From the IMG/VR virus record IMGVR_UViG_3300044715_000653: a stretch of 64,000 nucleotides of DNA, one strand, 5' to 3'. Made by a program: the position numbers and the translations under genes. This DNA is from an uncultured virus (IMG/VR IMGVR_UViG_3300044715_000653) (Duplodnaviria > Heunggongvirae > Uroviricota > Caudoviricetes). This document shows, in pieces, positions 1-64,000 of the stretch (its first letter is position 1; each line of letters opens with the position of its first letter). The notes under the pieces are model-generated. The model was not told the origin of the DNA. It saw only the letters and a list, made by a program, of their open reading frames with translations, and made no database searches.

Positions 1-615
1 GTATAGTCTAAATTCGCCAAAGTCTGCTGTCAGTGAGTTACCGTTGCCAAAGTTAGTGGGTGAGAAAGCAAACAGATCAAAATACATGTTTGTGATGTTG
101 TAGTCTCTTGGGCTGATTTCCTCAGGAAATGTACCGTTGTCTACCATTTGCCCATTGTAATATGTTATTAGTGGTCCGTTGGTTGTATAAGTCACCACAT
201 AGTGTTGCCACGCATCTCTTGTTATGGGAGTTGTGATTTCTGAATATAACTGCGTTTCTGCCCAGTAACCAGTCACCAGTGTAGTTGCACTGATTTCAAC
301 TGCACTCACTGTGTAACCGCCCTCGCCAATTTTAGTTAACAATGCGCCACTATTGTTGCCTGTGGTGCGTACCCAAAATTCGTAGGTGTAATCATTGTTG
401 GTTAGTGTAGTGGTATCAATAGTATCTGTTGTTAGATATTCTGTGCCAGTGAACTCTAAATAGTTTCCCGTTTGTACAGGACTACCTGTGCGTGTGACAC
501 CTGCCCAGTTGTTCTCACTTGTGGCATTGAATACAGGAGTGTCTACAATCTCTGGAGGTGAACCATACTGAATAAGTCGTACGCCTGATGTAAAATGTCC
601 GCCGGTGATCTTCAT
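1..615 (-). CDS. LamG/concanavalin A-like domain virion protein (3' end runs off window)
   Basis: Hand-translated from ATG at 615 (TAATG overlap with upstream gene): MKITGGHF...YTYEFWVR...DAWQHYVVTY...ITYYNGQ...DFGEFRLY, typical LamG motifs. Confidence 0.75.
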   Translation of the reverse strand, partial: MKITGGHFTSGVRLIQYGSPPEIVDTPVFNATSENNWAGVTRTGSPVQTGNYLEFTGTEYLTTDTIDTTTLTNNDYTYEFWVRTTGNNSGALLTKIGEGGYTVSAVEISATTLVTGYWAETQLYSEITTPITRDAWQHYVVTYTTNGPLITYYNGQMVDNGTFPEEISPRDYNITNMYFDLFAFSPTNFGNGNSLTADFGEFRLY

Positions 616-1787
616 TATATTTTCACTATACTAATATAACCTGCGGCATTGTTATAGATGCCCAGGTTAGTAATACTTGCACCATTAAATGTGCCGCTTA
701 AATCGTACTGTCCATCACTGGTTGATACGCTGGTAGCATTACTGTCAATGTAACTACCACCGCCGCCTCCTGAGTCAACTGCTGTACCTGCTAGGGCAAA
801 GCCGCCACCGCCGCCTGACCAACCGCCGCCAGCGCCGCCCACAATAGGTCCAGGACCAGAACCACCACCAAAGCCACCACTACTGGTACTTGGTGGAGGA
901 TAAGTCGCACTACTAAATGTGCCGCCTATAGCACCATTAGCAAAACTTCCGCCTGCTCCACCAAAGCCAGATGATCCCGAAACAGTATTAAAAGTCCAGG
1001 TAGTGCCATTCCAACTGCGGCCATTGCCATAATATCCGCCACCACCGCCACTGTCATATCCGTTGACACTGATTGTGCCACCTATGCTAACATGTGTGTT
1101 GCCGCCAAATCCGTTTGTGCCGCCCGGAGCACCCACACGGTTTGATGTAATAGTAGCACCACTATTACCGGCACTGTTACCGCCGCGCTGAGTAGTTACA
1201 CCATAGCCACCAGGGAATATTGACGTGTTGCCAGTCCACGCACCAGGTGCTCCACCGCCGCCGGCTACTATTAACGGAGCAACGTTAGCAAATCCTATAC
1301 TAGCTACATTACCTAAGGCTACAAATGTGCCACCTCCGCCGCCAGGCGAACTATAAGTGCTAGGCTGTTGGGTATTAGCACTGGGTTGTCCTACTAATAA
1401 GGTAAGTTTTTGTCCTTGGGTAAGATTAAATATACCCTGTACTACAGCACCACGTCCATGAGCATTAGCAAAAGTTGCGTTGCCAGAAAACGCTGTAATT
1501 ATTCCACTGCGACTACCTGCGGCAGTGATTCGATAACTAGCGGTCTGTGGTACCGTCCATACTTGATATCCTCGCCAGGTAGTTGGTACATCAAAGTACT
1601 CAGTACTCTGTAACCACGTATTACCTGTGTTGCTGTAAAAACTATAGCAGTTGCCTATAGTAGGACCAATATTACCTATAGTGTTAGCAGTTTGGAATGT
1701 AAAGGCTGTAAACTCATACAAGACGTTAACAACCGGGCTTAATAATACCCCACCACCAAATTGAACTCCACTAGATATTGTAGTCAT
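615..1787 (-). CDS. Glycine-rich tail-fibre adhesin-like protein
   Basis: Many GGGGG/GGxGG runs with QVWTVP..YRITAAG and GRGA..G.F.L..GQ.L.LLVGQ motifs of glycine-rich (polyglycine II) domains; tail-fibre context. Confidence 0.65.
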   Translation of the reverse strand: MTTISSGVQFGGGVLLSPVVNVLYEFTAFTFQTANTIGNIGPTIGNCYSFYSNTGNTWLQSTEYFDVPTTWRGYQVWTVPQTASYRITAAGSRSGIITAFSGNATFANAHGRGAVVQGIFNLTQGQKLTLLVGQPSANTQQPSTYSSPGGGGGTFVALGNVASIGFANVAPLIVAGGGGAPGAWTGNTSIFPGGYGVTTQRGGNSAGNSGATITSNRVGAPGGTNGFGGNTHVSIGGTISVNGYDSGGGGGYYGNGRSWNGTTWTFNTVSGSSGFGGAGGSFANGAIGGTFSSATYPPPSTSSGGFGGGSGPGPIVGGAGGGWSGGGGGFALAGTAVDSGGGGGSYIDSNATSVSTSDGQYDLSGTFNGASITNLGIYNNAAGYISIVKI

Positions 1788-4700
1788 TACAGACCTCTAA
1801 GCATACAGCCGTTAAACCAAGTTATAGCAGGGTTATTTACAGCGGTAATAGATAGATTGCCTCCGCTAGTCTGCTGAACATAAATCTCAAAATAGTCACC
1901 TGTTCCGTTAGCCATTGCTTGAGTGCTTATAGTCATTGCTCCTAAAGTTGATGCCCAGTTTACACCAGAAGCATTCCAACCGCGTTTATGTTCAACTCCG
2001 TTTTTATATAGCACAATCATACTTTCACCTGTACCATATGACCCATCAAAGCGAACCTCAGCATTAAACTGATAGATACCAGATGCTGTTGGAGTAAATC
2101 GTGAATTAGCAAAATTACTATTTGTATCGTATTCCTCAACTTGAAACTGAACTTTTTGTTGGGTGCCTGTTGTTATAGTTTGAACAGCGGTGTTTGCGTA
2201 GGCACCAAACGCTGGACCGTTGACCGCAATATTACCACTGACTCTGATACTACTTGTAGAGTTCACAGTGTTAGCAGTAATAGTATCAACTTGACTGATG
2301 TTACCAAATCCACCTGTAGTAACAAAGTATGCTGCAGTTACATTACCTGAAGTTGAAACATTACCGGCTGTGACATTTCCGGTTACCGATAAATTACCCA
2401 ATGTGCCTATTGTGGTAATGTTAGTTTGTGCAGCTGTAGTTATCGTGCCACTAATATTACCACTATGTGTAGGCAAGTATGATGTTACATTAGCATTTGA
2501 ATATGTTGAGCCTGCTACAATACCAGTTAGCAGTGCGCCGTTACCTACAAAGTAACCTGTGGTAATTACATTGGCTGTTGTTTTAACATTGCCGATGTTG
2601 CCTGTGTAGGTTGTTAGATAACTTGCTACATTAGCATTAGTGTATGCCACATTACCAAACGCTGTAAGTGGAACGGTTTTCCAGATTACAGATGGGTTCG
2701 GATTTGTTAATGAGGCAGTACCGCCGCTAGGTGATCCAAAGGTGGCGCCAACCCATGTGATTTGCCAATTAGTTCCGTTGTCTGTTACAGTATCAATAGT
2801 CCACGGTCCGTAATCATCAAAATCAACAATCCAGCCTACCTGCGGAGTTGGATACGCCCCTTTTGTTAAGAAAAGTGTATTGCTTGTAGAACCTTCCCAA
2901 CCTACCGTCCAAGAACTTGCTACCCAGTCTGCTGTACAGTAATAAACATAATTGTCGTCTACACGTATATCGCCTTCAAGGTCGCCTGTAGAGCCTAGAT
3001 TAGTACTTGGTGCTGTGCCCTCAATGTGTAAGTTTGTTGTTGATATTAGACTAGAATATACTGTGCCTAGTTGTAAATTGTCGTAGACAACATTAGCAAA
3101 GTCAACTGTACTACCTGGTTGTGCTGTGACATTGCTGAATAGTTTCCAATTGCCTGCACTGCTATCACGTACTAAACCAGTATGCTGTAATGTACTGTTT
3201 ACTGTTCTATGTGCTACAAAACCTAGATCCAATGTATCTGCCGGATTGCCTGTGGCAAACTGCGGAATGTTGTCAGAAACCACATAAGTTTCTGTATTGA
3301 TATATGTAACATTGCCATTGACTGTTAGGTTACCAACTGTTAGATTACCAGTCATTGTCACAGCGCCATGGTCTGGGAATGTTGTCGTACCATCACTGCC
3401 TAGGCTAACTGTATATCCGTTATTCCAAAGATTAGCAGTGTTGCTGCTGAATCCATCTAAGATACTCACACCGTTGCTGTATTGGTAGGCTGGACTTCGT
3501 ATGTGGTCCAACACCGTGATCACATCTACGTTGCTAATGATGGCCACACTCGAAGTAAAGTTAATGTCGCCATCATAGTTGGTTAGGTATGTGTTCACTT
3601 CGGTGTTGCCATAGTTGCTACCTATGCCATCTAAAATGCTTACACCGTTGGCATAAACGTAGTTGTTGGCAAATATAGTATCAATTTGACTAATATTACC
3701 GTAGCCTGAACCTATAGTAACATTACCCGGAGTAGTTAATGTACCAGTATTGTCTAGGCTAACTGTGTACGCACCATTTACTAATGTGTTACCAGTAGCC
3801 GCTGTTTTTTGGAATGTGCCATCACTGAATGTAATACCGGGCCAACTTATTGGCGCCGGACTAGTCTGCATATTAGTCTGCGGCAATATTAAATTGCCAT
3901 TTGTGCCAAAGGTCCACTGTGCAGTATTGCCTAAGCTATTGTTGCTGTTGATTACTACGCCGCCAGTGTTGGCTAATTTAACATATTGGTTGTCATCACC
4001 CAGGAACAGTTCAGTACCACTACCTGCCATTAGGTGTACGTGATTGCCATCTACCGCAGTAGGTGCTATTTCTAAGTACTGTGTGCTAGTACCACCGTTA
4101 GGTTTTAATCTAATACTGTCGGCACTGAGATAAGTGCTTTCTAAAATTGTAGCACCACTCGGTAATGTTAGTTTACCTACGTAGTCAAAGTTCCAAACAT
4201 TGTTACTTTCACCAGGTGTGGTTATTTGTATGTTGCCGCTATTGGTAGTACGCACATTGTGATTGTCTGTGCCCAAGAAGATACTAGTTTCTGTTAAATC
4301 ACCTGTGGTCAAGTGTAAGTGATGATCACCGCCGTATGTAGGTGCTTCACTGTTAATTAAACCCGATTCAACACCTATAGTCGCAGGATCATAGTTATTG
4401 TTTTCGGGTGATACACGCACAGTAAATTCATAGGCGTCACTGTCGATGAGAATAGTAAATTCGCCACCGGTGCCAGTTAATGCTACTGTACCAGAACTTG
4501 GAGTTGCTAAGTTAGCACCTGTTGGATAGATCCACCAGTATAGTGTTTGATCAGCATACGTATCTGAATAAACATAGAAAGTAAGAGTATCACCAACTAT
4601 AGCAGTATTGACGTAATAATTTATCTCTATGCCGTTGTCAGTATAAATGTAAGAGCCGCCACCTTTGATCACCAACTTCTGACTGACTACATCTGGGCTT

Positions 4701-4996
4701 GCTGGTATAAGTTGAATAGTTGGATTGCTGGTAACAATGCCTTCTTTAATTGTACCCCCATTTGGTAATGTTAGTACACCATCTGCACCTAAACTAACAG
4801 TAGCATCATTGTTTACTAAGGCATTGCCCGACCCGCCGGTGCTGGCATAGTCTAAGTCTACCCAAGCAGTATTACCATCACCATACTTGATATAGTTGGT
4901 ATCTGTTTCTAACCCTGGCTCGCCATCCTCTAATACAGGATTGACTCTAGTCCAGTTTGCGGATGTATCTCTTCTAAATTGTATTCTGTTTGCCAT
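1787..4996 (-). CDS. Long tail fibre protein with Mtd-like N-terminal domain and C1q-like C-terminus
   Basis: N-term RIQFRRDTSANWT..NPVLEDGEPGLETDT (major tropism determinant N-terminal type); beta-rich repeats; C-term AFGAY...F..EEYD..SNF..SRFTP..SGIYQF. Confidence 0.75.
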   Translation of the reverse strand: MANRIQFRRDTSANWTRVNPVLEDGEPGLETDTNYIKYGDGNTAWVDLDYASTGGSGNALVNNDATVSLGADGVLTLPNGGTIKEGIVTSNPTIQLIPASPDVVSQKLVIKGGGSYIYTDNGIEINYYVNTAIVGDTLTFYVYSDTYADQTLYWWIYPTGANLATPSSGTVALTGTGGEFTILIDSDAYEFTVRVSPENNNYDPATIGVESGLINSEAPTYGGDHHLHLTTGDLTETSIFLGTDNHNVRTTNSGNIQITTPGESNNVWNFDYVGKLTLPSGATILESTYLSADSIRLKPNGGTSTQYLEIAPTAVDGNHVHLMAGSGTELFLGDDNQYVKLANTGGVVINSNNSLGNTAQWTFGTNGNLILPQTNMQTSPAPISWPGITFSDGTFQKTAATGNTLVNGAYTVSLDNTGTLTTPGNVTIGSGYGNISQIDTIFANNYVYANGVSILDGIGSNYGNTEVNTYLTNYDGDINFTSSVAIISNVDVITVLDHIRSPAYQYSNGVSILDGFSSNTANLWNNGYTVSLGSDGTTTFPDHGAVTMTGNLTVGNLTVNGNVTYINTETYVVSDNIPQFATGNPADTLDLGFVAHRTVNSTLQHTGLVRDSSAGNWKLFSNVTAQPGSTVDFANVVYDNLQLGTVYSSLISTTNLHIEGTAPSTNLGSTGDLEGDIRVDDNYVYYCTADWVASSWTVGWEGSTSNTLFLTKGAYPTPQVGWIVDFDDYGPWTIDTVTDNGTNWQITWVGATFGSPSGGTASLTNPNPSVIWKTVPLTAFGNVAYTNANVASYLTTYTGNIGNVKTTANVITTGYFVGNGALLTGIVAGSTYSNANVTSYLPTHSGNISGTITTAAQTNITTIGTLGNLSVTGNVTAGNVSTSGNVTAAYFVTTGGFGNISQVDTITANTVNSTSSIRVSGNIAVNGPAFGAYANTAVQTITTGTQQKVQFQVEEYDTNSNFANSRFTPTASGIYQFNAEVRFDGSYGTGESMIVLYKNGVEHKRGWNASGVNWASTLGAMTISTQAMANGTGDYFEIYVQQTSGGNLSITAVNNPAITWFNGCMLRGL

Positions 4997-4997
4997 G

Positions 4998-7900
4998 TTA
5001 TGCTCCGCCTCCGTCTAATGTATACTGTACAGGTTCGTCAAGATCTGCACTACCTCCATTAAACGACGGTGTGTTTACTCCATATCGTGTTGATGAAAAT
5101 CCGCCTTCTGCGTAGTTTACTGTTACTTCATATATTGTTGCTGCCGCACCACCATCTAACATTAGATTGTCTTGGGCAATATTTCTATAGGCTGTGGTTT
5201 GTACTGTGTTATCTGGGAATACCAATCCACCAGTGTTGTTAAATGTCCAACTATGCTCTAGAGTTGGACCAACATTACCAATGTTACCGATGTTACCTGT
5301 TACTATTTGAATGTCACCGATATTAGCAAACAGACTGTTGACTACCACAGCCGCAACTGCTGTTGGATCTTCAGGGTCGTCTATCCATTGCAAAGTGGCA
5401 GCGCCACTCGATCCTTGTGATAAAATGCCTATTTGTGCGTTGGCACTTCCAAATATACCCTCAGAACCATTTGAGTTACCAATAGACATATCGCCACCAG
5501 GGAATGTCAGTACACCATTGGTGTCAAATGTCCAGTGATTGGTATTTGCATCAGTTCCAATAACAACATTGCCACCATTCTTTTCAATCTTGACATACTG
5601 GTCATCATCACCTAAATATATGTCAGTTGTTGTGGGATCGCCTGCTACTAGGTGAACGTGACTTGCGTCATTATTAGATATGCCGTTGTTAGTTACATTA
5701 ACAAGGTAGCCTGCGGGCATACCGTTGTTTGAAAAACTATAGTATAGTGCCGGATCTGTTTCGCCGGGACCAGTTGATTCTGTACCGTCGGGTGTAGTTA
5801 ACGTAAAAGTAAATTCAGAGATAGTGCTGTTAGCAGGTATAGTCCAAGTAACTGTTTCTGTTTCAGGCCCTGGCCCTGAAAAAACTACTTTACCAGTTAG
5901 TGCTCGACCCAATGTTTGTGAAGTTAACCCAGTACCAGTGATCTCATAGTTAATTGTTCCAAAATAACCATCTTCTGGAGAATTTTGAGTAACTGAGATG
6001 GTAATTGAATTGCCATACACAATGTTACCACTGGCCGTTACACTCCATGCTGAAGTAGTTGGGCGAATAACTAAACTCTGTCCAGCGGCTGCTCCGGGTG
6101 GTGATATAACTGTAGTAGTGGCTGTTTCACCAATGACGCTGCCCTGCGGTAATGTTAAGTTACCATCTGAGCCAAAGGTCCAAGGGTCTGACCAGTCGGT
6201 ATTGATCTGTACCGAACTATTGGCTGCTAATGAGTTAATTGTTAATGACTCTCCGAGTTCGGCATTTGCATTGTTGGGTATTCGGATAAAAGCAGAACCC
6301 ATTTCCGAAGGTGTAATGGTTATGTCGTACCCGCCATAACCATCAGCATCGTCTGTTGTGCTAAGGTAAGCAACGCCGGTATCGGTTACAATCTTAAACT
6401 TGCCTAGGTCTACATTGCCACCACCACCATCTGTACCTTTGGCTGCTATCTTAGTCCAAAATGTTCCTTCGGCGGGGGTATCCCCTGTGTTGCCACCATT
6501 AGCATTAAGGCGATACCAAGTCTCTCCTGCGTAGGTAGCAATATCACCAACGGCATAACTATTGCCACCACCATACGCACCAGTGAAATTCCATAGTGCA
6601 TCTGCTCCGGGATCGCCTTGTGGACCTGGATCGCCTTGTGGTCCTGGATCGCCTTGTGAACCGGGGTCGCCTGGCACGCCTTGTTCGCCTTGAGGACCTG
6701 GATCGCCTTGTAGACCAACATTTCCCCGGATTCCCTGTTCGCCCTGAGGTCCTACATTTCCTTGTATGCCTTGTGGTCCTTGTGACCCTTGTGGTCCGAT
6801 ATTCCCTTGTATCCCTTGTGTGCCTTGTGGACCTACATTGCCTTGTATCCCTTGTTCGCCTTGTTCGCCTTGTGGACCTACATTGCCTTGTATTCCTTGT
6901 TCACCCTGGGGTCCTACATTGCCTTGTATTCCTTGTTCACCCTGGGGTCCTACATTGCCTTGAATGCCCTGTGGACCTTCTGCGCCAACATTTCCTGTAA
7001 AGCCACGTGGCCCCGCAGGACCAGCATCTCCTTGTGGTCCTACAATTTGTCCGATGTTATTCCATACGCTTGATATAGTGTTCCATAGATACAAATCACC
7101 ATCAGCTTGTACAATCCAACCCTCACCTACGTTAGCAGTCACAGGCAAGTTACCTACAATGTCTACACTACCTAATAAGGTTACACTTGTTCCCTGTGCT
7201 CCGGTGTTGCCTTGTGGTCCTGTATCGCCCTGTGGTCCTTGTTCGCCGACGTTACCAGTGAAGCCTCGCGGTCCTTGTTCGCCGACGTTGCCTTGTATGC
7301 CCTGTATCCCCTGGCTACCTTGTGGACCAGTATTTCCCTGTATGCCTTGGCTTCCTGCTGGGCCAACATTTCCCTGTATGCCCTGTATCCCCTGGCTACC
7401 TTGTGGGCCTGTATTTCCCTGTATGCCTTGGCTTCCTGCTGGGCCAACATTTCCCTGTATGCCCTGTGCGCCTTGTGCGCCAGTAGCACCAACGTTGCCC
7501 TGTATCCCTTGTGGGCCGGTACTGCCCTGTGCGCCAACATTTCCCTGTATACCCTGTATTCCTTGTGGGCCCTGTGGGCCGACATTTCCTTGTGGGCCCT
7601 GTGGACCAACATTTCCCTGTATGCCTTGTGCGCCTTGTGCGCCAGTAGCACCAATGTTGCCTTGAGGGCCTCGAGCAACCTCTTGCCCATTGATAGTTAA
7701 GTTACCGTTATTATTAATGCTCAACGGAATGCTATTGATATAGATTGTGTTATTGCTAACCCATAGGTCTTTCCATTGACGTGTTGCGCTACCTAAAGAA
7801 TATGCTACGTTGGCTGTGGGTAAAATACTACCGGGTACTTCTAAATTACCAGAACCTTTAAAATTAAAGTTATGTGATCCACCGGTTTGAATTACTAATT

Positions 7901-8195
7901 CACTACCCGGGTTAGTACCGTTAATTTGCGCTATTGCTGCTGTGGTAACTCGCAAAGAAGTTATTGTAGTTGATGTATTTGTTAAGTAGCTAAACACATT
8001 ACTGTTAGCATACGATCCACTACCACCGCTACCACTAACTACATTACCACCTGCTACAACACCATCGTGTATGCGCAGTGCGTTGGCCTGCATGTCTATA
8101 CTTAATTCACCGTAGACACCGGTATAGGCATTATTTTGTATTGTATTACCGCGTTTCAGCAGTACTTTAGTAACTTGAACATTAGCTGTAGTCAT
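4998..8195 (-). CDS. Collagen-like tail fibre protein
   Basis: Long Gly-X-Y tracts (GPQGIQGNV), N-term LKRG....N..YTG..GEL.ID......RIHDG module, short carbohydrate-binding-like [14 protein letters not shown] module. Confidence 0.8.
6600..7670 (-). repeat. Collagen-coding tandem repeats (9, 18, 36 and 81 nt units)
   Basis: Near-perfect 81-nt duplication around 7294-7460 and 36-nt [12 protein letters not shown] units around 6830-6960. Confidence 0.85.
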
Positions 8196-8695
8196 TATAA
8201 ACTTCCACTGTCAATAACTGTTTCCGTAAAGCCCGCTGGGGTAACTGTTGTGCCGTAGTATGCCGGTTTGACAATTAAATCTAAAGGAGCAGTGAAGTTA
8301 TCATCTGCATATAAAGGAACTTCGCTGGCATCACTATCTCGAATAGTTCTAACTGTTAGTTTATATTGTCTAACTTCTAAACTGTTCACAGTGTCTTTAT
8401 CTAATATAAATGTACCAATACCCAATGCTATATTACTATAAGTCACAGCAAAACTGTAGGCTGTAACTTCATTTACAGGATCTTGTATATCTACCTGTAC
8501 AGCATAGCCTGTTAAGTTGACATTTTTTTGATCTTGGTTTTTAACTATGACCTGTATAGGATTATCTATACCTTGATATACTGTGATTGGGCGGCTATAC
8601 ACGACTCTGTTCCTTGTTTTAATTGTGGGATCCGAGTAATCCATAATCTGAACTACCATTTTATTTTCATATAAATAACTTGTGATGAGTGGCAC
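8195..8695 (-). CDS. Hypothetical virion/baseplate-associated protein
   Basis: GTG start, late-promoter motif TATAAATA upstream, TAATG-coupled to the tail-fibre gene; Ig-like YQGIDNPI..IVKNQDQK..NLTG. Confidence 0.55.
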   Translation of the reverse strand: MPLITSYLYENKMVVQIMDYSDPTIKTRNRVVYSRPITVYQGIDNPIQVIVKNQDQKNVNLTGYAVQVDIQDPVNEVTAYSFAVTYSNIALGIGTFILDKDTVNSLEVRQYKLTVRTIRDSDASEVPLYADDNFTAPLDLIVKPAYYGTTVTPAGFTETVIDSGSL

Positions 8696-8733
8696 TGTGT
8701 TTTATCCCTTATCACATATTTATACGGATTCCA

Positions 8734-9105
8734 ATGGAAGACAGTTACAAGAATTTACTCGATCAATATCCCTTCTTATCGTTCATAACGTATGGAGGAA
8801 ATGATTATATTGGCATTGTTCAAAATGCAGATGAATTCATCACCACTATATATGACTTTGCTGCACTGCGTACCATAGAGCAAAAAACAATGTTTTTAGC
8901 CATGGCTGATCAGTGGTGGTGGGAAAGTAATAGGCTTATACCCATTAACGTATTTTTAAAGCAGGATTGGACAGAGTTTAGGGTTTGTTTAAAAACATTC
9001 AACAGCAAAGATGTTGTAATACAACACGGGCCGTATGTAAGTCTAAGAGAAATTGCGTCGAAAAGAAGTAAACGTCGTAGTATTACTTTAATTCGGAAGA
9101 TGTAA
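8734..9105 (+). CDS. Hypothetical protein
   Basis: Clean ORF; likely ATG at 8734; TATAAATA at about 8670. Confidence 0.6.
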   Translation: MEDSYKNLLDQYPFLSFITYGGNDYIGIVQNADEFITTIYDFAALRTIEQKTMFLAMADQWWWESNRLIPINVFLKQDWTEFRVCLKTFNSKDVVIQHGPYVSLREIASKRSKRRSITLIRKM

Positions 9106-9664
9106 GTAAGTTAAGGTTAACGACTACAAGTTGTGCGTAGGAAACGGCATGGGCACGTTTGAAGTAATAAGTATCATCACTAGGTCGATCCCAAACAGTC
9201 TCAGCTACTTCCTTCCATGTCTTACCAGCTAGGTTACGTTTGGCTGGACGAATAATAGCTAAGAACATAGCCAGTCTAGGAATAGTATCTACAGGTTCAG
9301 GCATCTGCAATAACAAATCATAGTGCCCATTAACGTGCATTAGTTTTGCACATATCTCCGGATCATATAATCGAGTCCAATCTGGTTCCTGCATCAGTTC
9401 AATTAAATGAGTTTCATCACGTACTTGTTTATATAAGTTCACATTAAGAAAATCTAATTTAACATAGCCTCTATCTTCAGCTAGATTATAATCTAAACTT
9501 GCCTGCCCAGTAAACGGATCTATAGGAACATCAGTGGCATACACACCTGTGTTATGACGGACTAATTTACCATCACGTAATATACTAGCAGGTGTGACAT
9601 CAAGTAAACGAATTACTTCATCTCTGTCAGCAAAGTCTATGTCGATGTCACTTTTAAATTTCAT
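9083..9664 (-). CDS. Miniature DNA polymerase III alpha (DnaE)-like catalytic-domain protein
   Basis: SDIDIDF (DnaE PDxDxDF), H.TGVY, KLDFLN (KxDFLG), LAIIRP and YYFKRAHAVSYA (YGFNKSH..AY) motifs within 193 aa. Confidence 0.75.
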   Translation of the reverse strand: MKFKSDIDIDFADRDEVIRLLDVTPASILRDGKLVRHNTGVYATDVPIDPFTGQASLDYNLAEDRGYVKLDFLNVNLYKQVRDETHLIELMQEPDWTRLYDPEICAKLMHVNGHYDLLLQMPEPVDTIPRLAMFLAIIRPAKRNLAGKTWKEVAETVWDRPSDDTYYFKRAHAVSYAQLVVVNLNLLTSSELK

Positions 9665-9828
9665 AGTTTTTCAATAATCTTTCCCTTAAACGGATCCATT
9701 GGTGGATTAGCCACAGTCTGTTCAAGTTTATTAATCTTAACTTCTAATTTTTCTACTAGGCGAACTAGATAAAGTACGTCAGTTCGCATGTTAATTACTT
9801 CGGAGGTTAATTTTGTTATATCGGTCAT
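9661..9828 (-). CDS. Small coiled-coil hypothetical protein (55 aa)
   Basis: Hand-translated MTDITKLTSEVINMRTDVLYLVRLVEKLEVKINKLEQ...; start and stop overlap both neighbours. Confidence 0.6.
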   Translation of the reverse strand: MTDITKLTSEVINMRTDVLYLVRLVEKLEVKINKLEQTVANPPMDPFKGKIIEKL

Positions 9829-10571
9829 TATAGTCCAGCGGCTGTTAATATTTGTCTAGTCCATTCAGTATCGGCTAGGTAATCTTTAAACTTACGTTGC
9901 CAATACTCTGGGTCAATCATACTAATTATTTGAGTAACTTGCTCCTCACCCAAGGTATCCAAGAAAGCAATACCCGAATCGCAGTTAAACACAATCCAAG
10001 GACTAATACGGCCATTGGCAATGTGATGGCATACACGATTCGCATTAGCCCGTCTAAAATAGTCCTTAAACCCGTTGGGAAATAATGCTGTATTTTCGTC
10101 CACATAATTCTGCATCTCCGTTAAGGCTCGCTCAAGTGCATCTTGTACTGCTTCTTTACGCATATACTGATGCAGGTATTCTAAGTATACAACCTCATGT
10201 GTCCAATGGTCAATCTTTTTGTTTTGTTTAATTACATATTCAATAAATGCACGTGGATTCACAGCACGTATACCAATAATATGACGACCAAATTTAACAA
10301 ACGCTGTGTAGTATGGACTCGAAACAAAGTCAGCATAGCTCTTTAGTTTAGCCGACCCTTGTGTTAGTTCAAAGAAGCGTAGGTATGCTTGTAGACCAAA
10401 CTGTACACCTACTTCCTTTTCCTGTTGCCAACGACGTTTAGGCTCACACAGATGCGCGGCCAAAGTACTTTCCTTACGAAATTCCTTTGAACAATATTTA
10501 CAGGTATATGTTGGTGCGGCTTCTATGTCAGTTTTACCTTCGTTCCAAGCTGATACTATTTCATCAATCAT
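9828..10571 (-). CDS. C2H2-like zinc-finger hypothetical protein
   Basis: YTCKYCSKEFRKESTLAAHLCE motif; replication-gene context. Confidence 0.6.
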   Translation of the reverse strand: MIDEIVSAWNEGKTDIEAAPTYTCKYCSKEFRKESTLAAHLCEPKRRWQQEKEVGVQFGLQAYLRFFELTQGSAKLKSYADFVSSPYYTAFVKFGRHIIGIRAVNPRAFIEYVIKQNKKIDHWTHEVVYLEYLHQYMRKEAVQDALERALTEMQNYVDENTALFPNGFKDYFRRANANRVCHHIANGRISPWIVFNCDSGIAFLDTLGEEQVTQIISMIDPEYWQRKFKDYLADTEWTRQILTAAGL

Positions 10572-11035
10572 TCCAACTCTTTCTTAATGGTCTTATCATC
10601 CATGCCTAGCTGTTGTCCTAATAGTTTAAGACTTTTAGTATCGTTAATTGCCACCAGCACATCAATTTCATCTTCACGTAGGTTAGGATATAGTTTAGCA
10701 AGAAATTTTGATGCTTTGCTGTTGCCTTCTTTCTTCTTAGTGCCCTGCCAATAATGACTTTGTCTGCCCATGCCCGGACTTACAGTTGTACAACATAGCC
10801 ATTGTAACTTAGTGTGTTTGTTTAGGTCAAAGAAGTTTTTGTTTACACGCTCATTTACTGCCAATAGATAATATGCCTGTAGGTCACTTGACCCAGTAAC
10901 ACTAGCACCATAGCGTAGCATTAGATAGGTGCTGAACTTCTTACGATCCTCTTCTGTAAAGTTATCATAGTAAGCACGATCTTTGCGATCATATGCTGCC
11001 ATCTCATCGTTGATTTGTAAACTACTGCTCATCAT
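10568..11035 (-). CDS. Putative clamp-loader small subunit (T4 gp62-like)
   Basis: Size and helical pattern (FSTYLMLRY...N...LQW...W...FLAKLYP) recall gp62; weak similarity. Confidence 0.4.
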   Translation of the reverse strand: MMSSSLQINDEMAAYDRKDRAYYDNFTEEDRKKFSTYLMLRYGASVTGSSDLQAYYLLAVNERVNKNFFDLNKHTKLQWLCCTTVSPGMGRQSHYWQGTKKKEGNSKASKFLAKLYPNLREDEIDVLVAINDTKSLKLLGQQLGMDDKTIKKELE

Positions 11036-11271
11036 TTACCCTTGCGTAAATAGCTAAGAATTCCAGTTATGCTTTGTTGCATGTTATTATATTTGTTCTT
11101 AAGACTTTCCAATTCCTCAGATTGTCTACGTAGTTGTAGTTGCAACTCCATAATAACATCTTTTTGTTCTCTGATAACCTTGTCATGCGACAGCAGGTTA
11201 GGACGCGGTGGTGCATTTGGATCCACTGCACGTTTTTTCTTTGCTTTAAATTGGGCTGGATTATATGCCAT
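11032..11271 (-). CDS. Small coiled-coil hypothetical protein
   Basis: ORF coupled to neighbours. Confidence 0.6.
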   Translation of the reverse strand: MAYNPAQFKAKKKRAVDPNAPPRPNLLSHDKVIREQKDVIMELQLQLRRQSEELESLKNKYNNMQQSITGILSYLRKGK

Positions 11272-11485
11272 CTTTATATTCCTTTGATAACTTATATATC
11301 ATTATAGCATGATCCAGTGCGGTTTGTAAAGACTTATTTGTTTTAGCCGCTCGACGAATCTCACCCCATAATTTATCTTCTCGTATCTGAGCCATCGAAT
11401 CTATAAGTTCAGTATCATCTAATGCTACTACACCTTCGTACATCATGTCGTCTGTGATCACACTAGGATTAAGTTTAATTACCAT
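11261..11485 (-). CDS. Hypothetical protein
   Basis: ORF overlapping neighbours in operon. Confidence 0.6.
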   Translation of the reverse strand: MVIKLNPSVITDDMMYEGVVALDDTELIDSMAQIREDKLWGEIRRAAKTNKSLQTALDHAIMIYKLSKEYKDGI

Positions 11486-11979
11486 ATCTTACTGTAGTCT
11501 ACAATTTCACTCTGACGACTAATGTCTTTGACAAAGTATGCGCACAAAGGTGAGTCGCCTGATTCAATCGGTACTGCTAACATCTGTCCAGGTTTTAATT
11601 TAGGGAAATACCATTTAACATCTTGGTAAATGTCTACAATCTCAATGTTAAAGAACTCTGGTTTGAAACTACTTAATGGATTAAATGCAAATACACTAAA
11701 GCCACGGTCATTGATTGATGTAAGTGGTATTACTTCTAAGTCACCAATGTCAGGTTCGCCAATAAGTACCTGCCAATCCACAGGCATCTTAACTAGATTA
11801 CCACCGATGTTTAATACTAACGCTGGACTGTTAAATGACTCTAAGAAGATTAACGGAATAAAGAAGTAATCTGGATTCTTTGGGTCACTGTTATCTAAGA
11901 TAGCAAAACGCAAATCCTCAACTTCATCAGGTATTTCGTTCATTTCGTATGCTTGATTTTCTAAGGTTAAGATATAAAT
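11479..11979 (-). CDS. Conserved-looking hypothetical protein, probable ATT start
   Basis: Track ORF starts at 11943, but the frame is open upstream to an ATT at 11979 preceded by AAGGA. Confidence 0.6.
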   Translation of the reverse strand: MYILTLENQAYEMNEIPDEVEDLRFAILDNSDPKNPDYFFIPLIFLESFNSPALVLNIGGNLVKMPVDWQVLIGEPDIGDLEVIPLTSINDRGFSVFAFNPLSSFKPEFFNIEIVDIYQDVKWYFPKLKPGQMLAVPIESGDSPLCAYFVKDISRQSEIVDYSKIW

Positions 11980-11980
11980 T

Positions 11981-12580
11981 TTAGTATTCCTTTATGTTAA
12001 TTTGTTCTATTAGATCTTTGTATTCTTGACAGAATTGAGTAAAGGTTAAATTGTTTTCTAATACCAATCCCAAAAAAGTTCTTGTAGTTAGTATGTTCTC
12101 AACTGAATGACATTGTTGAACACTATAACTATACCATGTATTTTTATTAAACTGTGCAGACTCACTCAGGGTTAACTCACTTGGTATTATATTTTTAGAT
12201 TCAGTTAAATCATCCGACGTTCTATAGTAATCATAAAAACATGTCTGAACATTGTTACCGCCTAGGTCAATATAATAATTGATTGCAATATATCTTGCTC
12301 TGTCACAGTGTGGTGGCAAGCATGCAGGTTGGTCAGTTACATTACGCATTACACCAATCATTGGAGTAACGGATTGATTAAAATATTCTGCATAAATTTC
12401 ATTTATTTCTGCGGTTAGATCAGATGCCACAGAGAACTGTTGATTAACACTGTTAGTTGAATGGTAATTATTTAACCAATATCTAGGCTCGTTGTCTCGT
12501 GCCATCGAATCTGCTATAACAGCAATTTTGTTAATTGTTGTCTGTGGCAACGCCGGTAGAGATAGTGTTACTATAGACAT
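11981..12580 (-). CDS. 2OG-Fe(II) oxygenase/cupin-like protein (paralogue 1)
   Basis: PPHCD (HxD) ... CHSVENI..TR, a facial-triad pattern. Confidence 0.6.
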   Translation of the reverse strand: MSIVTLSLPALPQTTINKIAVIADSMARDNEPRYWLNNYHSTNSVNQQFSVASDLTAEINEIYAEYFNQSVTPMIGVMRNVTDQPACLPPHCDRARYIAINYYIDLGGNNVQTCFYDYYRTSDDLTESKNIIPSELTLSESAQFNKNTWYSYSVQQCHSVENILTTRTFLGLVLENNLTFTQFCQEYKDLIEQINIKEY

Positions 12581-13173
12581 TTTACTTCAGTATTACTAAT
12601 TAATGTTTTATGTTGTTGAACAAATTCTTGCATAGTTGGATTAGATTTTAATACTAATATTAAAATTATTCGAGTTGTTTCGATATTCTCTACAGAATGA
12701 CATTGTTGAACACTATAACTATACCAATTATTTAATTGTAAGTGATACGATTTTTGTAAATTGATTTCATCATATGTAAAAAATTTAGAATCTTCCATGT
12801 CCATCTCTCTGGATTTATCATAAAAGCAAGTACGTACACTGTCGCCACCTAAATCAATATAATAATTAATTGCTATATGTCTATAGTAATCATAGTGCGC
12901 CGGCATGCTTGCTGGAGTATTATCAACGTTACATAATACTCCAATATATGTATCAAATGTATCATTGAAATATTTTGAATAAATTTTATTAATTTCGGTA
13001 TTCAATTCATGCACTGGTACAAAACTATGATTAGCAGTATTAACCGAACCATTGTAAAACTTGTTCAGCCTGACACGTTCTTCATCATTATGTGTAAGCG
13101 TATTAGCGAATAGTCTAAGTTTTGATATTAAATGTGCCGGCAACTTGGGTAAAGTTAAATTAGCTATTTCCAT
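12571..13173 (-). CDS. 2OG-Fe(II) oxygenase/cupin-like protein (paralogue 2)
   Basis: PAHYD (HxD) ... CHSVENIETTR; clearly paralogous to the neighbour. Confidence 0.6.
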   Translation of the reverse strand: MEIANLTLPKLPAHLISKLRLFANTLTHNDEERVRLNKFYNGSVNTANHSFVPVHELNTEINKIYSKYFNDTFDTYIGVLCNVDNTPASMPAHYDYYRHIAINYYIDLGGDSVRTCFYDKSREMDMEDSKFFTYDEINLQKSYHLQLNNWYSYSVQQCHSVENIETTRIILILVLKSNPTMQEFVQQHKTLISNTEVKCL

Positions 13174-14621
13174 TCTGTTTTCTCCACTGCATAAGGATAG
13201 TTTGCTTCAGTGTAGAATTTCTTTCTAACTGTAAGATGTCGTTTGGCAAACTTACAAGTTGATGTTATGTCCCAGATTTGAACAAAGTCTTTGTCTTCCG
13301 CTTTGCGAATGCCACGCCCGATACTCTGGATGACCCTGACAAAAGATTTACCAGGCTCAATAAGCACAAGGTTAAAAACACGAGGAATATTGATGCCAAC
13401 AGCAGCAACACCATAGGTAGCAACAGCAACAAAGTTATCACTGGTTGCAAACTCATCATAACTGTCTTTTCTATCATTTGCTTTTGTTCCTCCCGATACA
13501 AACACAGCATCTTTGACTAGGTCAACTAATGCTTTGCCTGGAGCAATACGATCAACTAATACAAGTGTATTACCAGTCGTTCGTATACGCTCTATCATTT
13601 TACTTATGTAATCAATACGTGCGTCAGTCTCTAATAGATATTTTAACTCGCTTTGATAATCTTTATATTCCGCATGGTCTATTAGCTGTACAACGTTCAC
13701 GTGACAGTTAGCAAGTACACCCTGGTCTTGTAATTCACTGGCGCTTAATCTGCCTAATACCTCACCCAACGAACACTTTAGAGCCATAAACTCGTACATT
13801 TCTTTAGGTATTGTGCCGGTTAATCCCCACCTAATAGGAATATGTGCCATTACACTAGTAAGCAGAGTTTTAAGTGCATCTGCCTTGGCCATGTGTACTT
13901 CATCAACCATAACACATACGACACCTTCCAAAAATTCCATTATGGTAATGTCTGCTTCATGTGCTTTGGTATTTTTAAGCAGTATGTTTAGACTTTGCCA
14001 AGTACAAATAGTATGAGTATGCCCAAACTCTTTACGATCACCAAAGTAAACACCAACGTCCAAGCCTAAGTTAATGTAATCTGCTTCTGTTTGTGTAACA
14101 AGTGATTTGTTGGGTACGATTACCACAGTGCGACCATATGGTTCGCAACTATAACTCAATGCCGCAGTGATTAGAGTCTTGCCTGCACCTGTGGCAATTT
14201 CCTGTAGGCACTGTGGATTACTTAAGAACTTATTAATAATTTCAATTTGATAGTCTCGTAGTACAACCGGCTGTCCTTCAATAGGATGTTTTTTAGGCCA
14301 CACTTTATGTGCAAATGTCTGTTCTGTTACCTGTGTAAAATCAAACTGTGTACGATATTCACGTAGGTCTTCTAACTCAATATTATAGCCACGTTCGTCA
14401 ATGTAGGGCAACATCTCAGCAAGTAGGTTAGTGTAAGTACTGCCGCCCAATTGGAAGTAAGCCACTTTGCCATCCCAGCGGCCAAGACGTACACTTGGTA
14501 GGTAACGTGCGCCTGGGATTTCAAACTTAAACTTGTTGGCTAGATACTTGCGCTCAGTAAGTTCAAGCCCTTCTAACTTACAGTTCACTTCATCTTTAAT
14601 TATAATTTTACAGGTTGCCAT
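13164..14621 (-). CDS. uvsW: SF2 DNA helicase, UvsW-like
   Basis: LRDYQ, ATGAGKT, DEVH, GLTGT, QSIGRGIR motifs; WDG in N-term. Confidence 0.9.
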   Translation of the reverse strand: MATCKIIIKDEVNCKLEGLELTERKYLANKFKFEIPGARYLPSVRLGRWDGKVAYFQLGGSTYTNLLAEMLPYIDERGYNIELEDLREYRTQFDFTQVTEQTFAHKVWPKKHPIEGQPVVLRDYQIEIINKFLSNPQCLQEIATGAGKTLITAALSYSCEPYGRTVVIVPNKSLVTQTEADYINLGLDVGVYFGDRKEFGHTHTICTWQSLNILLKNTKAHEADITIMEFLEGVVCVMVDEVHMAKADALKTLLTSVMAHIPIRWGLTGTIPKEMYEFMALKCSLGEVLGRLSASELQDQGVLANCHVNVVQLIDHAEYKDYQSELKYLLETDARIDYISKMIERIRTTGNTLVLVDRIAPGKALVDLVKDAVFVSGGTKANDRKDSYDEFATSDNFVAVATYGVAAVGINIPRVFNLVLIEPGKSFVRVIQSIGRGIRKAEDKDFVQIWDITSTCKFAKRHLTVRKKFYTEANYPYAVEKTEWK

Positions 14622-15745
14622 TAATCAGTTTCTCTCAATTTGGTATTGGTGCAGTAGGCTATCTTTTCTGCTTGGTTAATCCATTCCATACGCTTGCCAC
14701 CATACATCATTTCCACTGTGGATACTAACAACGGTATTGAATAGTTCCACGTTGCTGGTATCTTGTGTGCATATACTACTTTAACACAATCTATATTGTA
14801 ATCGCAAGTCTTTGTTTTACCACGAAGGTCAAAACGTACAATTTCATCTTGTGCAAATCTACTCAAGTCTATATGTGCCGATGACATTGTTGGATCATAA
14901 ATGCATACAGGATAACGATTGGTTAACTCTGCGTATGAGAATAGGAATGCCAAGGCATCTTCGGTCATTGGTAAATGTATATCACGTTTACTGCCAAATA
15001 TATCTAACAGTGCAGGACGAGTTAACATATCGTCATAGGTATATCCTAACACACCAGAATTATCAATTAACGCTATCCCATTGTCCGGACCAAATCCACC
15101 TAACTCAGTATTGATATATTCGATTAAACTATCAGCGGCATTGGTAATAGAATATCCGGTAGCAGTCTGCACTAGTTTAATTTCGTATGATGTTGCTTCA
15201 CACTCCATAATTAAATTAAACAAGTTTTGTACTAGTGGGTCAATTTCAAAATTATTTATTTCACCCCAGGTCACTGCCCAGTTTACATTAGCCTCAGTAA
15301 TAGCCAAGTACCAAACCTTTTCTTCTTGGTTATACTTCATACTACCTTGACTTATATTGCGTTCTTCTTGTATGGCTTTAATCATTGGAAGGTCATAAGG
15401 AAAGCGCACACCGATGCGTTCATCATCTAACCAAATTTGTTTTGACCTATTGACAATTCTCACCGGTTTACGAAACTGTGGTGTTTTTGCTGGTGTGACA
15501 TCGATACTCAGACGAGCAAATTGTTTACGATATTTAAGCACTAATCGCACAGCAAGATCTGCTTGCTTGTCAGTCAGTGCACCACCCCAATAGGTATGTG
15601 AGCTCATACTTTGTACAATCGTAACATCGTATCGTGCCAAACTAATAAGCGGACCATTCATAGGATTAGTAATTACCAATGTGCCTGGAGTGAGGCCGCC
15701 TAGTAGTTCTAAATAGTCTTCGATGTGAGTGTATGCAACTGTCAT
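14621..15745 (-). CDS. Hypothetical protein
   Basis: Long ORF coupled to uvsW; LTDKQ..L..RLV.KY motif. Confidence 0.7.
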   Translation of the reverse strand: MTVAYTHIEDYLELLGGLTPGTLVITNPMNGPLISLARYDVTIVQSMSSHTYWGGALTDKQADLAVRLVLKYRKQFARLSIDVTPAKTPQFRKPVRIVNRSKQIWLDDERIGVRFPYDLPMIKAIQEERNISQGSMKYNQEEKVWYLAITEANVNWAVTWGEINNFEIDPLVQNLFNLIMECEATSYEIKLVQTATGYSITNAADSLIEYINTELGGFGPDNGIALIDNSGVLGYTYDDMLTRPALLDIFGSKRDIHLPMTEDALAFLFSYAELTNRYPVCIYDPTMSSAHIDLSRFAQDEIVRFDLRGKTKTCDYNIDCVKVVYAHKIPATWNYSIPLLVSTVEMMYGGKRMEWINQAEKIAYCTNTKLRETD

Positions 15746-15751
15746 AGTATT

Positions 15752-15780
15752 AGTATACGTGAATATTTTAGGTAAATCAA
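15752..15780 (-). promoter_or_regulatory. Sigma70-type promoter (TTGATT-17-TATACT), probably leaderless transcript
   Basis: -10 box lies 6 nt upstream of ATG 15745. Confidence 0.65.
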
Positions 15781-15783
15781 CCT

Positions 15784-15817
15784 AAAAAAAAGCTCAATGT
15801 AATCAAACATTGAGCTC
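15784..15817 (-). terminator. Intrinsic terminator after fhs
   Basis: AGCTCAATGT/ACATTGAGCT stem followed by a T run. Confidence 0.8.
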
Positions 15818-15862
15818 GGAGGACGTTACACCAGGAGCATGACTGTGCGGTGTAACGTAAAA

Positions 15863-17482
15863 CTAATCTAATCCAGTAATGTTGCCTTGTCGATCGATAT
15901 CAATCTTCTCAGCATTTGGTTGTGCAGGTAATCCTGGCATGGTCATAATGTTGCCGCAGACTGCTACAATAAACTCTGCACCTGTACACAATCTTAACTC
16001 ACGTACCGTTAACGTATGACGTTGGGTTGCGGCCGTTTTATTTGTAGGATCATCACTGAAACTACTCTGTGTCTTAGCAATACAAATTGGATAATTGCCG
16101 TAGTCTTCTTGTAGTTCGTTTAATCGTGCTGTTACTTTAGCATCCATCGCAACACCACTTGCGCCATAGATACGTGTGGCTATTTTGTTTATCTTAGACA
16201 ATATCGTATCGTCATCTCGATAGGTTAATTCCATTGTCTTATCACTTCGATCCATGGCCATGACAACTTCGTGTGCTAGTTCTTCTGCACCAACACCGCC
16301 CTCGGCAAAATGTGTACACTCTACTGCTTCAATGTCGAACGTTTCGTTAACATGATCTATTAAATCGTTAACGTCACTGTCTTTATCATCTTTAAAACGA
16401 TTAACTGCAACCACACAAGGCAAGTTATAATGCGTCTTAATGTTAGCAATATGCCGGTCTAGGTTATCGTAGTTACCTTGATGTTTAATTGCTCTTACAG
16501 TAGCTACAAGCACCACTACGTCAGGTTTAAGACCGCTTTTACGACACTTAATATTAATAAACTTCTCGGCACCCAAGTCAGCACCAAAGCCTGCTTCAGT
16601 TACTACATAGTCTGCTAACTTCATAGCCAGCTTAGTAGCAATAACACTGTTACAGCCGTGTGCTATGTTAGCGAACGGGCCACCATGTACTAGTGCAGGA
16701 GTACCCTCTAAGGTCTGCACTAGGTTAGGTTTAACAGCATCTTTAAGTAGTGCAGCCATTGCACCGTGTGCTTTAAGATCTTTAGCTGTAACAGGTTTAT
16801 TGTCCTGTGTATAACCAATGGTAATCTTACCTAGCCGACGCTTTAGGTCTTTAAAATCTTCTGCCAAACATAGTATAGCCATTACTTCACTGGCTACTAC
16901 GATGTCAAATCCTTCTTCACGTGTAACGCTGTTATGCGCACCAAGGCCTACTACAGTCTGACGTAGACTACGGTCATTCATCTCACCAACACGACGCCAA
17001 GTGATACGGTTGGTGTCGAGGTTTAATGCATTACCCCAATGTAGGTGATTGTCAATCATTGAACTTAGTAAATTGTGTGCGCAGGCAATAGCATGGAAGT
17101 CACCTGTAAAGTGTAGGTTAATATCTTCCATTGGTGCTACTTGTGCATAGCCGCCGCCAGTTGCTCCACCTTTCATACCAAACACTGGACCAAGCGCAGG
17201 CTCACGTAGGCAGACAATTGACTTGTAGTTTAACCGACGTAGACCATCTGCTAGGCCAATAGTTGTTGTGGTTTTGCCTTCACCGGCTGGTGTTGGTGTG
17301 ATGGCTGTTACTAAAATTAACTTACTATCTCGACTAGGACGGTCAGCAAGTTGTTCTATGTTTAGTTTGGCTTTCTTACCGCCGTATACTTCTAACTGCT
17401 CGTCCTGTATATCGATAGAACTAGCAACGTCTGTAATAGGTAGTAAGTCTGCCGATTGGTTGATTTGAATGTCTGTTTTCAT
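15863..17482 (-). CDS. fhs: Formate--tetrahydrofolate ligase
   Basis: [75 protein letters not shown]. Confidence 0.97.
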
Positions 17483-17500
17483 TGATACTACTATTTAATG

Positions 17501-17671
17501 CTACCGAGGACGAAGGATATAATTTATTCCTACAATGAAAGCATCCAATACTGCGCCTGGATAGTTTTGTTTACCCATATCCACAAAGAAACACATAACA
17601 AATAAACCAATGAAGAACCATGTTAGTTGTCGATCATTTTCATGCAACCAAAAACGAATTTTATTCCACAT
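17501..17671 (-). CDS. Small membrane protein (56 aa)
   Basis: Hand-translated MWNKIRFWLHENDRQLTWFFIGLFVMCFFVD...; AGGAG SD. Confidence 0.6.
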   Translation of the reverse strand: MWNKIRFWLHENDRQLTWFFIGLFVMCFFVDMGKQNYPGAVLDAFIVGINYILRPR

Positions 17672-17674
17672 ATA

Positions 17675-17818
17675 CTACTCCTTGTTAGCTAATTTTTCAG
17701 ATAATTTTTTTAGTTTATCTACAGCTTCATCGTAACGGACCCAAGATTCATGCGCACGACCAAAACAATAACCAATAAACACAAACCAAACCACGCTTAA
17801 CCAATATTGCCATTCCAT
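17675..17818 (-). CDS. Small membrane protein (47 aa)
   Basis: MEWQYWLSVVWFVFIGYCFGRAHE...; AGGAG SD. Confidence 0.6.
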   Translation of the reverse strand: MEWQYWLSVVWFVFIGYCFGRAHESWVRYDEAVDKLKKLSEKLANKE

Positions 17819-17829
17819 ATTAAATCTCC

Positions 17830-17961
17830 TTAGTCTTTACCGCTAGCTAAAAGTATTACGGTAAGTAGGAACCACCAAGCACTCCAACCCTGCCAACCTA
17901 CTAGGTAAACGGTACCTCCTAGTAGGATTAAATTATAAATCATTGCTAATAATAATTTCAT
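17830..17961 (-). CDS. Small membrane protein (43 aa)
   Basis: MKLLLAMIYNLILLGGTVYLVGWQGWSAWWFLLTVILLASGKD; GAGG upstream. Confidence 0.6.
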   Translation of the reverse strand: MKLLLAMIYNLILLGGTVYLVGWQGWSAWWFLLTVILLASGKD

Positions 17962-18033
17962 TTCATTATGCCTCAAACTTTAGTATTGCCGCAAATATTA
18001 TGGCCCGCAATCACGGCAACCGTTGTAAATCGT

Positions 18034-19059
18034 TTACGCAGTAACTCGCATGCACGTAGTCTTAGCCATGCTTTCCCAAGTGTTAGGAAAGCTCTTGTAA
18101 AGCTGTGCTACTTTAATTGCCATACGCAAACTCATCTCACGCATTTTGTTTTTGTTAGCATCTAAAAAGTCAATAATAACATCTTGCCCAACTTCACTAA
18201 TGCCCAAGTCCGAAAACATTTCACCTTGTTTAGCAATTTGTCTAATACGCAATACTTTATCACGCATAGTGTCTAATGTCAAATCTAAATAGTGACAGCG
18301 TGACTGTAATGCTTCTAAGTGATCCTTCAAACGTTGTGACTTAACTGCGTCAAATTTTAAGTTAGTAATAAAAATTACACTACCTTTAAATTGAAAGCTG
18401 TTAGGAATGTCTTCTTGTTTCAATACACGTGACTCACTCAACCAGCTAATTTTACGTGACTTACCGCTGTCTAGCGCACCTTTAAGCAAGTTCAAACTAA
18501 CATCATCAAACAAGATGCTATCACAGTCATCAAACACAATAACGCTGTTAGCATCACTGTACTCGTACAATACTTTGTACAAACCAATAGCACTAGCACT
18601 ACCTTTAACCACAGTGTGTTTAGGTTTTGCGTTAGCAATGTTTTGGAATAAGTTTGCCTTGTCAATTTGTGCTTCCACTGTGTAGCTTTTACCTACACCC
18701 GGAGGACCACTTACAATCATTGCACGTATATCACCGTTCAATACTGCCTTAGTCATTTCGTCAAGCATTTCAAAACGCAAGCCAATATCAGCAATACGTT
18801 CTTCGTCTGTTTGTGTGCTTGTTGCAGTTGTTTCTTTAGCAGCCACTACACCTGTATACTCGTCAGCATGTACAAACTCAATGTCTGTAGGACTTTCTAC
18901 TAATACTCTAATTTTATCTTTACCAAACTGCCCTGTACCATCAACAGTAATAAAACCGCCTTTAGCACCAACAGTGTAATGTTTTACAAGTGGAAATACT
19001 TCGTTTTGTATTGCTGTGTTTCTATAACTACCATTTTTAATTTTAACAAAACCAGTCAT
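18034..19059 (-). CDS. AAA+ P-loop ATPase
   Basis: Walker A GPPGVGKS, Walker B VIVFDDCD, IFITN, SRC. Confidence 0.85.
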   Translation of the reverse strand: MTGFVKIKNGSYRNTAIQNEVFPLVKHYTVGAKGGFITVDGTGQFGKDKIRVLVESPTDIEFVHADEYTGVVAAKETTATSTQTDEERIADIGLRFEMLDEMTKAVLNGDIRAMIVSGPPGVGKSYTVEAQIDKANLFQNIANAKPKHTVVKGSASAIGLYKVLYEYSDANSVIVFDDCDSILFDDVSLNLLKGALDSGKSRKISWLSESRVLKQEDIPNSFQFKGSVIFITNLKFDAVKSQRLKDHLEALQSRCHYLDLTLDTMRDKVLRIRQIAKQGEMFSDLGISEVGQDVIIDFLDANKNKMREMSLRMAIKVAQLYKSFPNTWESMAKTTCMRVTA

Positions 19060-19094
19060 TTATAGCTCCTTTTGTTGTTTTCTTAGTATGTGTA

Positions 19095-19123
19095 ACTATA
19101 ACACCTCTGCGTGTGTTTGTCAA
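19095..19123 (-). promoter_or_regulatory. Sigma70 early promoter
   Basis: TTGACA-17-TATAGT. Confidence 0.75.
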
Positions 19124-19245
19124 GTACTTTATAAGGGGATTTAGGGTGCTGTTACGACCGGAACAACCCTTAGTAGTAACGTTAATAAAATTAAAATGTA
19201 ACAACACCCTAAAACTGTGAAATCGTTTCCTAACTGTCAAATGCT

Positions 19246-19274
19246 ATTATACTACCATTTGGTTAGGTTGTCAA
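19246..19274 (-). promoter_or_regulatory. Sigma70 early promoter
   Basis: Perfect TTGACA-17-TATAAT. Confidence 0.85.
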
Positions 19275-19279
19275 CCGCT

Positions 19280-19567
19280 TTAGTAATTAAGTTGGCGGAA
19301 GTCTGAATATGGAATTGTGTAGTTGTTAGCACGAATTATTGTGACTAACTCTTTAGCCGCTGCGTTGTAAAAACGTGCAAATTGACGAACTTGCCCACCG
19401 CTACGTTCACCATCGCAGGTTAAGTTCTCCGGGCTTAAATCATTGTCTAAACTATCATACAAATTTTGACAATCACGTTCTGATAAGTTATTAACATCAT
19501 AGGTCACATTATTGAAAATACGTGCCCAAGCATTTTTCTGTTCAATATACTGTGCTAGATTTTTCAT
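19280..19567 (-). CDS. Early hypothetical protein
   Basis: Own consensus promoter and GGAG SD; LSPENLTCDGE motif. Confidence 0.7.
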   Translation of the reverse strand: MKNLAQYIEQKNAWARIFNNVTYDVNNLSERDCQNLYDSLDNDLSPENLTCDGERSGGQVRQFARFYNAAAKELVTIIRANNYTIPYSDFRQLNY

Positions 19568-19599
19568 TAGTTGCTCCGTGTTGTTAGTGTATGTATAGC

Positions 19600-19628
19600 A
19601 TTATACAGTCATTTTACCAAAATGTCAA
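19600..19628 (-). promoter_or_regulatory. Sigma70 early promoter
   Basis: Perfect TTGACA-17-TATAAT. Confidence 0.85.
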
Positions 19629-19633
19629 CTACT

Positions 19634-19834
19634 TTATTGGGCTAATTTTGTGAAAATACTTTGCTGTAGTTCTGCTACTTCATCGTTGGGTACGTAGAAG
19701 TCTGTTGTTGGATCGTAGTACTCGCCTGCAGGGGCATCGTAGTATAATACACGACCGTTGGGATAATGGAATGGGCCTTCTAAGCCCTTACGGGCACCGT
19801 ATTCTTTACCATTTTGAAAAACTACGTAGGCCAT
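19634..19834 (-). CDS. Early hypothetical protein
   Basis: GLEGPF.Y.NGRVLYYD...GEYYDP.TDFY; own promoter and SD. Confidence 0.7.
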   Translation of the reverse strand: MAYVVFQNGKEYGARKGLEGPFHYPNGRVLYYDAPAGEYYDPTTDFYVPNDEVAELQQSIFTKLAQ

Positions 19835-19866
19835 TTGTTCTTCCTTATTAACAGTTTATGTATAGC

Positions 19867-19895
19867 ATTATACAGCCAAAATAATATTTTGTCAA
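19867..19895 (-). promoter_or_regulatory. Sigma70 early promoter
   Basis: Perfect TTGACA-17-TATAAT. Confidence 0.85.
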
Positions 19896-19919
19896 CTGAT
19901 ATCTGCATTAAATAGTATT

Positions 19920-20417
19920 ATGAATTTCGAACTAATCAAAACTCAATTAACCGAATGGATGACTACGTTTGTAGAACAACCAAACCCAGCATTAGGAAAT
20001 TGGGCGCCTTGTCCCTATGCCCAAGCGGCAAGAATCAACAACAAAATATCAGTTATCGAAAGCAGTGCCGCAGACTTGACCTCAACAGTTGATCGCTGTC
20101 TTAGCACCCTGGACAAGTATGAAGTAATTGTTGTATGTTTTGATCACACCCAAATAACAGGCACCGAATGTCAGCAATTAGTTACTACATTAAATGAAAA
20201 ATTAATGCAGGACAATTATGTTATCTTAGAAGATCATCCAGATTTGACCGAACACGTCGCTGGCATTAACATGAATTTTGGTCACTGTGGTTTATTAGTT
20301 ATCCAACATTTAAATAAACTAAATGAAGCTGCTGATAAGCTGCGTGCCGCAGGATATTATACTACCTGGAGCCAATCAGAACTAGACGAAGTAGTCACAT
20401 GGCGTTATCATAACTAA
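19920..20417 (+). CDS. DUF1415-like hypothetical protein
   Basis: W...FVE.P...L....PCPYA and DHP motifs. Confidence 0.5.
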   Translation: MNFELIKTQLTEWMTTFVEQPNPALGNWAPCPYAQAARINNKISVIESSAADLTSTVDRCLSTLDKYEVIVVCFDHTQITGTECQQLVTTLNEKLMQDNYVILEDHPDLTEHVAGINMNFGHCGLLVIQHLNKLNEAADKLRAAGYYTTWSQSELDEVVTWRYHN

Positions 20418-20846
20418 ATGAAATACTGTAGAATCGATCTAAGCAAGACCGATTACCGGCCTTTGAACAATTATCAATATCTCTATCAATTTGACATCAA
20501 TAAATTAAATCAAATTTATAAAGTCTATTGCGAACATAAACAGTTTACTAGTGTGATGCCAATCTTTGACACACAGTATCACGACGAACATACTGATGTT
20601 ATTGGTTACTATGATAACACAGAACTGGTTGCATTTAGTCTAGTTAGAACCTATGATCAACACAATGCCGAAGCATTGCAGTTTGCTTGGAACTACGAGA
20701 ATCCAAAACTTAGGTTAGGAATTGAAAGTTTAAAAAACGAATGTGCCTTATACAAAGCACGTGGATTTGAATATTTGTATCTAGGCCAAGCAGACGAATA
20801 TAAAAGTCAATTAGATGGATTTGAACTACTAGGATTATTACCGTGA
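20418..20846 (+). CDS. Arg/Leu-tRNA--protein transferase C-terminal (GNAT-fold)-like protein
   Basis: YY....LVAFS...AWNY..P.LRLG..SL..E....K.RGF.YLYLG resembles the ATE/Bpt C-terminal domain. Confidence 0.55.
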   Translation: MKYCRIDLSKTDYRPLNNYQYLYQFDINKLNQIYKVYCEHKQFTSVMPIFDTQYHDEHTDVIGYYDNTELVAFSLVRTYDQHNAEALQFAWNYENPKLRLGIESLKNECALYKARGFEYLYLGQADEYKSQLDGFELLGLLP

Positions 20847-21973
20847 CATACTCTGTTTATCAACCTTGGGATCCGTTGGAAGTCTGTGTAGTTGGACGTA
20901 GCTATAGTCCTGAGTTCTATTCATACATCGAAAATCCCAACATTCGAGCAGTATTTGAACGCATTGCCCGTGAAACTGAAGAAGATTTCCAAACACTAAT
21001 CACAGTTTTAGAATCATTCGATGTTGAAATCTTACGTCCTATGGTCGGCGATGACTATCGGAGTTATTTAAATACCAATCAAAAGATTTCGCCGGCTCCA
21101 ATTTGCCCTAGAGATTATCTATTGACTTTGGGTAATAATTTTTATATAGAAACAAATATGATTTTAGCATCATGGAATTATATCAAAGGTTCGTCATGGG
21201 GCGACTGTCCTGCTACAGTAGCAGACATACCACAAGATATTGTTACGGAATGTGCTGATATATTTAATCTACACGACCTGCATGATAAAACGGCTGACTA
21301 TGCTGACATATTAAAACAAATTGAAAATCCAATAATAAAAAATATCGATAAGCATATCAATTCAGCAATGATTACACGTGTAGGCCGAGATTTGTATTTT
21401 GGAACCGAAAGCTACACAGACGATATGGTTGCGTTACAAGAGAAATATACAAGAATGTTTCCTGATTATCGATGCCATATGATCAACACTGGTGGGCATG
21501 CTGATGGAACATTTTGTGTAGTCAAGCCAGGATTAATTATAAGTTCACTAGATGTACCACTGACTACTTACGAAGAATTATTCCCCAAGTGGGAAGTAAT
21601 ATATGTAGAAGGACAGCAATTAGCTAATACACAGACTTTCCAAGAGCTTAAACAAAAGAATCAAGGTAAATGGTGGATACCAGGCGAAGAAAATAACAAT
21701 GAATTTATCGACTATGTTAAATCAATGGCAGACAATTGGGTTGGCTATGTAGAAGAAACAGTATTTGATGTAAACATGTTGGTGATCAACGAACAAAATA
21801 TTATATGCAGTGCATACAATAAAGATATATTTGCAGCATTTGAACGACACGGTGTTACACCACACATTGTAAATTTCCGTCACAGATTCTTCTGGGATGG
21901 CGGCTTACATTGTATTACCAGTGACCTAAGTAGAACGGGCACTATGCAAGATTATTTTCCAGAAAGGGGTTAA
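20843..21973 (+). CDS. Amidinotransferase (glycine/inosamine amidinotransferase family)
   Basis: WDPL..C.VG, CPRD, HADG, FDVNML, GGLHC.T.DL.R catalytic motifs. Confidence 0.85.
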   Translation: MTYSVYQPWDPLEVCVVGRSYSPEFYSYIENPNIRAVFERIARETEEDFQTLITVLESFDVEILRPMVGDDYRSYLNTNQKISPAPICPRDYLLTLGNNFYIETNMILASWNYIKGSSWGDCPATVADIPQDIVTECADIFNLHDLHDKTADYADILKQIENPIIKNIDKHINSAMITRVGRDLYFGTESYTDDMVALQEKYTRMFPDYRCHMINTGGHADGTFCVVKPGLIISSLDVPLTTYEELFPKWEVIYVEGQQLANTQTFQELKQKNQGKWWIPGEENNNEFIDYVKSMADNWVGYVEETVFDVNMLVINEQNIICSAYNKDIFAAFERHGVTPHIVNFRHRFFWDGGLHCITSDLSRTGTMQDYFPERG

Positions 21974-21974
21974 G

Positions 21975-22307
21975 ATGGACATTTATCATATTTGGGCAGA
22001 CAAATCAGACGATATCAGTGATATAGATTGGGTTAACAATATGAAAGGATTTCTTCAACATCTAGTTGATGAAGACAAAGCAGTTAGCTATCGTGTTACA
22101 CGTTGTAAGATGGGTTTTCGTAGTATACAAGATTTGCCTGAATGGCATATCATGATTGAATTTAACGACATGGCACAATTGGAAAATGCATTCAAACGTG
22201 TTGCACCGCTTGAAGGTGATTTAGAAGCCAAACACAAGAGCTTTAATCAGTTTGTATCAGGAAATATACAGCATGCATACTATCGAGACTGGCCCGATAA
22301 TTTGTAA
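21975..22307 (+). CDS. Hypothetical protein (dimeric alpha/beta-barrel-like)
   Basis: Clean ORF ending YRDWPD; last gene of the inverted cassette. Confidence 0.65.
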   Translation: MDIYHIWADKSDDISDIDWVNNMKGFLQHLVDEDKAVSYRVTRCKMGFRSIQDLPEWHIMIEFNDMAQLENAFKRVAPLEGDLEAKHKSFNQFVSGNIQHAYYRDWPDNL

Positions 22308-22436
22308 TTAATCGCAGTCTGAAAACGCTTCGATCAAACGTTTGTTACATTCAGTATCACCTGTTTGGCAAACATTTGTTGGAATAGTTGGTTCTTGTGG
22401 TGTGGTTGGTACGGTTGTTTCTGTAGTAGTTGACAT
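22308..22436 (-). CDS. Small Thr/Pro-rich, Cys-containing peptide (42 aa)
   Basis: MSTTTETTVPTTPQEPTIPTNVCQTGDTECNKRLIEAFSDCD; AAGGGG SD and TAAATA upstream. Confidence 0.6.
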   Translation of the reverse strand: MSTTTETTVPTTPQEPTIPTNVCQTGDTECNKRLIEAFSDCD

Positions 22437-22562
22437 TGTATGTCCCTTTATAGTTTAATGGCAATTGTGTTACCATACAAATATTTAGCTATTGACGAAA
22501 ATATCAAAAGGATATCTTCACTAAAAACACAGTATACATGAATTTAGCGAAGATGTCAAGGA

Positions 22563-23099
22563 CTATTTTGCAGAGACTTTATTACCGCTGTAGAATGTAT
22601 GCCCGCCGATTCGATCTATTCTTTCAAGATTCCATCTTGGACGTACTCGAGCATTATGAAAGTACAATGCTTCAGAACCAAGTGATTCCAATCTAAGTCC
22701 GTCGAGTAATACCCTACGTGCAATTTCTCGACTTTCTTGCCAGGCTTTCGAATATATTCGTCGACCTTTTGCCACTGGATCACAAACCCATGAGAACTGA
22801 CATATAGTCCGGTCTGCTATTTGAGTTTTTTGATGTACAACCCCGCATATGGTTGATGGGAATTTACCATTGTTAGCTCTATTAACTGTTACTTGAGCTA
22901 CTGCTACTTTGCCGTTAAAACTTTCACTACCGGCTTCATGGTAAATGTTTTGTGCTAGACACGTTAATTGTCGTTGCGTTGATGCGTTTATTTCTTCACT
23001 TGCGTGTGCAGGTGATGTTACCGTTACTGCTATTACAACAATGGACAGGTTTGCCCAGGTTAGTAAATTTCTGTGAAACAATCGTGAGATCGTTCGCAT
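22563..23099 (-). CDS. Cell wall hydrolase, SleB family
   Basis: CLAQNIYHEA, VAQVTVNR, CQFSW, ALYFH, IGGHTFY; N-terminal hydrophobic segment. Confidence 0.9.
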   Translation of the reverse strand: MRTISRLFHRNLLTWANLSIVVIAVTVTSPAHASEEINASTQRQLTCLAQNIYHEAGSESFNGKVAVAQVTVNRANNGKFPSTICGVVHQKTQIADRTICQFSWVCDPVAKGRRIYSKAWQESREIARRVLLDGLRLESLGSEALYFHNARVRPRWNLERIDRIGGHTFYSGNKVSAK

Positions 23100-23140
23100 A
23101 GCGTTTCCTCCTGTTTAGTTTTGTCTTTAGGTTGTCGGCC

Positions 23141-23377
23141 TTAAGAATTGATGTCAGCTGTTGCCTTGTCTATACTGACATAATATTGGCATGATTTTGT
23201 GTTCAAATCTCTAATCATAACCAAGTCATAATCATCAAATGGTGCACGGTTAACCTGTGTGCTTGATGTGTGTCTATGACATTTTTCTCGCTTTGCGCAA
23301 TATCTTCCTGCGCAATAGTAAGTTCTTGCTTCTGTATTACTTATATCTGCTACTGTCATTACCTTAGATTTCGTCAT
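23141..23377 (-). CDS. Small Cys-rich hypothetical protein
   Basis: CAG..C..REKCHR motif; GGAGG SD. Confidence 0.6.
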   Translation of the reverse strand: MTKSKVMTVADISNTEARTYYCAGRYCAKREKCHRHTSSTQVNRAPFDDYDLVMIRDLNTKSCQYYVSIDKATADINS

Positions 23378-23457
23378 CTGAATCCTCCGAAGGTATAGTA
23401 TATAGTTAAAGTTTGATGTTGTTTAGTATATACTTTACTTTCTTTAGTTCTAGATAA

Positions 23458-24291
23458 CTACTCTAATCCAATAATCCCAGGATATTGTCGTAGTAAGCTA
23501 TTTCTATAATGGTTCCAAATGTTGTACAATTCATCACTATTATGTTCATTTATCAGTACTTTTAGGCTGGATAATGCTCGTAAATCGCCCAAATATGGCT
23601 TATATTTTTCTGGCACAGTTTCAGACGTATATTGGTAGCCGAGTGCAGAAATCTGCTCTAAATCAATAAATGTAGGAATTAATCTTTCAATCAAAAATGT
23701 AAAGTTTGGTAATGTTTTATCATGTGCATAGTTGCTCAACCCTGCACCAAATACCTGATGTTTAAACACAGGATCCTTTTCTGCTTCTGTAAATAGTCGA
23801 CGTGAAAACGTCATAAATCTTTCCCAGAATGCTCTACTGCCAACAATGTAATTTGCAAACATTGTACAGTTGCGATCAAGTACCATGCTTTTTACATCAA
23901 CATCTTCATAACCAAGTTTAGTTAAAAAGCTATTGCCAATGTCAGATATGTTAGGATGATATAGATCACCTTGTTCCCAGCTATTAGCAAATACTGCTTC
24001 GTTAACTATACATGGATTAACAAAATAAACATCAGCGCCAGGATTACTCGTAATAAAGTCAATAAATTGTTGACCTGACAGGTTAGTTTTTTCTTTGAAC
24101 TTCCAAGACACAAATCCCCAGTAGTCTAATCCCTGTGCTAGGATGTTTTCGTATTCTCTATCCCATACGTCCCACTCACGTAATTCTGGACGAGGGTTCG
24201 CTGTATTATCCAATGGCTCAAATGCCGGATCACAATGTGATTTTAATTCTGGCTTAAAGTAAATTTGAAAAATTTTCATGTTTGTCGACAT
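23458..24291 (-). CDS. Putative glycosyltransferase-like protein
   Basis: KIFQIY, WGFVSWKF.EKT, NYIVG, FLIERL; located in the sugar cluster. Confidence 0.5.
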   Translation of the reverse strand: MSTNMKIFQIYFKPELKSHCDPAFEPLDNTANPRPELREWDVWDREYENILAQGLDYWGFVSWKFKEKTNLSGQQFIDFITSNPGADVYFVNPCIVNEAVFANSWEQGDLYHPNISDIGNSFLTKLGYEDVDVKSMVLDRNCTMFANYIVGSRAFWERFMTFSRRLFTEAEKDPVFKHQVFGAGLSNYAHDKTLPNFTFLIERLIPTFIDLEQISALGYQYTSETVPEKYKPYLGDLRALSSLKVLINEHNSDELYNIWNHYRNSLLRQYPGIIGLE

Positions 24292-25039
24292 AGTATGCTA
24301 GTTCCTTAGATATATCCCTTGCTCGAGGAACAAATTCGTTCTCAAGTCTATAAGTTAATGTTTCTTTGTTTGTGATGTGATGATATCCCCAACCGCGTTG
24401 ACGATCCAATAGAGGTATTTGTGTTTGTATTTGTAGTTTACGTGCAATACCACCTTCATCGAACGGACACCATCCGTAATATAATATAGCCAACTTATCT
24501 GTAGTATAGAAGTTGTAGTGACGACCAGGAGCCATACAGTCACCAGTGGTTGATGTTGGATAAGGTACGTGTCCTTTGTGTAGTCGTCTAGCACGACGTT
24601 CTAAGAATGCCTGATTGCTATCGCTGAATACAAAGCCATGATGCTTTTGTTTATACAAGGGCAGGTCATGTGTAACAGTCTGCTCTCTATCTGTGTCTAC
24701 CATAAAGATACTTGGTACTAATATATGCTCTGGACCACGGTCATCCATTGCTGTGTAATCACCAATTAACTGTTCTGTTACATTAAGACAAATCTTCCAA
24801 CCTTCAATACTAGCTTCAATGTCGTTGACTTCTACATCAATTAGGTCTGCTTGGAAGTTTGGGTTACGGCTAGTTACAATATCCCACGTAGGACAGATCT
24901 CTCGGATGATTTCACGTGAACGATCAGTTGAATGATAGTCAATCATCACGCCATGATCAAAGATCTGCTTGTGATGATTAAGGAACCATGGTAGCATGTA
25001 TTCCTCATTAAAAAAATGACAAAGTAAGGTCTTACGCAT
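24254..25039 (-). CDS. Glycosyltransferase family 2-like
   Basis: FFNEEYMLPWFL.HH, IDYHSTDRS.EI GT-A N-terminus. Confidence 0.8.
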   Translation of the reverse strand: MRKTLLCHFFNEEYMLPWFLNHHKQIFDHGVMIDYHSTDRSREIIREICPTWDIVTSRNPNFQADLIDVEVNDIEASIEGWKICLNVTEQLIGDYTAMDDRGPEHILVPSIFMVDTDREQTVTHDLPLYKQKHHGFVFSDSNQAFLERRARRLHKGHVPYPTSTTGDCMAPGRHYNFYTTDKLAILYYGWCPFDEGGIARKLQIQTQIPLLDRQRGWGYHHITNKETLTYRLENEFVPRARDISKELAYYVDKHENFSNLL

Positions 25040-26253
25040 TATTCTACACTGATAGTTGGGAAGTAACGAATAAACACATCTTCAGTATTATCACGTTTAG
25101 TTTTAATATTGCGTTTAATTTCATTAAAGAAATTCCATGCTAAGGGAACAAATGCAACATTAAGATCTTTACACTCATCCAACATGTCAAGTGACACAAC
25201 GGGGATATGCATGCCGGGACTGAACAGACCCTGCTTCATCGGATTGTCATCAATGATAAAGTCCAAAGTAATGTTGCCAAAGTTAAGTAATGTCATACCT
25301 TTGGCTGCCGCGCCATAACCAGCAATAACAAATCCTTCTGCACGATAGGCCACAATAGTATCTTTAAGATCTTGCACTACTTGCTGTGCTCGACGAGCAT
25401 ACTCTACATAAGTCTGTGGATCTTGTAAACCTGCGGCACGTTCTTCTGCTAGTACCTGTTCAACTTTGCCATCTGTACCAGGATGTTTACTAAACACAAA
25501 CACATAGCTGTTACCATGGATAGGTGTTTTGGTAATGTCAATTAAGTTTAGGCCAGCACGTTTAGCTAGTTCGTTCATGCTGTTAGCACAGAAGAAACTT
25601 AGGTGTTCGTGATAGATAGTGTCAAACTCATTGTTCTTAACCATATCAGCTTGACTAGTTTGAATAAACAGTACACTACCGTCGTGCATAATTTCTTTAC
25701 ATTGACGTAAGAAGTCTAACGGATAGTCATTATGTGCAAACACGTTTTGTGCATTGATAATGTCAATGTTCTTAGCTTTTAATCCCTCTACATGAGCCGC
25801 TGTAAAGTAGTCTAAGATTACTTCGTGATTCTTACTGCTAATTGGATGTAGGTTTGTAGCTGGGTCAACTCCATAAGTTGTTAAACCAAACTTTTTAAAT
25901 GAATCTAACTGTGTGCCATCATTACAAGCAATGTCTAATACGCTGGTTGGCTTCTCTGAAAAGAATTCAAATGAGTAGTTAGCAAACCAATCAAAATAAT
26001 CTTTGAGTGTTTGACTAGTGCCACTTACGTACAAATAGTTACGGAATAATAAGTCGGGATCAACTGCATGACTTAACTGCAAGTGACAGCATTCTGTACA
26101 ACGATTAAGTTTTAACGGAAATATTAATTCTGGTGTTTCTGGCGATTCTAAGAAACTATTGGCCATTGGTTGCTCGCCAAGGTCTAAAGTTGGTTCTAAA
26201 TGTTTACTGCCACAGCATAGACATTCGGTTAATTCTTTTGCGTTATCGATCAT
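25039..26253 (-). CDS. NDP-hexose 3-C-methyltransferase-like protein
   Basis: Zn-binding CxxC, LDLG.QP.ANSF, DIACNDG, NVFAH, FDTIYHEH, HGNS, GYGAAAKG, LAWNF. Confidence 0.85.
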   Translation of the reverse strand: MIDNAKELTECLCCGSKHLEPTLDLGEQPMANSFLESPETPELIFPLKLNRCTECCHLQLSHAVDPDLLFRNYLYVSGTSQTLKDYFDWFANYSFEFFSEKPTSVLDIACNDGTQLDSFKKFGLTTYGVDPATNLHPISSKNHEVILDYFTAAHVEGLKAKNIDIINAQNVFAHNDYPLDFLRQCKEIMHDGSVLFIQTSQADMVKNNEFDTIYHEHLSFFCANSMNELAKRAGLNLIDITKTPIHGNSYVFVFSKHPGTDGKVEQVLAEERAAGLQDPQTYVEYARRAQQVVQDLKDTIVAYRAEGFVIAGYGAAAKGMTLLNFGNITLDFIIDDNPMKQGLFSPGMHIPVVSLDMLDECKDLNVAFVPLAWNFFNEIKRNIKTKRDNTEDVFIRYFPTISVE

Positions 26254-27169
26254 ATTCTTTTTCCCATTGATATGTCATGTAATTGTCGCGGCGCTCAACA
26301 TGTGATTCCGCATATCTTTTTTTTAGACTAGTAACTATTGTACTAGGTGTTTCAGTAAATGTAAAGTCAAATGTCTTCTGAAATAATGTAGTATCTAGTC
26401 CAAAGTCGTAAGCGTTAGCAGTAACTCCTCGGTCAACTACTTGCACATCTAGTTCCTTGGCTACAGTAGCGGCAATATATTCAACGGTAGCGTTGAAGCT
26501 AGCCATATTGTAGATGCCCGCAGTCGGACGTTCAATACAGTATGCTATACCACGGCATAGATCTTCAATGCCTAGTAAGGCACGATTGATATGTTTGTTG
26601 GTTACTGTAATTTTACCTTGCTTATTAGCCGCATCATACATAGCATTAATCATAACATCGGCACGTAGGTTAGGACTCCAACCATTAACTGTACCGAAGC
26701 GTAGACCCATTATGGTATGTCCGTTACTGATAGCAATCTTAGCTTCTAGGTCTAAAGTATATTTGGTAATGTCGTAATTGTTTACGGGTACAAACTGTCG
26801 ATTTTCTTCTGTGAATAATTGTCCGGGTAGACTGTTACCATATACGCTTGCTGAACTAGCGTAGATCAGCGGAATATTTTTATGTGATAACTTGTCTAAT
26901 AGATCAGTAAAATTAGTAACATTGTTTAACCAAGGACTTTTTATGTCACCAACACAACTAGCCACACTGCTATGTCCTGCTAGTAATACCACAGCGTCAA
27001 AATTTGACATGTAGTCTGCGGTCAATTTATGATAGTCAGTTCTCTTAGAGGTTTCATCATAGTTATACCAGCAACAGTCTACACTTTCTACAGTGTAGGT
27101 CTGTGCTAATACTTGTCTGAGTCTACTACCAACATAACCATTACCGCCAATGATTAAGATGTTTTTCAT
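26243..27169 (-). CDS. NAD-dependent epimerase/dehydratase (SDR)
   Basis: GGNGYVG, YASSASVYG, Y...K, LRFGTVNG.SP.LR.D. Confidence 0.85.
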   Translation of the reverse strand: MKNILIIGGNGYVGSRLRQVLAQTYTVESVDCCWYNYDETSKRTDYHKLTADYMSNFDAVVLLAGHSSVASCVGDIKSPWLNNVTNFTDLLDKLSHKNIPLIYASSASVYGNSLPGQLFTEENRQFVPVNNYDITKYTLDLEAKIAISNGHTIMGLRFGTVNGWSPNLRADVMINAMYDAANKQGKITVTNKHINRALLGIEDLCRGIAYCIERPTAGIYNMASFNATVEYIAATVAKELDVQVVDRGVTANAYDFGLDTTLFQKTFDFTFTETPSTIVTSLKKRYAESHVERRDNYMTYQWEKEYDR

Positions 27170-27909
27170 TAGTCAATGATCATCATACCATTTGGAGCAA
27201 TGTTGCCTTGTAGGCCAACTGTGTCCAATTCAACTAACTTGTCTGCTGGCACAAACTTTGCCATACTGTGTTCAACATCAATATATTTTCCCTGATTAAA
27301 GGTAGCAAACATATTTTGTAAAATAGTTTGAAATAATTGAATAGTGTCAGTAAACAAACTTGGAGTAAATGACCATAAGCGTGTTTGCAACATAGTAGTT
27401 ACACCGGTATCAGCTGAATTAATCCAACTGGCCTGCGCCTTTTTAAACACGTATTTGTCTTTGGTACTGTCATTATCAAATGCAGAGATATCAAACTTAT
27501 CAGTTAGTTGATAACGACCACTGAGTTTAAATATTCTTGATGAATTTGTAATAATATCCATCAGCTCAGGATTAGATGACATGTAAGCAAGTGCCTTGTA
27601 CATACCAACACATTCCATTGAATTCTTACCAATATCATAATTAGTAATATTATTATGGAAATGTTGTATGTCTTTGTCATCACTGTTGTCAATATAGTAA
27701 TCAACAAGATCAATTAGTTCATTTAGTTCTGCGCTGTCATCTGCCTGTACCGCAACTGTACTATTATCAATTAAAACAATAGTACAATCCGGTATATATT
27801 GCTTGGCGCTTTTAACTGTATCCAATGTTTGTTGTATACGTTGTTTAGCATCGTATATACCATAGTTAGTATACACTGCTGATGTAATTAAGACTGTTTG
27901 TTTATTCAT
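27169..27909 (-). CDS. Putative glycosyltransferase-like protein
   Basis: LITSA, R..QT..T..S, LIDNS, RIFKLSGRY motifs; sugar cluster. Confidence 0.5.
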   Translation of the reverse strand: MNKQTVLITSAVYTNYGIYDAKQRIQQTLDTVKSAKQYIPDCTIVLIDNSTVAVQADDSAELNELIDLVDYYIDNSDDKDIQHFHNNITNYDIGKNSMECVGMYKALAYMSSNPELMDIITNSSRIFKLSGRYQLTDKFDISAFDNDSTKDKYVFKKAQASWINSADTGVTTMLQTRLWSFTPSLFTDTIQLFQTILQNMFATFNQGKYIDVEHSMAKFVPADKLVELDTVGLQGNIAPNGMMIID

Positions 27910-28568
27910 ATCGGTGTGCTCGTTACTAATTCAGTTGGGCGTTTGCCATCTTTGTCTAATACTACAATACTATCATAGAAATGTTGCCCTGACAGATCTT
28001 TATAGAAGTCAGCAAACATCATATTATCTGGATGACGATCTAAATCTTTGTAGTAGTTAACATTCATAGTGTCGGTAATTTGTTTAGCATAGTTTAAAAA
28101 CGTGCTAGGTACTCGAATACCACCACTGTACTCTGGCCAATAGTTAGTATGTGTATCTTCACATAGATAAACACCGCCCGGAGTAATGCTTGACCAAACT
28201 TTTTGTAAGGTCAAAATTTGGTGACTGCATACATGACTTCCGTCATCGATGAATACATCAATGTTTGGATACTCTGTTAAGAACTCATCCCAAAATGCCG
28301 GGTCGGCTTGACTGCCATTTACCTGTATACAGCCTGGTGTTTGGTGTTCTGGCTTAAATGCATCGGGGTCAATGTCAATGCCAACAATAGTAGCACCTTC
28401 GCCAAAATACTTCTTCCACATTTCTGCTGAGCCACCACGACAAATACCAACTTCAACTACTACTGGCTTCTTACCAACAAACTTGTTAAAGTGCTGTTCG
28501 TAGATGTCAAAGTAATGACTCCATTTACCGCAGTGTAGATCTAAATTATCAAATATTTCCCTTAGCAT
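27906..28568 (-). CDS. Class I SAM-dependent (sugar O-)methyltransferase
   Basis: KW.HYF.IY, VEVG..GGS, GIDID, IDDGSH, GGVY..ED. Confidence 0.85.
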   Translation of the reverse strand: MLREIFDNLDLHCGKWSHYFDIYEQHFNKFVGKKPVVVEVGICRGGSAEMWKKYFGEGATIVGIDIDPDAFKPEHQTPGCIQVNGSQADPAFWDEFLTEYPNIDVFIDDGSHVCSHQILTLQKVWSSITPGGVYLCEDTHTNYWPEYSGGIRVPSTFLNYAKQITDTMNVNYYKDLDRHPDNMMFADFYKDLSGQHFYDSIVVLDKDGKRPTELVTSTPI

Positions 28569-29593
28569 CTTAACCATCTCTCATTAGCTAATGTCCATTT
28601 AACAACTTCGCCAATGCGTTGTGTTAATGTGTGCTTAGGTTCCCAACCTAGTTTACGCATGTATTCACCACTTAGTGCATAACGTAGGTCATGCCCAGGA
28701 CGACTGCTATGGAAGTCTACCATTTCATACTTGAGTTCTTTACCTTGCGCGGCAGCAATAATCTGTGCCAGAGATAAGTTATCAATTTCTTCCTTGCCCA
28801 CTAGGTTAAACTTAGGACATTTTGCATCACCGTAGTCACGTTCGTTAACTTTAGCAGGATCTAAATTTAATAAAAATAACATAGCATCTGCTACGTCTGC
28901 GGCGTGAATATAATGTCTACTACCAGCAATGGTCTTAGTTGAATCACTGTGTACTGTAATCACATCACCATCATTTACTTTACGAATACACATTGGAATG
29001 TATTTCTCTGGGTGCTGACGCTCACCGAATACATTCATTGTATGTGTAATGTAGATAGGCATCTTGTAGGTATTTTCAAAAGCTACAGCTAGCTCTTCAC
29101 CACCAGCTTTGGTAGCTGAATATGGATTGGTTGAATTGTAACGATCACGTTCAGCATAATTAACTCCGACCGGTGCTGTGCCAAATATTTCATCTGTTGA
29201 GAAATAGATAAAACGTTCTAGGTTAGGCAGTGTACGTGAATAATTCAATATATTACAAGTACCAACTACATTATCAAGTACAAATTCCATGGGAAACTCA
29301 ATACTACGATCAACGTGTGAACCTGCTGCTAGATGTAATACATAATTAACATCACCTAGTTCTCTAGCAATCATTGGATTTAATTCTGCACGTAGATCAT
29401 GGAATACAACTTTAACACGCTTACGTGTTTCTACGTCAAAGTCTGACATCATATCAGCTAATCGGTTTAAGTTGCCCGAAAAGTCTAATCGGTCTAGACT
29501 GACAATATTCCAATCAGTATTTTTAAGTAAGTTTTCGATAACGTGATGTGCGATGAAGCCTGCACCACCTGTTACCAGCACGGTTTTTGACAT
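28562..29593 (-). CDS. rfbB: dTDP-glucose 4,6-dehydratase-like
   Basis: VTGGAGFI, HLAAGSHVDRSI, STDE, PYSATK, Q.PEK.IP, RPGHDLRYA. Confidence 0.9.
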   Translation of the reverse strand: MSKTVLVTGGAGFIAHHVIENLLKNTDWNIVSLDRLDFSGNLNRLADMMSDFDVETRKRVKVVFHDLRAELNPMIARELGDVNYVLHLAAGSHVDRSIEFPMEFVLDNVVGTCNILNYSRTLPNLERFIYFSTDEIFGTAPVGVNYAERDRYNSTNPYSATKAGGEELAVAFENTYKMPIYITHTMNVFGERQHPEKYIPMCIRKVNDGDVITVHSDSTKTIAGSRHYIHAADVADAMLFLLNLDPAKVNERDYGDAKCPKFNLVGKEEIDNLSLAQIIAAAQGKELKYEMVDFHSSRPGHDLRYALSGEYMRKLGWEPKHTLTQRIGEVVKWTLANERWLRC

Positions 29594-29663
29594 TGATGTG
29601 TTCCTTGTTAATTGAATGTTACTATTATATCAGTATTTATTTTAGCCAATTACGTGACTAAAA

Positions 29664-29819
29664 TTATGCTGGTTGTGAAACTTTGCCTTCTACGTATTCA
29701 CGAATGAACTTAACTGCTTTTCGGCTTGTGTCAAATACAAACTCTTTAGCATCTTCTTCTGTATTTAAAATTACAATAAAACCGTTTGCTACTTTACGAA
29801 TTTCAATTGATTCAAACAT
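29664..29819 (-). CDS. Small hypothetical protein (51 aa)
   Basis: MFESIEIRKVANGFIVILNTEEDAKEFVF...; GGAG SD. Confidence 0.65.
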   Translation of the reverse strand: MFESIEIRKVANGFIVILNTEEDAKEFVFDTSRKAVKFIREYVEGKVSQPA

Positions 29820-29894
29820 AATGTGTACTCCAGTTAATTTAAGATAAACTCTTATTTTACTAGTATAACATTAATTTTCAACTGTGTCAATGGA

Positions 29895-30101
29895 TTATTT
29901 GAGTAAACCCCATTTAATTTTTAACCAAATTCGTTCATGTATATAATAGTCGATACTTAGTAATATGTGTAGCACTGTGGCAAATCCTGTTGATTTTGCC
30001 AAATCTCCCACAATTAACCAAGTCCACAATATAGTAAATAACCAAGCAGTGATTCTATATGTAAGCATTCGTACTACTGTTCTTTTATGTGTTTCAGTCA
30101 T
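29895..30101 (-). CDS. DUF2061-like small membrane protein
   Basis: ETHKRT..R.LTYR ... YY.HERIW.KI.WG. Confidence 0.8.
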   Translation of the reverse strand: MTETHKRTVVRMLTYRITAWLFTILWTWLIVGDLAKSTGFATVLHILLSIDYYIHERIWLKIKWGLLK

Positions 30102-30808
30102 GTTTGTTTACCTTTAGTTGACCATTGATTATAAAAATCAACGGCGGCGGTATTAAATAAAATACCTAATTGTTCTATATGCTGTTGCATTGCATCAATG
30201 TTATAGAAGTCATCGAGTGGTATTACTAGATCACAGTCGGCTAGTTCAGTCTGCGGTACCAACTGTTGTTGATCAAATGCATGATAATAATAGGATAGAA
30301 TATCATCAGGCGACTTATCCATTACTATACTGTCATATTCTGTCATAGTAAGGTGTCCTGTTTTGAGTAACGCTATGTGCTTGTTAACAAATTCTGTTAA
30401 TATCGTTGGATACATATCTTCATTGTATTCGACTCCTACAGTTACAATAGTGTTGCCAAAATGATTTTTGAGATAATCAATTTGATCCTGTCTATATGTA
30501 CCAAACAACAACACTTTTCCCTGTGCCACTGCATCAGCAACACTGGTTTCTAAATTGTCTATTGATGCTGACCAATCAATCGTTCTAAATTTGTTAGCAG
30601 GGTCATCAGAATATTGATGGGCAAATTTGCCAATATCAATTACAATTTGACCAGCGGCATCAATACTACATTTACACGAATCATATACGCGATTGCCTAG
30701 TGCTTCGTTTAATAGTGCCAGTGGTAAATTAAACATGTTAATGGGTTTAAGTTTAACCACATACAAGTTAACTAACATCTGTGTAATTCCGTTGAGTTCT
30801 AACAGCAT
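30098..30808 (-). CDS. Hypothetical protein
   Basis: ORF in operon; start uncertain. Confidence 0.55.
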   Translation of the reverse strand: MLLELNGITQMLVNLYVVKLKPINMFNLPLALLNEALGNRVYDSCKCSIDAAGQIVIDIGKFAHQYSDDPANKFRTIDWSASIDNLETSVADAVAQGKVLLFGTYRQDQIDYLKNHFGNTIVTVGVEYNEDMYPTILTEFVNKHIALLKTGHLTMTEYDSIVMDKSPDDILSYYYHAFDQQQLVPQTELADCDLVIPLDDFYNIDAMQQHIEQLGILFNTAAVDFYNQWSTKGKQT

Positions 30809-31466
30809 CTTTAGTTAACCTAACGTGCTCGCCAGCATCAACACTGCGCATTACCCACAGGCCTTGATTGACTACAGCATTATTGCCTACAATTAATCTA
30901 CGACTACTTGTAAATAAATTACTACAAGTACCAATATAAACATTATCGCCAATATCGGCATTGGCCAATCCGCATCGCTGTCTGATAATAGTATTGTTGC
31001 CAATAGTACAACCATAGCTTATACCATTGTCGCTATGTATAATACAAAAATTACCTATTTGATTGTCAAATTCAATGTAACAGTTATAGCCAATATAATT
31101 GCCTTGGCCAATCTTAACATTTGAACCAATATAACAGTTAGGATCAATTAGGTTAATACATTTGATGCCCAACTGTTCTACTAGCTCGATTAGATATTTG
31201 CGCTTTTCTCTGTCACGAGTATGTAATGGATCGGGACTCCAATTAGTAGCAATGAAGAAATCGTATTTGTCAGTCAATGTGTTAAACGACTCTGTGTCCT
31301 CAAACTGTTTTTCACTACCAATAATAGGAAATCCATGGTATTCTTCAGTGTTACCGTAATAGTCACTGTCAATTATGCCTGCAACTTTTAATCCTTGCCT
31401 ATAAGCGGCATCCGCTAAAAGTTGCATAGCACTATTACACCCGATGAAGGCCAATGGTTTTGTCAT
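30768..31466 (-). CDS. Hexapeptide-repeat sugar acetyltransferase (NeuD/PglD-like)
   Basis: Rossmann-like N-term plus IGxNVKIG hexapeptide repeats. Confidence 0.8.
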   Translation of the reverse strand: MTKPLAFIGCNSAMQLLADAAYRQGLKVAGIIDSDYYGNTEEYHGFPIIGSEKQFEDTESFNTLTDKYDFFIATNWSPDPLHTRDREKRKYLIELVEQLGIKCINLIDPNCYIGSNVKIGQGNYIGYNCYIEFDNQIGNFCIIHSDNGISYGCTIGNNTIIRQRCGLANADIGDNVYIGTCSNLFTSSRRLIVGNNAVVNQGLWVMRSVDAGEHVRLTKDAVRTQRNYTDVS

Positions 31467-32515
31467 TATGCCTTAACTTCCATTCCTTCCATTGCTACAC
31501 CCAATAAACGAATCTTTTCATTACGTCTATCATTGTATTCTTGTTGAAAGAATGGTTGATACGTGCCGCCGGTTAACGTGTCATAATCAAATTGAATACG
31601 ATATCCCATACGATCCGGCATTAAGCCGTGTTCAATTTCTCTATTGTGTAGGGTAATACTGTTATCAAATAAGCAGATATCTTTATCGCTTTGATACCAA
31701 TGTTTATAAATGTATTCGTCGGTAAACATTTCTTCACGGATACGTGCAAATAGTTTATCGCTTTCTATTTTGCTCATACCATCGATATAGTCAAATGTGT
31801 TAATACCTAAGTGTACACCTTTAATACCACCCGGACTTTGGATAATCAACGGAACATCCATGTCGTCATCTGGACAGCTATTGTTCTTATAGAATTTTTC
31901 CTGATCTGGAATTGGATCTTTTTGTAAACGATCCTTATGGTAATTATGTATAACAATCATATCGTCTAGTTCTTTACGGAAACTATCAGACTGACGTTCA
32001 TACCAATCAGCACTTGTACAGAAACCTGTGCAACTGCCTACCATATTTTGCCAACCCATTAGACTAACACCTGGTGTAAATGCTACGTCAGCACATTCGT
32101 TACTGTGCCAAAACAATTCACCATCACCAAATAGACCAATGCTACGACCAATACTATCTTTTATCGGAGTAACACGGATCATGCCTGGCATCTTTTTGTC
32201 TACTTGCCAACGACGACCGTTAGCAAAAGTAATCTTATCGTCTGCATCCAATCCGTCAGTGAGTACTAGTTCTTTTAAGGGCTTACCATACTTCATGTAA
32301 AACTGTAAAGGACGATTGTATCTAGGCTCGCCCCATTGACTCATTAGATTATAGTAAGTGGCGTGATCTAAATCATTGCCACGTATAATCGTAACTAAAC
32401 TTTCAAGATGGATCTTACCAATCTCCATCCATTCTTCGTGAGAGATGTTTTTAAGATCTACGTCATCGATAAAAACACCAAACCTACCAAGGCCAGGGAT
32501 TTTTGTAACTTTCAT
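31466..32515 (-). CDS. TauD/TfdA-family 2OG dioxygenase
   Basis: G.LFWHSNE, H.Y....DICLFDN.ITLH.R. Confidence 0.8.
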   Translation of the reverse strand: MKVTKIPGLGRFGVFIDDVDLKNISHEEWMEIGKIHLESLVTIIRGNDLDHATYYNLMSQWGEPRYNRPLQFYMKYGKPLKELVLTDGLDADDKITFANGRRWQVDKKMPGMIRVTPIKDSIGRSIGLFGDGELFWHSNECADVAFTPGVSLMGWQNMVGSCTGFCTSADWYERQSDSFRKELDDMIVIHNYHKDRLQKDPIPDQEKFYKNNSCPDDDMDVPLIIQSPGGIKGVHLGINTFDYIDGMSKIESDKLFARIREEMFTDEYIYKHWYQSDKDICLFDNSITLHNREIEHGLMPDRMGYRIQFDYDTLTGGTYQPFFQQEYNDRRNEKIRLLGVAMEGMEVKA

Positions 32516-32697
32516 GTTATTTTCCTCGTAATTTAATGAATAAATTAGCTAGCAGATGATTCTGCACACGGACGGCGTTCTACATGTAACACAGTAGTAA
32601 AAGGGTTGCACTACCCTAAGCGTCTAAGATACCGGCGTCAATGAATATTGGCGCTGCAAATATATTTATGCAGTTTAGCCAATCTATATTAAAAATT

Positions 32698-32910
32698 TTA
32701 CTTAGTTGGTTGTGGTTGACGTGCTGGTGTGCCGTTAGCTGGTGTCGTCGAACGTAACTCAGTGAACTTTTTGTTCTTAGATTCTAAATATGATTGCTGT
32801 GCGCTGACCATTGCTTTCAAGTAGATCCTGCGTTCAGTTTTATCCAAGATTGTTGCCAATGTTAATTTAACCATCTTACCTAATTTGAATGTTGCATTTG
32901 TTTTAGCCAT
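32698..32910 (-). CDS. Small basic hypothetical protein
   Basis: AGGAG SD, clean ORF. Confidence 0.65.
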   Translation of the reverse strand: MAKTNATFKLGKMVKLTLATILDKTERRIYLKAMVSAQQSYLESKNKKFTELRSTTPANGTPARQPQPTK

Positions 32911-32922
32911 GTGTATTGCTCC

Positions 32923-33162
32923 TTATCGTGATTCAACTTTGAGATTTAGTACAAAATTTTCTACTAACAGTTTAGTGATTGTTGCTACTATAATTGCTTC
33001 GCCATCTTGTGCGTTGACGTATTGCTGATATAGTTCGTATGCTTGACTGCCTACCAGTTGATATATACTATCTTTATTCAACGGTAAGTTATCCCAATCT
33101 ATAGCATCAGTCGTTTCTACTTCTTTTGCTAGTTCTATAATTTGTTCAAGTGTGTAGTTCAT
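32923..33162 (-). CDS. Hypothetical protein
   Basis: Clean ORF behind a TTGACT-17-TATACT promoter (33169-33197). Confidence 0.65.
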   Translation of the reverse strand: MNYTLEQIIELAKEVETTDAIDWDNLPLNKDSIYQLVGSQAYELYQQYVNAQDGEAIIVATITKLLVENFVLNLKVESR

Positions 33163-33197
33163 ATAATTAGTATACTGCCTATAGAAATTAAAGTCAA

Positions 33198-33224
33198 CAA
33201 AAAAGGCACCGAAGTGCCTTTTTA
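33198..33224. terminator. Intrinsic (bidirectional-type) terminator after porin
   Basis: AAAAAAGGCAC CGAA GTGCCTTTTT. Confidence 0.85.
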
Positions 33225-33247
33225 ATTATTCAACTAAGAAGTTAATC

Positions 33248-34456
33248 TTAGAAGAATAAGATAGCGCCTGCTGATACTGAACGTGATTTACCTTCTGCAC
33301 CGTTTTGTGCTTCTGATTTAACGTCTGAGTATTCAGCTACTAGGTTAACTGACTTAGTAAGTGGGTGGTATGCACCAAGTGTCCACATTTCGTTTTTCTC
33401 AACTAATGCCGTAGCTGTTTCACCGCTGTTGCGATCTAACTTGCTTTGCCCCCAGCTTACGCCAAGTTTAGTTGCTGTTGGTAATGTGTATGTACCTTGT
33501 ACGTATCCGCCGTTTGAATCACGACGTCGACCTGTAGTGTCAAAACCGTCAGCCAATTGTAGTGTACGGCCAATACCTTTACCATCAAAGTAGTAAGCAG
33601 TTAAACCATATGGACCAGCAGCTAAGTTTGTACCAACGTCCCACGCATAAGCACGGTCGGCTGGGTTAGCACCAGTTAAGCCTTCAACTTTTTGTGAAAT
33701 AGCACTAGTCCAAACTTTAGCAGCAATAGGGCCTGCCAATGAGTAAGATACTTTACCTTCAAATGCTGGTTGAGCACCGCCACGGCCTGTTGAAGTAGCT
33801 GAAGCGTTAGTTACTGCACTAGTAGCATTTAAGTCAGCTGATTGAGCATTCCATGCTTGCGTTACGCCAGCTGTGAATTGGAAGCCGTCGAAGTTTGGTG
33901 ATGTGTAAGCAACTTGTGATTTCCAGTCAGCATACATGTAACCTGTACCAATACGACCCAATGTTGTTGTGTTACCTGCTAAGGCACCTGCACCTGAACC
34001 TACACCTAACAATGTCATGTCGTTTAAGATAGCATCACTAGCGAAAATACCTAGATCTTTACCTAATTTTACACTACCCCATGATTTATCACCGATGGTT
34101 AAGAATGCTTGACGATTTTCTTGATTAGCGCCTTGGTCACCACTAGTTGTTGTTGAAGCACCAGGATTGATGGCGATTGTGAAACCAATGTCTAAATCAT
34201 TTTGACGTGATTTACCAGAAATTGATAATACGTTTGGTAATAAACCAGTTGTAATATTTGATTCGTTACGTTGACCATTGGCATTAGGACCACCTAGACC
34301 ACCAACCACTGCACTGCCTGTGCCGCGTGTGTTTGTGTAGTATGCGTTTACAACGCCACCAATGTCTAAAGTCCAATCACCTGCTGGGACTTGAATACCT
34401 GCGTTTGCTGTAGAGTACATACCAGCTAATACTGTTGCTACTAATAATTTTTTCAT
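33248..34456 (-). CDS. Gram-negative outer-membrane porin
   Basis: Signal peptide MKKLLVATVLAG..STANA, RQAFLTIG..SWGSVKLGKD, YTSPNF.GF, amphipathic strands, C-terminal Phe. Confidence 0.9.
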   Translation of the reverse strand: MKKLLVATVLAGMYSTANAGIQVPAGDWTLDIGGVVNAYYTNTRGTGSAVVGGLGGPNANGQRNESNITTGLLPNVLSISGKSRQNDLDIGFTIAINPGASTTTSGDQGANQENRQAFLTIGDKSWGSVKLGKDLGIFASDAILNDMTLLGVGSGAGALAGNTTTLGRIGTGYMYADWKSQVAYTSPNFDGFQFTAGVTQAWNAQSADLNATSAVTNASATSTGRGGAQPAFEGKVSYSLAGPIAAKVWTSAISQKVEGLTGANPADRAYAWDVGTNLAAGPYGLTAYYFDGKGIGRTLQLADGFDTTGRRRDSNGGYVQGTYTLPTATKLGVSWGQSKLDRNSGETATALVEKNEMWTLGAYHPLTKSVNLVAEYSDVKSEAQNGAEGKSRSVSAGAILFF

Positions 34457-34593
34457 TACGTTACTTCTCCTTAATTTGGATTAACACGGTTGTAGTGTTA
34501 TACTACTCAGTGTAAGTTATTTATAAGAAGAAGTCAAGAACTTGTTGTTTTTTGATATACTTTTTGGTAAAATTGATTAAAAGTGTTGTATTT

Positions 34594-35469
34594 TTACAAC
34601 AATTCAATGTATTTTAATTGAAAGCTGTCGGCTTGGTTTTCATGTCCGATATAGCCTCTTGGATTACACACTATTTGGGTTTCACCAATTACATAGTCAA
34701 ACTCATCATGTGTATGACCGTGTACCCACAGTTTGATCTGTGGGCGGTAGGCTATGAAGTCACCGAGTTCAGTATGGAACGCACCGTTCATAACACGATC
34801 ACCTAACCATTTAGGAGCACAGCTTTGCCAGCTAGGTGTATGATGTGTAACCACTACATACTGCTTAGTTTGATCATTCATCAACACATGGTTAATATAA
34901 TCCAAAGACTGCTTGTGATCTACAACACTGTCCTGTGGACTAAACTTAGCTGGTTCTTCTTTGACCGTATGCCCAATAACCTTACGATCCACGTTATACT
35001 CACCATCATCATACAATGGTACTGTACGTGATATCATTCTGTTGCTGTTCTTAACATTGCGAAAGTCATTCATCATGTCTTTGACAGCGTGTAGAGTAAC
35101 AGGATCCTCATCGTTCATGCTGGTCCACATAGTGGCACAGACAAACGTAATACCGTCTAGTTCAACAGATTCTTTATCCATAACTTGAATGTTATCATAC
35201 ACAGCTAGATGATGTTTAAGTATACTGTATGTATAAGCAACATCACCGTTATAGTGTTCGTGGTTTCCCGGAACATAGATAACTTTAGGAAAGGCATTGC
35301 TGACACTTTCAAAGAAAATGTGATAACGAAGTGAACGATCATTATCAAGTTCAAAGTCTCGAGCCATACAGATATCACCAGCCAAGATTAAGACATCAGC
35401 ATCAGAGTCATTGGCCAATTCTATTGTACCAAACTCCAAATGTATATCTGATGCTATTGCTAAACGCAC
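34594..35469 (-). CDS. Calcineurin-like metallophosphoesterase
   Basis: SDIH, LAGD, GNHE, THH.P, HGHTH, NPRGY. Confidence 0.9.
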   Translation of the reverse strand: MRLAIASDIHLEFGTIELANDSDADVLILAGDICMARDFELDNDRSLRYHIFFESVSNAFPKVIYVPGNHEHYNGDVAYTYSILKHHLAVYDNIQVMDKESVELDGITFVCATMWTSMNDEDPVTLHAVKDMMNDFRNVKNSNRMISRTVPLYDDGEYNVDRKVIGHTVKEEPAKFSPQDSVVDHKQSLDYINHVLMNDQTKQYVVVTHHTPSWQSCAPKWLGDRVMNGAFHTELGDFIAYRPQIKLWVHGHTHDEFDYVIGETQIVCNPRGYIGHENQADSFQLKYIELL

Positions 35470-35522
35470 GGCGTTCTCCTTATTCGATTGTGTATTATAC
35501 TATCAAACGATTGTATTGTCAA

Positions 35523-36809
35523 TCAATATCTATACGTATCAGGTTTGAATGGTCCAACAACTGGAACACCAATATAATCTGCTTGTGTTTGATTTAATGT
35601 GGTTAGCTCTGCGCCAATCTGTGCTAGATGTAAGCTAGCAACCTTTTCATCTAAGTGTTTAGGCAACAAGTACATCTTACCAATTTCATAGTTAGCATAG
35701 TTGGTGTACATTTCTACCTGTGCAATTACTTGATTAGTAAAACTGTTTGACATAACAAAACTTGGATGTCCTGTACCACAACCTAAGTTTACTAGTCGTC
35801 CTTTGGCTAGGATAATAATCTTACGACCATTAGGCATGGTTACATGATCTACTTGTGGTTTAATTTCATCCCACTCATATTTAACTAAACTGGCAATTTG
35901 AATTTCACTGTCAAAGTGGCCAATGTTACATACAATAGCATTGTGTTTCATCTGCATCATATGATCGTGTGTAATGATATCTACGTTGCCTGTTGCTGTT
36001 ACAAAGATGTCTGCTTTGTCTGCGGCATAGTCCATGGTAACTACTTTGTAGCCTTCCATTGCGGCTTGTAGGGCGCAGATTGGATCAACTTCAGTTACCC
36101 AAACTTGGGCACTTAAGGCACGCAATGCCTGTGCTGAACCTTTACCTACATCACCATAGCCTGCTACCACAGCAACCTTACCAGCAATCATAACATCTGT
36201 AGCACGTTTAACAGCATCAACTAGGCTTTCACGACAACCATATAAGTTATCAAACTTGCTCTTAGTTACTGAATCGTTAACGTTGATAGCACGTAGTTTA
36301 AAACTGCCGTTGGCAATAGCTTCGTTAATTTTATGGATACCCGTGGTTGTTTCTTCTGTTACACCACGGATGTCTGCTAATAGTTCTGGATAGTTAACAT
36401 GGATATACCAAGTTAGGTCATGCCCATCATCTAACAACATGTTAGGAACCCAACCATCTGGACCTTTAACTGTTTGTTCTAAGCACCACCAGTATTCATC
36501 TTCTGTTTCGCCTTTCCAAGCAAATACAGGAATACCCGAATCAGCTAGTGCTGCCGCGGCATGGTCTTGTGTTGAAAAAATATTGCAACTTGCCCAACGT
36601 ACTTCAGCGCCTAATGCTACAAGAGTCTGTACCAGTACCGCAGTTTGAATAGTCATGTGTAATGACCCTGTGATACGTGCGCCGTTAAGTGGCTGCTCGG
36701 CTTCTAATTCTTTACGAATTGCCATTAACCCTGGCATTTCTGTTTCTGCAATTGCAATTTCTTTATGACCCCATGCCGCTAGGCTAATGTCTGCTATTTT
36801 ATAATCCAT
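35523..36809 (-). CDS. ahcY: S-adenosyl-L-homocysteine hydrolase
   Basis: [70 protein letters not shown]. Confidence 0.97.
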
Positions 36810-36830
36810 GTTAATCCTTATATAATTAAA

Positions 36831-37301
36831 TTATGCTGCTAATACGTGATGCAATCTATCAGCCGCGTAACTTGCGGCCCATGCGTTTGGTTTAACCATT
36901 GGGATAACATTGCATGTTCCGCGAATATAACCAATGGCCTGTTGAACTACACAGCTTGAACCGTGAGCTTCGTTTGGGTTGATGTCTAAGTGTACAGCAA
37001 CATCGCGCCCTTCTAATACTTCGTGTAGTTTTAAGTACAGTTCTGAAATTTTGTAAACTTCATTCATTAGGCGCATACTAGGACGATTACGTTTTTGGTC
37101 GTAGTCTACTTCCGTTGAACTTTCACCAAATATCTTACAGCCGTGTTTGCCGTCAATGTGGACAACCACAGCTAAAGTGTATTCAGCATGCCATTGTCCA
37201 TTTTTACGGAAACGTGTACTATCGCCACCAATGTAGATTTTTGTTTCTGTACTTTGTGCATTGATAAAATCACGTACTTCATCGAAATTCAGTTTTTTCA
37301 T
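36831..37301 (-). CDS. RNase H-like YkuK-family protein
   Basis: IYIGGDS, RLMNEV..., VHLDINP, KPNAWAASYAAD. Confidence 0.75.
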   Translation of the reverse strand: MKKLNFDEVRDFINAQSTETKIYIGGDSTRFRKNGQWHAEYTLAVVVHIDGKHGCKIFGESSTEVDYDQKRNRPSMRLMNEVYKISELYLKLHEVLEGRDVAVHLDINPNEAHGSSCVVQQAIGYIRGTCNVIPMVKPNAWAASYAADRLHHVLAA

Positions 37302-37327
37302 ATACTGCCCTTATATTGTATTTACTA

Positions 37328-37747
37328 CTAGACTAAATCCAAGTAATACATTAATTTATGTTTGACCATTAGGTTTGGGATACGGTATTTCTCTGTATCT
37401 CTAAATCCAATCATATGCCCTACTTCTGCCACCGCACCACTACGTGCTACACCCATATGGCAGTGTACCACTACATTCATACTTTGTTCCCATGCTTCTT
37501 TTAATGCTTCAGCAATACCCTTAGCATCGGCGTTGGTAATTGCCGCCTCATAGTAAAACTTATCGCTGTCACTTTCTTCTACATCTAAGAAGTAAAACTG
37601 ACGCACAGTACGGAATGCATACTTAGGTGTAGGAAATTCTGTACCAGGATCTACAATCTGTATTAGCATACTGTTAAAACCTGGGTCGTAGTGATATCCT
37701 TTGCGTACATCATCAAGACTAATATTTTCAATCCATGGTTTCATCAT
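37328..37747 (-). CDS. Cys-dependent (dual-specificity/PTP-like) phosphatase
   Basis: VVHCHMGVARSGA = HCxxGxxRS. Confidence 0.8.
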   Translation of the reverse strand: MMKPWIENISLDDVRKGYHYDPGFNSMLIQIVDPGTEFPTPKYAFRTVRQFYFLDVEESDSDKFYYEAAITNADAKGIAEALKEAWEQSMNVVVHCHMGVARSGAVAEVGHMIGFRDTEKYRIPNLMVKHKLMYYLDLV

Positions 37748-37986
37748 TCCTGTCCTCTCTTACGTAGTTCTTCTATTAGACCGCCATAGGCAAATGTATA
37801 CTGTTGTTCTAATCGTTCTAACATGTTAATACAACTTATGATGTGTGCTGTATCCATGTCACTGATCAATAAGATTTTGCGTGTTTTAGTTAACCATGTA
37901 GTACGATGAGTCTTACGATACTCTTTAAAGTCCGCATAACTAGGTGTACTTAATATGTCCCAGGCTAATTGTTGATCTTCAGTCAT
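37744..37986 (-). CDS. Hypothetical protein
   Basis: W.TK......ISDM.T.HI...INML motif; TTGACA-17-TATAAT promoter at 37993-38021. Confidence 0.65.
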   Translation of the reverse strand: MTEDQQLAWDILSTPSYADFKEYRKTHRTTWLTKTRKILLISDMDTAHIISCINMLERLEQQYTFAYGGLIEELRKRGQE

Positions 37987-38041
37987 GTGTATATTATACT
38001 ATCATTTTGTCAAACTGTCAATCTTACTGAGCAGTAATATT

Positions 38042-38118
38042 TGGCCGGCCCGGAGAGATTCGAACTCCCAACCTCAAGTTTCGAAGACTTGCTTTCTATC
38101 CAGTTGAATTACGGGCCG
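38042..38118 (-). tRNA. tRNA-Arg(UCG)
   Basis: Cloverleaf; loop CT-TCG-AA; encoded CCA. Confidence 0.9.
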
Positions 38119-38122
38119 TTAT

Positions 38123-38196
38123 TGGCAGGCCCACCTAGAATCGAACTAGGACTAACAGGATCAAAACCTGTTGTGCTACCACTACACCATGAGCCA
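38123..38196 (-). tRNA. tRNA-Gln(UUG)
   Basis: Cloverleaf; loop TT-TTG-AT; CCA. Confidence 0.9.
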
Positions 38197-38204
38197 ATTA
38201 AACT

Positions 38205-38322
38205 ATAAGGGAAAAGGGTTGGGAGTTATCCTCCCGGACGACCGAAGCCTTGAGCGTCCTCAAGTTTTAGCTGTAAATCCAGCTTACCATGTTGCGCATT
38301 ATTAAGAGGCGTGGCCGGTTCT
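38205..38322 (-). ncRNA. Candidate structured RNA between tRNA-Ser and tRNA-Gln
   Basis: GC-richer spacer with several hairpins and a possible pseudoknot. Confidence 0.45.
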
Positions 38323-38328
38323 GTTGTT

Positions 38329-38418
38329 TGGCGGAGAGTATAGGATTCGAACCTATGCTCCCATTACTGGGAGGACGGCTTAGCAAGCCGCTGCCTTCGA
38401 CCACTCGGCCAACTCTCC
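38329..38418 (-). tRNA. tRNA-Ser(GCU)
   Basis: Long variable arm, G73, CCA. Confidence 0.92.
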
Positions 38419-38472
38419 TAATTTCTTACTATACAACTATTATAACACCGTTTATCAACAGTGTCAAGTATT

Positions 38473-38560
38473 TGGCGGAAGTTAATCGCATCGAACGATT
38501 TACCATTCCTGGTAACTACAGTTTTCAAGACTGTGTGAGGAGCCGACCTCAGTAACTTCC
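38473..38560 (-). tRNA. tRNA-Ser(UGA), atypical 8/4-capable fold
   Basis: Loop CT-TGA-AA, long V arm, G73-CCA, long D stem with small loop. Confidence 0.75.
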
Positions 38561-38561
38561 T

Positions 38562-38637
38562 TGGTGCTTCAACCTGGACTCGAACCAGGGACCTAAGCGT
38601 TATCAACACTGTGCTCTACCAACTGAGCTATTGAAGC
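38562..38637 (-). tRNA. tRNA-Ile(GAU)
   Basis: Cloverleaf; TT-GAT-AA; CCA. Confidence 0.9.
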
Positions 38638-38645
38638 ATTTAATT

Positions 38646-38720
38646 TGGCTCCGAAGGGTGGGATCGAACCACCGACCAAGAGATTAACAGTCTCCTGCGC
38701 TACCGCTACGCTACTTCGGA
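38646..38720 (-). tRNA. tRNA-Asn(GUU)
   Basis: Cloverleaf; CT-GTT-AA; GCCA. Confidence 0.92.
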
Positions 38721-38725
38721 ATAAA

Positions 38726-38801
38726 TGGTGGAGGTGACAAGGATCGAACTTGCGACATCATGCTTGCAAAGCATGCGCTCTCCCAACTGAGCTACACCCC
38801 C
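38726..38801 (-). tRNA. tRNA-Ala(UGC)
   Basis: Cloverleaf; G3-U70; TT-TGC-AA; CCA. Confidence 0.92.
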
Positions 38802-39904
38802 GTATTTCTATTACTTAATAAGTTATGTAGGTCTGGCCATAACTCACTAAATTTTAATTCAGCTGTTTCCATGTTTTTAATAAATTTATAAAACTCTGCA
38901 ACTTGATTATCGTTGGGTTTTAAGTTATTATTAAAATAATCATCAAATGTATCTTTGTCCTGCTGATTCATAATTTCGTATGCTGGCTGAATCTTAGTTC
39001 TAATATGTTCAATTACCTGCACAGGAAATCTACGTAGATCTAATGCTGTAGGATCTTCTAAAAAATTTATAACATGCTGTATTTGTTGTTCTACACCAAA
39101 CTTTACTAAATCATTCATACTGTCTAAACTTAAAATGTTTAATACAGTGTGTATATCAATTGAATGATTTTGCGTTTGTTCTAATTCTTTAAGCATCAAT
39201 AAATTTTTAGTTAATTGATTCCAGCTTGCGCCTCTACGCACATATTCAAACTGTTGTCCTACATTTTCAAAACTCACGGACCACGATACATTTTTTCGTA
39301 ATGCTAATTTTTTAAACACTGGATTATTTTCTAAATCCATACTTAAATTAGTAATCATCTGACAGATAACATCTTCTGGTATTACATCAAGTAATTCCGC
39401 ACACTGCGGGATTAATAACGGTTCGCCACCAATAAATGCCACAACTCGCAGATGCTGTTGATTAGACTGCACATAATTGATAATATTAGTGTAGTAGTCT
39501 TTACGTTTAGTCAGTAGGGGTAAATTTAATTTTTTAGCCCACATGCTACTATCATTAGGGTTACAATAGATACAACTTAAATTACAAGCATTGCTCCAAC
39601 GTACGTCGAGTATTGCCGGACCGTGATGATCAATACCTAAGTCGCCGATGTTGGGACTCATAGTATTATGCCAAGAGCGTTCAGCCGCTAGCCCATTACG
39701 TTCACAAGTTCCGCAGTATGATGGTACTATATCATCGGCAATCTGTTGACGTAGCTGTTGCCATTTGGGTACATTTAATATATCTTCAATGTTATCATTG
39801 TTTATATTGCCAAATCCGTAGGTACCTGCACAACATGGTTTAACATCACCATTTGTAGCTATATGTAATCCTCTCCACGGAGCGGCGCAATAAAGATTTT
39901 TCAA
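38792..39904 (-). CDS. Radical SAM protein with N-terminal SPASM/twitch-like domain
   Basis: CAAPW...G.VKPCC..., NACNLSCIYC (CxxxCxxC), GGEPLL, YVR.GASW. Confidence 0.88.
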   Translation of the reverse strand: MKNLYCAAPWRGLHIATNGDVKPCCAGTYGFGNINNDNIEDILNVPKWQQLRQQIADDIVPSYCGTCERNGLAAERSWHNTMSPNIGDLGIDHHGPAILDVRWSNACNLSCIYCNPNDSSMWAKKLNLPLLTKRKDYYTNIINYVQSNQQHLRVVAFIGGEPLLIPQCAELLDVIPEDVICQMITNLSMDLENNPVFKKLALRKNVSWSVSFENVGQQFEYVRRGASWNQLTKNLLMLKELEQTQNHSIDIHTVLNILSLDSMNDLVKFGVEQQIQHVINFLEDPTALDLRRFPVQVIEHIRTKIQPAYEIMNQQDKDTFDDYFNNNLKPNDNQVAEFYKFIKNMETAELKFSELWPDLHNLLSNRNTGV

Positions 39905-39917
39905 TATGTATCCTTGT

Positions 39918-40129
39918 GTAAGTGTTCTGCTACCAGCACCACCTAGCCCAGAACTGAGTAGTTACCCTGTCCAGCTGTTATCTTATGGATATAACAACAA
40001 ATAACCCACGATACTTTCAAGGCTCCCGGCAATGGGACTTGTGGCATGGTCTAGACCATCGTGTGTGCCCTGGCGCTATGGAATTGCCAATTACCCACTT
40101 TCGATAAAGCGCAAAGTGTAAAGCTAGTG
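39918..40129 (-). ncRNA. Candidate large structured ncRNA (about 210 nt)
   Basis: No credible ORF; many nested helices and potential pseudoknots. Confidence 0.55.
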
Positions 40130-40131
40130 TT

Positions 40132-40205
40132 TGGAGCGGGATATCAGAATCGAACTGATGACAGAAGTTTGGAAAACTCCAGTTTTGCCATTAAACTAAT
40201 CCCGC
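40132..40205 (-). tRNA. tRNA-Gly(UCC)
   Basis: Cloverleaf; TT-TCC-AA; UCCA. Confidence 0.9.
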
Positions 40206-40215
40206 ATAAAACTTT

Positions 40216-40300
40216 TGGTGCCCCCGGAGAGACTCGAACTCTCAAGCCTTTCAGCACTGGCTTCTAAGACCAGCGTGTATACCAATTCCACCACAGAGGC
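40216..40300 (-). tRNA. tRNA-Leu(UAG)
   Basis: V arm; CT-TAG-AA; ACCA. Confidence 0.92.
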
Positions 40301-40307
40301 ATATTAC

Positions 40308-40382
40308 TGGTACAGCTACGGGGAATCGAACCCCGCTTGCCGGGATGAAAACCCGATGTCCTAACCGATAGACGATAGCTGC
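40308..40382 (-). tRNA. tRNA-Glu(UUC)
   Basis: Cloverleaf; TT-TTC-AT; CCA. Confidence 0.9.
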
Positions 40383-40392
40383 ATTTTAAAAC

Positions 40393-40477
40393 TGGTGCCG
40401 GCTGAGTGAATCGAACACTCTCTATCTTACGAAGCCTGATTACAAGTCAGGTGCAATCCCACTCTGCGCAAGCCGGC
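40393..40477 (-). tRNA. tRNA-Thr(UGU) with extended variable region
   Basis: CT-TGT-AA; C2-G71; about 14-nt variable region. Confidence 0.8.
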
Positions 40478-40488
40478 GGTTAAAACTT

Positions 40489-40650
40489 TTACTTACGTGC
40501 TTCTAATATTCTAATACGACTACGGATCTTTGCTTGATCCTTTTTCCTACTAGTCTTTTCTAACATGGTATTTAATTGTGTTAGGTTCAATGGACCTAAC
40601 CGTGGTTTACCTGTGCGTGTCTGCATTGGATTTGCTTTTTTCACTGCCAT
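40489..40650 (-). CDS. Small basic protein (53 aa)
   Basis: MAVKKANPMQTRTGKPRLGPLNLTQL...; AGGAG SD. Confidence 0.7.
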   Translation of the reverse strand: MAVKKANPMQTRTGKPRLGPLNLTQLNTMLEKTSRKKDQAKIRSRIRILEARK

Positions 40651-40666
40651 GTTACTTCTCCTGTGT

Positions 40667-40741
40667 TGGTTGCGCAGGAGGGATTCGAACCCCCGATCTT
40701 CAGCTTATGAGACTGATGAGTTGCCACTTCTCCACCGCGCT
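40667..40741 (-). tRNA. tRNA-Met(CAU), initiator-like
   Basis: 1:72 mismatch (A/A), fMet-type D arm, CT-CAT-AA. Confidence 0.85.
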
Positions 40742-40959
40742 ATAAAAGTTCTGCGGCCAGTACAGGCCTGTTATCATGTGCAGAATCATGACTGATTTCA
40801 ACGGTGGAGTTGCACCACAGGCATCAGCTACCCTTGGACGGTTTGCCGTACTCTCCTAACCTCGAATACATATTGTTACGGCTTTCTTCCATTTACTTAT
40901 TTGTTACTATCTATATAGTGTAGCATTTTTGATATTTTCTGTCAACCACTATTTGAAAC

Positions 40960-41033
40960 TGGCTCCGGTGGAGGGAATCGAACCCCCACTAACGGTTTTG
41001 GAGACCGTCGCACTGCCATTATACTACACCGGA
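40960..41033 (-). tRNA. tRNA-Trp(CCA)
   Basis: CT-CCA-AA; GCCA. Confidence 0.9.
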
Positions 41034-41039
41034 ATAACT

Positions 41040-41114
41040 TGGCGACCGATGAGAGAATCGAACTCTCGTAGCAGGATAGACAATCCCGTGTAATAACCAT
41101 TATACGAATCGGCC
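41040..41114 (-). tRNA. tRNA-Asp(GUC)
   Basis: TT-GTC-TA; GCCA. Confidence 0.9.
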
Positions 41115-41125
41115 TTAAAATTTGC

Positions 41126-41200
41126 TGGGTTGACTAATGGGGGTCGAACCCATAATGCAGGAATCACAATCCTGAGTGTTGCCGCTACACTATAGTCAAC
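41126..41200 (-). tRNA. tRNA-His(GUG)
   Basis: G-1:C73; TT-GTG-AT. Confidence 0.9.
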
Positions 41201-41202
41201 AT

Positions 41203-41278
41203 TGGTGGGACGAGTGGGCTACGATCCCACCACCTCGACGTTAAAAGCATCTTGCTCTTCCAAATGAGCTATCGTCCC
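41203..41278 (-). tRNA. tRNA-Lys(UUU)
   Basis: CT-TTT-AA; atypical T loop ATCGTAG; ACCA. Confidence 0.85.
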
Positions 41279-41283
41279 AAACC

Positions 41284-41367
41284 TGGTGGGTGATCTAGGA
41301 GTCGAACCTAGTTTCCAGAGGACACAGATTTACAGTCTGCTGCAGTCGCCAATGCTGCTCATCACCC
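41284..41367 (-). tRNA. tRNA-Tyr(GUA)
   Basis: CT-GTA-AA; V arm; ACCA. Confidence 0.9.
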
Positions 41368-41373
41368 GTTAAA

Positions 41374-41451
41374 TGGTCTCTCGTGTAGGATTCGAACCTA
41401 CGTTCTTCTTGCTCCCAAAGCAAGTGCCATACCAGACTAGGCGAACGAGAG
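41374..41451 (-). tRNA. tRNA-Pro(UGG)
   Basis: TT-TGG-GA; C1-G72; ACCA. Confidence 0.9.
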
Positions 41452-41506
41452 TTATAAAATAACTCCTAAGCTATCCCCGTAGGCAATAGATAGGAGCCGT
41501 GTTAAA

Positions 41507-41588
41507 TTGTAGACTGGGAATCGAACCCAACAAGTTGCGATCTTGACCTAGCATGGCTAGACTCCTGACCCAACAGGACTATCCACAA
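41507..41588 (-). ncRNA. tRNA-like element (no CCA, aberrant CAT-containing loop)
   Basis: 7-bp acceptor TTGTGGA/TCTACAA, T arm TTGGG-TTCGATT-CCCAG, 5-bp D stem, V arm. Confidence 0.55.
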
Positions 41589-41614
41589 ACTGTTAACGCA
41601 CTCATATGAATGCG

Positions 41615-41800
41615 TATAATAAAGCACACTAATTACTCGCCTAAGACATAGTCCACGTTGCATGGGACCTAGTTGCCGATTAATGCACTTTATTATAACA
41701 AGTATTTTCTGTTCACAAAAGAACATGCCATCCACTTGTCCGCCCATTTGCCTAGTTAACGTGCAGGCTGCGATCTCGTTTCGCGTAACACGTACTGCTA
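41615..41800 (-). ncRNA. Candidate structured RNA(s) at the head of the tRNA block
   Basis: 19-bp closing stem TATAATAAAGTGCATTAAT/ATTAGTGTGCTTTATTATA plus upstream GC-rich hairpins. Confidence 0.45.
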
Positions 41801-41929
41801 CTACTTAGAAAGTTTCTTTAAAAGATTAGCATTTTCTGTTAATAATTTTGTTACTCTTTCTAATTTTTGTTCTAATATCACTATCCGTTGTTCCGGAGTC
41901 GGCGTTTGAACAATTTGTTTTTTATCCAT
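41801..41929 (-). CDS. Small coiled-coil peptide (42 aa)
   Basis: MDKKQIVQTPTPEQRIVILEQKLERVTKLLTENANLLKKLSK; AAGGAG SD right after the terminator. Confidence 0.55.
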   Translation of the reverse strand: MDKKQIVQTPTPEQRIVILEQKLERVTKLLTENANLLKKLSK

Positions 41930-41941
41930 CTTCGGCTCCTT

Positions 41942-41980
41942 AAAAACAAAAAACCCTAGTAACATTTCTGCTCTAGGGTT
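41942..41980 (-). terminator. Intrinsic terminator (attenuator) upstream of the tRNA block
   Basis: AACCCTAG-AGCA-GAAA-TGTT-A-CTAGGGTT followed by TTTTGTTTTT. Confidence 0.85.
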
Positions 41981-42017
41981 CTTAATTAAAATTCACTGTT
42001 ATATTATTATATAAACT

Positions 42018-42149
42018 CTAATTAAGATCCCCATAGATACTATTCGGTGTGCGATCATTGCCTAATGTCTCAATCGCTGACCAATAAGACATCGTGGCAA
42101 GTGCTGACACTTGTTTCGATATATTAAATTGATGTAGCTGGTTAAACAT
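42018..42149 (-). CDS. Putative attenuator leader peptide (43 aa)
   Basis: MFNQLHQFNISKQVSALATMSYWSAIETLGNDRTPNSIYGDLN; AAGGA upstream; 3' end complementary to the terminator 5' arm. Confidence 0.65.
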   Translation of the reverse strand: MFNQLHQFNISKQVSALATMSYWSAIETLGNDRTPNSIYGDLN

Positions 42150-42192
42150 TTTGCTTTCGCTTTCCTTTAATTAATTTATTACTATAACAACT

Positions 42193-42221
42193 AGTATACA
42201 GTCTATTTATTAGCCTGTCAA
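42193..42221 (-). promoter_or_regulatory. Sigma70 promoter with an embedded TAAATA late-type motif
   Basis: TTGACA-ggctaataaatagactg(17)-TATACT. Confidence 0.8.
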
Positions 42222-42264
42222 CCTCTTTGTTAATTTATTTATCTTTTATTTTTACGATACTAGT

Positions 42265-42462
42265 TTAATCGTCAATTACGTCAATACCAGCAGCACCAAG
42301 TTCAGTTACTGCTTCAACTGCGGCTTTTTTCTTTGGTGCACCCCAGAAGTTAGTTGTTGCTGTTTCACTTTGTACACCACGAGCTATTTGTTGTATCTGA
42401 CCACCGTTGGCTAAAAATTCTGCCATTACTTGTTCATAATCGTATTCATTTATATCTGACAT
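42265..42462 (-). CDS. Small hypothetical protein
   Basis: EFLANGG.IQ motif; AAGGA SD. Confidence 0.7.
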   Translation of the reverse strand: MSDINEYDYEQVMAEFLANGGQIQQIARGVQSETATTNFWGAPKKKAAVEAVTELGAAGIDVIDD

Positions 42463-42484
42463 CTTATTTCCTTTATTTAAATAT

Positions 42485-42559
42485 TGGTACCCCGGATTGG
42501 ATTCAAACCAATATAAGCCGCTTTAGAAGAACGGTGCCCATTCCTTGGACCACCGGGGT
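42485..42559 (-). tRNA. tRNA-Arg(UCU), divergent D and T loops
   Basis: CCGTT-CT-TCT-AA-AGCGG; ACCA. Confidence 0.75.
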
Positions 42560-42568
42560 AGTGTTGTT

Positions 42569-42645
42569 TGGTGGGCCTTACTGGACTTGAACCAGTGACA
42601 TTCCGATTATGAGTCGGACGCTCTAACCAACTGAGCTAAAGGCCC
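42569..42645 (-). tRNA. tRNA-Ile2/Met(CAU)
   Basis: GGGCCTTTAGCTCAG...CT-CAT-AA-TCGGA resembles a lysidine-type Ile2. Confidence 0.85.
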
Positions 42646-42652
42646 AAATAAA

Positions 42653-42922
42653 TTATTGCCTAATTTGTTTGCCGACTTTAGTTAAGTATTCTACACCACA
42701 GGTACCTGCTTCTACATCTAGTAGTGCCTGCACAGTGGGAAGATTTTCATATTTAGGTTGTGCTGTAGTTGATCCTGCGTTACGTGCGGCAATAACACGT
42801 GTTTTTGCAATTTCGTGGCCACGTACACCTGCGGCTAAGATTAACTGGAATCGATTACCACCAAATACGGCATCACAGTTATCAATGTTGTATTTTTCAA
42901 CCGACGCTATTTTTTTTGACAT
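42653..42922 (-). CDS. rpoZ: RNA polymerase omega subunit-like protein
   Basis: IDNC....GGNRFQLILAA..R..EI ... PTVQAL.DVEAG matches the RpoZ NRF.LV..AA.RAR.L ... KP.V.AL.EI..G pattern. Confidence 0.7.
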   Translation of the reverse strand: MSKKIASVEKYNIDNCDAVFGGNRFQLILAAGVRGHEIAKTRVIAARNAGSTTAQPKYENLPTVQALLDVEAGTCGVEYLTKVGKQIRQ

Positions 42923-42984
42923 AGTATGTACCTAAGTTGTTATTAAAATACTATTATAACACGACCAAGGATCGTTGTCAACAA

Positions 42985-44406
42985 TTAATCTGTAACTTTA
43001 AAACTTAATCCTGCCGACGAAGGACTTGCTGCTTCTGCTTTGGTCCAGAGTTGAACGTTGCCATCTACTTTTCCTGGCCATAACACAGATGCTGTAAGTT
43101 TTTTGCCAACTACACGAGTAAAGATTTGTACAAAATTCTCGTCTAATATTTCAAGAATGGTCTGTCTGAAATCTGGAATAGGCTCTGCCTTATTTACAAA
43201 GTCCACTAAGTCTTTGGCTGCACAGTAGAATAAGATTCCGCCCGGTGTAGCTCTTGCAGTAATAGTTCTAGTTTGTAATATTGTATTAAACTTCTCTGGT
43301 AACTGGGCTTTACCTTTGATGTTAGCATTGATAATTGAAATGTCTTCATTTGTAAAAGGCAATACCTGCTTATACATATCTGGAACATCCTGCGGATAGT
43401 ATTTTGCCAAGAAATTCCAAGCAACAAATGGCTGATTGATTGTAATTGAATTTTGTATCAACTGTAGAAATTCTACACCACTGCCAGGCTTGGCATCTTT
43501 TGTTAATCTGTCAGATATTGTTAATCCGCTTATAGCAGGTGCCGCGCCTACAGCTGATTTTCCAATGCCGCCTTTACTACTAATTAAAATTGTTTGTCCT
43601 GTTTGCGCATTTTGCACACCGTAACTGTCTGATAGTTGTGAATTTTGTTCGCCTGGGAATATCATAGTTAAGTTAGTTAAGTCAGGAGCATTTAGGAATG
43701 CTAAGAACTGATCTTTCTTAGGAAAATTAGCAACGCCGTGCGCCATTTCTAATATACCCAAATACTCGCCCGCATCAATTGCAATAACTTTTTGTGTTTT
43801 TTCATCGTACTCTTTAAGATCAGGGGTTATGCCTTGTGTAATTTCATATGCAGCTTTCTTAATAGCCGCGCCCAATGCACCTGCTTGATCTAATATTTGA
43901 TTAGTTTGAATAATATTTGCCAAGTCCCCTACTGAAATACCTTTGTTTGCATCAAGTGCTTTTTTAATTTCGTCTGCTGTAGTTACAGGTACACGATCTT
44001 TAGGCTTAGTACCTGCAGGGTGAATAGGATCAGCCGCAATACCAATGCCTATTGGTTGTACATTCACTGGTGTGCTTGCTTGACCTTTTCTAGTTTGTAG
44101 GTCTGCTTTTTCTAATTGGCTTACAGGAATAGAACCACCGCCTTCTAAATTTAATACCATACTTGGAATTTTAGCATGCGGATCTTGTAATCTAGCCTGT
44201 ATTGCGGCATCAACAATAGGTTTTAGTCGTTGATATTCGCCTACCGCAGGTATATATTGATTAGCGTCTGCACCTAATGCATCTACAAATGGTGTACGAT
44301 CTTTTAGTTTTTGTAAAAACGCCGCTGGACGCCAATCTAAATACTTTGGCACAAATAGTTCAGCTGGGGTTAGCTTTGCTTCTTTTAAAAATTCGCTTGC
44401 TCGCAT
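42985..44406 (-). CDS. Putative internal head protein (possible PD-(D/E)xK nuclease-like C-term)
   Basis: N-term MRASEFLKE resembles a capsid-targeting sequence; late motif upstream; LSDS...ISSKGG. Confidence 0.45.
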   Translation of the reverse strand: MRASEFLKEAKLTPAELFVPKYLDWRPAAFLQKLKDRTPFVDALGADANQYIPAVGEYQRLKPIVDAAIQARLQDPHAKIPSMVLNLEGGGSIPVSQLEKADLQTRKGQASTPVNVQPIGIGIAADPIHPAGTKPKDRVPVTTADEIKKALDANKGISVGDLANIIQTNQILDQAGALGAAIKKAAYEITQGITPDLKEYDEKTQKVIAIDAGEYLGILEMAHGVANFPKKDQFLAFLNAPDLTNLTMIFPGEQNSQLSDSYGVQNAQTGQTILISSKGGIGKSAVGAAPAISGLTISDRLTKDAKPGSGVEFLQLIQNSITINQPFVAWNFLAKYYPQDVPDMYKQVLPFTNEDISIINANIKGKAQLPEKFNTILQTRTITARATPGGILFYCAAKDLVDFVNKAEPIPDFRQTILEILDENFVQIFTRVVGKKLTASVLWPGKVDGNVQLWTKAEAASPSSAGLSFKVTD

Positions 44407-44431
44407 GTCAATGCCTTAAATTATAGTGTAT

Positions 44432-45196
44432 TTATGCTTGACGTTCTATGTCGTCCTCAACGCAAATGTCGCCATATTGTATTTCAATTATACGACAGGA
44501 TTTATTGAAAGGGTTAGCTAATTGATGCCATTGTTCTTCTGGTATTCGGTGTGTTGAATGTTTAGGTAGATGCGGCGATTGGATAGTAGTTGGGTAAACA
44601 CGACTATATTCACCCACAGTTGCTTCACCGTCTGCTATAAACCATAATTCAGATCTATTATAATGTTTCTGCATACTTAGTTGCTTGCCAGGATTGATGG
44701 TTAATTCCTTTACTTTTAGACCCGGAACGTCATGTAATACGCGATAATAGCCCCATTCTCGGAGAGTTTTTGGTGATTTCCACTCCTCTAATATCCAACT
44801 ACTACTATTACGCTTTTCTTTGCCGCCAACACCAAAGACAAATTCTACATCTTTACATTTCATTTCGGGAATGTTATCCTTGGTCCTGTCACCACCATTG
44901 GCAAATACAATGTGGCTGTTAGGATACATTAATTTAACGTTGTTAATGGCTTCTATAGCACTACCATCACTGTCATCGAATAGTATACAATGATCAACCA
45001 TCTGTAGGTTTTCGATAATAGCAATACGTTCGGTACTTGGCATAAATGCTCGGCCTTTCTTACGAGCTACCCATGCATCGCTGTTTACTCCGACGACTAG
45101 TATGTTACCTAATGCTCGAGCCGCTTTAAAATATTCTATATGGCCGCTATGTAAGGGGTCGAATCCCCCAGTTACAAGTACAACTCGATTAATCAT
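44432..45196 (-). CDS. Cytidylyltransferase fused to a mannose-6-phosphate isomerase-type cupin
   Basis: TGGFDPLHSGH, VGVNSD, FANGGDR; WG.Y.VL, LSMQKH..RSE.W, IEIQYG..C.EDDIER. Confidence 0.88.
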   Translation of the reverse strand: MINRVVLVTGGFDPLHSGHIEYFKAARALGNILVVGVNSDAWVARKKGRAFMPSTERIAIIENLQMVDHCILFDDSDGSAIEAINNVKLMYPNSHIVFANGGDRTKDNIPEMKCKDVEFVFGVGGKEKRNSSSWILEEWKSPKTLREWGYYRVLHDVPGLKVKELTINPGKQLSMQKHYNRSELWFIADGEATVGEYSRVYPTTIQSPHLPKHSTHRIPEEQWHQLANPFNKSCRIIEIQYGDICVEDDIERQA

Positions 45197-46082
45197 ATTT
45201 TTTCTTTGGTGGCCGCATAATGCCAACTGGCTTGGCTATCTTGGTTTCTTTAATTATGTTTGCCTGTTTGATTGTCTGTTTGTCCGATGGTGTAGATATA
45301 TTAATGACACCATCAAAAGTTCGAGTAGCTTCTTCTGGAATTTCAGTCCACTGACTTACGTAGTCAACGAAGTAGTTTTCTTTATCTAACCATGGATATA
45401 ATATATCTTCTTGACGTAGATATCCATATTGATTAATAGAATTAACCACAGTCAGATTTAATAGTCCTGCATCGATAAGATCAAACCATGATGTTGTACT
45501 TGCATCCATCGGAGCAATATCTGATTTGTATACCGCTATGTGTATCCACGGATCATTAAATGCCTTAAGTAGATACGCATCATTACAATCGAATCCATTC
45601 ACTGCCAGCATGTAGATTAAACTAGTTGGCGTAAAATTATAAAAGCACCCGCTGTGTGTGCGACTATAATATTTGTTATCGGCAACTCCACTATGTTGCG
45701 GAATACTCAATACCAACATGGCATTGACGTTCATTTGTTCGTTCCACACTCGCAACGTTTCGATAGGATTAGTACTGTATTGCAAGCTGTCATGCGACCA
45801 CAATAGATCAGCTTGTACAGGTAAACACGGTTTATTAAAATCTTTTTCGTATGTGTGAATGTTCTTAAGTTTAGGTATTTGCGCAAGTTTTGTTGCATCG
45901 CGATCGACTGCTATACAGTTATAGTTGTACGGTACAGGAGGATCATCGCGTGATTCTAGTGTTGCCCACCATGCAATGTCTTCGCCGGATCCACAGCCCA
46001 TGTCTACAATTGTATGCAGACTATCAAGAAAGCTATCGTACTCCCTAAGTTGATTTAGTACCTTAAGTGCGTGTCTAGCCAT
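45189..46082 (-). CDS. Class I SAM-dependent methyltransferase
   Basis: VDMGCGSG, DLLWSHDSLQY..NP. Confidence 0.8.
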   Translation of the reverse strand: MARHALKVLNQLREYDSFLDSLHTIVDMGCGSGEDIAWWATLESRDDPPVPYNYNCIAVDRDATKLAQIPKLKNIHTYEKDFNKPCLPVQADLLWSHDSLQYSTNPIETLRVWNEQMNVNAMLVLSIPQHSGVADNKYYSRTHSGCFYNFTPTSLIYMLAVNGFDCNDAYLLKAFNDPWIHIAVYKSDIAPMDASTTSWFDLIDAGLLNLTVVNSINQYGYLRQEDILYPWLDKENYFVDYVSQWTEIPEEATRTFDGVINISTPSDKQTIKQANIIKETKIAKPVGIMRPPKKKYD

Positions 46083-46341
46083 TTTTTAATATCCTAAAAA
46101 TAAAGTCTTTGCTAAAAGTAGTGTATGCTTCGATGAATTTTGCTGTATATTCTGCTTCGCCTATAGCATCATTACTTAATCTTGCGTAGCGGAGTTCTTG
46201 TGAATAATGCATGAGTTGACTTTTGCGTTGCATATAATCTAATATGTCAATATTATCAGTTGGACCAATATGTGAAGAAAGGTACTTAACTTCTTCCCAC
46301 TGTGCTAATAACTCATCAACCGGATTAGTTAACTGTTGCAT
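46075..46341 (-). CDS. Hypothetical protein
   Basis: ORF in operon; likely ATG 46341. Confidence 0.55.
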   Translation of the reverse strand: MQQLTNPVDELLAQWEEVKYLSSHIGPTDNIDILDYMQRKSQLMHYSQELRYARLSNDAIGEAEYTAKFIEAYTTFSKDFIFRILKNG

Positions 46342-46780
46342 CTTCCATTCCTGCTGTGCGCAGTCTAACAATATGCCCAATCATGTATGATTTTGCTTCA
46401 AGCCCTTTCATAATACCAAGCCATTTATTACGCAGTAGAGCAACTTCGTTAATGATAGTTTCCATATCAATAACTTCGCTTTCGCCGTCGACATACTTTT
46501 CAGCATCGCGACTAGTCAGCGCACGTGCATAGGCTTCGAGATATTTTTTATAGTGGTCTTGTCGAATTTTGCGAAGTTTGATGTTGAGAAAGTTAAGCAC
46601 CGCTTCAATCTCTTGTAATTGATTGAAACGTTGCTCTGTAACTCCAGGTAAAGTAGCCAGGCCTTTTTCAATATTACCATTTACCTTGACTTCACGTTTA
46701 GCTACATCTAGTTCAGTAGTGTAGTAATCGATGAAGTCAGGTAAAGTGCCAATATTTTGTACTACTTTGTTATACCACAT
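46325..46780 (-). CDS. uvsY: Recombination mediator UvsY-like
   Basis: Helical 151 aa, KYVDGE..V, K......IV.LR.AG; near uvsX. Confidence 0.7.
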   Translation of the reverse strand: MWYNKVVQNIGTLPDFIDYYTTELDVAKREVKVNGNIEKGLATLPGVTEQRFNQLQEIEAVLNFLNIKLRKIRQDHYKKYLEAYARALTSRDAEKYVDGESEVIDMETIINEVALLRNKWLGIMKGLEAKSYMIGHIVRLRTAGMEDATVN

Positions 46781-46782
46781 AC

Positions 46783-47013
46783 TTACTCGTCATCGTAGTC
46801 ATCTTCAGGTTCAGCTTCCTCGCCCAAGTATTCTTCTACTGCGCGACGTAAGTAGGCATCCGTACCACCAAACTTTTTCAGGTCTGCTTCTGTAATGCTA
46901 TGGTCTGCCACAACATTAACTACATGATCTGCTACTGCTTGGCGATCTTTTTGCGAAATGTATTCTTTAGTAGTAAGCCACATTTCACTTAAAATTTCCA
47001 CATCAATACTCAT
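46783..47013 (-). CDS. Small acidic hypothetical protein
   Basis: Coupled to uvsX. Confidence 0.65.
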   Translation of the reverse strand: MSIDVEILSEMWLTTKEYISQKDRQAVADHVVNVVADHSITEADLKKFGGTDAYLRRAVEEYLGEEAEPEDDYDDE

Positions 47014-48110
47014 TATTCAATTCCTTGTTCAAGTACTTCGTTTTCAGATACGTCATCTGTAACTTTAGTAACTTCTGTACTTAGCAAATGAAGATTAGAT
47101 GAAATTTCTTTCATAACTTTATCTAAACATTCATCTTCGTTGCGTTCCCATGCTTTACGAAATTTCTTAATGACAGTACTGTCGGACAATGTGTACACTA
47201 AACTATTACCTTCTTTCTTAAGCAGGTTTTTAGCTTCTAACATATCTACCATACCTGAGTAAGGACTCATACCGGTTTCATATGGAATCTCTACTTGTAC
47301 TGACTCAAACGGTTTAGCGTAACGTGTTTTCATAATCTTACAAGCGGCACGTATACCGTTAACTGTTGTTGTCTTATTACCATCAGCGTCTGTTTTAAGT
47401 TTAAGTTTGCGCATAGCTACAACAATACTCGAAGCGTAGATAAAGCCCTGACCACCTGATATTTTATCATCTGGGTCAAACATATCTTGGCTTGCGTATG
47501 TATGGTTAGTTGCCACTAAGCCTAAGTTTAATGTACCAAACATGTTTACGCAGTTACGTACAAGTGCTGTTAGTGCTTTAGGTTTACGACCCATATCACC
47601 TTTCATTTCACCTGCTTCAAACTGATTAACGTCTGTTGGTGTTAGCATCATACCCAAGCTGTCTAATACAAACAATACTTTTGGACGGTCGTCTTCCGGA
47701 AGTGTACGGTATTCTTTAACAAAGTCGCTGATAACTTTAGCTACATCATCAATCATAGCCATATTAAGTTTAAGTAACTTGCTTTCGTCTGTATCTACAC
47801 CTAATGCGTGTAGCCATGCTTCATCAAGTGCGTTTTCTGTATCAATTAAGATAACATAGATGCCTTGCTCTTGTGCATGTCTAACAATATTACCTGAGCA
47901 GATAAATGATTTACCTGCGCCTGATTCACCAGCAAACACAGTTACCTTACCCATTGGGATGCCTTTGTTAAAGTCTCCGCTTAATAGGTAGTTTAATGTG
48001 TAATTACCTGTACTAATCCAATCAGTTGGATCGTTAAAGCCAATACCTAAGCCTTCAATACTTTTGGTAATTGACTTTCTAAATTTACTAATGTCGAATG
48101 GTTTTGCCAT
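47013..48110 (-). CDS. uvsX: RecA/UvsX recombinase
   Basis: ISTG...LN..LSG, AGESGAGKS, IDTENA, VLDSLG, ISGG.G..YASS. Confidence 0.92.
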   Translation of the reverse strand: MAKPFDISKFRKSITKSIEGLGIGFNDPTDWISTGNYTLNYLLSGDFNKGIPMGKVTVFAGESGAGKSFICSGNIVRHAQEQGIYVILIDTENALDEAWLHALGVDTDESKLLKLNMAMIDDVAKVISDFVKEYRTLPEDDRPKVLFVLDSLGMMLTPTDVNQFEAGEMKGDMGRKPKALTALVRNCVNMFGTLNLGLVATNHTYASQDMFDPDDKISGGQGFIYASSIVVAMRKLKLKTDADGNKTTTVNGIRAACKIMKTRYAKPFESVQVEIPYETGMSPYSGMVDMLEAKNLLKKEGNSLVYTLSDSTVIKKFRKAWERNEDECLDKVMKEISSNLHLLSTEVTKVTDDVSENEVLEQGIE

Positions 48111-48166
48111 GAGAATGTCCTTTTAATTGAAATAGGGGGCATTGCGCCCCCATACGCATTATCTAC

Positions 48167-49192
48167 TTAAGATGTCTTTTGACGATTGCGAATCATTGCA
48201 AGGATGTCTTCAGCACGTTGACCGCCAGCTGCCGGAGTTGCAATTGGTGCTGTAGGAGCACTAACTGCTACTTCATCTGTGTCAAATGGTACATCAACTG
48301 CCGCAGGAGCACTTTCAACATGCTCAGAAACAACTGCACGGTCTGCTGGTTGAGCTGCTACATCATTTGATGTAGTAGTTGCCGGTGTATTTGCTGTGTA
48401 TGAACCACGTGGTTTAAAGTATGCGCCCCAACGTTCTTCATCATACGGTTGTCCGTCAACTGATGCTTCAAACATTTCTTTCATGATTTTAAGCTCTGCT
48501 TCGTTAGGACGTTTAGGCAAGAAGTCAGCAAGGTTATATAAACCAAACTTCTCAATTGCTTCAGCTTCGTCTTGCGTTAAAGCAGATTCTTTACGTGACC
48601 ATTTACTAGTACTGTAGTCAGCATAACCACCTTTACTTGTTTTAGTTGCTGTAAAGTCTAACCCACCTGCATAGTCAGTTGGCAAGTTTTCTAACTCTGG
48701 ATCCATCAATGCTGATTTAACCAAGTTAAAGATTTGTGGACTGATGATGAAACGACGAATTGGATTTTCTGGTGTCTTGTCATCTTTCAAAGGATTCTCG
48801 CGTACAAATCCTTGGAATAAGTATGATTTCTTTTTCCAGTACTTACGACCCATTTCTTCTAAACTTGGATCTTTAAACCATGTACGCACTTCTGCTAGGA
48901 TTGGGCATGATTCTCCCCACATCTCAACACATGGTACTTGTACTGTTGTTTTTTTACTGTCTGTTTGGCCTTTGATGCCAGCGAACTCTAAGTTGATCAT
49001 ATTACGTTCAACCCAGAAGAATGTGTTTTTTGGATCTGCATCTGGTAAGAAACGGATACGTGCTGTTGCACCTTCGTCAATATTCCAGTGTGCGTAGATT
49101 GCGTTGTCGCCGCCGCCTGTTGATGATTTACCTGAACTACGTGTGTCTTGCGCTTGTAACTTTGCTCTAATTTCTGCTAATGATGTTGCCAT
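48167..49192 (-). CDS. Single-stranded DNA-binding protein (gp32-like)
   Basis: RIRFLPD, CVEMWGESCPI, KTSKGGYADYSTSKW; AGGAG before ATG 49192. Confidence 0.85.
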   Translation of the reverse strand: MATSLAEIRAKLQAQDTRSSGKSSTGGGDNAIYAHWNIDEGATARIRFLPDADPKNTFFWVERNMINLEFAGIKGQTDSKKTTVQVPCVEMWGESCPILAEVRTWFKDPSLEEMGRKYWKKKSYLFQGFVRENPLKDDKTPENPIRRFIISPQIFNLVKSALMDPELENLPTDYAGGLDFTATKTSKGGYADYSTSKWSRKESALTQDEAEAIEKFGLYNLADFLPKRPNEAELKIMKEMFEASVDGQPYDEERWGAYFKPRGSYTANTPATTTSNDVAAQPADRAVVSEHVESAPAAVDVPFDTDEVAVSAPTAPIATPAAGGQRAEDILAMIRNRQKTS

Positions 49193-49307
49193 AATGTATT
49201 TCTCCTGTTGTTTTAAGTTGGTCTTTAATATAAGTAACTTCCCGCTACCTACAATAGTATTTATCACCTATACAATAATAATACGTTATATTGATAGTAT
49301 GGTCAAG

Positions 49308-49335
49308 TAAAAAGGCACTCAAAAGTGCCTTTTTG
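49308..49335. terminator. Intrinsic terminator
   Basis: AAAAAGGCACT-CAAA-AGTGCCTTTTT. Confidence 0.85.
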
Positions 49336-49349
49336 GTAAAACTAATTTA

Positions 49350-51491
49350 TTATATCCCTGCTATCTTGCGCATTTGCGCAATATCTTCACTGAACTGTTT
49401 GTTATATAATGATACATCGTCTTCCGGTTCATCTTTAGCTATTGCCTTGATACCATGAGGAATAGTAGTTAGTTTGTCTTTGAAGCTTAATGGTTTTGCG
49501 CCCATACGTTTTAGTTTTTCATCTTTGTTTACGTGATCTTCATATCCTTCTGCTAATGCCGCTTTCATTTCTTCTTTAGATTTGCCATATTTTGCCTGAA
49601 ATTCTTCGTCTGACAGTTCCGTAAGGTCCATGTCAACTTCTTTCATTTTGCCTTCGTCAAGTTCAGCGTTAGCCAACTCTTCAGACTTACGGCGAGCAAC
49701 GTCACTTGAGTGTGTTACTTTGCCGCGCGGATCTTTACCTTGTGCGGGCTGCCAATCACTTTCGTGTTCCCAACCAGTTAGTTTACCTGTTTTAGGATCA
49801 TACTTTATTGTATCTTTTACTTCGTTCATTTCTGGATATTCTACACCTACTTCACGGTATACTTCACGGACCATAATACTAACATCGCTCGAGCCCAATT
49901 CTTCTACTGGTGCGTGGAAACTTGCTACATCACGGGCAGCATTCATAACACCATCTGGACCTGCTTTCATTAATAGTTCTTGATGTTGCCCAATGTTTTG
50001 TGTAATTCTACGGATAATTGCTGTTTGAATGGACTCAACTTGATCTTCATCATACTCGCCCTCACTCATACCACGATTAAACTGATCTGGATTATCACGA
50101 TCTTGATCAAACTCCATGTCGCTACCGTATTCTTGATCAGGCTCGTCAAGGTCACGATCAAATTCCATTTCATCATCACTTTCGTCCATAGTTTGATCAG
50201 CTGGTTCTACGTCGCCGATTTCGTTCATAACTTTACCGTAGATTTCTGGCATATTTTCTTGTACCCAGTCCATAACTACATCACGTGCATCAGCTTCTGG
50301 GTTTTCTTCTGCTAAATCACCTAGACGATCAAACAATACATCGTCGCCGATTAAGTTATATAATGCACTAGTAGCGTTAGTAGCATCTACACCAACAATA
50401 AGTGGTTCCATTAGTAAATCAATCAGTTCAGAAACTTGTTCTTCACCTTCTGGTGTAGCCCATGTACCTTCAGCTACATTAGTAGCCCATGATTCAAATT
50501 GTTGTGCGAATTTATTAGATTTTTTCATATTATATGCCTTTTGTACAATTGGTAATGCTGTATCAGTTGCGTCATTGTAAGTTTTTCTAACGAATCGCTC
50601 ACGCATACTATCAACGTCAAATTCATCCATTAGAGTTTGTTCATCCATCTGGAAATTTTCTTTGCAAGCAGCGTAACCCTTACGTCCGCTCATTCTTTTT
50701 AGAGTGTCATTCAATAGGCCATGATATTCAAATGCCGCTTCTACCATAGCCTGTGTTTCTTGATCTTCAAATGTTCTACGTACCATTTGTGATTTAAATG
50801 GGCGTAGTTTACTGCATTCTTCTGCTACTTTAGTAATGTGCTGTCCGAAATCATCATTTACATTACCGCCTTCTGATACGTGTCGTGCCATAGCACGTGC
50901 GTATTTTAAATTATTATATGGTAATTTGAAACGTTCACCGTCTGTTGTTTCAACAAATAGAGCTTTAATTTTACGACTACGTGCACCACGTTGCTCTGGG
51001 TCTACTCTGTCGCTATGACGTACAATAATCTTTACGTTACCATCTTGCTCGTAACTGCTACGACTTGTGCCGTGCATTCTGCTTTCACCAATAACTTCAT
51101 CTTTATTGTATGTGCTGTCTGATTTGCTTACCTGTTGCAGGTCACGATGTTTTAGTGTACTACGTGTAATATCACGTGGCTCAAAGCTCAATAGATTACG
51201 TTTAGCAAACTCACGTAACTCTCTTAAAAAACCATACCATTTAGCTTGTTGTTCTTCATCTAGTTCGCTACTGATATTTTTACTAAAGTACACCTTAAGC
51301 GAAGTTTCGTCGATAACACTAATTGTTATGTTGCCGTGACTAACACCGTCGACTGTATAGTCAAAGTTGAAAAAACGTGCGTCTTCTGGATTTTGTGTAG
51401 CTTTGGCATTTTCATCGCCTAAACTAACATCTTCAAAACGATCACGGATCTTTTCAAATAGTGCGTCGGATATTTTATTAATTTCTCTCAT
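49350..51491 (-). CDS. Large acidic late (head-associated) hypothetical protein
   Basis: TAAATA 5 nt before ATG 51491; acidic tail with many xxE sites; ends MRKIAGI. Confidence 0.6.
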   Translation of the reverse strand: MREINKISDALFEKIRDRFEDVSLGDENAKATQNPEDARFFNFDYTVDGVSHGNITISVIDETSLKVYFSKNISSELDEEQQAKWYGFLRELREFAKRNLLSFEPRDITRSTLKHRDLQQVSKSDSTYNKDEVIGESRMHGTSRSSYEQDGNVKIIVRHSDRVDPEQRGARSRKIKALFVETTDGERFKLPYNNLKYARAMARHVSEGGNVNDDFGQHITKVAEECSKLRPFKSQMVRRTFEDQETQAMVEAAFEYHGLLNDTLKRMSGRKGYAACKENFQMDEQTLMDEFDVDSMRERFVRKTYNDATDTALPIVQKAYNMKKSNKFAQQFESWATNVAEGTWATPEGEEQVSELIDLLMEPLIVGVDATNATSALYNLIGDDVLFDRLGDLAEENPEADARDVVMDWVQENMPEIYGKVMNEIGDVEPADQTMDESDDEMEFDRDLDEPDQEYGSDMEFDQDRDNPDQFNRGMSEGEYDEDQVESIQTAIIRRITQNIGQHQELLMKAGPDGVMNAARDVASFHAPVEELGSSDVSIMVREVYREVGVEYPEMNEVKDTIKYDPKTGKLTGWEHESDWQPAQGKDPRGKVTHSSDVARRKSEELANAELDEGKMKEVDMDLTELSDEEFQAKYGKSKEEMKAALAEGYEDHVNKDEKLKRMGAKPLSFKDKLTTIPHGIKAIAKDEPEDDVSLYNKQFSEDIAQMRKIAGI

Positions 51492-51505
51492 AGTATTATT
51501 TATCT

Positions 51506-52048
51506 TTAAGCGTAAAACCAAGTATATGAACTAAGTCGAATAAAATTATCAGGTACAGGTTTTATCATCCCGTGAAAATTGTAGTCAGTGTTAACCATAA
51601 TATAGCCAAAGTTTGAACGATATGGTATAGAATGTTGGTAAGCACCGTCTATACTATTGCTAAAATATGTACCTAAATCAGTATCTCCCTCATTTAAATA
51701 TACCTGTAGAGTAATATACACCCCATCGTTATCAAGGTGCCTAGAAATATTATATCCTGGGTAATCTGCCCATACTCGAGTATCAGCAGTTGTAATCGAT
51801 TTATCTGTTAAGGCTTGTATTTCTGGAATAAGTGTACGTACATAGTCGTTTAATTTTGAAAATACATCAGGAGATTCAGATATAAGCATTCGGCGAGGAG
51901 TATCAACTTGAGTATAAATACCATCACCTAGCGGTTCCCAACGAAAATTATTAATATCTTGTTGTTGACAGTCTGCTATTAATTCTTGTGGGTAGACATC
52001 TTCTACGCTAAACAGTGTATTAAATTCGTTTAATGGGGTTATTTTCAT
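51506..52048 (-). CDS. 2OG-Fe(II) oxygenase
   Basis: W.D.PGY.I..HLDN (HxD), QVYL, HGM, R.SSY. Confidence 0.75.
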   Translation of the reverse strand: MKITPLNEFNTLFSVEDVYPQELIADCQQQDINNFRWEPLGDGIYTQVDTPRRMLISESPDVFSKLNDYVRTLIPEIQALTDKSITTADTRVWADYPGYNISRHLDNDGVYITLQVYLNEGDTDLGTYFSNSIDGAYQHSIPYRSNFGYIMVNTDYNFHGMIKPVPDNFIRLSSYTWFYA

Positions 52049-52054
52049 AATTTT

Positions 52055-53617
52055 TTAAAACATTATAAATGGCATAGGTTCGATAAAGTCATCGAGTGTG
52101 TCACGCATTGCATTATCAAGTGTTGCATCATAGGTTTGTAGTAGCATGGCCATACGTATTATTAATACCAGACTCATTACTAAGTCATCTGTTTCGCCGG
52201 GTTTAGCCGCAAAACTCGAACCATTGGCTACAAATGTTTTTAATTCTGATATCAAGTTCTTACTGGCAATAGTCATGCGCTTGGTTTCTATTAGATTCTT
52301 TAACTTAGAACAAGCTGATATTTTGCTTTTGTTTGTGGTATTAAAGCCTTTACGATAGCGTCTGCCCGATCCTATAGCCTTAGGTTCATTTAAGAATGTT
52401 CCTTTGATGTTTTCTTCGCCCATTTCTGCTACTGTTATCAAGGCCGCTTCGCCTATTGTATTGTTTTCCATACTGTAGTAAATGTTATTTACTGGCACTG
52501 TTTCTGCTAGATAACGTGTAATTTCTCTGAGTATGCCAATCTGTTGCTGTATCGGTGTGCGATTGTGTTGCCATTCGCCTACTTGCATAAAGCTAGGCAA
52601 TTCAAATATTTGTATTGCGGCCGGATCACCGCCTGTGCCTAGACTAGGATCTAATGCAACAAGATATGTATTTGTTGGGTTTGGCTTTTTATACCAACGT
52701 ATTTGACCCTGTCGTTCAATTGGGTCAATGCCGTCCATTTCAATTAAATGGCCGGGATTAATAAGTGTTTCGTCCCAAATAATAAATTCGCAGTCCATTT
52801 CACGACGGAAACGTTCCTCACCAAGTTGACTACGCTGTTCCTCGGCCCACTTATCGTCCCTATCCGGATGTTCACGCCAATAGCTACGGAATGATTTAAA
52901 CCCATTAACACCCAATTCAGTGGCATTGCCAAATTCATCAATGCATTTGTTGGCTCCTTTCCATAGGGTTGCAAACTGATCTTCGTCTGAATTGGGAGTT
53001 GATGTGATGATACATTTACCACCTGTTGCTAGTGTAGGACTAATTGAAGTCCAGAATTCACGGCCAATAGTACTGCGCACAAATGCAAACTCATCACAAT
53101 ATAGTAATGATATTGACAGACCGCGACCTGTGTTTTCTGTAGTGGTACTTGACATAATACGGCTGCCGTTTTCAAAGTCTATACTACCTTTGTTATAGCT
53201 AGTTGCGCCAGCACGTATAAAGTCTGGACATAGCTCATATGCATACCGTATACGTGACATAATTTCCTGCGAACCTGTAAACTTATGCGCTGCAATTAGA
53301 ATAGTACTGTCCGGCACAAACATTGCGTACCATAACAAGTAACCGGCGGCACTTGTTGACTTACCTGTTTGTCGAGGCATCAATGATATGCTAAAGCGAT
53401 AGTTATGATATGTGTTAATTAAACGTTTTTGATAATCAAATGGAGCATACAACATACGTCCTTGAGTAGGATGCTGTATATAGAAGTAATGACTCATGAA
53501 ATACTGCGGCCCAGTGATTGGGTCAGCACACCGAGCAAACTCTAAGATTTGCTCTTCAGTAAAGGTTTCTGTTTGGTGCGCACGTTTTACAAGTACGCCT
53601 TCAAGTGATTTAGCCAT
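52055..53617 (-). CDS. Terminase large subunit (gp17-like)
   Basis: PRQTGKST, GRGLS, LYCDEFAF, ITSTPN, F.RE..CEF, ALDPS.G.GGD, DDLVM. Confidence 0.93.
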   Translation of the reverse strand: MAKSLEGVLVKRAHQTETFTEEQILEFARCADPITGPQYFMSHYFYIQHPTQGRMLYAPFDYQKRLINTYHNYRFSISLMPRQTGKSTSAAGYLLWYAMFVPDSTILIAAHKFTGSQEIMSRIRYAYELCPDFIRAGATSYNKGSIDFENGSRIMSSTTTENTGRGLSISLLYCDEFAFVRSTIGREFWTSISPTLATGGKCIITSTPNSDEDQFATLWKGANKCIDEFGNATELGVNGFKSFRSYWREHPDRDDKWAEEQRSQLGEERFRREMDCEFIIWDETLINPGHLIEMDGIDPIERQGQIRWYKKPNPTNTYLVALDPSLGTGGDPAAIQIFELPSFMQVGEWQHNRTPIQQQIGILREITRYLAETVPVNNIYYSMENNTIGEAALITVAEMGEENIKGTFLNEPKAIGSGRRYRKGFNTTNKSKISACSKLKNLIETKRMTIASKNLISELKTFVANGSSFAAKPGETDDLVMSLVLIIRMAMLLQTYDATLDNAMRDTLDDFIEPMPFIMF

Positions 53618-53657
53618 ACAAATACTTATCACACCTACGCAATAACTAAATATCTTT

Positions 53658-54722
53658 ATGCTAAATTCTTTAATTTATTGTGCTAACTCCATTAGTACAG
53701 ATCAGTTTGACAATAGTAAGCATACTGACAATTTAGATACGTATATGCATGATACAGAACATAAAAAATATGCCTTTTTAATCTGTTGGAATAGCGAAGA
53801 CCTCATTAAATATAGTAATCTCTCCGCCGACATTGCTAAAGTGAGTGAACATGTATTCTTATATGCATCAGAATTTTATGCACTATATTTGGATTCACTT
53901 AAAGAATTTGATAGGCCAAATGTTACCATATTCTGCCCTAAGATTAATATAACGTTTAATTTTGCACAAGTTCATCCATGGCACTACTGGCTTAGTGATA
54001 CAGTATCCTTGTATAAACATTATATTCCAAATTGGTTAGACTCGCTTATAATAAATCAACCAAAAGAAAAATATTTTGATGTATTATTAGGGCACCAACG
54101 TCAAAGTAGAGATTATCTGTATAATCAATTACAGACTATAGATAAAAGTAAAATACATTTATCCTATCAAAAAAAAGGACAATCGATATCTCAAAATACA
54201 GATGCGTGGCTATGTTTAGATACTAGACTACAATCATTTTGTAGTAATGCGTATGATTCATCGCATGATACCTTCGTCAACGGTTTTAAATATAATCTTA
54301 GTCAATTTATTGATGTGGGTATATACAATACGTCTGCATACACTCTTGTATCCGAAACCAATACCGATAATATTATGAGTTGGTTTACTGAAAAAACAGC
54401 TAAACCTATACTTGCAAAACGATTATTTTTAGCATTGGCTAATCAAGGATTCCTTAAAGAGTTACGTGAGTTAGGTTTTCAAACTTTTAATGGTATAATA
54501 GACGAAAGTTATGATAACGTAAGCGATATACAAACTCGTGCTAGATTAATTGTGGAACAAATGAAGTTTTTAATGCAACAAGATCAGTCGACTATATTTG
54601 AAAAAATTAAACCTATAGTAGAACATAATTATCGGGTAATACAAACTATAGACTACCCGGGCGATATCCCAACTATATCAAAATTTTTTGCTATTCAAAA
54701 AGATTTTTCACCTGTCAAATAA
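53658..54722 (+). CDS. Hypothetical protein, possibly glycosyltransferase-like
   Basis: Y......LVSET, FTEKT.KPI, L..LRELGF.TF...IDESYD motifs; inverted AT-rich insert. Confidence 0.5.
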   Translation: MLNSLIYCANSISTDQFDNSKHTDNLDTYMHDTEHKKYAFLICWNSEDLIKYSNLSADIAKVSEHVFLYASEFYALYLDSLKEFDRPNVTIFCPKINITFNFAQVHPWHYWLSDTVSLYKHYIPNWLDSLIINQPKEKYFDVLLGHQRQSRDYLYNQLQTIDKSKIHLSYQKKGQSISQNTDAWLCLDTRLQSFCSNAYDSSHDTFVNGFKYNLSQFIDVGIYNTSAYTLVSETNTDNIMSWFTEKTAKPILAKRLFLALANQGFLKELRELGFQTFNGIIDESYDNVSDIQTRARLIVEQMKFLMQQDQSTIFEKIKPIVEHNYRVIQTIDYPGDIPTISKFFAIQKDFSPVK

Positions 54723-55003
54723 GGCTTAGAAAACCATAAACGAAACCATTCGGGTGTTCCAGGCTTTACATTATATTGATTTTGATAGTTTACTTTTTCC
54801 ATAGCAGTGATGCTACAGTTACTATCTTCGTCACTGGACTGACTAGCTGTGTATTCTTGCAGTTTAGCCAGGCCGCCTAAGCCAGATCCATTTAATCCAG
54901 CCAGTGCTTTCATTTCATGAATTGGATCAGCAGAATCAAGTACTGCATCAGGAATATTATCCCGAGAATAGTCTTGTGTGCGAATGGAATATTGTTTAAA
55001 CAC
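54695..55003 (-). CDS. Hypothetical late protein
   Basis: MKALAGL; KPGTPEWFRLWFSKPYL. Confidence 0.65.
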   Translation of the reverse strand: MFKQYSIRTQDYSRDNIPDAVLDSADPIHEMKALAGLNGSGLGGLAKLQEYTASQSSDEDSNCSITAMEKVNYQNQYNVKPGTPEWFRLWFSKPYLTGEKSF

Positions 55004-55349
55004 CGTATTTGTTTTTCTTTGGAGCGGCTACAGGACTGACTTTGTTTATTTTGTTGGACTCAACACTATTTTTGCCGCCGTGGGTTTTACGTTTAAGTCC
55101 AAATTTCTTAGCTGCGTGAGCAATAATTTCATCATCAGCATCACTGTAGCCTATTGTTACAAAGTCGCTGCCAGTGCCCGCCTGTTGATCAGCATCTACA
55201 TCAGGGGCGCCTGCTAGCTCAATACCAAAGCGGTATGCTAGATATGGATTAGCGTTGTTGTCTAAATGAGGGAAAGACTGAAGATTAGGAAGAGCATTTT
55301 TAGACGCCTTCCTAACATCACCTTCAGTAACTATTTCATTAATTTTCAT
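54996..55349 (-). CDS. Putative internal head protein
   Basis: N-term MKINEIVTE, capsid-targeting-like. Confidence 0.5.
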   Translation of the reverse strand: MKINEIVTEGDVRKASKNALPNLQSFPHLDNNANPYLAYRFGIELAGAPDVDADQQAGTGSDFVTIGYSDADDEIIAHAAKKFGLKRKTHGGKNSVESNKINKVSPVAAPKKNKYGV

Positions 55350-55654
55350 TAATATTCGTCTTCTTCTTCTAGTCTGCCACGTAGATCAGTTACAGACCCT
55401 GTTTGACTATTACTACGCAAAAATGCTTCAAGCCACGGGCGAGTGTATGCACCAACAACATTACCTACTTCTTTAGTAGATTCAAGTTGATTCGCAATTC
55501 TAACCGCTTCCGATAATGCTTCCTCGAGTTGATCTATTAGATCAGCCGCGTGGCTAGTGCCTTCATCATCCCAAAGTGCTTCTTGGACTGGCTGTTCTAA
55601 TGAACTACCGTTTTCAACAATCATCGCATATTTTTTTAATAAGTCTGAACTCAT
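55349..55654 (-). CDS. Hypothetical late protein
   Basis: DLLKKY..IVE...VQEA; coupled ORF. Confidence 0.6.
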   Translation of the reverse strand: MSSDLLKKYAMIVENGSSLEQPVQEALWDDEGTSHAADLIDQLEEALSEAVRIANQLESTKEVGNVVGAYTRPWLEAFLRSNSQTGSVTDLRGRLEEEDEY

Positions 55655-57648
55655 TTTGTTAGACCTTTTAACAAGCTAGTATATTTGCTCCAGCTAGTAT
55701 CTTTAGCTTCTGCAACTGCCATTGGATTGTCACCTGGTTGTGCAATTTTGTAAGCACGTTTAGTAGCATGTAAATCGTTGCCACTTGGAATAGCTGCATC
55801 AATGCCAGCAGTTTGTTCACGTGGGCTGTTTACATATTCTGGATCACGTTCTTCGTCAACAGCATCAACTACTTCTATTGCGCCATCACATGGTTCAACT
55901 ACACCTTGTGCAATAGCTGACTCTGCGTCTTGTGGTAATTCAGTTACACCAACTGCTTGAATTGCTGGCTGTGCTGTAACTTCGTCCATGCCTGCTAGTT
56001 TACGGAATAGATTAAGTGCATCTTCTTGTCCGTTAGCTGTAATATTAACATTGATATCTTCTTTAACTGTATAACGTTTACCGGCAACTTCAAACTCTTT
56101 AGCACCGCTTGCTTTAGCAGCCGCTAATGCACCTGAGAATTCATTACCTTCTGCCATATCAGCTTCTTCGATAGCACTGGTATCAGTGAATGTTTTATCA
56201 CCTAGGCTGAATGTTTCACCAGCTGGTGTATCTGCTAGTTTACCTGTAAATGCGTTACCTTCAACAACACCTGCGGCAGCATAGAATTTATCATGGCTGA
56301 AGCGTGGGTTTTGTTGTTTAAATATATCAGCGTGATGTTGTGCTAACTCTTTACGTTTAGCCTCATCTGAGATATTTTTAATTAAATCTGCCACCATACG
56401 GAAGTCTTTACGGCTAGCAGCTTCATTGATCGAACTTTCATCTAACTCTTCCAAACTAGATCTTTCTAATCCGATTTCTTGTTGTACATCTGCTTCTGCC
56501 ATCGGAGCAGGCAAGCCAGCTAATGCTGCAATTTCATCTAATTCTGATACACCACCTAAGTGACTATTCATTGGCGCACCACATTCAGCAACTTCTTTAG
56601 AGTAATGACTATATGATGTTGCTACATCACCTAAGAAATCTTCGTCCATTAAAAGAATGTTTCTAGCACGATTAGGTTGTATACCCTGCGCTACCATTTC
56701 TTTACGTACTGCATCAGCAAATTCGCTGTCTGCTGTGTTTAAATTAGGATTTTTTTCGCACAATGCTTTGGCAACTTGCTCATAGAAGTAATCAGTTTCT
56801 TCCATTACACGACCTTCTTTAATTTTAGCAAGTTTAGCTTTTTTCATTTCAGCTTTGCTATTTTTAACTGTATCACCAAATTGTACACTTTCATCTAAAT
56901 CGCTAACGTCATCTTTCTGTGCGGCGCCGCCGTAGGCGTTACCGGCAACTTTACGGATTGGTGTATTTGTTTTTTCGCTACCACGTTCAGCACGTTCATC
57001 TTCTTGTTTGTCTTTTAATGCTTGTAAGCGTTTACGTTTAGCTACTGCGTCGGCATCTATTTCTGCCGGCTCATCATAGGCTGCTTCGCTCAGATTTTTT
57101 TCTTTCTTCTTCATAGCCGCAACAAAATCTGCTAGTTTACAATCAGGATTAGATTTTTTAAATTTTTCGTAGTTTGCTTTAAACTTAGGGTGTTTAGGAT
57201 CATCGAGTGTATATGGGCCGGCGCCTTCTTTAATTTTTAATTTGCTGGTTAGGTCTTTTGCGTCACCACCAAACATGTCTTTAAACGCACCTTTAGCATT
57301 GTTTTTATCTTTAACTGCTTTCTTAGGTGGTTGATTAAAAGATGAGGAGTGACGTACACCGTATTCATCGTAGTCGTCGCTACTAAAAGGTTCAGCTTTT
57401 TTTTCCTTAACAGCTTGCTTCATTGGCTCTTTTTTATCACCATCCTTATCAACATCTAAAAAGTCTGGTTTAGCTTTAGCTTCTTTAAAAGTTTGATATT
57501 TTGCTTCTAAACTTTTAACTGCTTCGGTGATGCTACCACGTGCATCCACGCTTTCGTAGACTGTAGTAGCTTCTGTATCTGGCGTTAATGCAGCATTGTC
57601 AGTAATGCCTTTTAATTTGCCTAAGATGTTGTAGATGTTGTTGCTCAT
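55651..57648 (-). CDS. Large charged head-associated/scaffold-like protein
   Basis: KPDFLDVDKDGDKKEPMK motif, repeated EGN.F.G.L modules, many xxE-A/G/S sites; likely ATG 57648. Confidence 0.6.
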   Translation of the reverse strand: MSNNIYNILGKLKGITDNAALTPDTEATTVYESVDARGSITEAVKSLEAKYQTFKEAKAKPDFLDVDKDGDKKEPMKQAVKEKKAEPFSSDDYDEYGVRHSSSFNQPPKKAVKDKNNAKGAFKDMFGGDAKDLTSKLKIKEGAGPYTLDDPKHPKFKANYEKFKKSNPDCKLADFVAAMKKKEKNLSEAAYDEPAEIDADAVAKRKRLQALKDKQEDERAERGSEKTNTPIRKVAGNAYGGAAQKDDVSDLDESVQFGDTVKNSKAEMKKAKLAKIKEGRVMEETDYFYEQVAKALCEKNPNLNTADSEFADAVRKEMVAQGIQPNRARNILLMDEDFLGDVATSYSHYSKEVAECGAPMNSHLGGVSELDEIAALAGLPAPMAEADVQQEIGLERSSLEELDESSINEAASRKDFRMVADLIKNISDEAKRKELAQHHADIFKQQNPRFSHDKFYAAAGVVEGNAFTGKLADTPAGETFSLGDKTFTDTSAIEEADMAEGNEFSGALAAAKASGAKEFEVAGKRYTVKEDINVNITANGQEDALNLFRKLAGMDEVTAQPAIQAVGVTELPQDAESAIAQGVVEPCDGAIEVVDAVDEERDPEYVNSPREQTAGIDAAIPSGNDLHATKRAYKIAQPGDNPMAVAEAKDTSWSKYTSLLKGLTK

Positions 57649-57652
57649 TTTA

Positions 57653-58258
57653 TTATTTTCCTTTAACTGGGCTTGGTATTTTATTTTGTACTGAGCCCAC
57701 TGGGCTTGTTGTTCCTTGTGGTAAATCATTTGTTGTTTTACCATCTGCCGGTTCGTTACCAGCAATTTCAAACTTAACTTTGTTTAATTCTTTAAGAAAA
57801 CTGCCTTGGCTGTATGCTTTACTGGCTTCTTCCCCACCGGCACATTCGTCAGCTGAATATTCTTTATCTAATACTGCTTCGCCTTTTTTAAATTCACGTA
57901 CATCGTTGCCTTCTAAATCCCAACGACGTTGTTCTTCTGGATGATTAGGTGCAGTTACAACAATATTACTTTGAGCAATACCCGCACGCTCACTAACAAT
58001 AGCACGCAATTGTGCATCATTTACTGGATATGTAAGTACAACATCCATTAGATAAATTTGACAATTTGCCATACTTGGAAAATCGATGTCGCTAGATTTA
58101 ATTGGCAAACGTTTAGCTTTACTAAGACTTTGTAAGCCATAAGCATCAAGTGCTGTTTCTAATGCTGCCAATTTGTCCGCTGGATCAATATTAGCAATTT
58201 TAATACGGAACTCATAGGTCTTTTGACTATCAGTTAAATGTTGCAGAAAATTCTTCAT
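57653..58258 (-). CDS. Hypothetical late structural protein
   Basis: MKNFLQHLTDS.KTYEFRIKIA; late motif upstream. Confidence 0.6.
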   Translation of the reverse strand: MKNFLQHLTDSQKTYEFRIKIANIDPADKLAALETALDAYGLQSLSKAKRLPIKSSDIDFPSMANCQIYLMDVVLTYPVNDAQLRAIVSERAGIAQSNIVVTAPNHPEEQRRWDLEGNDVREFKKGEAVLDKEYSADECAGGEEASKAYSQGSFLKELNKVKFEIAGNEPADGKTTNDLPQGTTSPVGSVQNKIPSPVKGK

Positions 58259-58300
58259 AGTTTTATATATCCTCACAGTTATTTATTCAAAATTGCTGTT

Positions 58301-58807
58301 TTAATCTGGCTTGCTTTTGCCTAATATCTGTGCTAATAGTGCGTTTCTGTCAAGAACTACACCTGTACTGCCATCTACTGCATCAAGCAATTTGTCACCG
58401 TCTGTTTTGCTGGCATCTTTGGCTGCTTGCTGATCTAAACGCATCTTTTTAAGTTGTAGGTCAATTGTACGTATCTTTCTATCAATCTTAGCTTGCTTTG
58501 CTGTAATTGCATGCCCTAGCAATGTACCCGCTGTAGCTAGTATGTGTCCGCTGAAACGTGCTTCGACGTTCATACCCAGATCCATAAGATCCTGGAATTT
58601 GTCTTTGGCTAGATCACTTAGCTCGTCTAGTTCTTTATCAGTTACATCTAAATCGTTAACATGTGGCAATGCCGCATCAATCTTATCAATGGTAAGATCC
58701 ATTTCTTCAATGAGGGCTCTATTTTCCTCGATAGTAGTATTGGCATCGTCTACTGAAGGTTCTTCAGTAGGAGCAAGGTTAAATAATTCTTGTAGTTTTT
58801 GGGTCAT
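58301..58807 (-). CDS. Possible terminase small subunit
   Basis: Helical 168 aa ending DRNALLAQI; packaging-region context. Confidence 0.35.
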   Translation of the reverse strand: MTQKLQELFNLAPTEEPSVDDANTTIEENRALIEEMDLTIDKIDAALPHVNDLDVTDKELDELSDLAKDKFQDLMDLGMNVEARFSGHILATAGTLLGHAITAKQAKIDRKIRTIDLQLKKMRLDQQAAKDASKTDGDKLLDAVDGSTGVVLDRNALLAQILGKSKPD

Positions 58808-58824
58808 AGTAAACTATTTATAGT

Positions 58825-59256
58825 TTAACGTTTGGTGTTTTTAAAAATATCAAATTCTGATACTACTCTAAACCGCATACCGTGTGATTTTGCCCATTGA
58901 TCTGCCATGGCCCATTTGGCTAGGTTAATTGCTACTGACAGTTTATCTCTATAGCTTTTAGCCGCTTCCATAGTTGTTTCTTTGCTGGGTTTAATTTCGA
59001 TAAGTTCTGTGTGGCGTTGCTGATTTGCATCTAAGTAGACTACAAGAAAATCCGGAATGTACACTGTATTCTTGCCAGTTACTGGATTGCGATATGGAAT
59101 AGTAATTGCTTCACTGGCCCAGTTAATTACAGATGGATTGTTGTCGCAAAATGACATAAACGTGAATTCCCAACTGGATCTGTATGTTGGTATACGTTTA
59201 CCAATATACTTCTCAGTATTTTTAATCTGAAATTTGCCGTTTGCGTATTTTGCCAT
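58825..59256 (-). CDS. Head completion nuclease (T4 gp4/TnsA-like)
   Basis: N..KY.G....YRSSWE..FM..CD.NP.V..WASE...IPY...Y.PDF...EIKP. Confidence 0.88.
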   Translation of the reverse strand: MAKYANGKFQIKNTEKYIGKRIPTYRSSWEFTFMSFCDNNPSVINWASEAITIPYRNPVTGKNTVYIPDFLVVYLDANQQRHTELIEIKPSKETTMEAAKSYRDKLSVAINLAKWAMADQWAKSHGMRFRVVSEFDIFKNTKR

Positions 59257-59624
59257 TATGCAAGGATAGATCGTGCTATGTATTTGTTTAGTTGCGGACT
59301 GTTACTAAGTCCTAATAGACTAGTGCCAACTCTATTTAGATTAAGGAACATTGTTAAGTATGCATTAAGTTCATTTTTATTTAATTTACGAAATTCATCT
59401 AGTATTGTCATTACATCTATATCTTGTGTTTGCGCTGTATATATCACAGCGGCCGCCAATGCAGCTCCGCTTTCTCTATTACCTGTTATGGTTTGAAAAT
59501 ATCCAACAACGGCATCATCGACATCCTGACTAATTGTATAATTAGGTTTGAAGAAATTATTAAAATAGGTTGTTGTGCTATTTGTATTAATATTATTGAG
59601 TGGTAAATTTCCAGTTACTGACAT
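59256..59624 (-). CDS. Hypothetical virion protein
   Basis: Coupled ORF in the tail module. Confidence 0.6.
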   Translation of the reverse strand: MSVTGNLPLNNINTNSTTTYFNNFFKPNYTISQDVDDAVVGYFQTITGNRESGAALAAAVIYTAQTQDIDVMTILDEFRKLNKNELNAYLTMFLNLNRVGTSLLGLSNSPQLNKYIARSILA

Positions 59625-59634
59625 ATTATTTCCT

Positions 59635-60681
59635 TTAATTCATATTACCCGAAGATCGTCTAACTCCACTTAATCCCGGGATAGCAGTAGTTGCTTTGGA
59701 TAACCCTGCTTGTACACTGGATATAGTTGGCACAAACACTGTACTTTGTGTATTTTGACCGCGCAATATATTTGTTGCAGTTTGTTTTAATTCAGCGGTT
59801 GCAGCAGATTTAATATCAGTATTTTTAAGATTCCTGCCTGTGCGCAATGCACCCAGTGCTGCGGCGCCAAAGTTGCCCGCGGCTAAATTAGTTAGTACAT
59901 CTCCCGCACCCTGTACTACACCGCCTTGTCCAAATATGCTATTGGTGCCTCCGCCTAAACTTGTTAACGGGCTGGCTGTTTTATCATAATGAAGTTGCGC
60001 AAATCCTTGTACTTTGCCGCTGGCCACTGGTCCTGATTCATAATGTATTGCTTCATATGCTACAGTCATACTATGTTCAATAGGGCTATAATCACCGGCA
60101 GTATGTTGTCCATGTGCAAAACTTTGTATTGTTGGATTTATTAAAATATAACTACTAAATGATTTCTGATGTAGACTATAAATTCGAATAGCTGTTATAT
60201 AATTAGGTGCACCTGTGCCGTTGGCCAATGGGCTAAATCCCCAGTTCTGCGAAGTACGTTTTTTATATTTAGATTCTTGTTTATATACCTGCTCTTGCTG
60301 TTCCCAATCTCTATAATAGTATTGATAATAGCCCTGCCAAAAATCACGTACTACGTTAGAACTATCATCATGGAATGTAAGACTAACTGGATCATAGTTA
60401 ATTCTTTCTTGGTGAATCATTTTTCTATTGTATGCGTTTAATACTTTATTTTGTACTGTAAATTTAGGCAAGGTAACTGTTTTTGCCATCATGCCAATTT
60501 CGGTATTATCACCGGGTTTTATGTTTGGGTTGATATCAATGAACACATGGAACATCGTTCCAATTTTGGGACTAAGTCTATATAAGCCATCAACAAAAGT
60601 CTTAGAGGCATGTTGCCAGTCTTTTATATTGTCGCCTGTGCCTAATTGTGTTAATAGTTGGTTAAAGAATCCGGCTGCCAT
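59635..60681 (-). CDS. Tail-tube-like baseplate/tube initiator protein
   Basis: KTVTLPKF, YDPVSLTFHDD, L.NP.I.SF....H, MTVAYE: gp19/gp54-like fold. Confidence 0.65.
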   Translation of the reverse strand: MAAGFFNQLLTQLGTGDNIKDWQHASKTFVDGLYRLSPKIGTMFHVFIDINPNIKPGDNTEIGMMAKTVTLPKFTVQNKVLNAYNRKMIHQERINYDPVSLTFHDDSSNVVRDFWQGYYQYYYRDWEQQEQVYKQESKYKKRTSQNWGFSPLANGTGAPNYITAIRIYSLHQKSFSSYILINPTIQSFAHGQHTAGDYSPIEHSMTVAYEAIHYESGPVASGKVQGFAQLHYDKTASPLTSLGGGTNSIFGQGGVVQGAGDVLTNLAAGNFGAAALGALRTGRNLKNTDIKSAATAELKQTATNILRGQNTQSTVFVPTISSVQAGLSKATTAIPGLSGVRRSSGNMN

Positions 60682-60711
60682 TTGTGCTATCCATTTATAT
60701 TATTTATCGCC

Positions 60712-60742
60712 AAAAAAAAAGCCCGGTAATAACCAGGCTTTT
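60712..60742 (-). terminator. Intrinsic terminator after tail tube
   Basis: AAAAGCCTGG-TTATTA-CCGGGCTTTTTTTT. Confidence 0.8.
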
Positions 60743-60763
60743 AAGTTGTTTCATTTACGGGTA

Positions 60764-61381
60764 TTAACCAGTAATTGTGCTGCCCAACGTTCTTGCAACA
60801 ATACTACCAACACCGGTACCAACTGGAGTTTGGATAGCATTATCATAACGAATTGTTAAACTAATTGTCATAGGATCATTTGTACCGTAGTTAGAATCAC
60901 CGTAGTCTGCACTTGACAAGTAGCAACCATATAATTCCCATGATTCAAGAATAGTTGGCTCACTTGCGCCGTTGCCGCCATCTAAGGCTTCCCAACGTGT
61001 GACGAATTTATAGTCAATACCACTAGATGCACTAGATTGTTCCATAAAGTCAAATTGTTTCTGTAGTTGCTCACCAACACGTTTGCTAACTTCACCAGAT
61101 GCATCATCACGTAGTTGGCAAGTAACTGCGGTCCACGTTGGTTTGCCTGCTAGATAGACTTTACTGTTATACACTGGAATTAAAATTTCTTCAAATTCTA
61201 ATGTCGGACGTTTAAAATCCATAACTTGTTTAGTTAACTCAGTTGATGGTTGACTAACACCAAAGTTCTCAAATGTTACGCGAAAGCGGAACTTTAATTT
61301 AGGCATTAACAAACCTTGTGCGCTGGCGCTTTGGTTTGTACTTAGCGGTACGGTAAACTTGCTCAATGATGATGTTGCCAT
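60764..61381 (-). CDS. Tail tube protein (gp19-like)
   Basis: PKLKFRFRV, YLAGK.TW, LRDD, WELYGC, LTIRYDNA; follows sheath. Confidence 0.85.
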   Translation of the reverse strand: MATSSLSKFTVPLSTNQSASAQGLLMPKLKFRFRVTFENFGVSQPSTELTKQVMDFKRPTLEFEEILIPVYNSKVYLAGKPTWTAVTCQLRDDASGEVSKRVGEQLQKQFDFMEQSSASSGIDYKFVTRWEALDGGNGASEPTILESWELYGCYLSSADYGDSNYGTNDPMTISLTIRYDNAIQTPVGTGVGSIVARTLGSTITG

Positions 61382-61464
61382 CTTAGTATTCCTTTTATAT
61401 ATTTAGTTCTTTCTTAGTACATAACTAGGGAAGTCACCTTCCCCATTATGTGCGTACTTTATTA

Positions 61465-64000
61465 TTAAACTCCAGCTGCAATGCCACCTGTATTTTTCAA
61501 TCGTACCGGAATGTAGATGAATTCAATTGCTTTAACTGGCTCAATTGCAATATCAACATACAATTCATTACGGTCGATTCGATCCGGTGTGTTGTTACTT
61601 GTATCACAAACTACCAAGTAGTCATAGATACCACGTTTAGCAACTACATCATTAAGTACTGATTCAAATGCTTGTTTAACTTGGTTACGTGTAATTGTAT
61701 CGTTTGGTTCAAATATGAACGGACGAGCAACTTCATCTAATACTTTACGTAAGTAACATACTAAACGAGCAACGTTAATACGATCCATTGCACTTGTTAA
61801 TGCTGAACGAGTTTTTTGACCGTAGTTTACTAAACCAACACCTGGTAATACTGTAATTGGGTTAACTCTTTGTGTGTACAATACATCACGTAGACCAGCA
61901 GTAACACCAATGCTACGGAACGCATTACCGTCTGTTGTGTCAACATAACCAATTGCACTAACATTATCAATTAAGCCACGACGTACACCAGCTGGTGCAA
62001 ACCATGGATAGCTAACATTGTCGCTACGAAGAATTGTACGTAACATCATATGGCTCGGAGGAACAACAACACTTTCGCCACCTAAGTCTGTACCTAAACC
62101 GCTTGGATAGAACACACCTAAGTATTCACTTGAGCTTACTAAACCATTCATACCGTTATCAAATGCAAGATTTTGATTGCTTGCCCATGCTTCAATTTGT
62201 GTTGAAGCTGAATTTAATGTAAGCGGACTATCACCAATAATAAATGCAGTTTGTTTACGATCGTTATTTAAAGTAATCATGTTAGTGATTAACTCTGGAT
62301 AACCAGGAGCACAAATTAAGTTAAACTGTACTTGTTCTTCACGTAATGCAACGCTTGATTCAATTGCTGACTTCATAGCTTCAACAATAACATTGCGAAC
62401 TGCTTTATGTCCAAAGTAAGGAACTAAGTTTTCATCAACACCGCTGTTACTTACCCATGTTGCATCTTGAGTTTGGCCTGCTTTAGTAGAAGTTGCAAAA
62501 TATGTGCTTTCGAAACGTTTAACACCGTAACCACTACGACGTGTATTAAACAATAATGTACCACGTGAGTATAGTTGGTAGTCTGGACAATCATCATCTA
62601 ACCAACTACTTGATGCTAAATCGGTAATGCTAGGAATAGCATCGACAATTGGATTTGTAGTACCGTTATAGCTCCAACGTGCATCAGCAAATAATACACC
62701 ATCAGCACTAACTTGATCTGTATTGTCTAATAAATCCCATGTAGAACCATTGTAACGATAAATTACAGGATAATTTTCTAAATCGCCTGTGTCAATCCAC
62801 AATTCACCTGCTGTAACTGCTGTCGAGCCATCACTTTGTGTGGTCGGTTGTGTTGGGCTTAAAATTGGACCTGCTGGATCAGTAGCCGTTAAATCGTATC
62901 CACGTGCATCGTTGGCTACAGTTTTGTAACCTTTCCAATTAACTCCGTCGTTAATCATAATATCAACTTCAAGTGCTGAATTGTAGTACCATAATGTACC
63001 ATCTGCTGGATTGCTATATGGTTCTGTAGTTGAGTACGTATATGTTAACGGAGTGAACGGGCTAGCCAAGTAAATAGTACCTGCTGATATTTCTTGCATA
63101 TTGCTGTCATTAGTTAATCCTGCGTCTGCTAGCGGAGTACCTGATGTTTGTGTAAATTTAATAGTACCACCAGCAAGATGACTAATACTAATTGCACCAG
63201 CTGTTGTAACTAATGCAACAATGTTTGGTAAGTTTGCTGCTAAAATGTCACCAACTAAACTTGCCGCAGTTGTACCGCTTAAATTAATAGTTGCAGATTG
63301 TGTAACAGTTGTTCCTGGTACACTAACTTCCATAATAAATGCATCGTTGGCATCAAATGTAATTGGGCTTACTGGAGTTGTACCTGTTACATTTACTAAA
63401 CCAGATACGTTTTTAACGTATGGTTTAAATGTGCCTGTTGTTGTACCTAATGTATCATATTTAACATACACTGTACCAACTGCAATTTGGCCACCGCCGC
63501 CAACTAAATCTAATCCATTAATTGCTGTTGTATCGCTAGAAAACAACGGTGCTGCTAATAGGTTCCATGAATCTAACAGTGCGCTGTATTGTTTAATACC
63601 CCAGTTTGCACCGTTACCAGTAGCTGATGTTTTAAGCCAAATACTACCAAATGGACGTGGAGTTTGATCACTTGTTCTCCAAGCTGGAGTATTACGATAT
63701 GTATCAAATGTTATTGTCGGACCATTAAATGTCACAACGTTAGCATCGGTGCTAGAAAGTAGACCAAGTGTCACAGCACAGTCAACGTTGCCTACACCTA
63801 ATGTAGTTCCTTTAGCAATTGTTAATTGACCGTTTGGAAGTGACAAGTTACCGCTTGATGCAGCTAAACTATTAATACGTAATTCAATTTGTCCAGCAAC
63901 GTTAACTGTTGAAATAACATTCTTGCCGCTCATTGCAGTATTAATATCAATATTTGCACTAGCAACTGTAGTACCATTTATAGTAATTGGTACACCATTT
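61465..64000 (-). CDS. Contractile tail sheath protein (gp18-like), 5' part outside window
   Basis: PWFAPAG.RRG, LY..RVNPI, GQKT, DRINVARL, FIFEPND..TR, VCD.SNNT..IDRNEL..DI.IEP.K.IEFI. Confidence 0.93.
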   Translation of the reverse strand, partial: NGVPITINGTTVASANIDINTAMSGKNVISTVNVAGQIELRINSLAASSGNLSLPNGQLTIAKGTTLGVGNVDCAVTLGLLSSTDANVVTFNGPTITFDTYRNTPAWRTSDQTPRPFGSIWLKTSATGNGANWGIKQYSALLDSWNLLAAPLFSSDTTAINGLDLVGGGGQIAVGTVYVKYDTLGTTTGTFKPYVKNVSGLVNVTGTTPVSPITFDANDAFIMEVSVPGTTVTQSATINLSGTTAASLVGDILAANLPNIVALVTTAGAISISHLAGGTIKFTQTSGTPLADAGLTNDSNMQEISAGTIYLASPFTPLTYTYSTTEPYSNPADGTLWYYNSALEVDIMINDGVNWKGYKTVANDARGYDLTATDPAGPILSPTQPTTQSDGSTAVTAGELWIDTGDLENYPVIYRYNGSTWDLLDNTDQVSADGVLFADARWSYNGTTNPIVDAIPSITDLASSSWLDDDCPDYQLYSRGTLLFNTRRSGYGVKRFESTYFATSTKAGQTQDATWVSNSGVDENLVPYFGHKAVRNVIVEAMKSAIESSVALREEQVQFNLICAPGYPELITNMITLNNDRKQTAFIIGDSPLTLNSASTQIEAWASNQNLAFDNGMNGLVSSSEYLGVFYPSGLGTDLGGESVVVPPSHMMLRTILRSDNVSYPWFAPAGVRRGLIDNVSAIGYVDTTDGNAFRSIGVTAGLRDVLYTQRVNPITVLPGVGLVNYGQKTRSALTSAMDRINVARLVCYLRKVLDEVARPFIFEPNDTITRNQVKQAFESVLNDVVAKRGIYDYLVVCDTSNNTPDRIDRNELYVDIAIEPVKAIEFIYIPVRLKNTGGIAAGV

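Follow-up and report, generated by a model that had tools for sequence, protein, structure and literature searches.

The known leader-peptide attenuators compared here, including those of the amino-acid operons (trpL, hisL, leuL, thrL, ilvL, and pheL), each respond to one amino acid or a few, and the genes under their control serve biosynthesis or resistance. In the erm leaders the signal is a drug-bound ribosome, and T-box riboswitches bind one uncharged tRNA directly and contain no ORF. toiL is said to act through Rho and the translation of the downstream gene. To our knowledge, no leader of the toiL, erm, or ABC-F type has been reported to regulate tRNA genes or to be under selection for a complete residue set. 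The toiL leader, which precedes topAI-yjhQ, is reported to be an upstream ORF that senses general translation stress (PMC12121999). tRNA-cleaving defences and phage tRNA counter-measures are currently being described (PMC10264068, PMC11555353, PMC12409363). Among the papers listed by our literature searches, none was found that describes an attenuator from a phage or before tRNA genes, or a leader containing all 20 amino acids.

The locus considered here lies in a 64,000-nt stretch of DNA (the window) from an uncultured virus of the Caudoviricetes (IMGVR_UViG_3300044715_000653). We lean towards regarding it as a ribosome-coupled transcription attenuator placed before a phage tRNA array, the leader peptide of which is kept nearly a pangram by selection. 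A first-pass annotation, made from the sequence of the window, had proposed an attenuator here that senses the whole tRNA pool, and this interpretation is partly supported by the present analysis. The promoter, the 43-codon ORF, the intrinsic terminator, and a competing pairing of 11/12 positions were all recovered exactly where it had placed them, and the promoter that it had called strong does match the consensus closely (Table 1). It had also described a tRNA operon running through Trp and onward. The order 3' of the terminator is indeed ORF42, structured RNA X, a tRNA-like insert, and the tRNAs Pro, Tyr, Lys, His, Asp, and Trp, with the qualification for 'onward' that further promoters lie at 40945-40917 and 38467-38439.

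Table 1. Coordinates of the leader module and of the genes and promoters 3' of it in the window
Feature	Position	Strand	Remarks
Conserved A/T-rich block, 5' of promoter	42222..42253	-	Near-identical in most aligned relatives
Sigma-70-type promoter, TTGACA-17-TATACT	42193..42221	-	11/12 consensus positions
Initial transcribed motif ATAGTAATAAAT	42174..42185	-	Common to promoters 40945 and 38467
Shine-Dalgarno-like AAGGA	42163..42167	-	13 nt 5' of ATG; kept in alignments
Leader ORF (ORF43), 43 codons, MFNQLHQFNISKQVSALATMSYWSAIETLGNDRTPNSIYGDLN	42018..42149	-	ATG 42149, TAG 42020-42018
Hairpin within leader ORF, 12 + 5 pairs	42058..42100	-	Holds invariant 19 nt TATTGGTCAGCGATTGAGA (42086-42068)
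Antiterminator 5' arm	42011..42033	-	Last four sense codons and TAG stop
Antiterminator 3' arm	41974..41996	-	Final 7 nt (41980-41974) double as start of terminator 5' arm
Intrinsic terminator, bulged 12-pair hairpin, GAAA loop, U6GU5	41942..41980	-	From folding
ORF42, 42 codons	41801..41941	-	AAGGAG immediately after terminator U-run; optional in relatives
Structured RNA X, ~200 nt, conserved	41597..41798	-	Adjoins first tRNA in most relatives
Insert of 142 nt, class-II-like tRNA(CAU)-like element	41455..41596	-	Some relatives only
tRNA genes Pro(UGG), Tyr, Lys, His, Asp, Trp	40960..41451	-	Array apparently reached by read-through only
Next promoter, same class	40917..40945	-	Bounds the part that must depend on the leader promoter
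Further promoter	38439..38467	-	Runs directly into tRNA-Ser, without leader

The leader promoter belongs to a class that is abundant in the window, with 15 sites against 1.86 expected. It is kept as TTGACA-N17-TATA[AC]T in relatives, in the distant clade the -10 element is mostly TA(C/T)AAT, and the A/T-rich block upstream of it may be UP-element-like. Exact matches to ATAGTAATAAAT number three, each directly after one of the promoters at 42221, 40945, and 38467; the latter two lack a copy of the leader and drive tRNA or ncRNA genes. No second copy of the conserved leader core was found in the window, and the search for a pairing partner of the core elsewhere in the window recovered only the core's own site. 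Given that the Shine-Dalgarno sequence of ORF42 directly follows the U-run and that the promoter scan returned no promoter between the terminator and ORF42, the downstream genes appear to require read-through. An extended -10 motif, TGTTATAAT (~41700), was considered as an independent feed for the tRNAs and set aside; since it lies inside a conserved 18-pair stem of RNA X, it is probably structural and not a promoter. RNA X itself matched no Rfam family by cmscan, and the copy of the tRNA(CAU)-like insert in L021 is called tRNA-Met by ARAGORN. Over 37000-44000, cmscan (E up to 1) returned only tRNAs and chance-level matches, and no T-box or other cis-regulatory Rfam family.

The leader and its switch were found in 43 distinct versions (26 + 17), forming two deep clades from uncultured jumbo-type myophages, a family of uncultured giant lake phages. 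A search with the neighbouring ORF65 showed the leader to be present in 23/24 loci, and profile searches added 34, 15, 19, and 2 further leader loci. Protein searches gave 35 clusters and 30 small representatives, annotated at most as 'hypothetical protein'; three long low-complexity repeat proteins (P0036, P0049, and P0058) were removed from the representatives before all counts. tRNAs lie downstream of the module in 17/17, 19/22, and 17/19 loci. Among the five loci lacking one, four hold too little downstream DNA, and L104 has no tRNA within 1.5 kb. In the distant clade, an X-like sequence occurs after the terminator, and another ORF preceded by AAGGAG follows the U-run in most variants. Other routes were less productive. 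INPHARED gave no match with the region as query (near and distant modes) or with a 473-aa neighbour protein, the relatives reached through this neighbour carry no tRNAs or leader nearby, and a search with a radical-SAM gene recovered only G001, the nearest record, which is a 100% identical 11.9-kb fragment and thus uninformative on conservation.

The frame of the leader behaves as a coding one. It is open in 29/29 distinct ORF sequences, compared with 0-2/29 for the other frames; all indels are multiples of three, the ATG and Shine-Dalgarno sequence are preserved, and in L034 a start shifted by 3 nt is offset by a compensating 3-nt deletion. We therefore infer from these alignments that the leader is translated. 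The spacing between its Shine-Dalgarno-like AAGGA and ATG is poor and exceeds that at ORF42 and ORF65, and a GCGAAAGC mini-hairpin sits between the two elements. Within the peptide, a core, SYWSAIE..DR.P, hardly varies, and its synonymous sites are frozen as well: the codons TAT TGG TCA GCG ATT GAG are fixed in 28-29/29 ORFs, and synonymous divergence is far lower in the leader than in ORF65, for example 0/36 versus 17/33 in L029 and 1/39 versus 14/38 in L031. Such freezing suggests an additional function of the RNA or the peptide and is not predicted for a pure codon sampler. The end of the core (DR.P) lies 4-5 codons before the GGG of the switch.

The terminator consists of AACCCUAGAGCA-GAAA-UGUU-A-CUAGGGUU followed by U6GU5; its stem is bulged, and it was missed by a simple scan and recovered by folding. 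In competition with it, GGGATCTTAATT (42031-42020) pairs with AATTAAGAACCC (41987-41976), interrupted by a single A.A mismatch. The earlier view that this helix extends inward was confirmed, the full helix comprising 22 pairs (42033-42011 with 41996-41974). The mutual exclusion also proposed is partial: the helix uses part of the terminator's 5' arm, but in window-type variants the upper 17 pairs are compatible with the terminator and only 3-5 pairs compete, with low barriers, so that the effect there could be a fixed leak. Folding of 41930-42050 gives the antiterminator as the minimum-energy structure (-31.4 kcal/mol, z -4.38), and none of 200 shuffles folded as well. The stop codon lies inside a structure whose basal GGG pairs with the CCC of the terminator in all 43 versions, and terminator and antiterminator overlap by only 3-7 nt.

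Conservation of this layout with covariation in relatives, which the first-pass annotation had put forward as a check, is evident in the 26 and 17 variants, with compensatory changes in both helices. For the antiterminator, 344/384 cells of the 26 variants are paired in register, against 103-250 when the arms are slid; on alignment A3, 94.4% of cells are paired, a value equalled by 0/500 shuffles, and 4 pairs (15 cells) have changed on both sides. The distant clade uses a different helix, GGGGUCC with GGACCCC, paired in at least 16/17 variants at positions -3 to +3. The terminator hairpin and U-run are present in all 26 + 17 variants, the basal six pairs being intact in 156/156 cells representing 12 distinct sequences, and 5 pairs are compensatory. 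The hairpin inside the leader ORF is also conserved, yet does not pair with the antiterminator arm; a region 1:2-like contact is limited to a weak GAUC pairing in window-type variants. This hairpin may act as a pause or synchronizing element.

The energy difference (terminator minus antiterminator) ranges from -2.5 to +5.1 kcal/mol in the 26 variants (barriers 3.6-8.2) and from -0.8 to +8.2 kcal/mol in the 17 distant ones (barriers 6.2-16.9), so that by this modelling the two states are predicted to be balanced or tilted to the antiterminator. Folding with and without a ribosome mask, purely thermodynamic modelling, gave the outcome that had been anticipated, namely, the terminator with a ribosome at the stop and the antiterminator with the ribosome absent or upstream. 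In five variants, the predicted probability of the terminator base is 0.02-0.46 without a ribosome, 0.01-0.61 with one at the Trp codon, and 0.95-0.98 with one at the stop; with the Pro35 codon in the P site, P(terminator) is 0.82-0.98. The GGG of type C and of the distant clade is found 18-25 nt upstream of the stop, and there a ribosome at the stop would block the helix only on a steric argument. In the reading proposed below, the terminator would be regulated rather than merely leaky.

Metatranscriptome contigs are weak evidence, as they reveal neither the ends nor the strand nor the level of a transcript and may derive from carried-over DNA. The terminator is bridged by RNA-library contigs from a relative in X19/X20 (one sample) and in X21; one contig of run X22 begins at 42185, a weak hint of a start, and one contig spans 42185-41960. 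The RNA contigs of a relative omit exactly the insert 41455..41596.

What is new about the leader is its residue content. Recounting agrees with the first-pass figures for the window leader: 19 residue types (no Cys) and 32 distinct codons, among them three Ile, four Ser, and three Ala codons; 11 of its codons end in G. Against 20,000 random 43-codon windows drawn from 48 long ORFs of the window, p is 0.033 for distinct codons, 0.073 for residue types, 0.020 for G-ending codons, and 0.04 for codon rarity. Taken alone, then, the window leader is only moderately unusual. Over the family, codon coverage is extreme: 29 leader ORFs cover 22-24/24 codon boxes (null 18.0, sd 2.0), with all 24 in 8 ORFs, and the distinct-codon count exceeds even the uniformly-random-codon expectation in 42/48 leader ORFs.

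Across the family, 94 distinct peptides of 39-53 aa contain 20 residue types in 74 cases, 19 in 19, and 18 in 1. By comparison, P(20 types) is 0.003-0.03 for random 41-49-codon windows of real genes, and, of the 135 six-frame ORFs of 39-52 aa that the window contains, none has all 20. Among representatives with <50% identity, 15/21 are all-20 peptides, whereas 0.98 or 2.63 are expected with the core fixed, and 0/20,000 simulations reach 15; in 5,000 column shuffles of the same 21, the mean is 3.98 and the maximum 10, and with the distant clade included the figure is 17/24 against a shuffle mean of 4.64 and a maximum of 13 in 3,000. The pangram statistics are not fully independent tests, because the family members are related by descent and misalignment can exaggerate the outcome of the column shuffles. 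A chance origin of the all-20 property is rejected by all three null models. Cys, His, and Phe change position between lineages, Cys occurring in 16 different alignment columns, and every one of the first set of 78 peptides contains His, 72 of them just once. These family data support the pan-tRNA idea better than the window sequence alone does. Nevertheless, the proposal that the leader samples the whole tRNA pool is borne out only partly: the full residue sets and the shifting rare residues agree with it, but the invariant core and the residues confined to the tail do not. In 31/59 all-20 peptides of the first set, the twentieth residue type occurs only in the tail (Cys 21, His 5, Phe 4), where a held ribosome is predicted to favour the terminator, so that a shortage of a tail residue would not raise read-through. 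An enrichment for the amino acids of the six downstream tRNAs was also considered; these are not over-represented in the window leader (8/43 residues, versus 23.5% genome-wide).

In the mechanism that we propose, host RNA polymerase would initiate at the consensus promoter and a ribosome would translate the 39-53-codon leader, the last codons and stop of which would form the 5' arm of a hairpin whose basal GGG pairs with the CCC opening the intrinsic terminator. If the ribosome is at the leader end when the polymerase makes the terminator, the arm would be covered, the terminator would fold, and transcription would stop; if there is no ribosome, or it is late because it is held somewhere within about the first 35 codons, the antiterminator would form and allow read-through into ORF42, RNA X, and the tRNAs. 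Because the leader cannot be completed unless all aminoacyl-tRNAs are available, a lack of any single one would raise read-through, and tRNA synthesis is thus probably raised when ribosomes lag for lack of any charged tRNA. The triggering stress might include cleavage by anticodon nucleases.

Other explanations of the locus need to be weighed against this attenuator. ORF43 may simply be an early gene for a micro-protein, expressed from its own promoter and ending in a somewhat leaky terminator; its product would be the peptide with the conserved core, for example a host-takeover factor like its neighbours, with the stop-codon hairpin stabilizing the mRNA or tuning the terminator. The residues of the core are conserved over 30 representatives at 50% identity, the upper hairpin is compatible with the terminator, the module seems self-contained because in several relatives the homology stops precisely at the end of the U-run, and the small ORFs beside the leader resemble RNA-polymerase binders (SutA-like, 29.1 bits; omega-like, E 0.005). 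We nonetheless consider such a gene unlikely, since it would leave unexplained the 74/94 all-20 peptides with their wandering Cys, His, and Phe, the GGG:CCC competition, which is kept across five sequence types and the distant clade, the promoterless genes right after the U-run, and the frozen synonymous sites. Alternatively, the peptide may report in trans on its own completion, being finished only with every aminoacyl-tRNA, with the core damping tRNA/ncRNA expression or another process and the terminator switch as a secondary tuner. This would account for the invariant core and also for selection that keeps a residue present wherever it stands, even in the tail, as seen for Cys, and it suits a neighbourhood of small polymerase-binding-like proteins. 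Against it, searches with ORF43 gave no PHROG, Pfam (E up to 1), or Atlas lead, hence no family or fold for such a peptide, and the frozen synonymous sites and conserved competing helices would be superfluous; we judge it distinctly unlikely.

The core may instead be a programmed ribosome-arrest or RNA-binding element for one signal (a metabolite, factor, or defence protein), with the position of the arrested ribosome setting the switch and the all-20 property secondary. The core is invariant in both residues and nucleotides within a conserved hairpin, arrest at DR.P would border the switch given its distance from the GGG, and the spacing W-x3-[D/E]-x7-P resembles that of the key residues of TnaC. 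This seems very improbable, as no Pfam match, and hence no Tna_leader, was found at E up to 1, the PDB profile search of ORF43 gave only chance-level matches (the ApeA defence segment FTAYWSALESL, E 0.51; VapC20, E 1.5), arrest at Pro35 is predicted to favour termination, an odd regulatory logic, and the pangram statistics would be unexplained. Lastly, the ~240-nt transcript might be a non-coding small RNA in which the open frame is incidental, as its strong conserved secondary structure, frozen synonymous sites, and poor Shine-Dalgarno spacing could suggest. We find this hardly credible, for the frame is open in every distinct sequence, its indels and the compensated start shift of L034 respect the reading frame, and the residue-set statistics are sensible only if that frame is read.

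The attenuator reading with a selected leader can be taken one step further. Tentatively, and with somewhat more doubt than assent, we suggest that selection keeps the leader a pangram of the code, with one copy of each of the 20 residues and almost all split codon boxes packed into ~45 codons, so that one attenuator reports any aminoacyl-tRNA shortage and answers by transcribing phage tRNA genes. If true, the phage would have a general means, adjusting itself to need, of countering both codon mismatch and host defences that cleave tRNAs, and there would be a testable answer to the question of when large phages express their tRNA sets. It would also set the system apart from the compared attenuators in that it controls tRNA genes, is viral, and senses the whole set of charged tRNAs. 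The all-20 property is a new kind of sequence signature that can be searched for in other leaders.

In comparison with known systems, the locus shares features with several. With the TnaC, SecM, and RAPP-type arrest peptides, it has in common a conserved Trp, an acidic residue, and a Pro at TnaC-like spacing before a termination decision; it differs in that no sequence-family match was found, the Pro is followed by 5-13 more codons, and the termination signal is an intrinsic terminator. As in T-box riboswitches, a choice between terminator and antiterminator would be tied to tRNA status, but the phage leader has an ORF and no Rfam match. Similar to toiL and the erm and ABC-F leaders, a short ORF would report stalling at various codons rather than shortage of a single amino acid. 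In layout, the locus resembles the amino-acid attenuators: a promoter, a short leader ORF, an antiterminator overlapping an intrinsic terminator, and then the regulated genes, with the stop codon at the 5' arm of the antiterminator and, as in trp, ~78 nt from leader stop to U-run. Here too, a ribosome at the stop is predicted to cause termination and a delayed one read-through; as no region 1 pairing with the antiterminator arm was found, absence of translation predicts read-through and not super-attenuation. Unlike those attenuators, the phage leader has no codon run for a single amino acid, each amino acid occurring about once, part of its peptide is strongly conserved, and the genes under its putative control are phage tRNAs and ncRNA.

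The module ahead of the tRNA array, which the first-pass annotation had described as a promoter, a 43-codon leader ORF, an intrinsic terminator and an 11/12 pairing between the end of the leader and the terminator, is present on the - strand exactly where it had been placed, and we lean towards reading it as a ribosome-coupled attenuator whose leader is pan-amino-acid. The window derives from a large myophage that is uncultured. It encodes a UvsX-like recombinase, 20 tRNA genes and a tail sheath with ~40% identity to the sheaths of PA5oct-like Pseudomonas jumbo phages. No close relative of the window was found among the deposited phage genomes searched, and the runs listed with the phage are mostly lake-water or freshwater metagenomes.

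Features of the leader module and its surroundings (L numbers, loci of relatives)
Feature	Coordinates	Strand	Remarks
Leader promoter TTGACA-17-TATACT	42221-42193	-	11/12 consensus positions
Motif ATAGTAAnAAAT	42174-42185, 40899-40910, 38421-38432	-	GTTGT(T) just before each
Leader ORF	42149 to 42018	-	43 codons
Intrinsic terminator	41980-41942	-	found by folding
ORF42	41801-41941	-	42 codons
RNA X	41597-41798	-	also in L012-L033; L086, L099, L100, L104 after their terminators
142-nt insert with tRNA-like element	41455-41596	-	long variable arm, CAU anticodon-like loop
ncRNA-like stretch, ~150 nt	40742-40900	-	between promoter 40945 and tRNA-Met; homologous sequence in L016
53-aa very basic ORF (MAVKKANPMQTRTGKPRLGP...)	40489-40650	-	between tRNA-Met and tRNA-Thr
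370-aa radical-SAM protein gene	38792-39904	-	inside tRNA array; PHROG radical-SAM families
65-aa ORF (ORF65)	42265-42462	-	directly upstream of module
89-aa ORF	42653-42922	-	weak omega/Rpb6 match, E 0.005

With ORF65 as query, 24 loci were retrieved, 23 of which carry the promoter–leader–hairpin module at 70-100% nucleotide identity; leader-peptide profile searches yielded 34 more loci from viral and 15 from metagenome sequences, and narrower profiles built from distant members brought in a second, deep clade with a further 19 + 2 loci. Protein searches returned 35 clusters from a large collection and, at the 50% identity level, 30 small representatives (three long repetitive hits were excluded), none of them named as anything beyond 'hypothetical protein'. 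A tRNA array lies downstream of the module in 17/17 loci with enough 3′ DNA and in 19/22 and 17/19 loci of two further sets, four of the five misses having too little downstream DNA; at locus L104 the 1.5 kb downstream contains no tRNA. Four contigs of one lineage (L034, L035, L068, L069) stop at one and the same base within the stop-codon hairpin, probably as assembly breaks at the inverted repeat.

The leader frame is open in all 29 distinct DNA versions and the five other frames in 0-2 of them, every leader indel is a multiple of three, and in one relative a start shifted by 3 nt is offset by a matching 3-nt deletion. On these sequences the leader ORF is the predicted translated frame, with an SD-to-ATG distance of 13 nt. 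What had been said of its codons proved correct on recount, and the single leader is only moderately unusual: when 20,000 windows of 43 codons were drawn at random from 48 long ORFs of the window, the tail probabilities of its 32 distinct codons, 19 residue types and 11 G-ending codons were 0.033, 0.073 and 0.020, respectively.

The family carries the stronger signal. Cys, the sole residue type missing from the window leader, is present in most relatives, and all 20 types occur in 59 of 78 distinct trimmed peptides (19 in 18, 18 in one) and in 74 of the 94 distinct peptides of 39-53 aa that include the distant clade (19 types in 19, of which 17 lack Cys; 18 in one). Same-length random windows of real genes reach 20 types with P 0.003-0.03, and of the 135 six-frame ORFs in the window that are 39-52 aa long, not one does so. 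Among representatives less than 50% identical, which still share common ancestry, 15/21 have all 20 types, against expectations of 0.98 (phage proteome composition) or 2.63 (variable-site composition of the family); none of 20,000 simulations with conserved residues fixed and the rest random reached 15. Within-column residue shuffles of these 21, a test that misaligned homologous residues can inflate, gave 3.98 on average and never more than 10 in 5,000; with the distant clade included (17/24) the average was 4.64 and the highest count 13 in 3,000. Cys occurs in 16 different alignment columns, with one copy in 55/78 peptides; no peptide lacks His, which is single in 72. At the codon level, 22-24 of 24 boxes (20 amino acids, split Leu, Ser and Arg boxes, and Ile-AUA) are covered in 29 ORFs versus a null of 18.0 (sd 2.0), with all 24 in eight ORFs, and distinct codons exceed the uniformly-random-codon expectation in 42/48 ORFs. 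In the window leader, residues read by the next six tRNAs are not enriched (8/43 vs 23.5%).

At the RNA level, GGGATCTTAATT (42031-42020) pairs at 11/12 positions with AATTAAGAACCC (41987-41976), and the helix extends to 22 pairs (42033-42011 with 41996-41974), giving the region its minimum-energy fold (-31.4 kcal/mol, z -4.38; 0/200 shuffles fold as well). The terminator, with its bulged stem, is absent from a simple terminator scan and was recovered on folding. The 26 distinct variants of the close clade use five sequence solutions for the competing hairpin, in all of which a G-run near the ORF end pairs with the C-run opening the terminator. Across these variants 344/384 antiterminator cells are paired in register, versus 103-250 with the partner slid; in A3, the alignment for antiterminator covariation, 94.4% of cells are paired, a level reached by 0/500 shuffles, and four pairs have changed on both sides. 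Covariation is seen in the pairs beside GGG:CCC (UUC/GAA, UCC/GGA, UUU/AAA). The basal six pairs of the terminator are intact in 156/156 cells (12 distinct sequences), with five pairs compensatory. In the distant clade (17 variants) the helix is GGGGUCC with GGACCCC, positions -3 to +3 being paired in at least 16/17 variants, and GGGUCUU with AAGACCC is a compensatory case. The stop codon follows the last G by 8-9 nt in four types; in type C and the distant clade it lies within an inner hairpin, 18-25 nt after that G.

When the energy comparison is limited to RNA outside the polymerase at the termination point, the two states of the close clade differ by -2.5 to +5.1 kcal/mol (barriers 3.6-8.2), and the antiterminator is favoured in 16/17 distant-clade variants by up to 8.2 kcal/mol (barriers 6.2-16.9). 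True competition in window-type variants is confined to 3-5 pairs, since the upper 17 can form alongside the terminator. When five full leaders were folded by partition function, the probability of the terminator base came out at 0.02-0.46 without a ribosome, 0.95-0.98 with a ribosome masked at the stop codon in the A site, 0.01-0.61 with the Trp codon in the P site and 0.82-0.98 with the Pro35 codon in the P site. In these models, the folds give the switch originally proposed, in which a ribosome reaching the stop would cause termination and one stalled earlier would allow read-through.

Read-through of the terminator would be expected from the downstream sequence; the AAGGAG of ORF42 begins immediately 3′ of the U-run, and the promoter scan found no promoter between terminator and ORF42. 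RNA-library contigs of a relative span the terminator in runs X19/X20 (one sample) and X21, and one covers 42185-41960, from predicted start to terminator; all of these contigs are weak hints. Most variants of the distant clade have another ORF with AAGGAG in the position of ORF42, and elsewhere in the family RNA X, a structured RNA, follows the terminator immediately. In several relatives homology ends exactly past the U-run and resumes in RNA X, and ORF42 is therefore optional. RNA X (~200 nt) has an 18-pair stem plus several hairpins, in which some changes are compensatory. It matches no Rfam family, is located downstream of the terminator or ORF42 and upstream of the first tRNA, adjoins that tRNA in most relatives, and may be the main regulated product. 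The 142-nt insert is found in the window, L016/L018 and L021, is missing from other relatives, and is exactly the stretch omitted by RNA contigs of a relative; ARAGORN does not call the tRNA-like element in the window and calls the L021 copy tRNA-Met (83 nt).

The phage seems to depend heavily on the host primary sigma factor, with 15 near-consensus sigma-70 promoters in the whole window versus 1.86 by chance (TTGACA-N17-TATAMT, at most one mismatch; sites on the - strand). Three tRNA-region promoters (42221, 40945, 38467) have the initial transcribed motif ATAGTAAnAAAT in common, which suggests a distinct stable-RNA promoter class, or a common 5′ processing or regulatory element. Since promoter 38467 has tRNA-Ser directly downstream and promoter 40945 leads into an ncRNA-like stretch and then tRNA-Met, the leader promoter is placed in the stable-RNA class. 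The other tRNAs of the phage have promoters without a leader, and only ORF42, RNA X and tRNAs Pro to Trp can depend on leader transcripts alone. Among the neighbouring genes, ORF65 scores 29.1 bits against the SutA RNA-polymerase-binding domain (cut-off 29.3), and tRNA-Met and tRNA-Arg are flanked by the 65-aa and 89-aa ORFs. The tRNA arrays of relatives have a gap sized like the radical-SAM gene, and a family search with the 53-aa basic ORF gave no match.

Five features fit the proposed tRNA-sensing leader poorly. Three of them are the 13-nt distance from SD to ATG, the lack of enrichment for residues of the six following tRNAs, and the leaderless promoters of other phage tRNAs. The fourth concerns the core. 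The ends of the peptide vary freely, and the middle, S-Y-W-S-A-I-E ... D-R-x-P, is nearly invariant and frozen at synonymous sites, which a sampler does not need: the core codons TAT TGG TCA GCG ATT GAG are unchanged in 28-29 of 29 versions, and synonymous divergence is far below that of ORF65 in the relatives compared (0/36 vs 17/33 in L029, 1/39 vs 14/38 in L031, 0/38 vs 12/59 in L015). The invariant stretch sits in a 12 + 5-pair hairpin within the ORF. The core (42068-42095, - strand) also gives a chance-level match (E 0.51) to the segment FTAYWSALESL of the antiviral defence protein ApeA (9hxm_A). Moreover, the twentieth type occurs only in the tail in 31 of the 59 all-20 peptides of the 78-peptide set (Cys 21, His 5, Phe 4), and by the masking folds a ribosome stalled in the tail should favour termination, at odds with sensing of tail-only residues. 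A finished leader peptide acting in trans as a "completion reporter" would explain both the tail-supplied twentieth type and the conserved core. The reading that we prefer, with moderate confidence, is the ribosome-coupled attenuator.

The literature records searched contained neither an attenuator controlling tRNA genes of a phage nor a leader said to contain all amino acids. The all-20 leader is an unexpected sequence signature, and one that is easy to test. There was no match to the T-box or any other Rfam family, and no Pfam family, Tna_leader included, for the leader. For each structural feature tested, the leader layout matches that of the leader-peptide attenuators known from amino-acid operons, but their defining codon run is missing, and no region 1 pairing with the antiterminator arm was found. 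The nearest concept is that of upstream ORFs sensing translation stress in general, toiL (PMC12121999) being one example.
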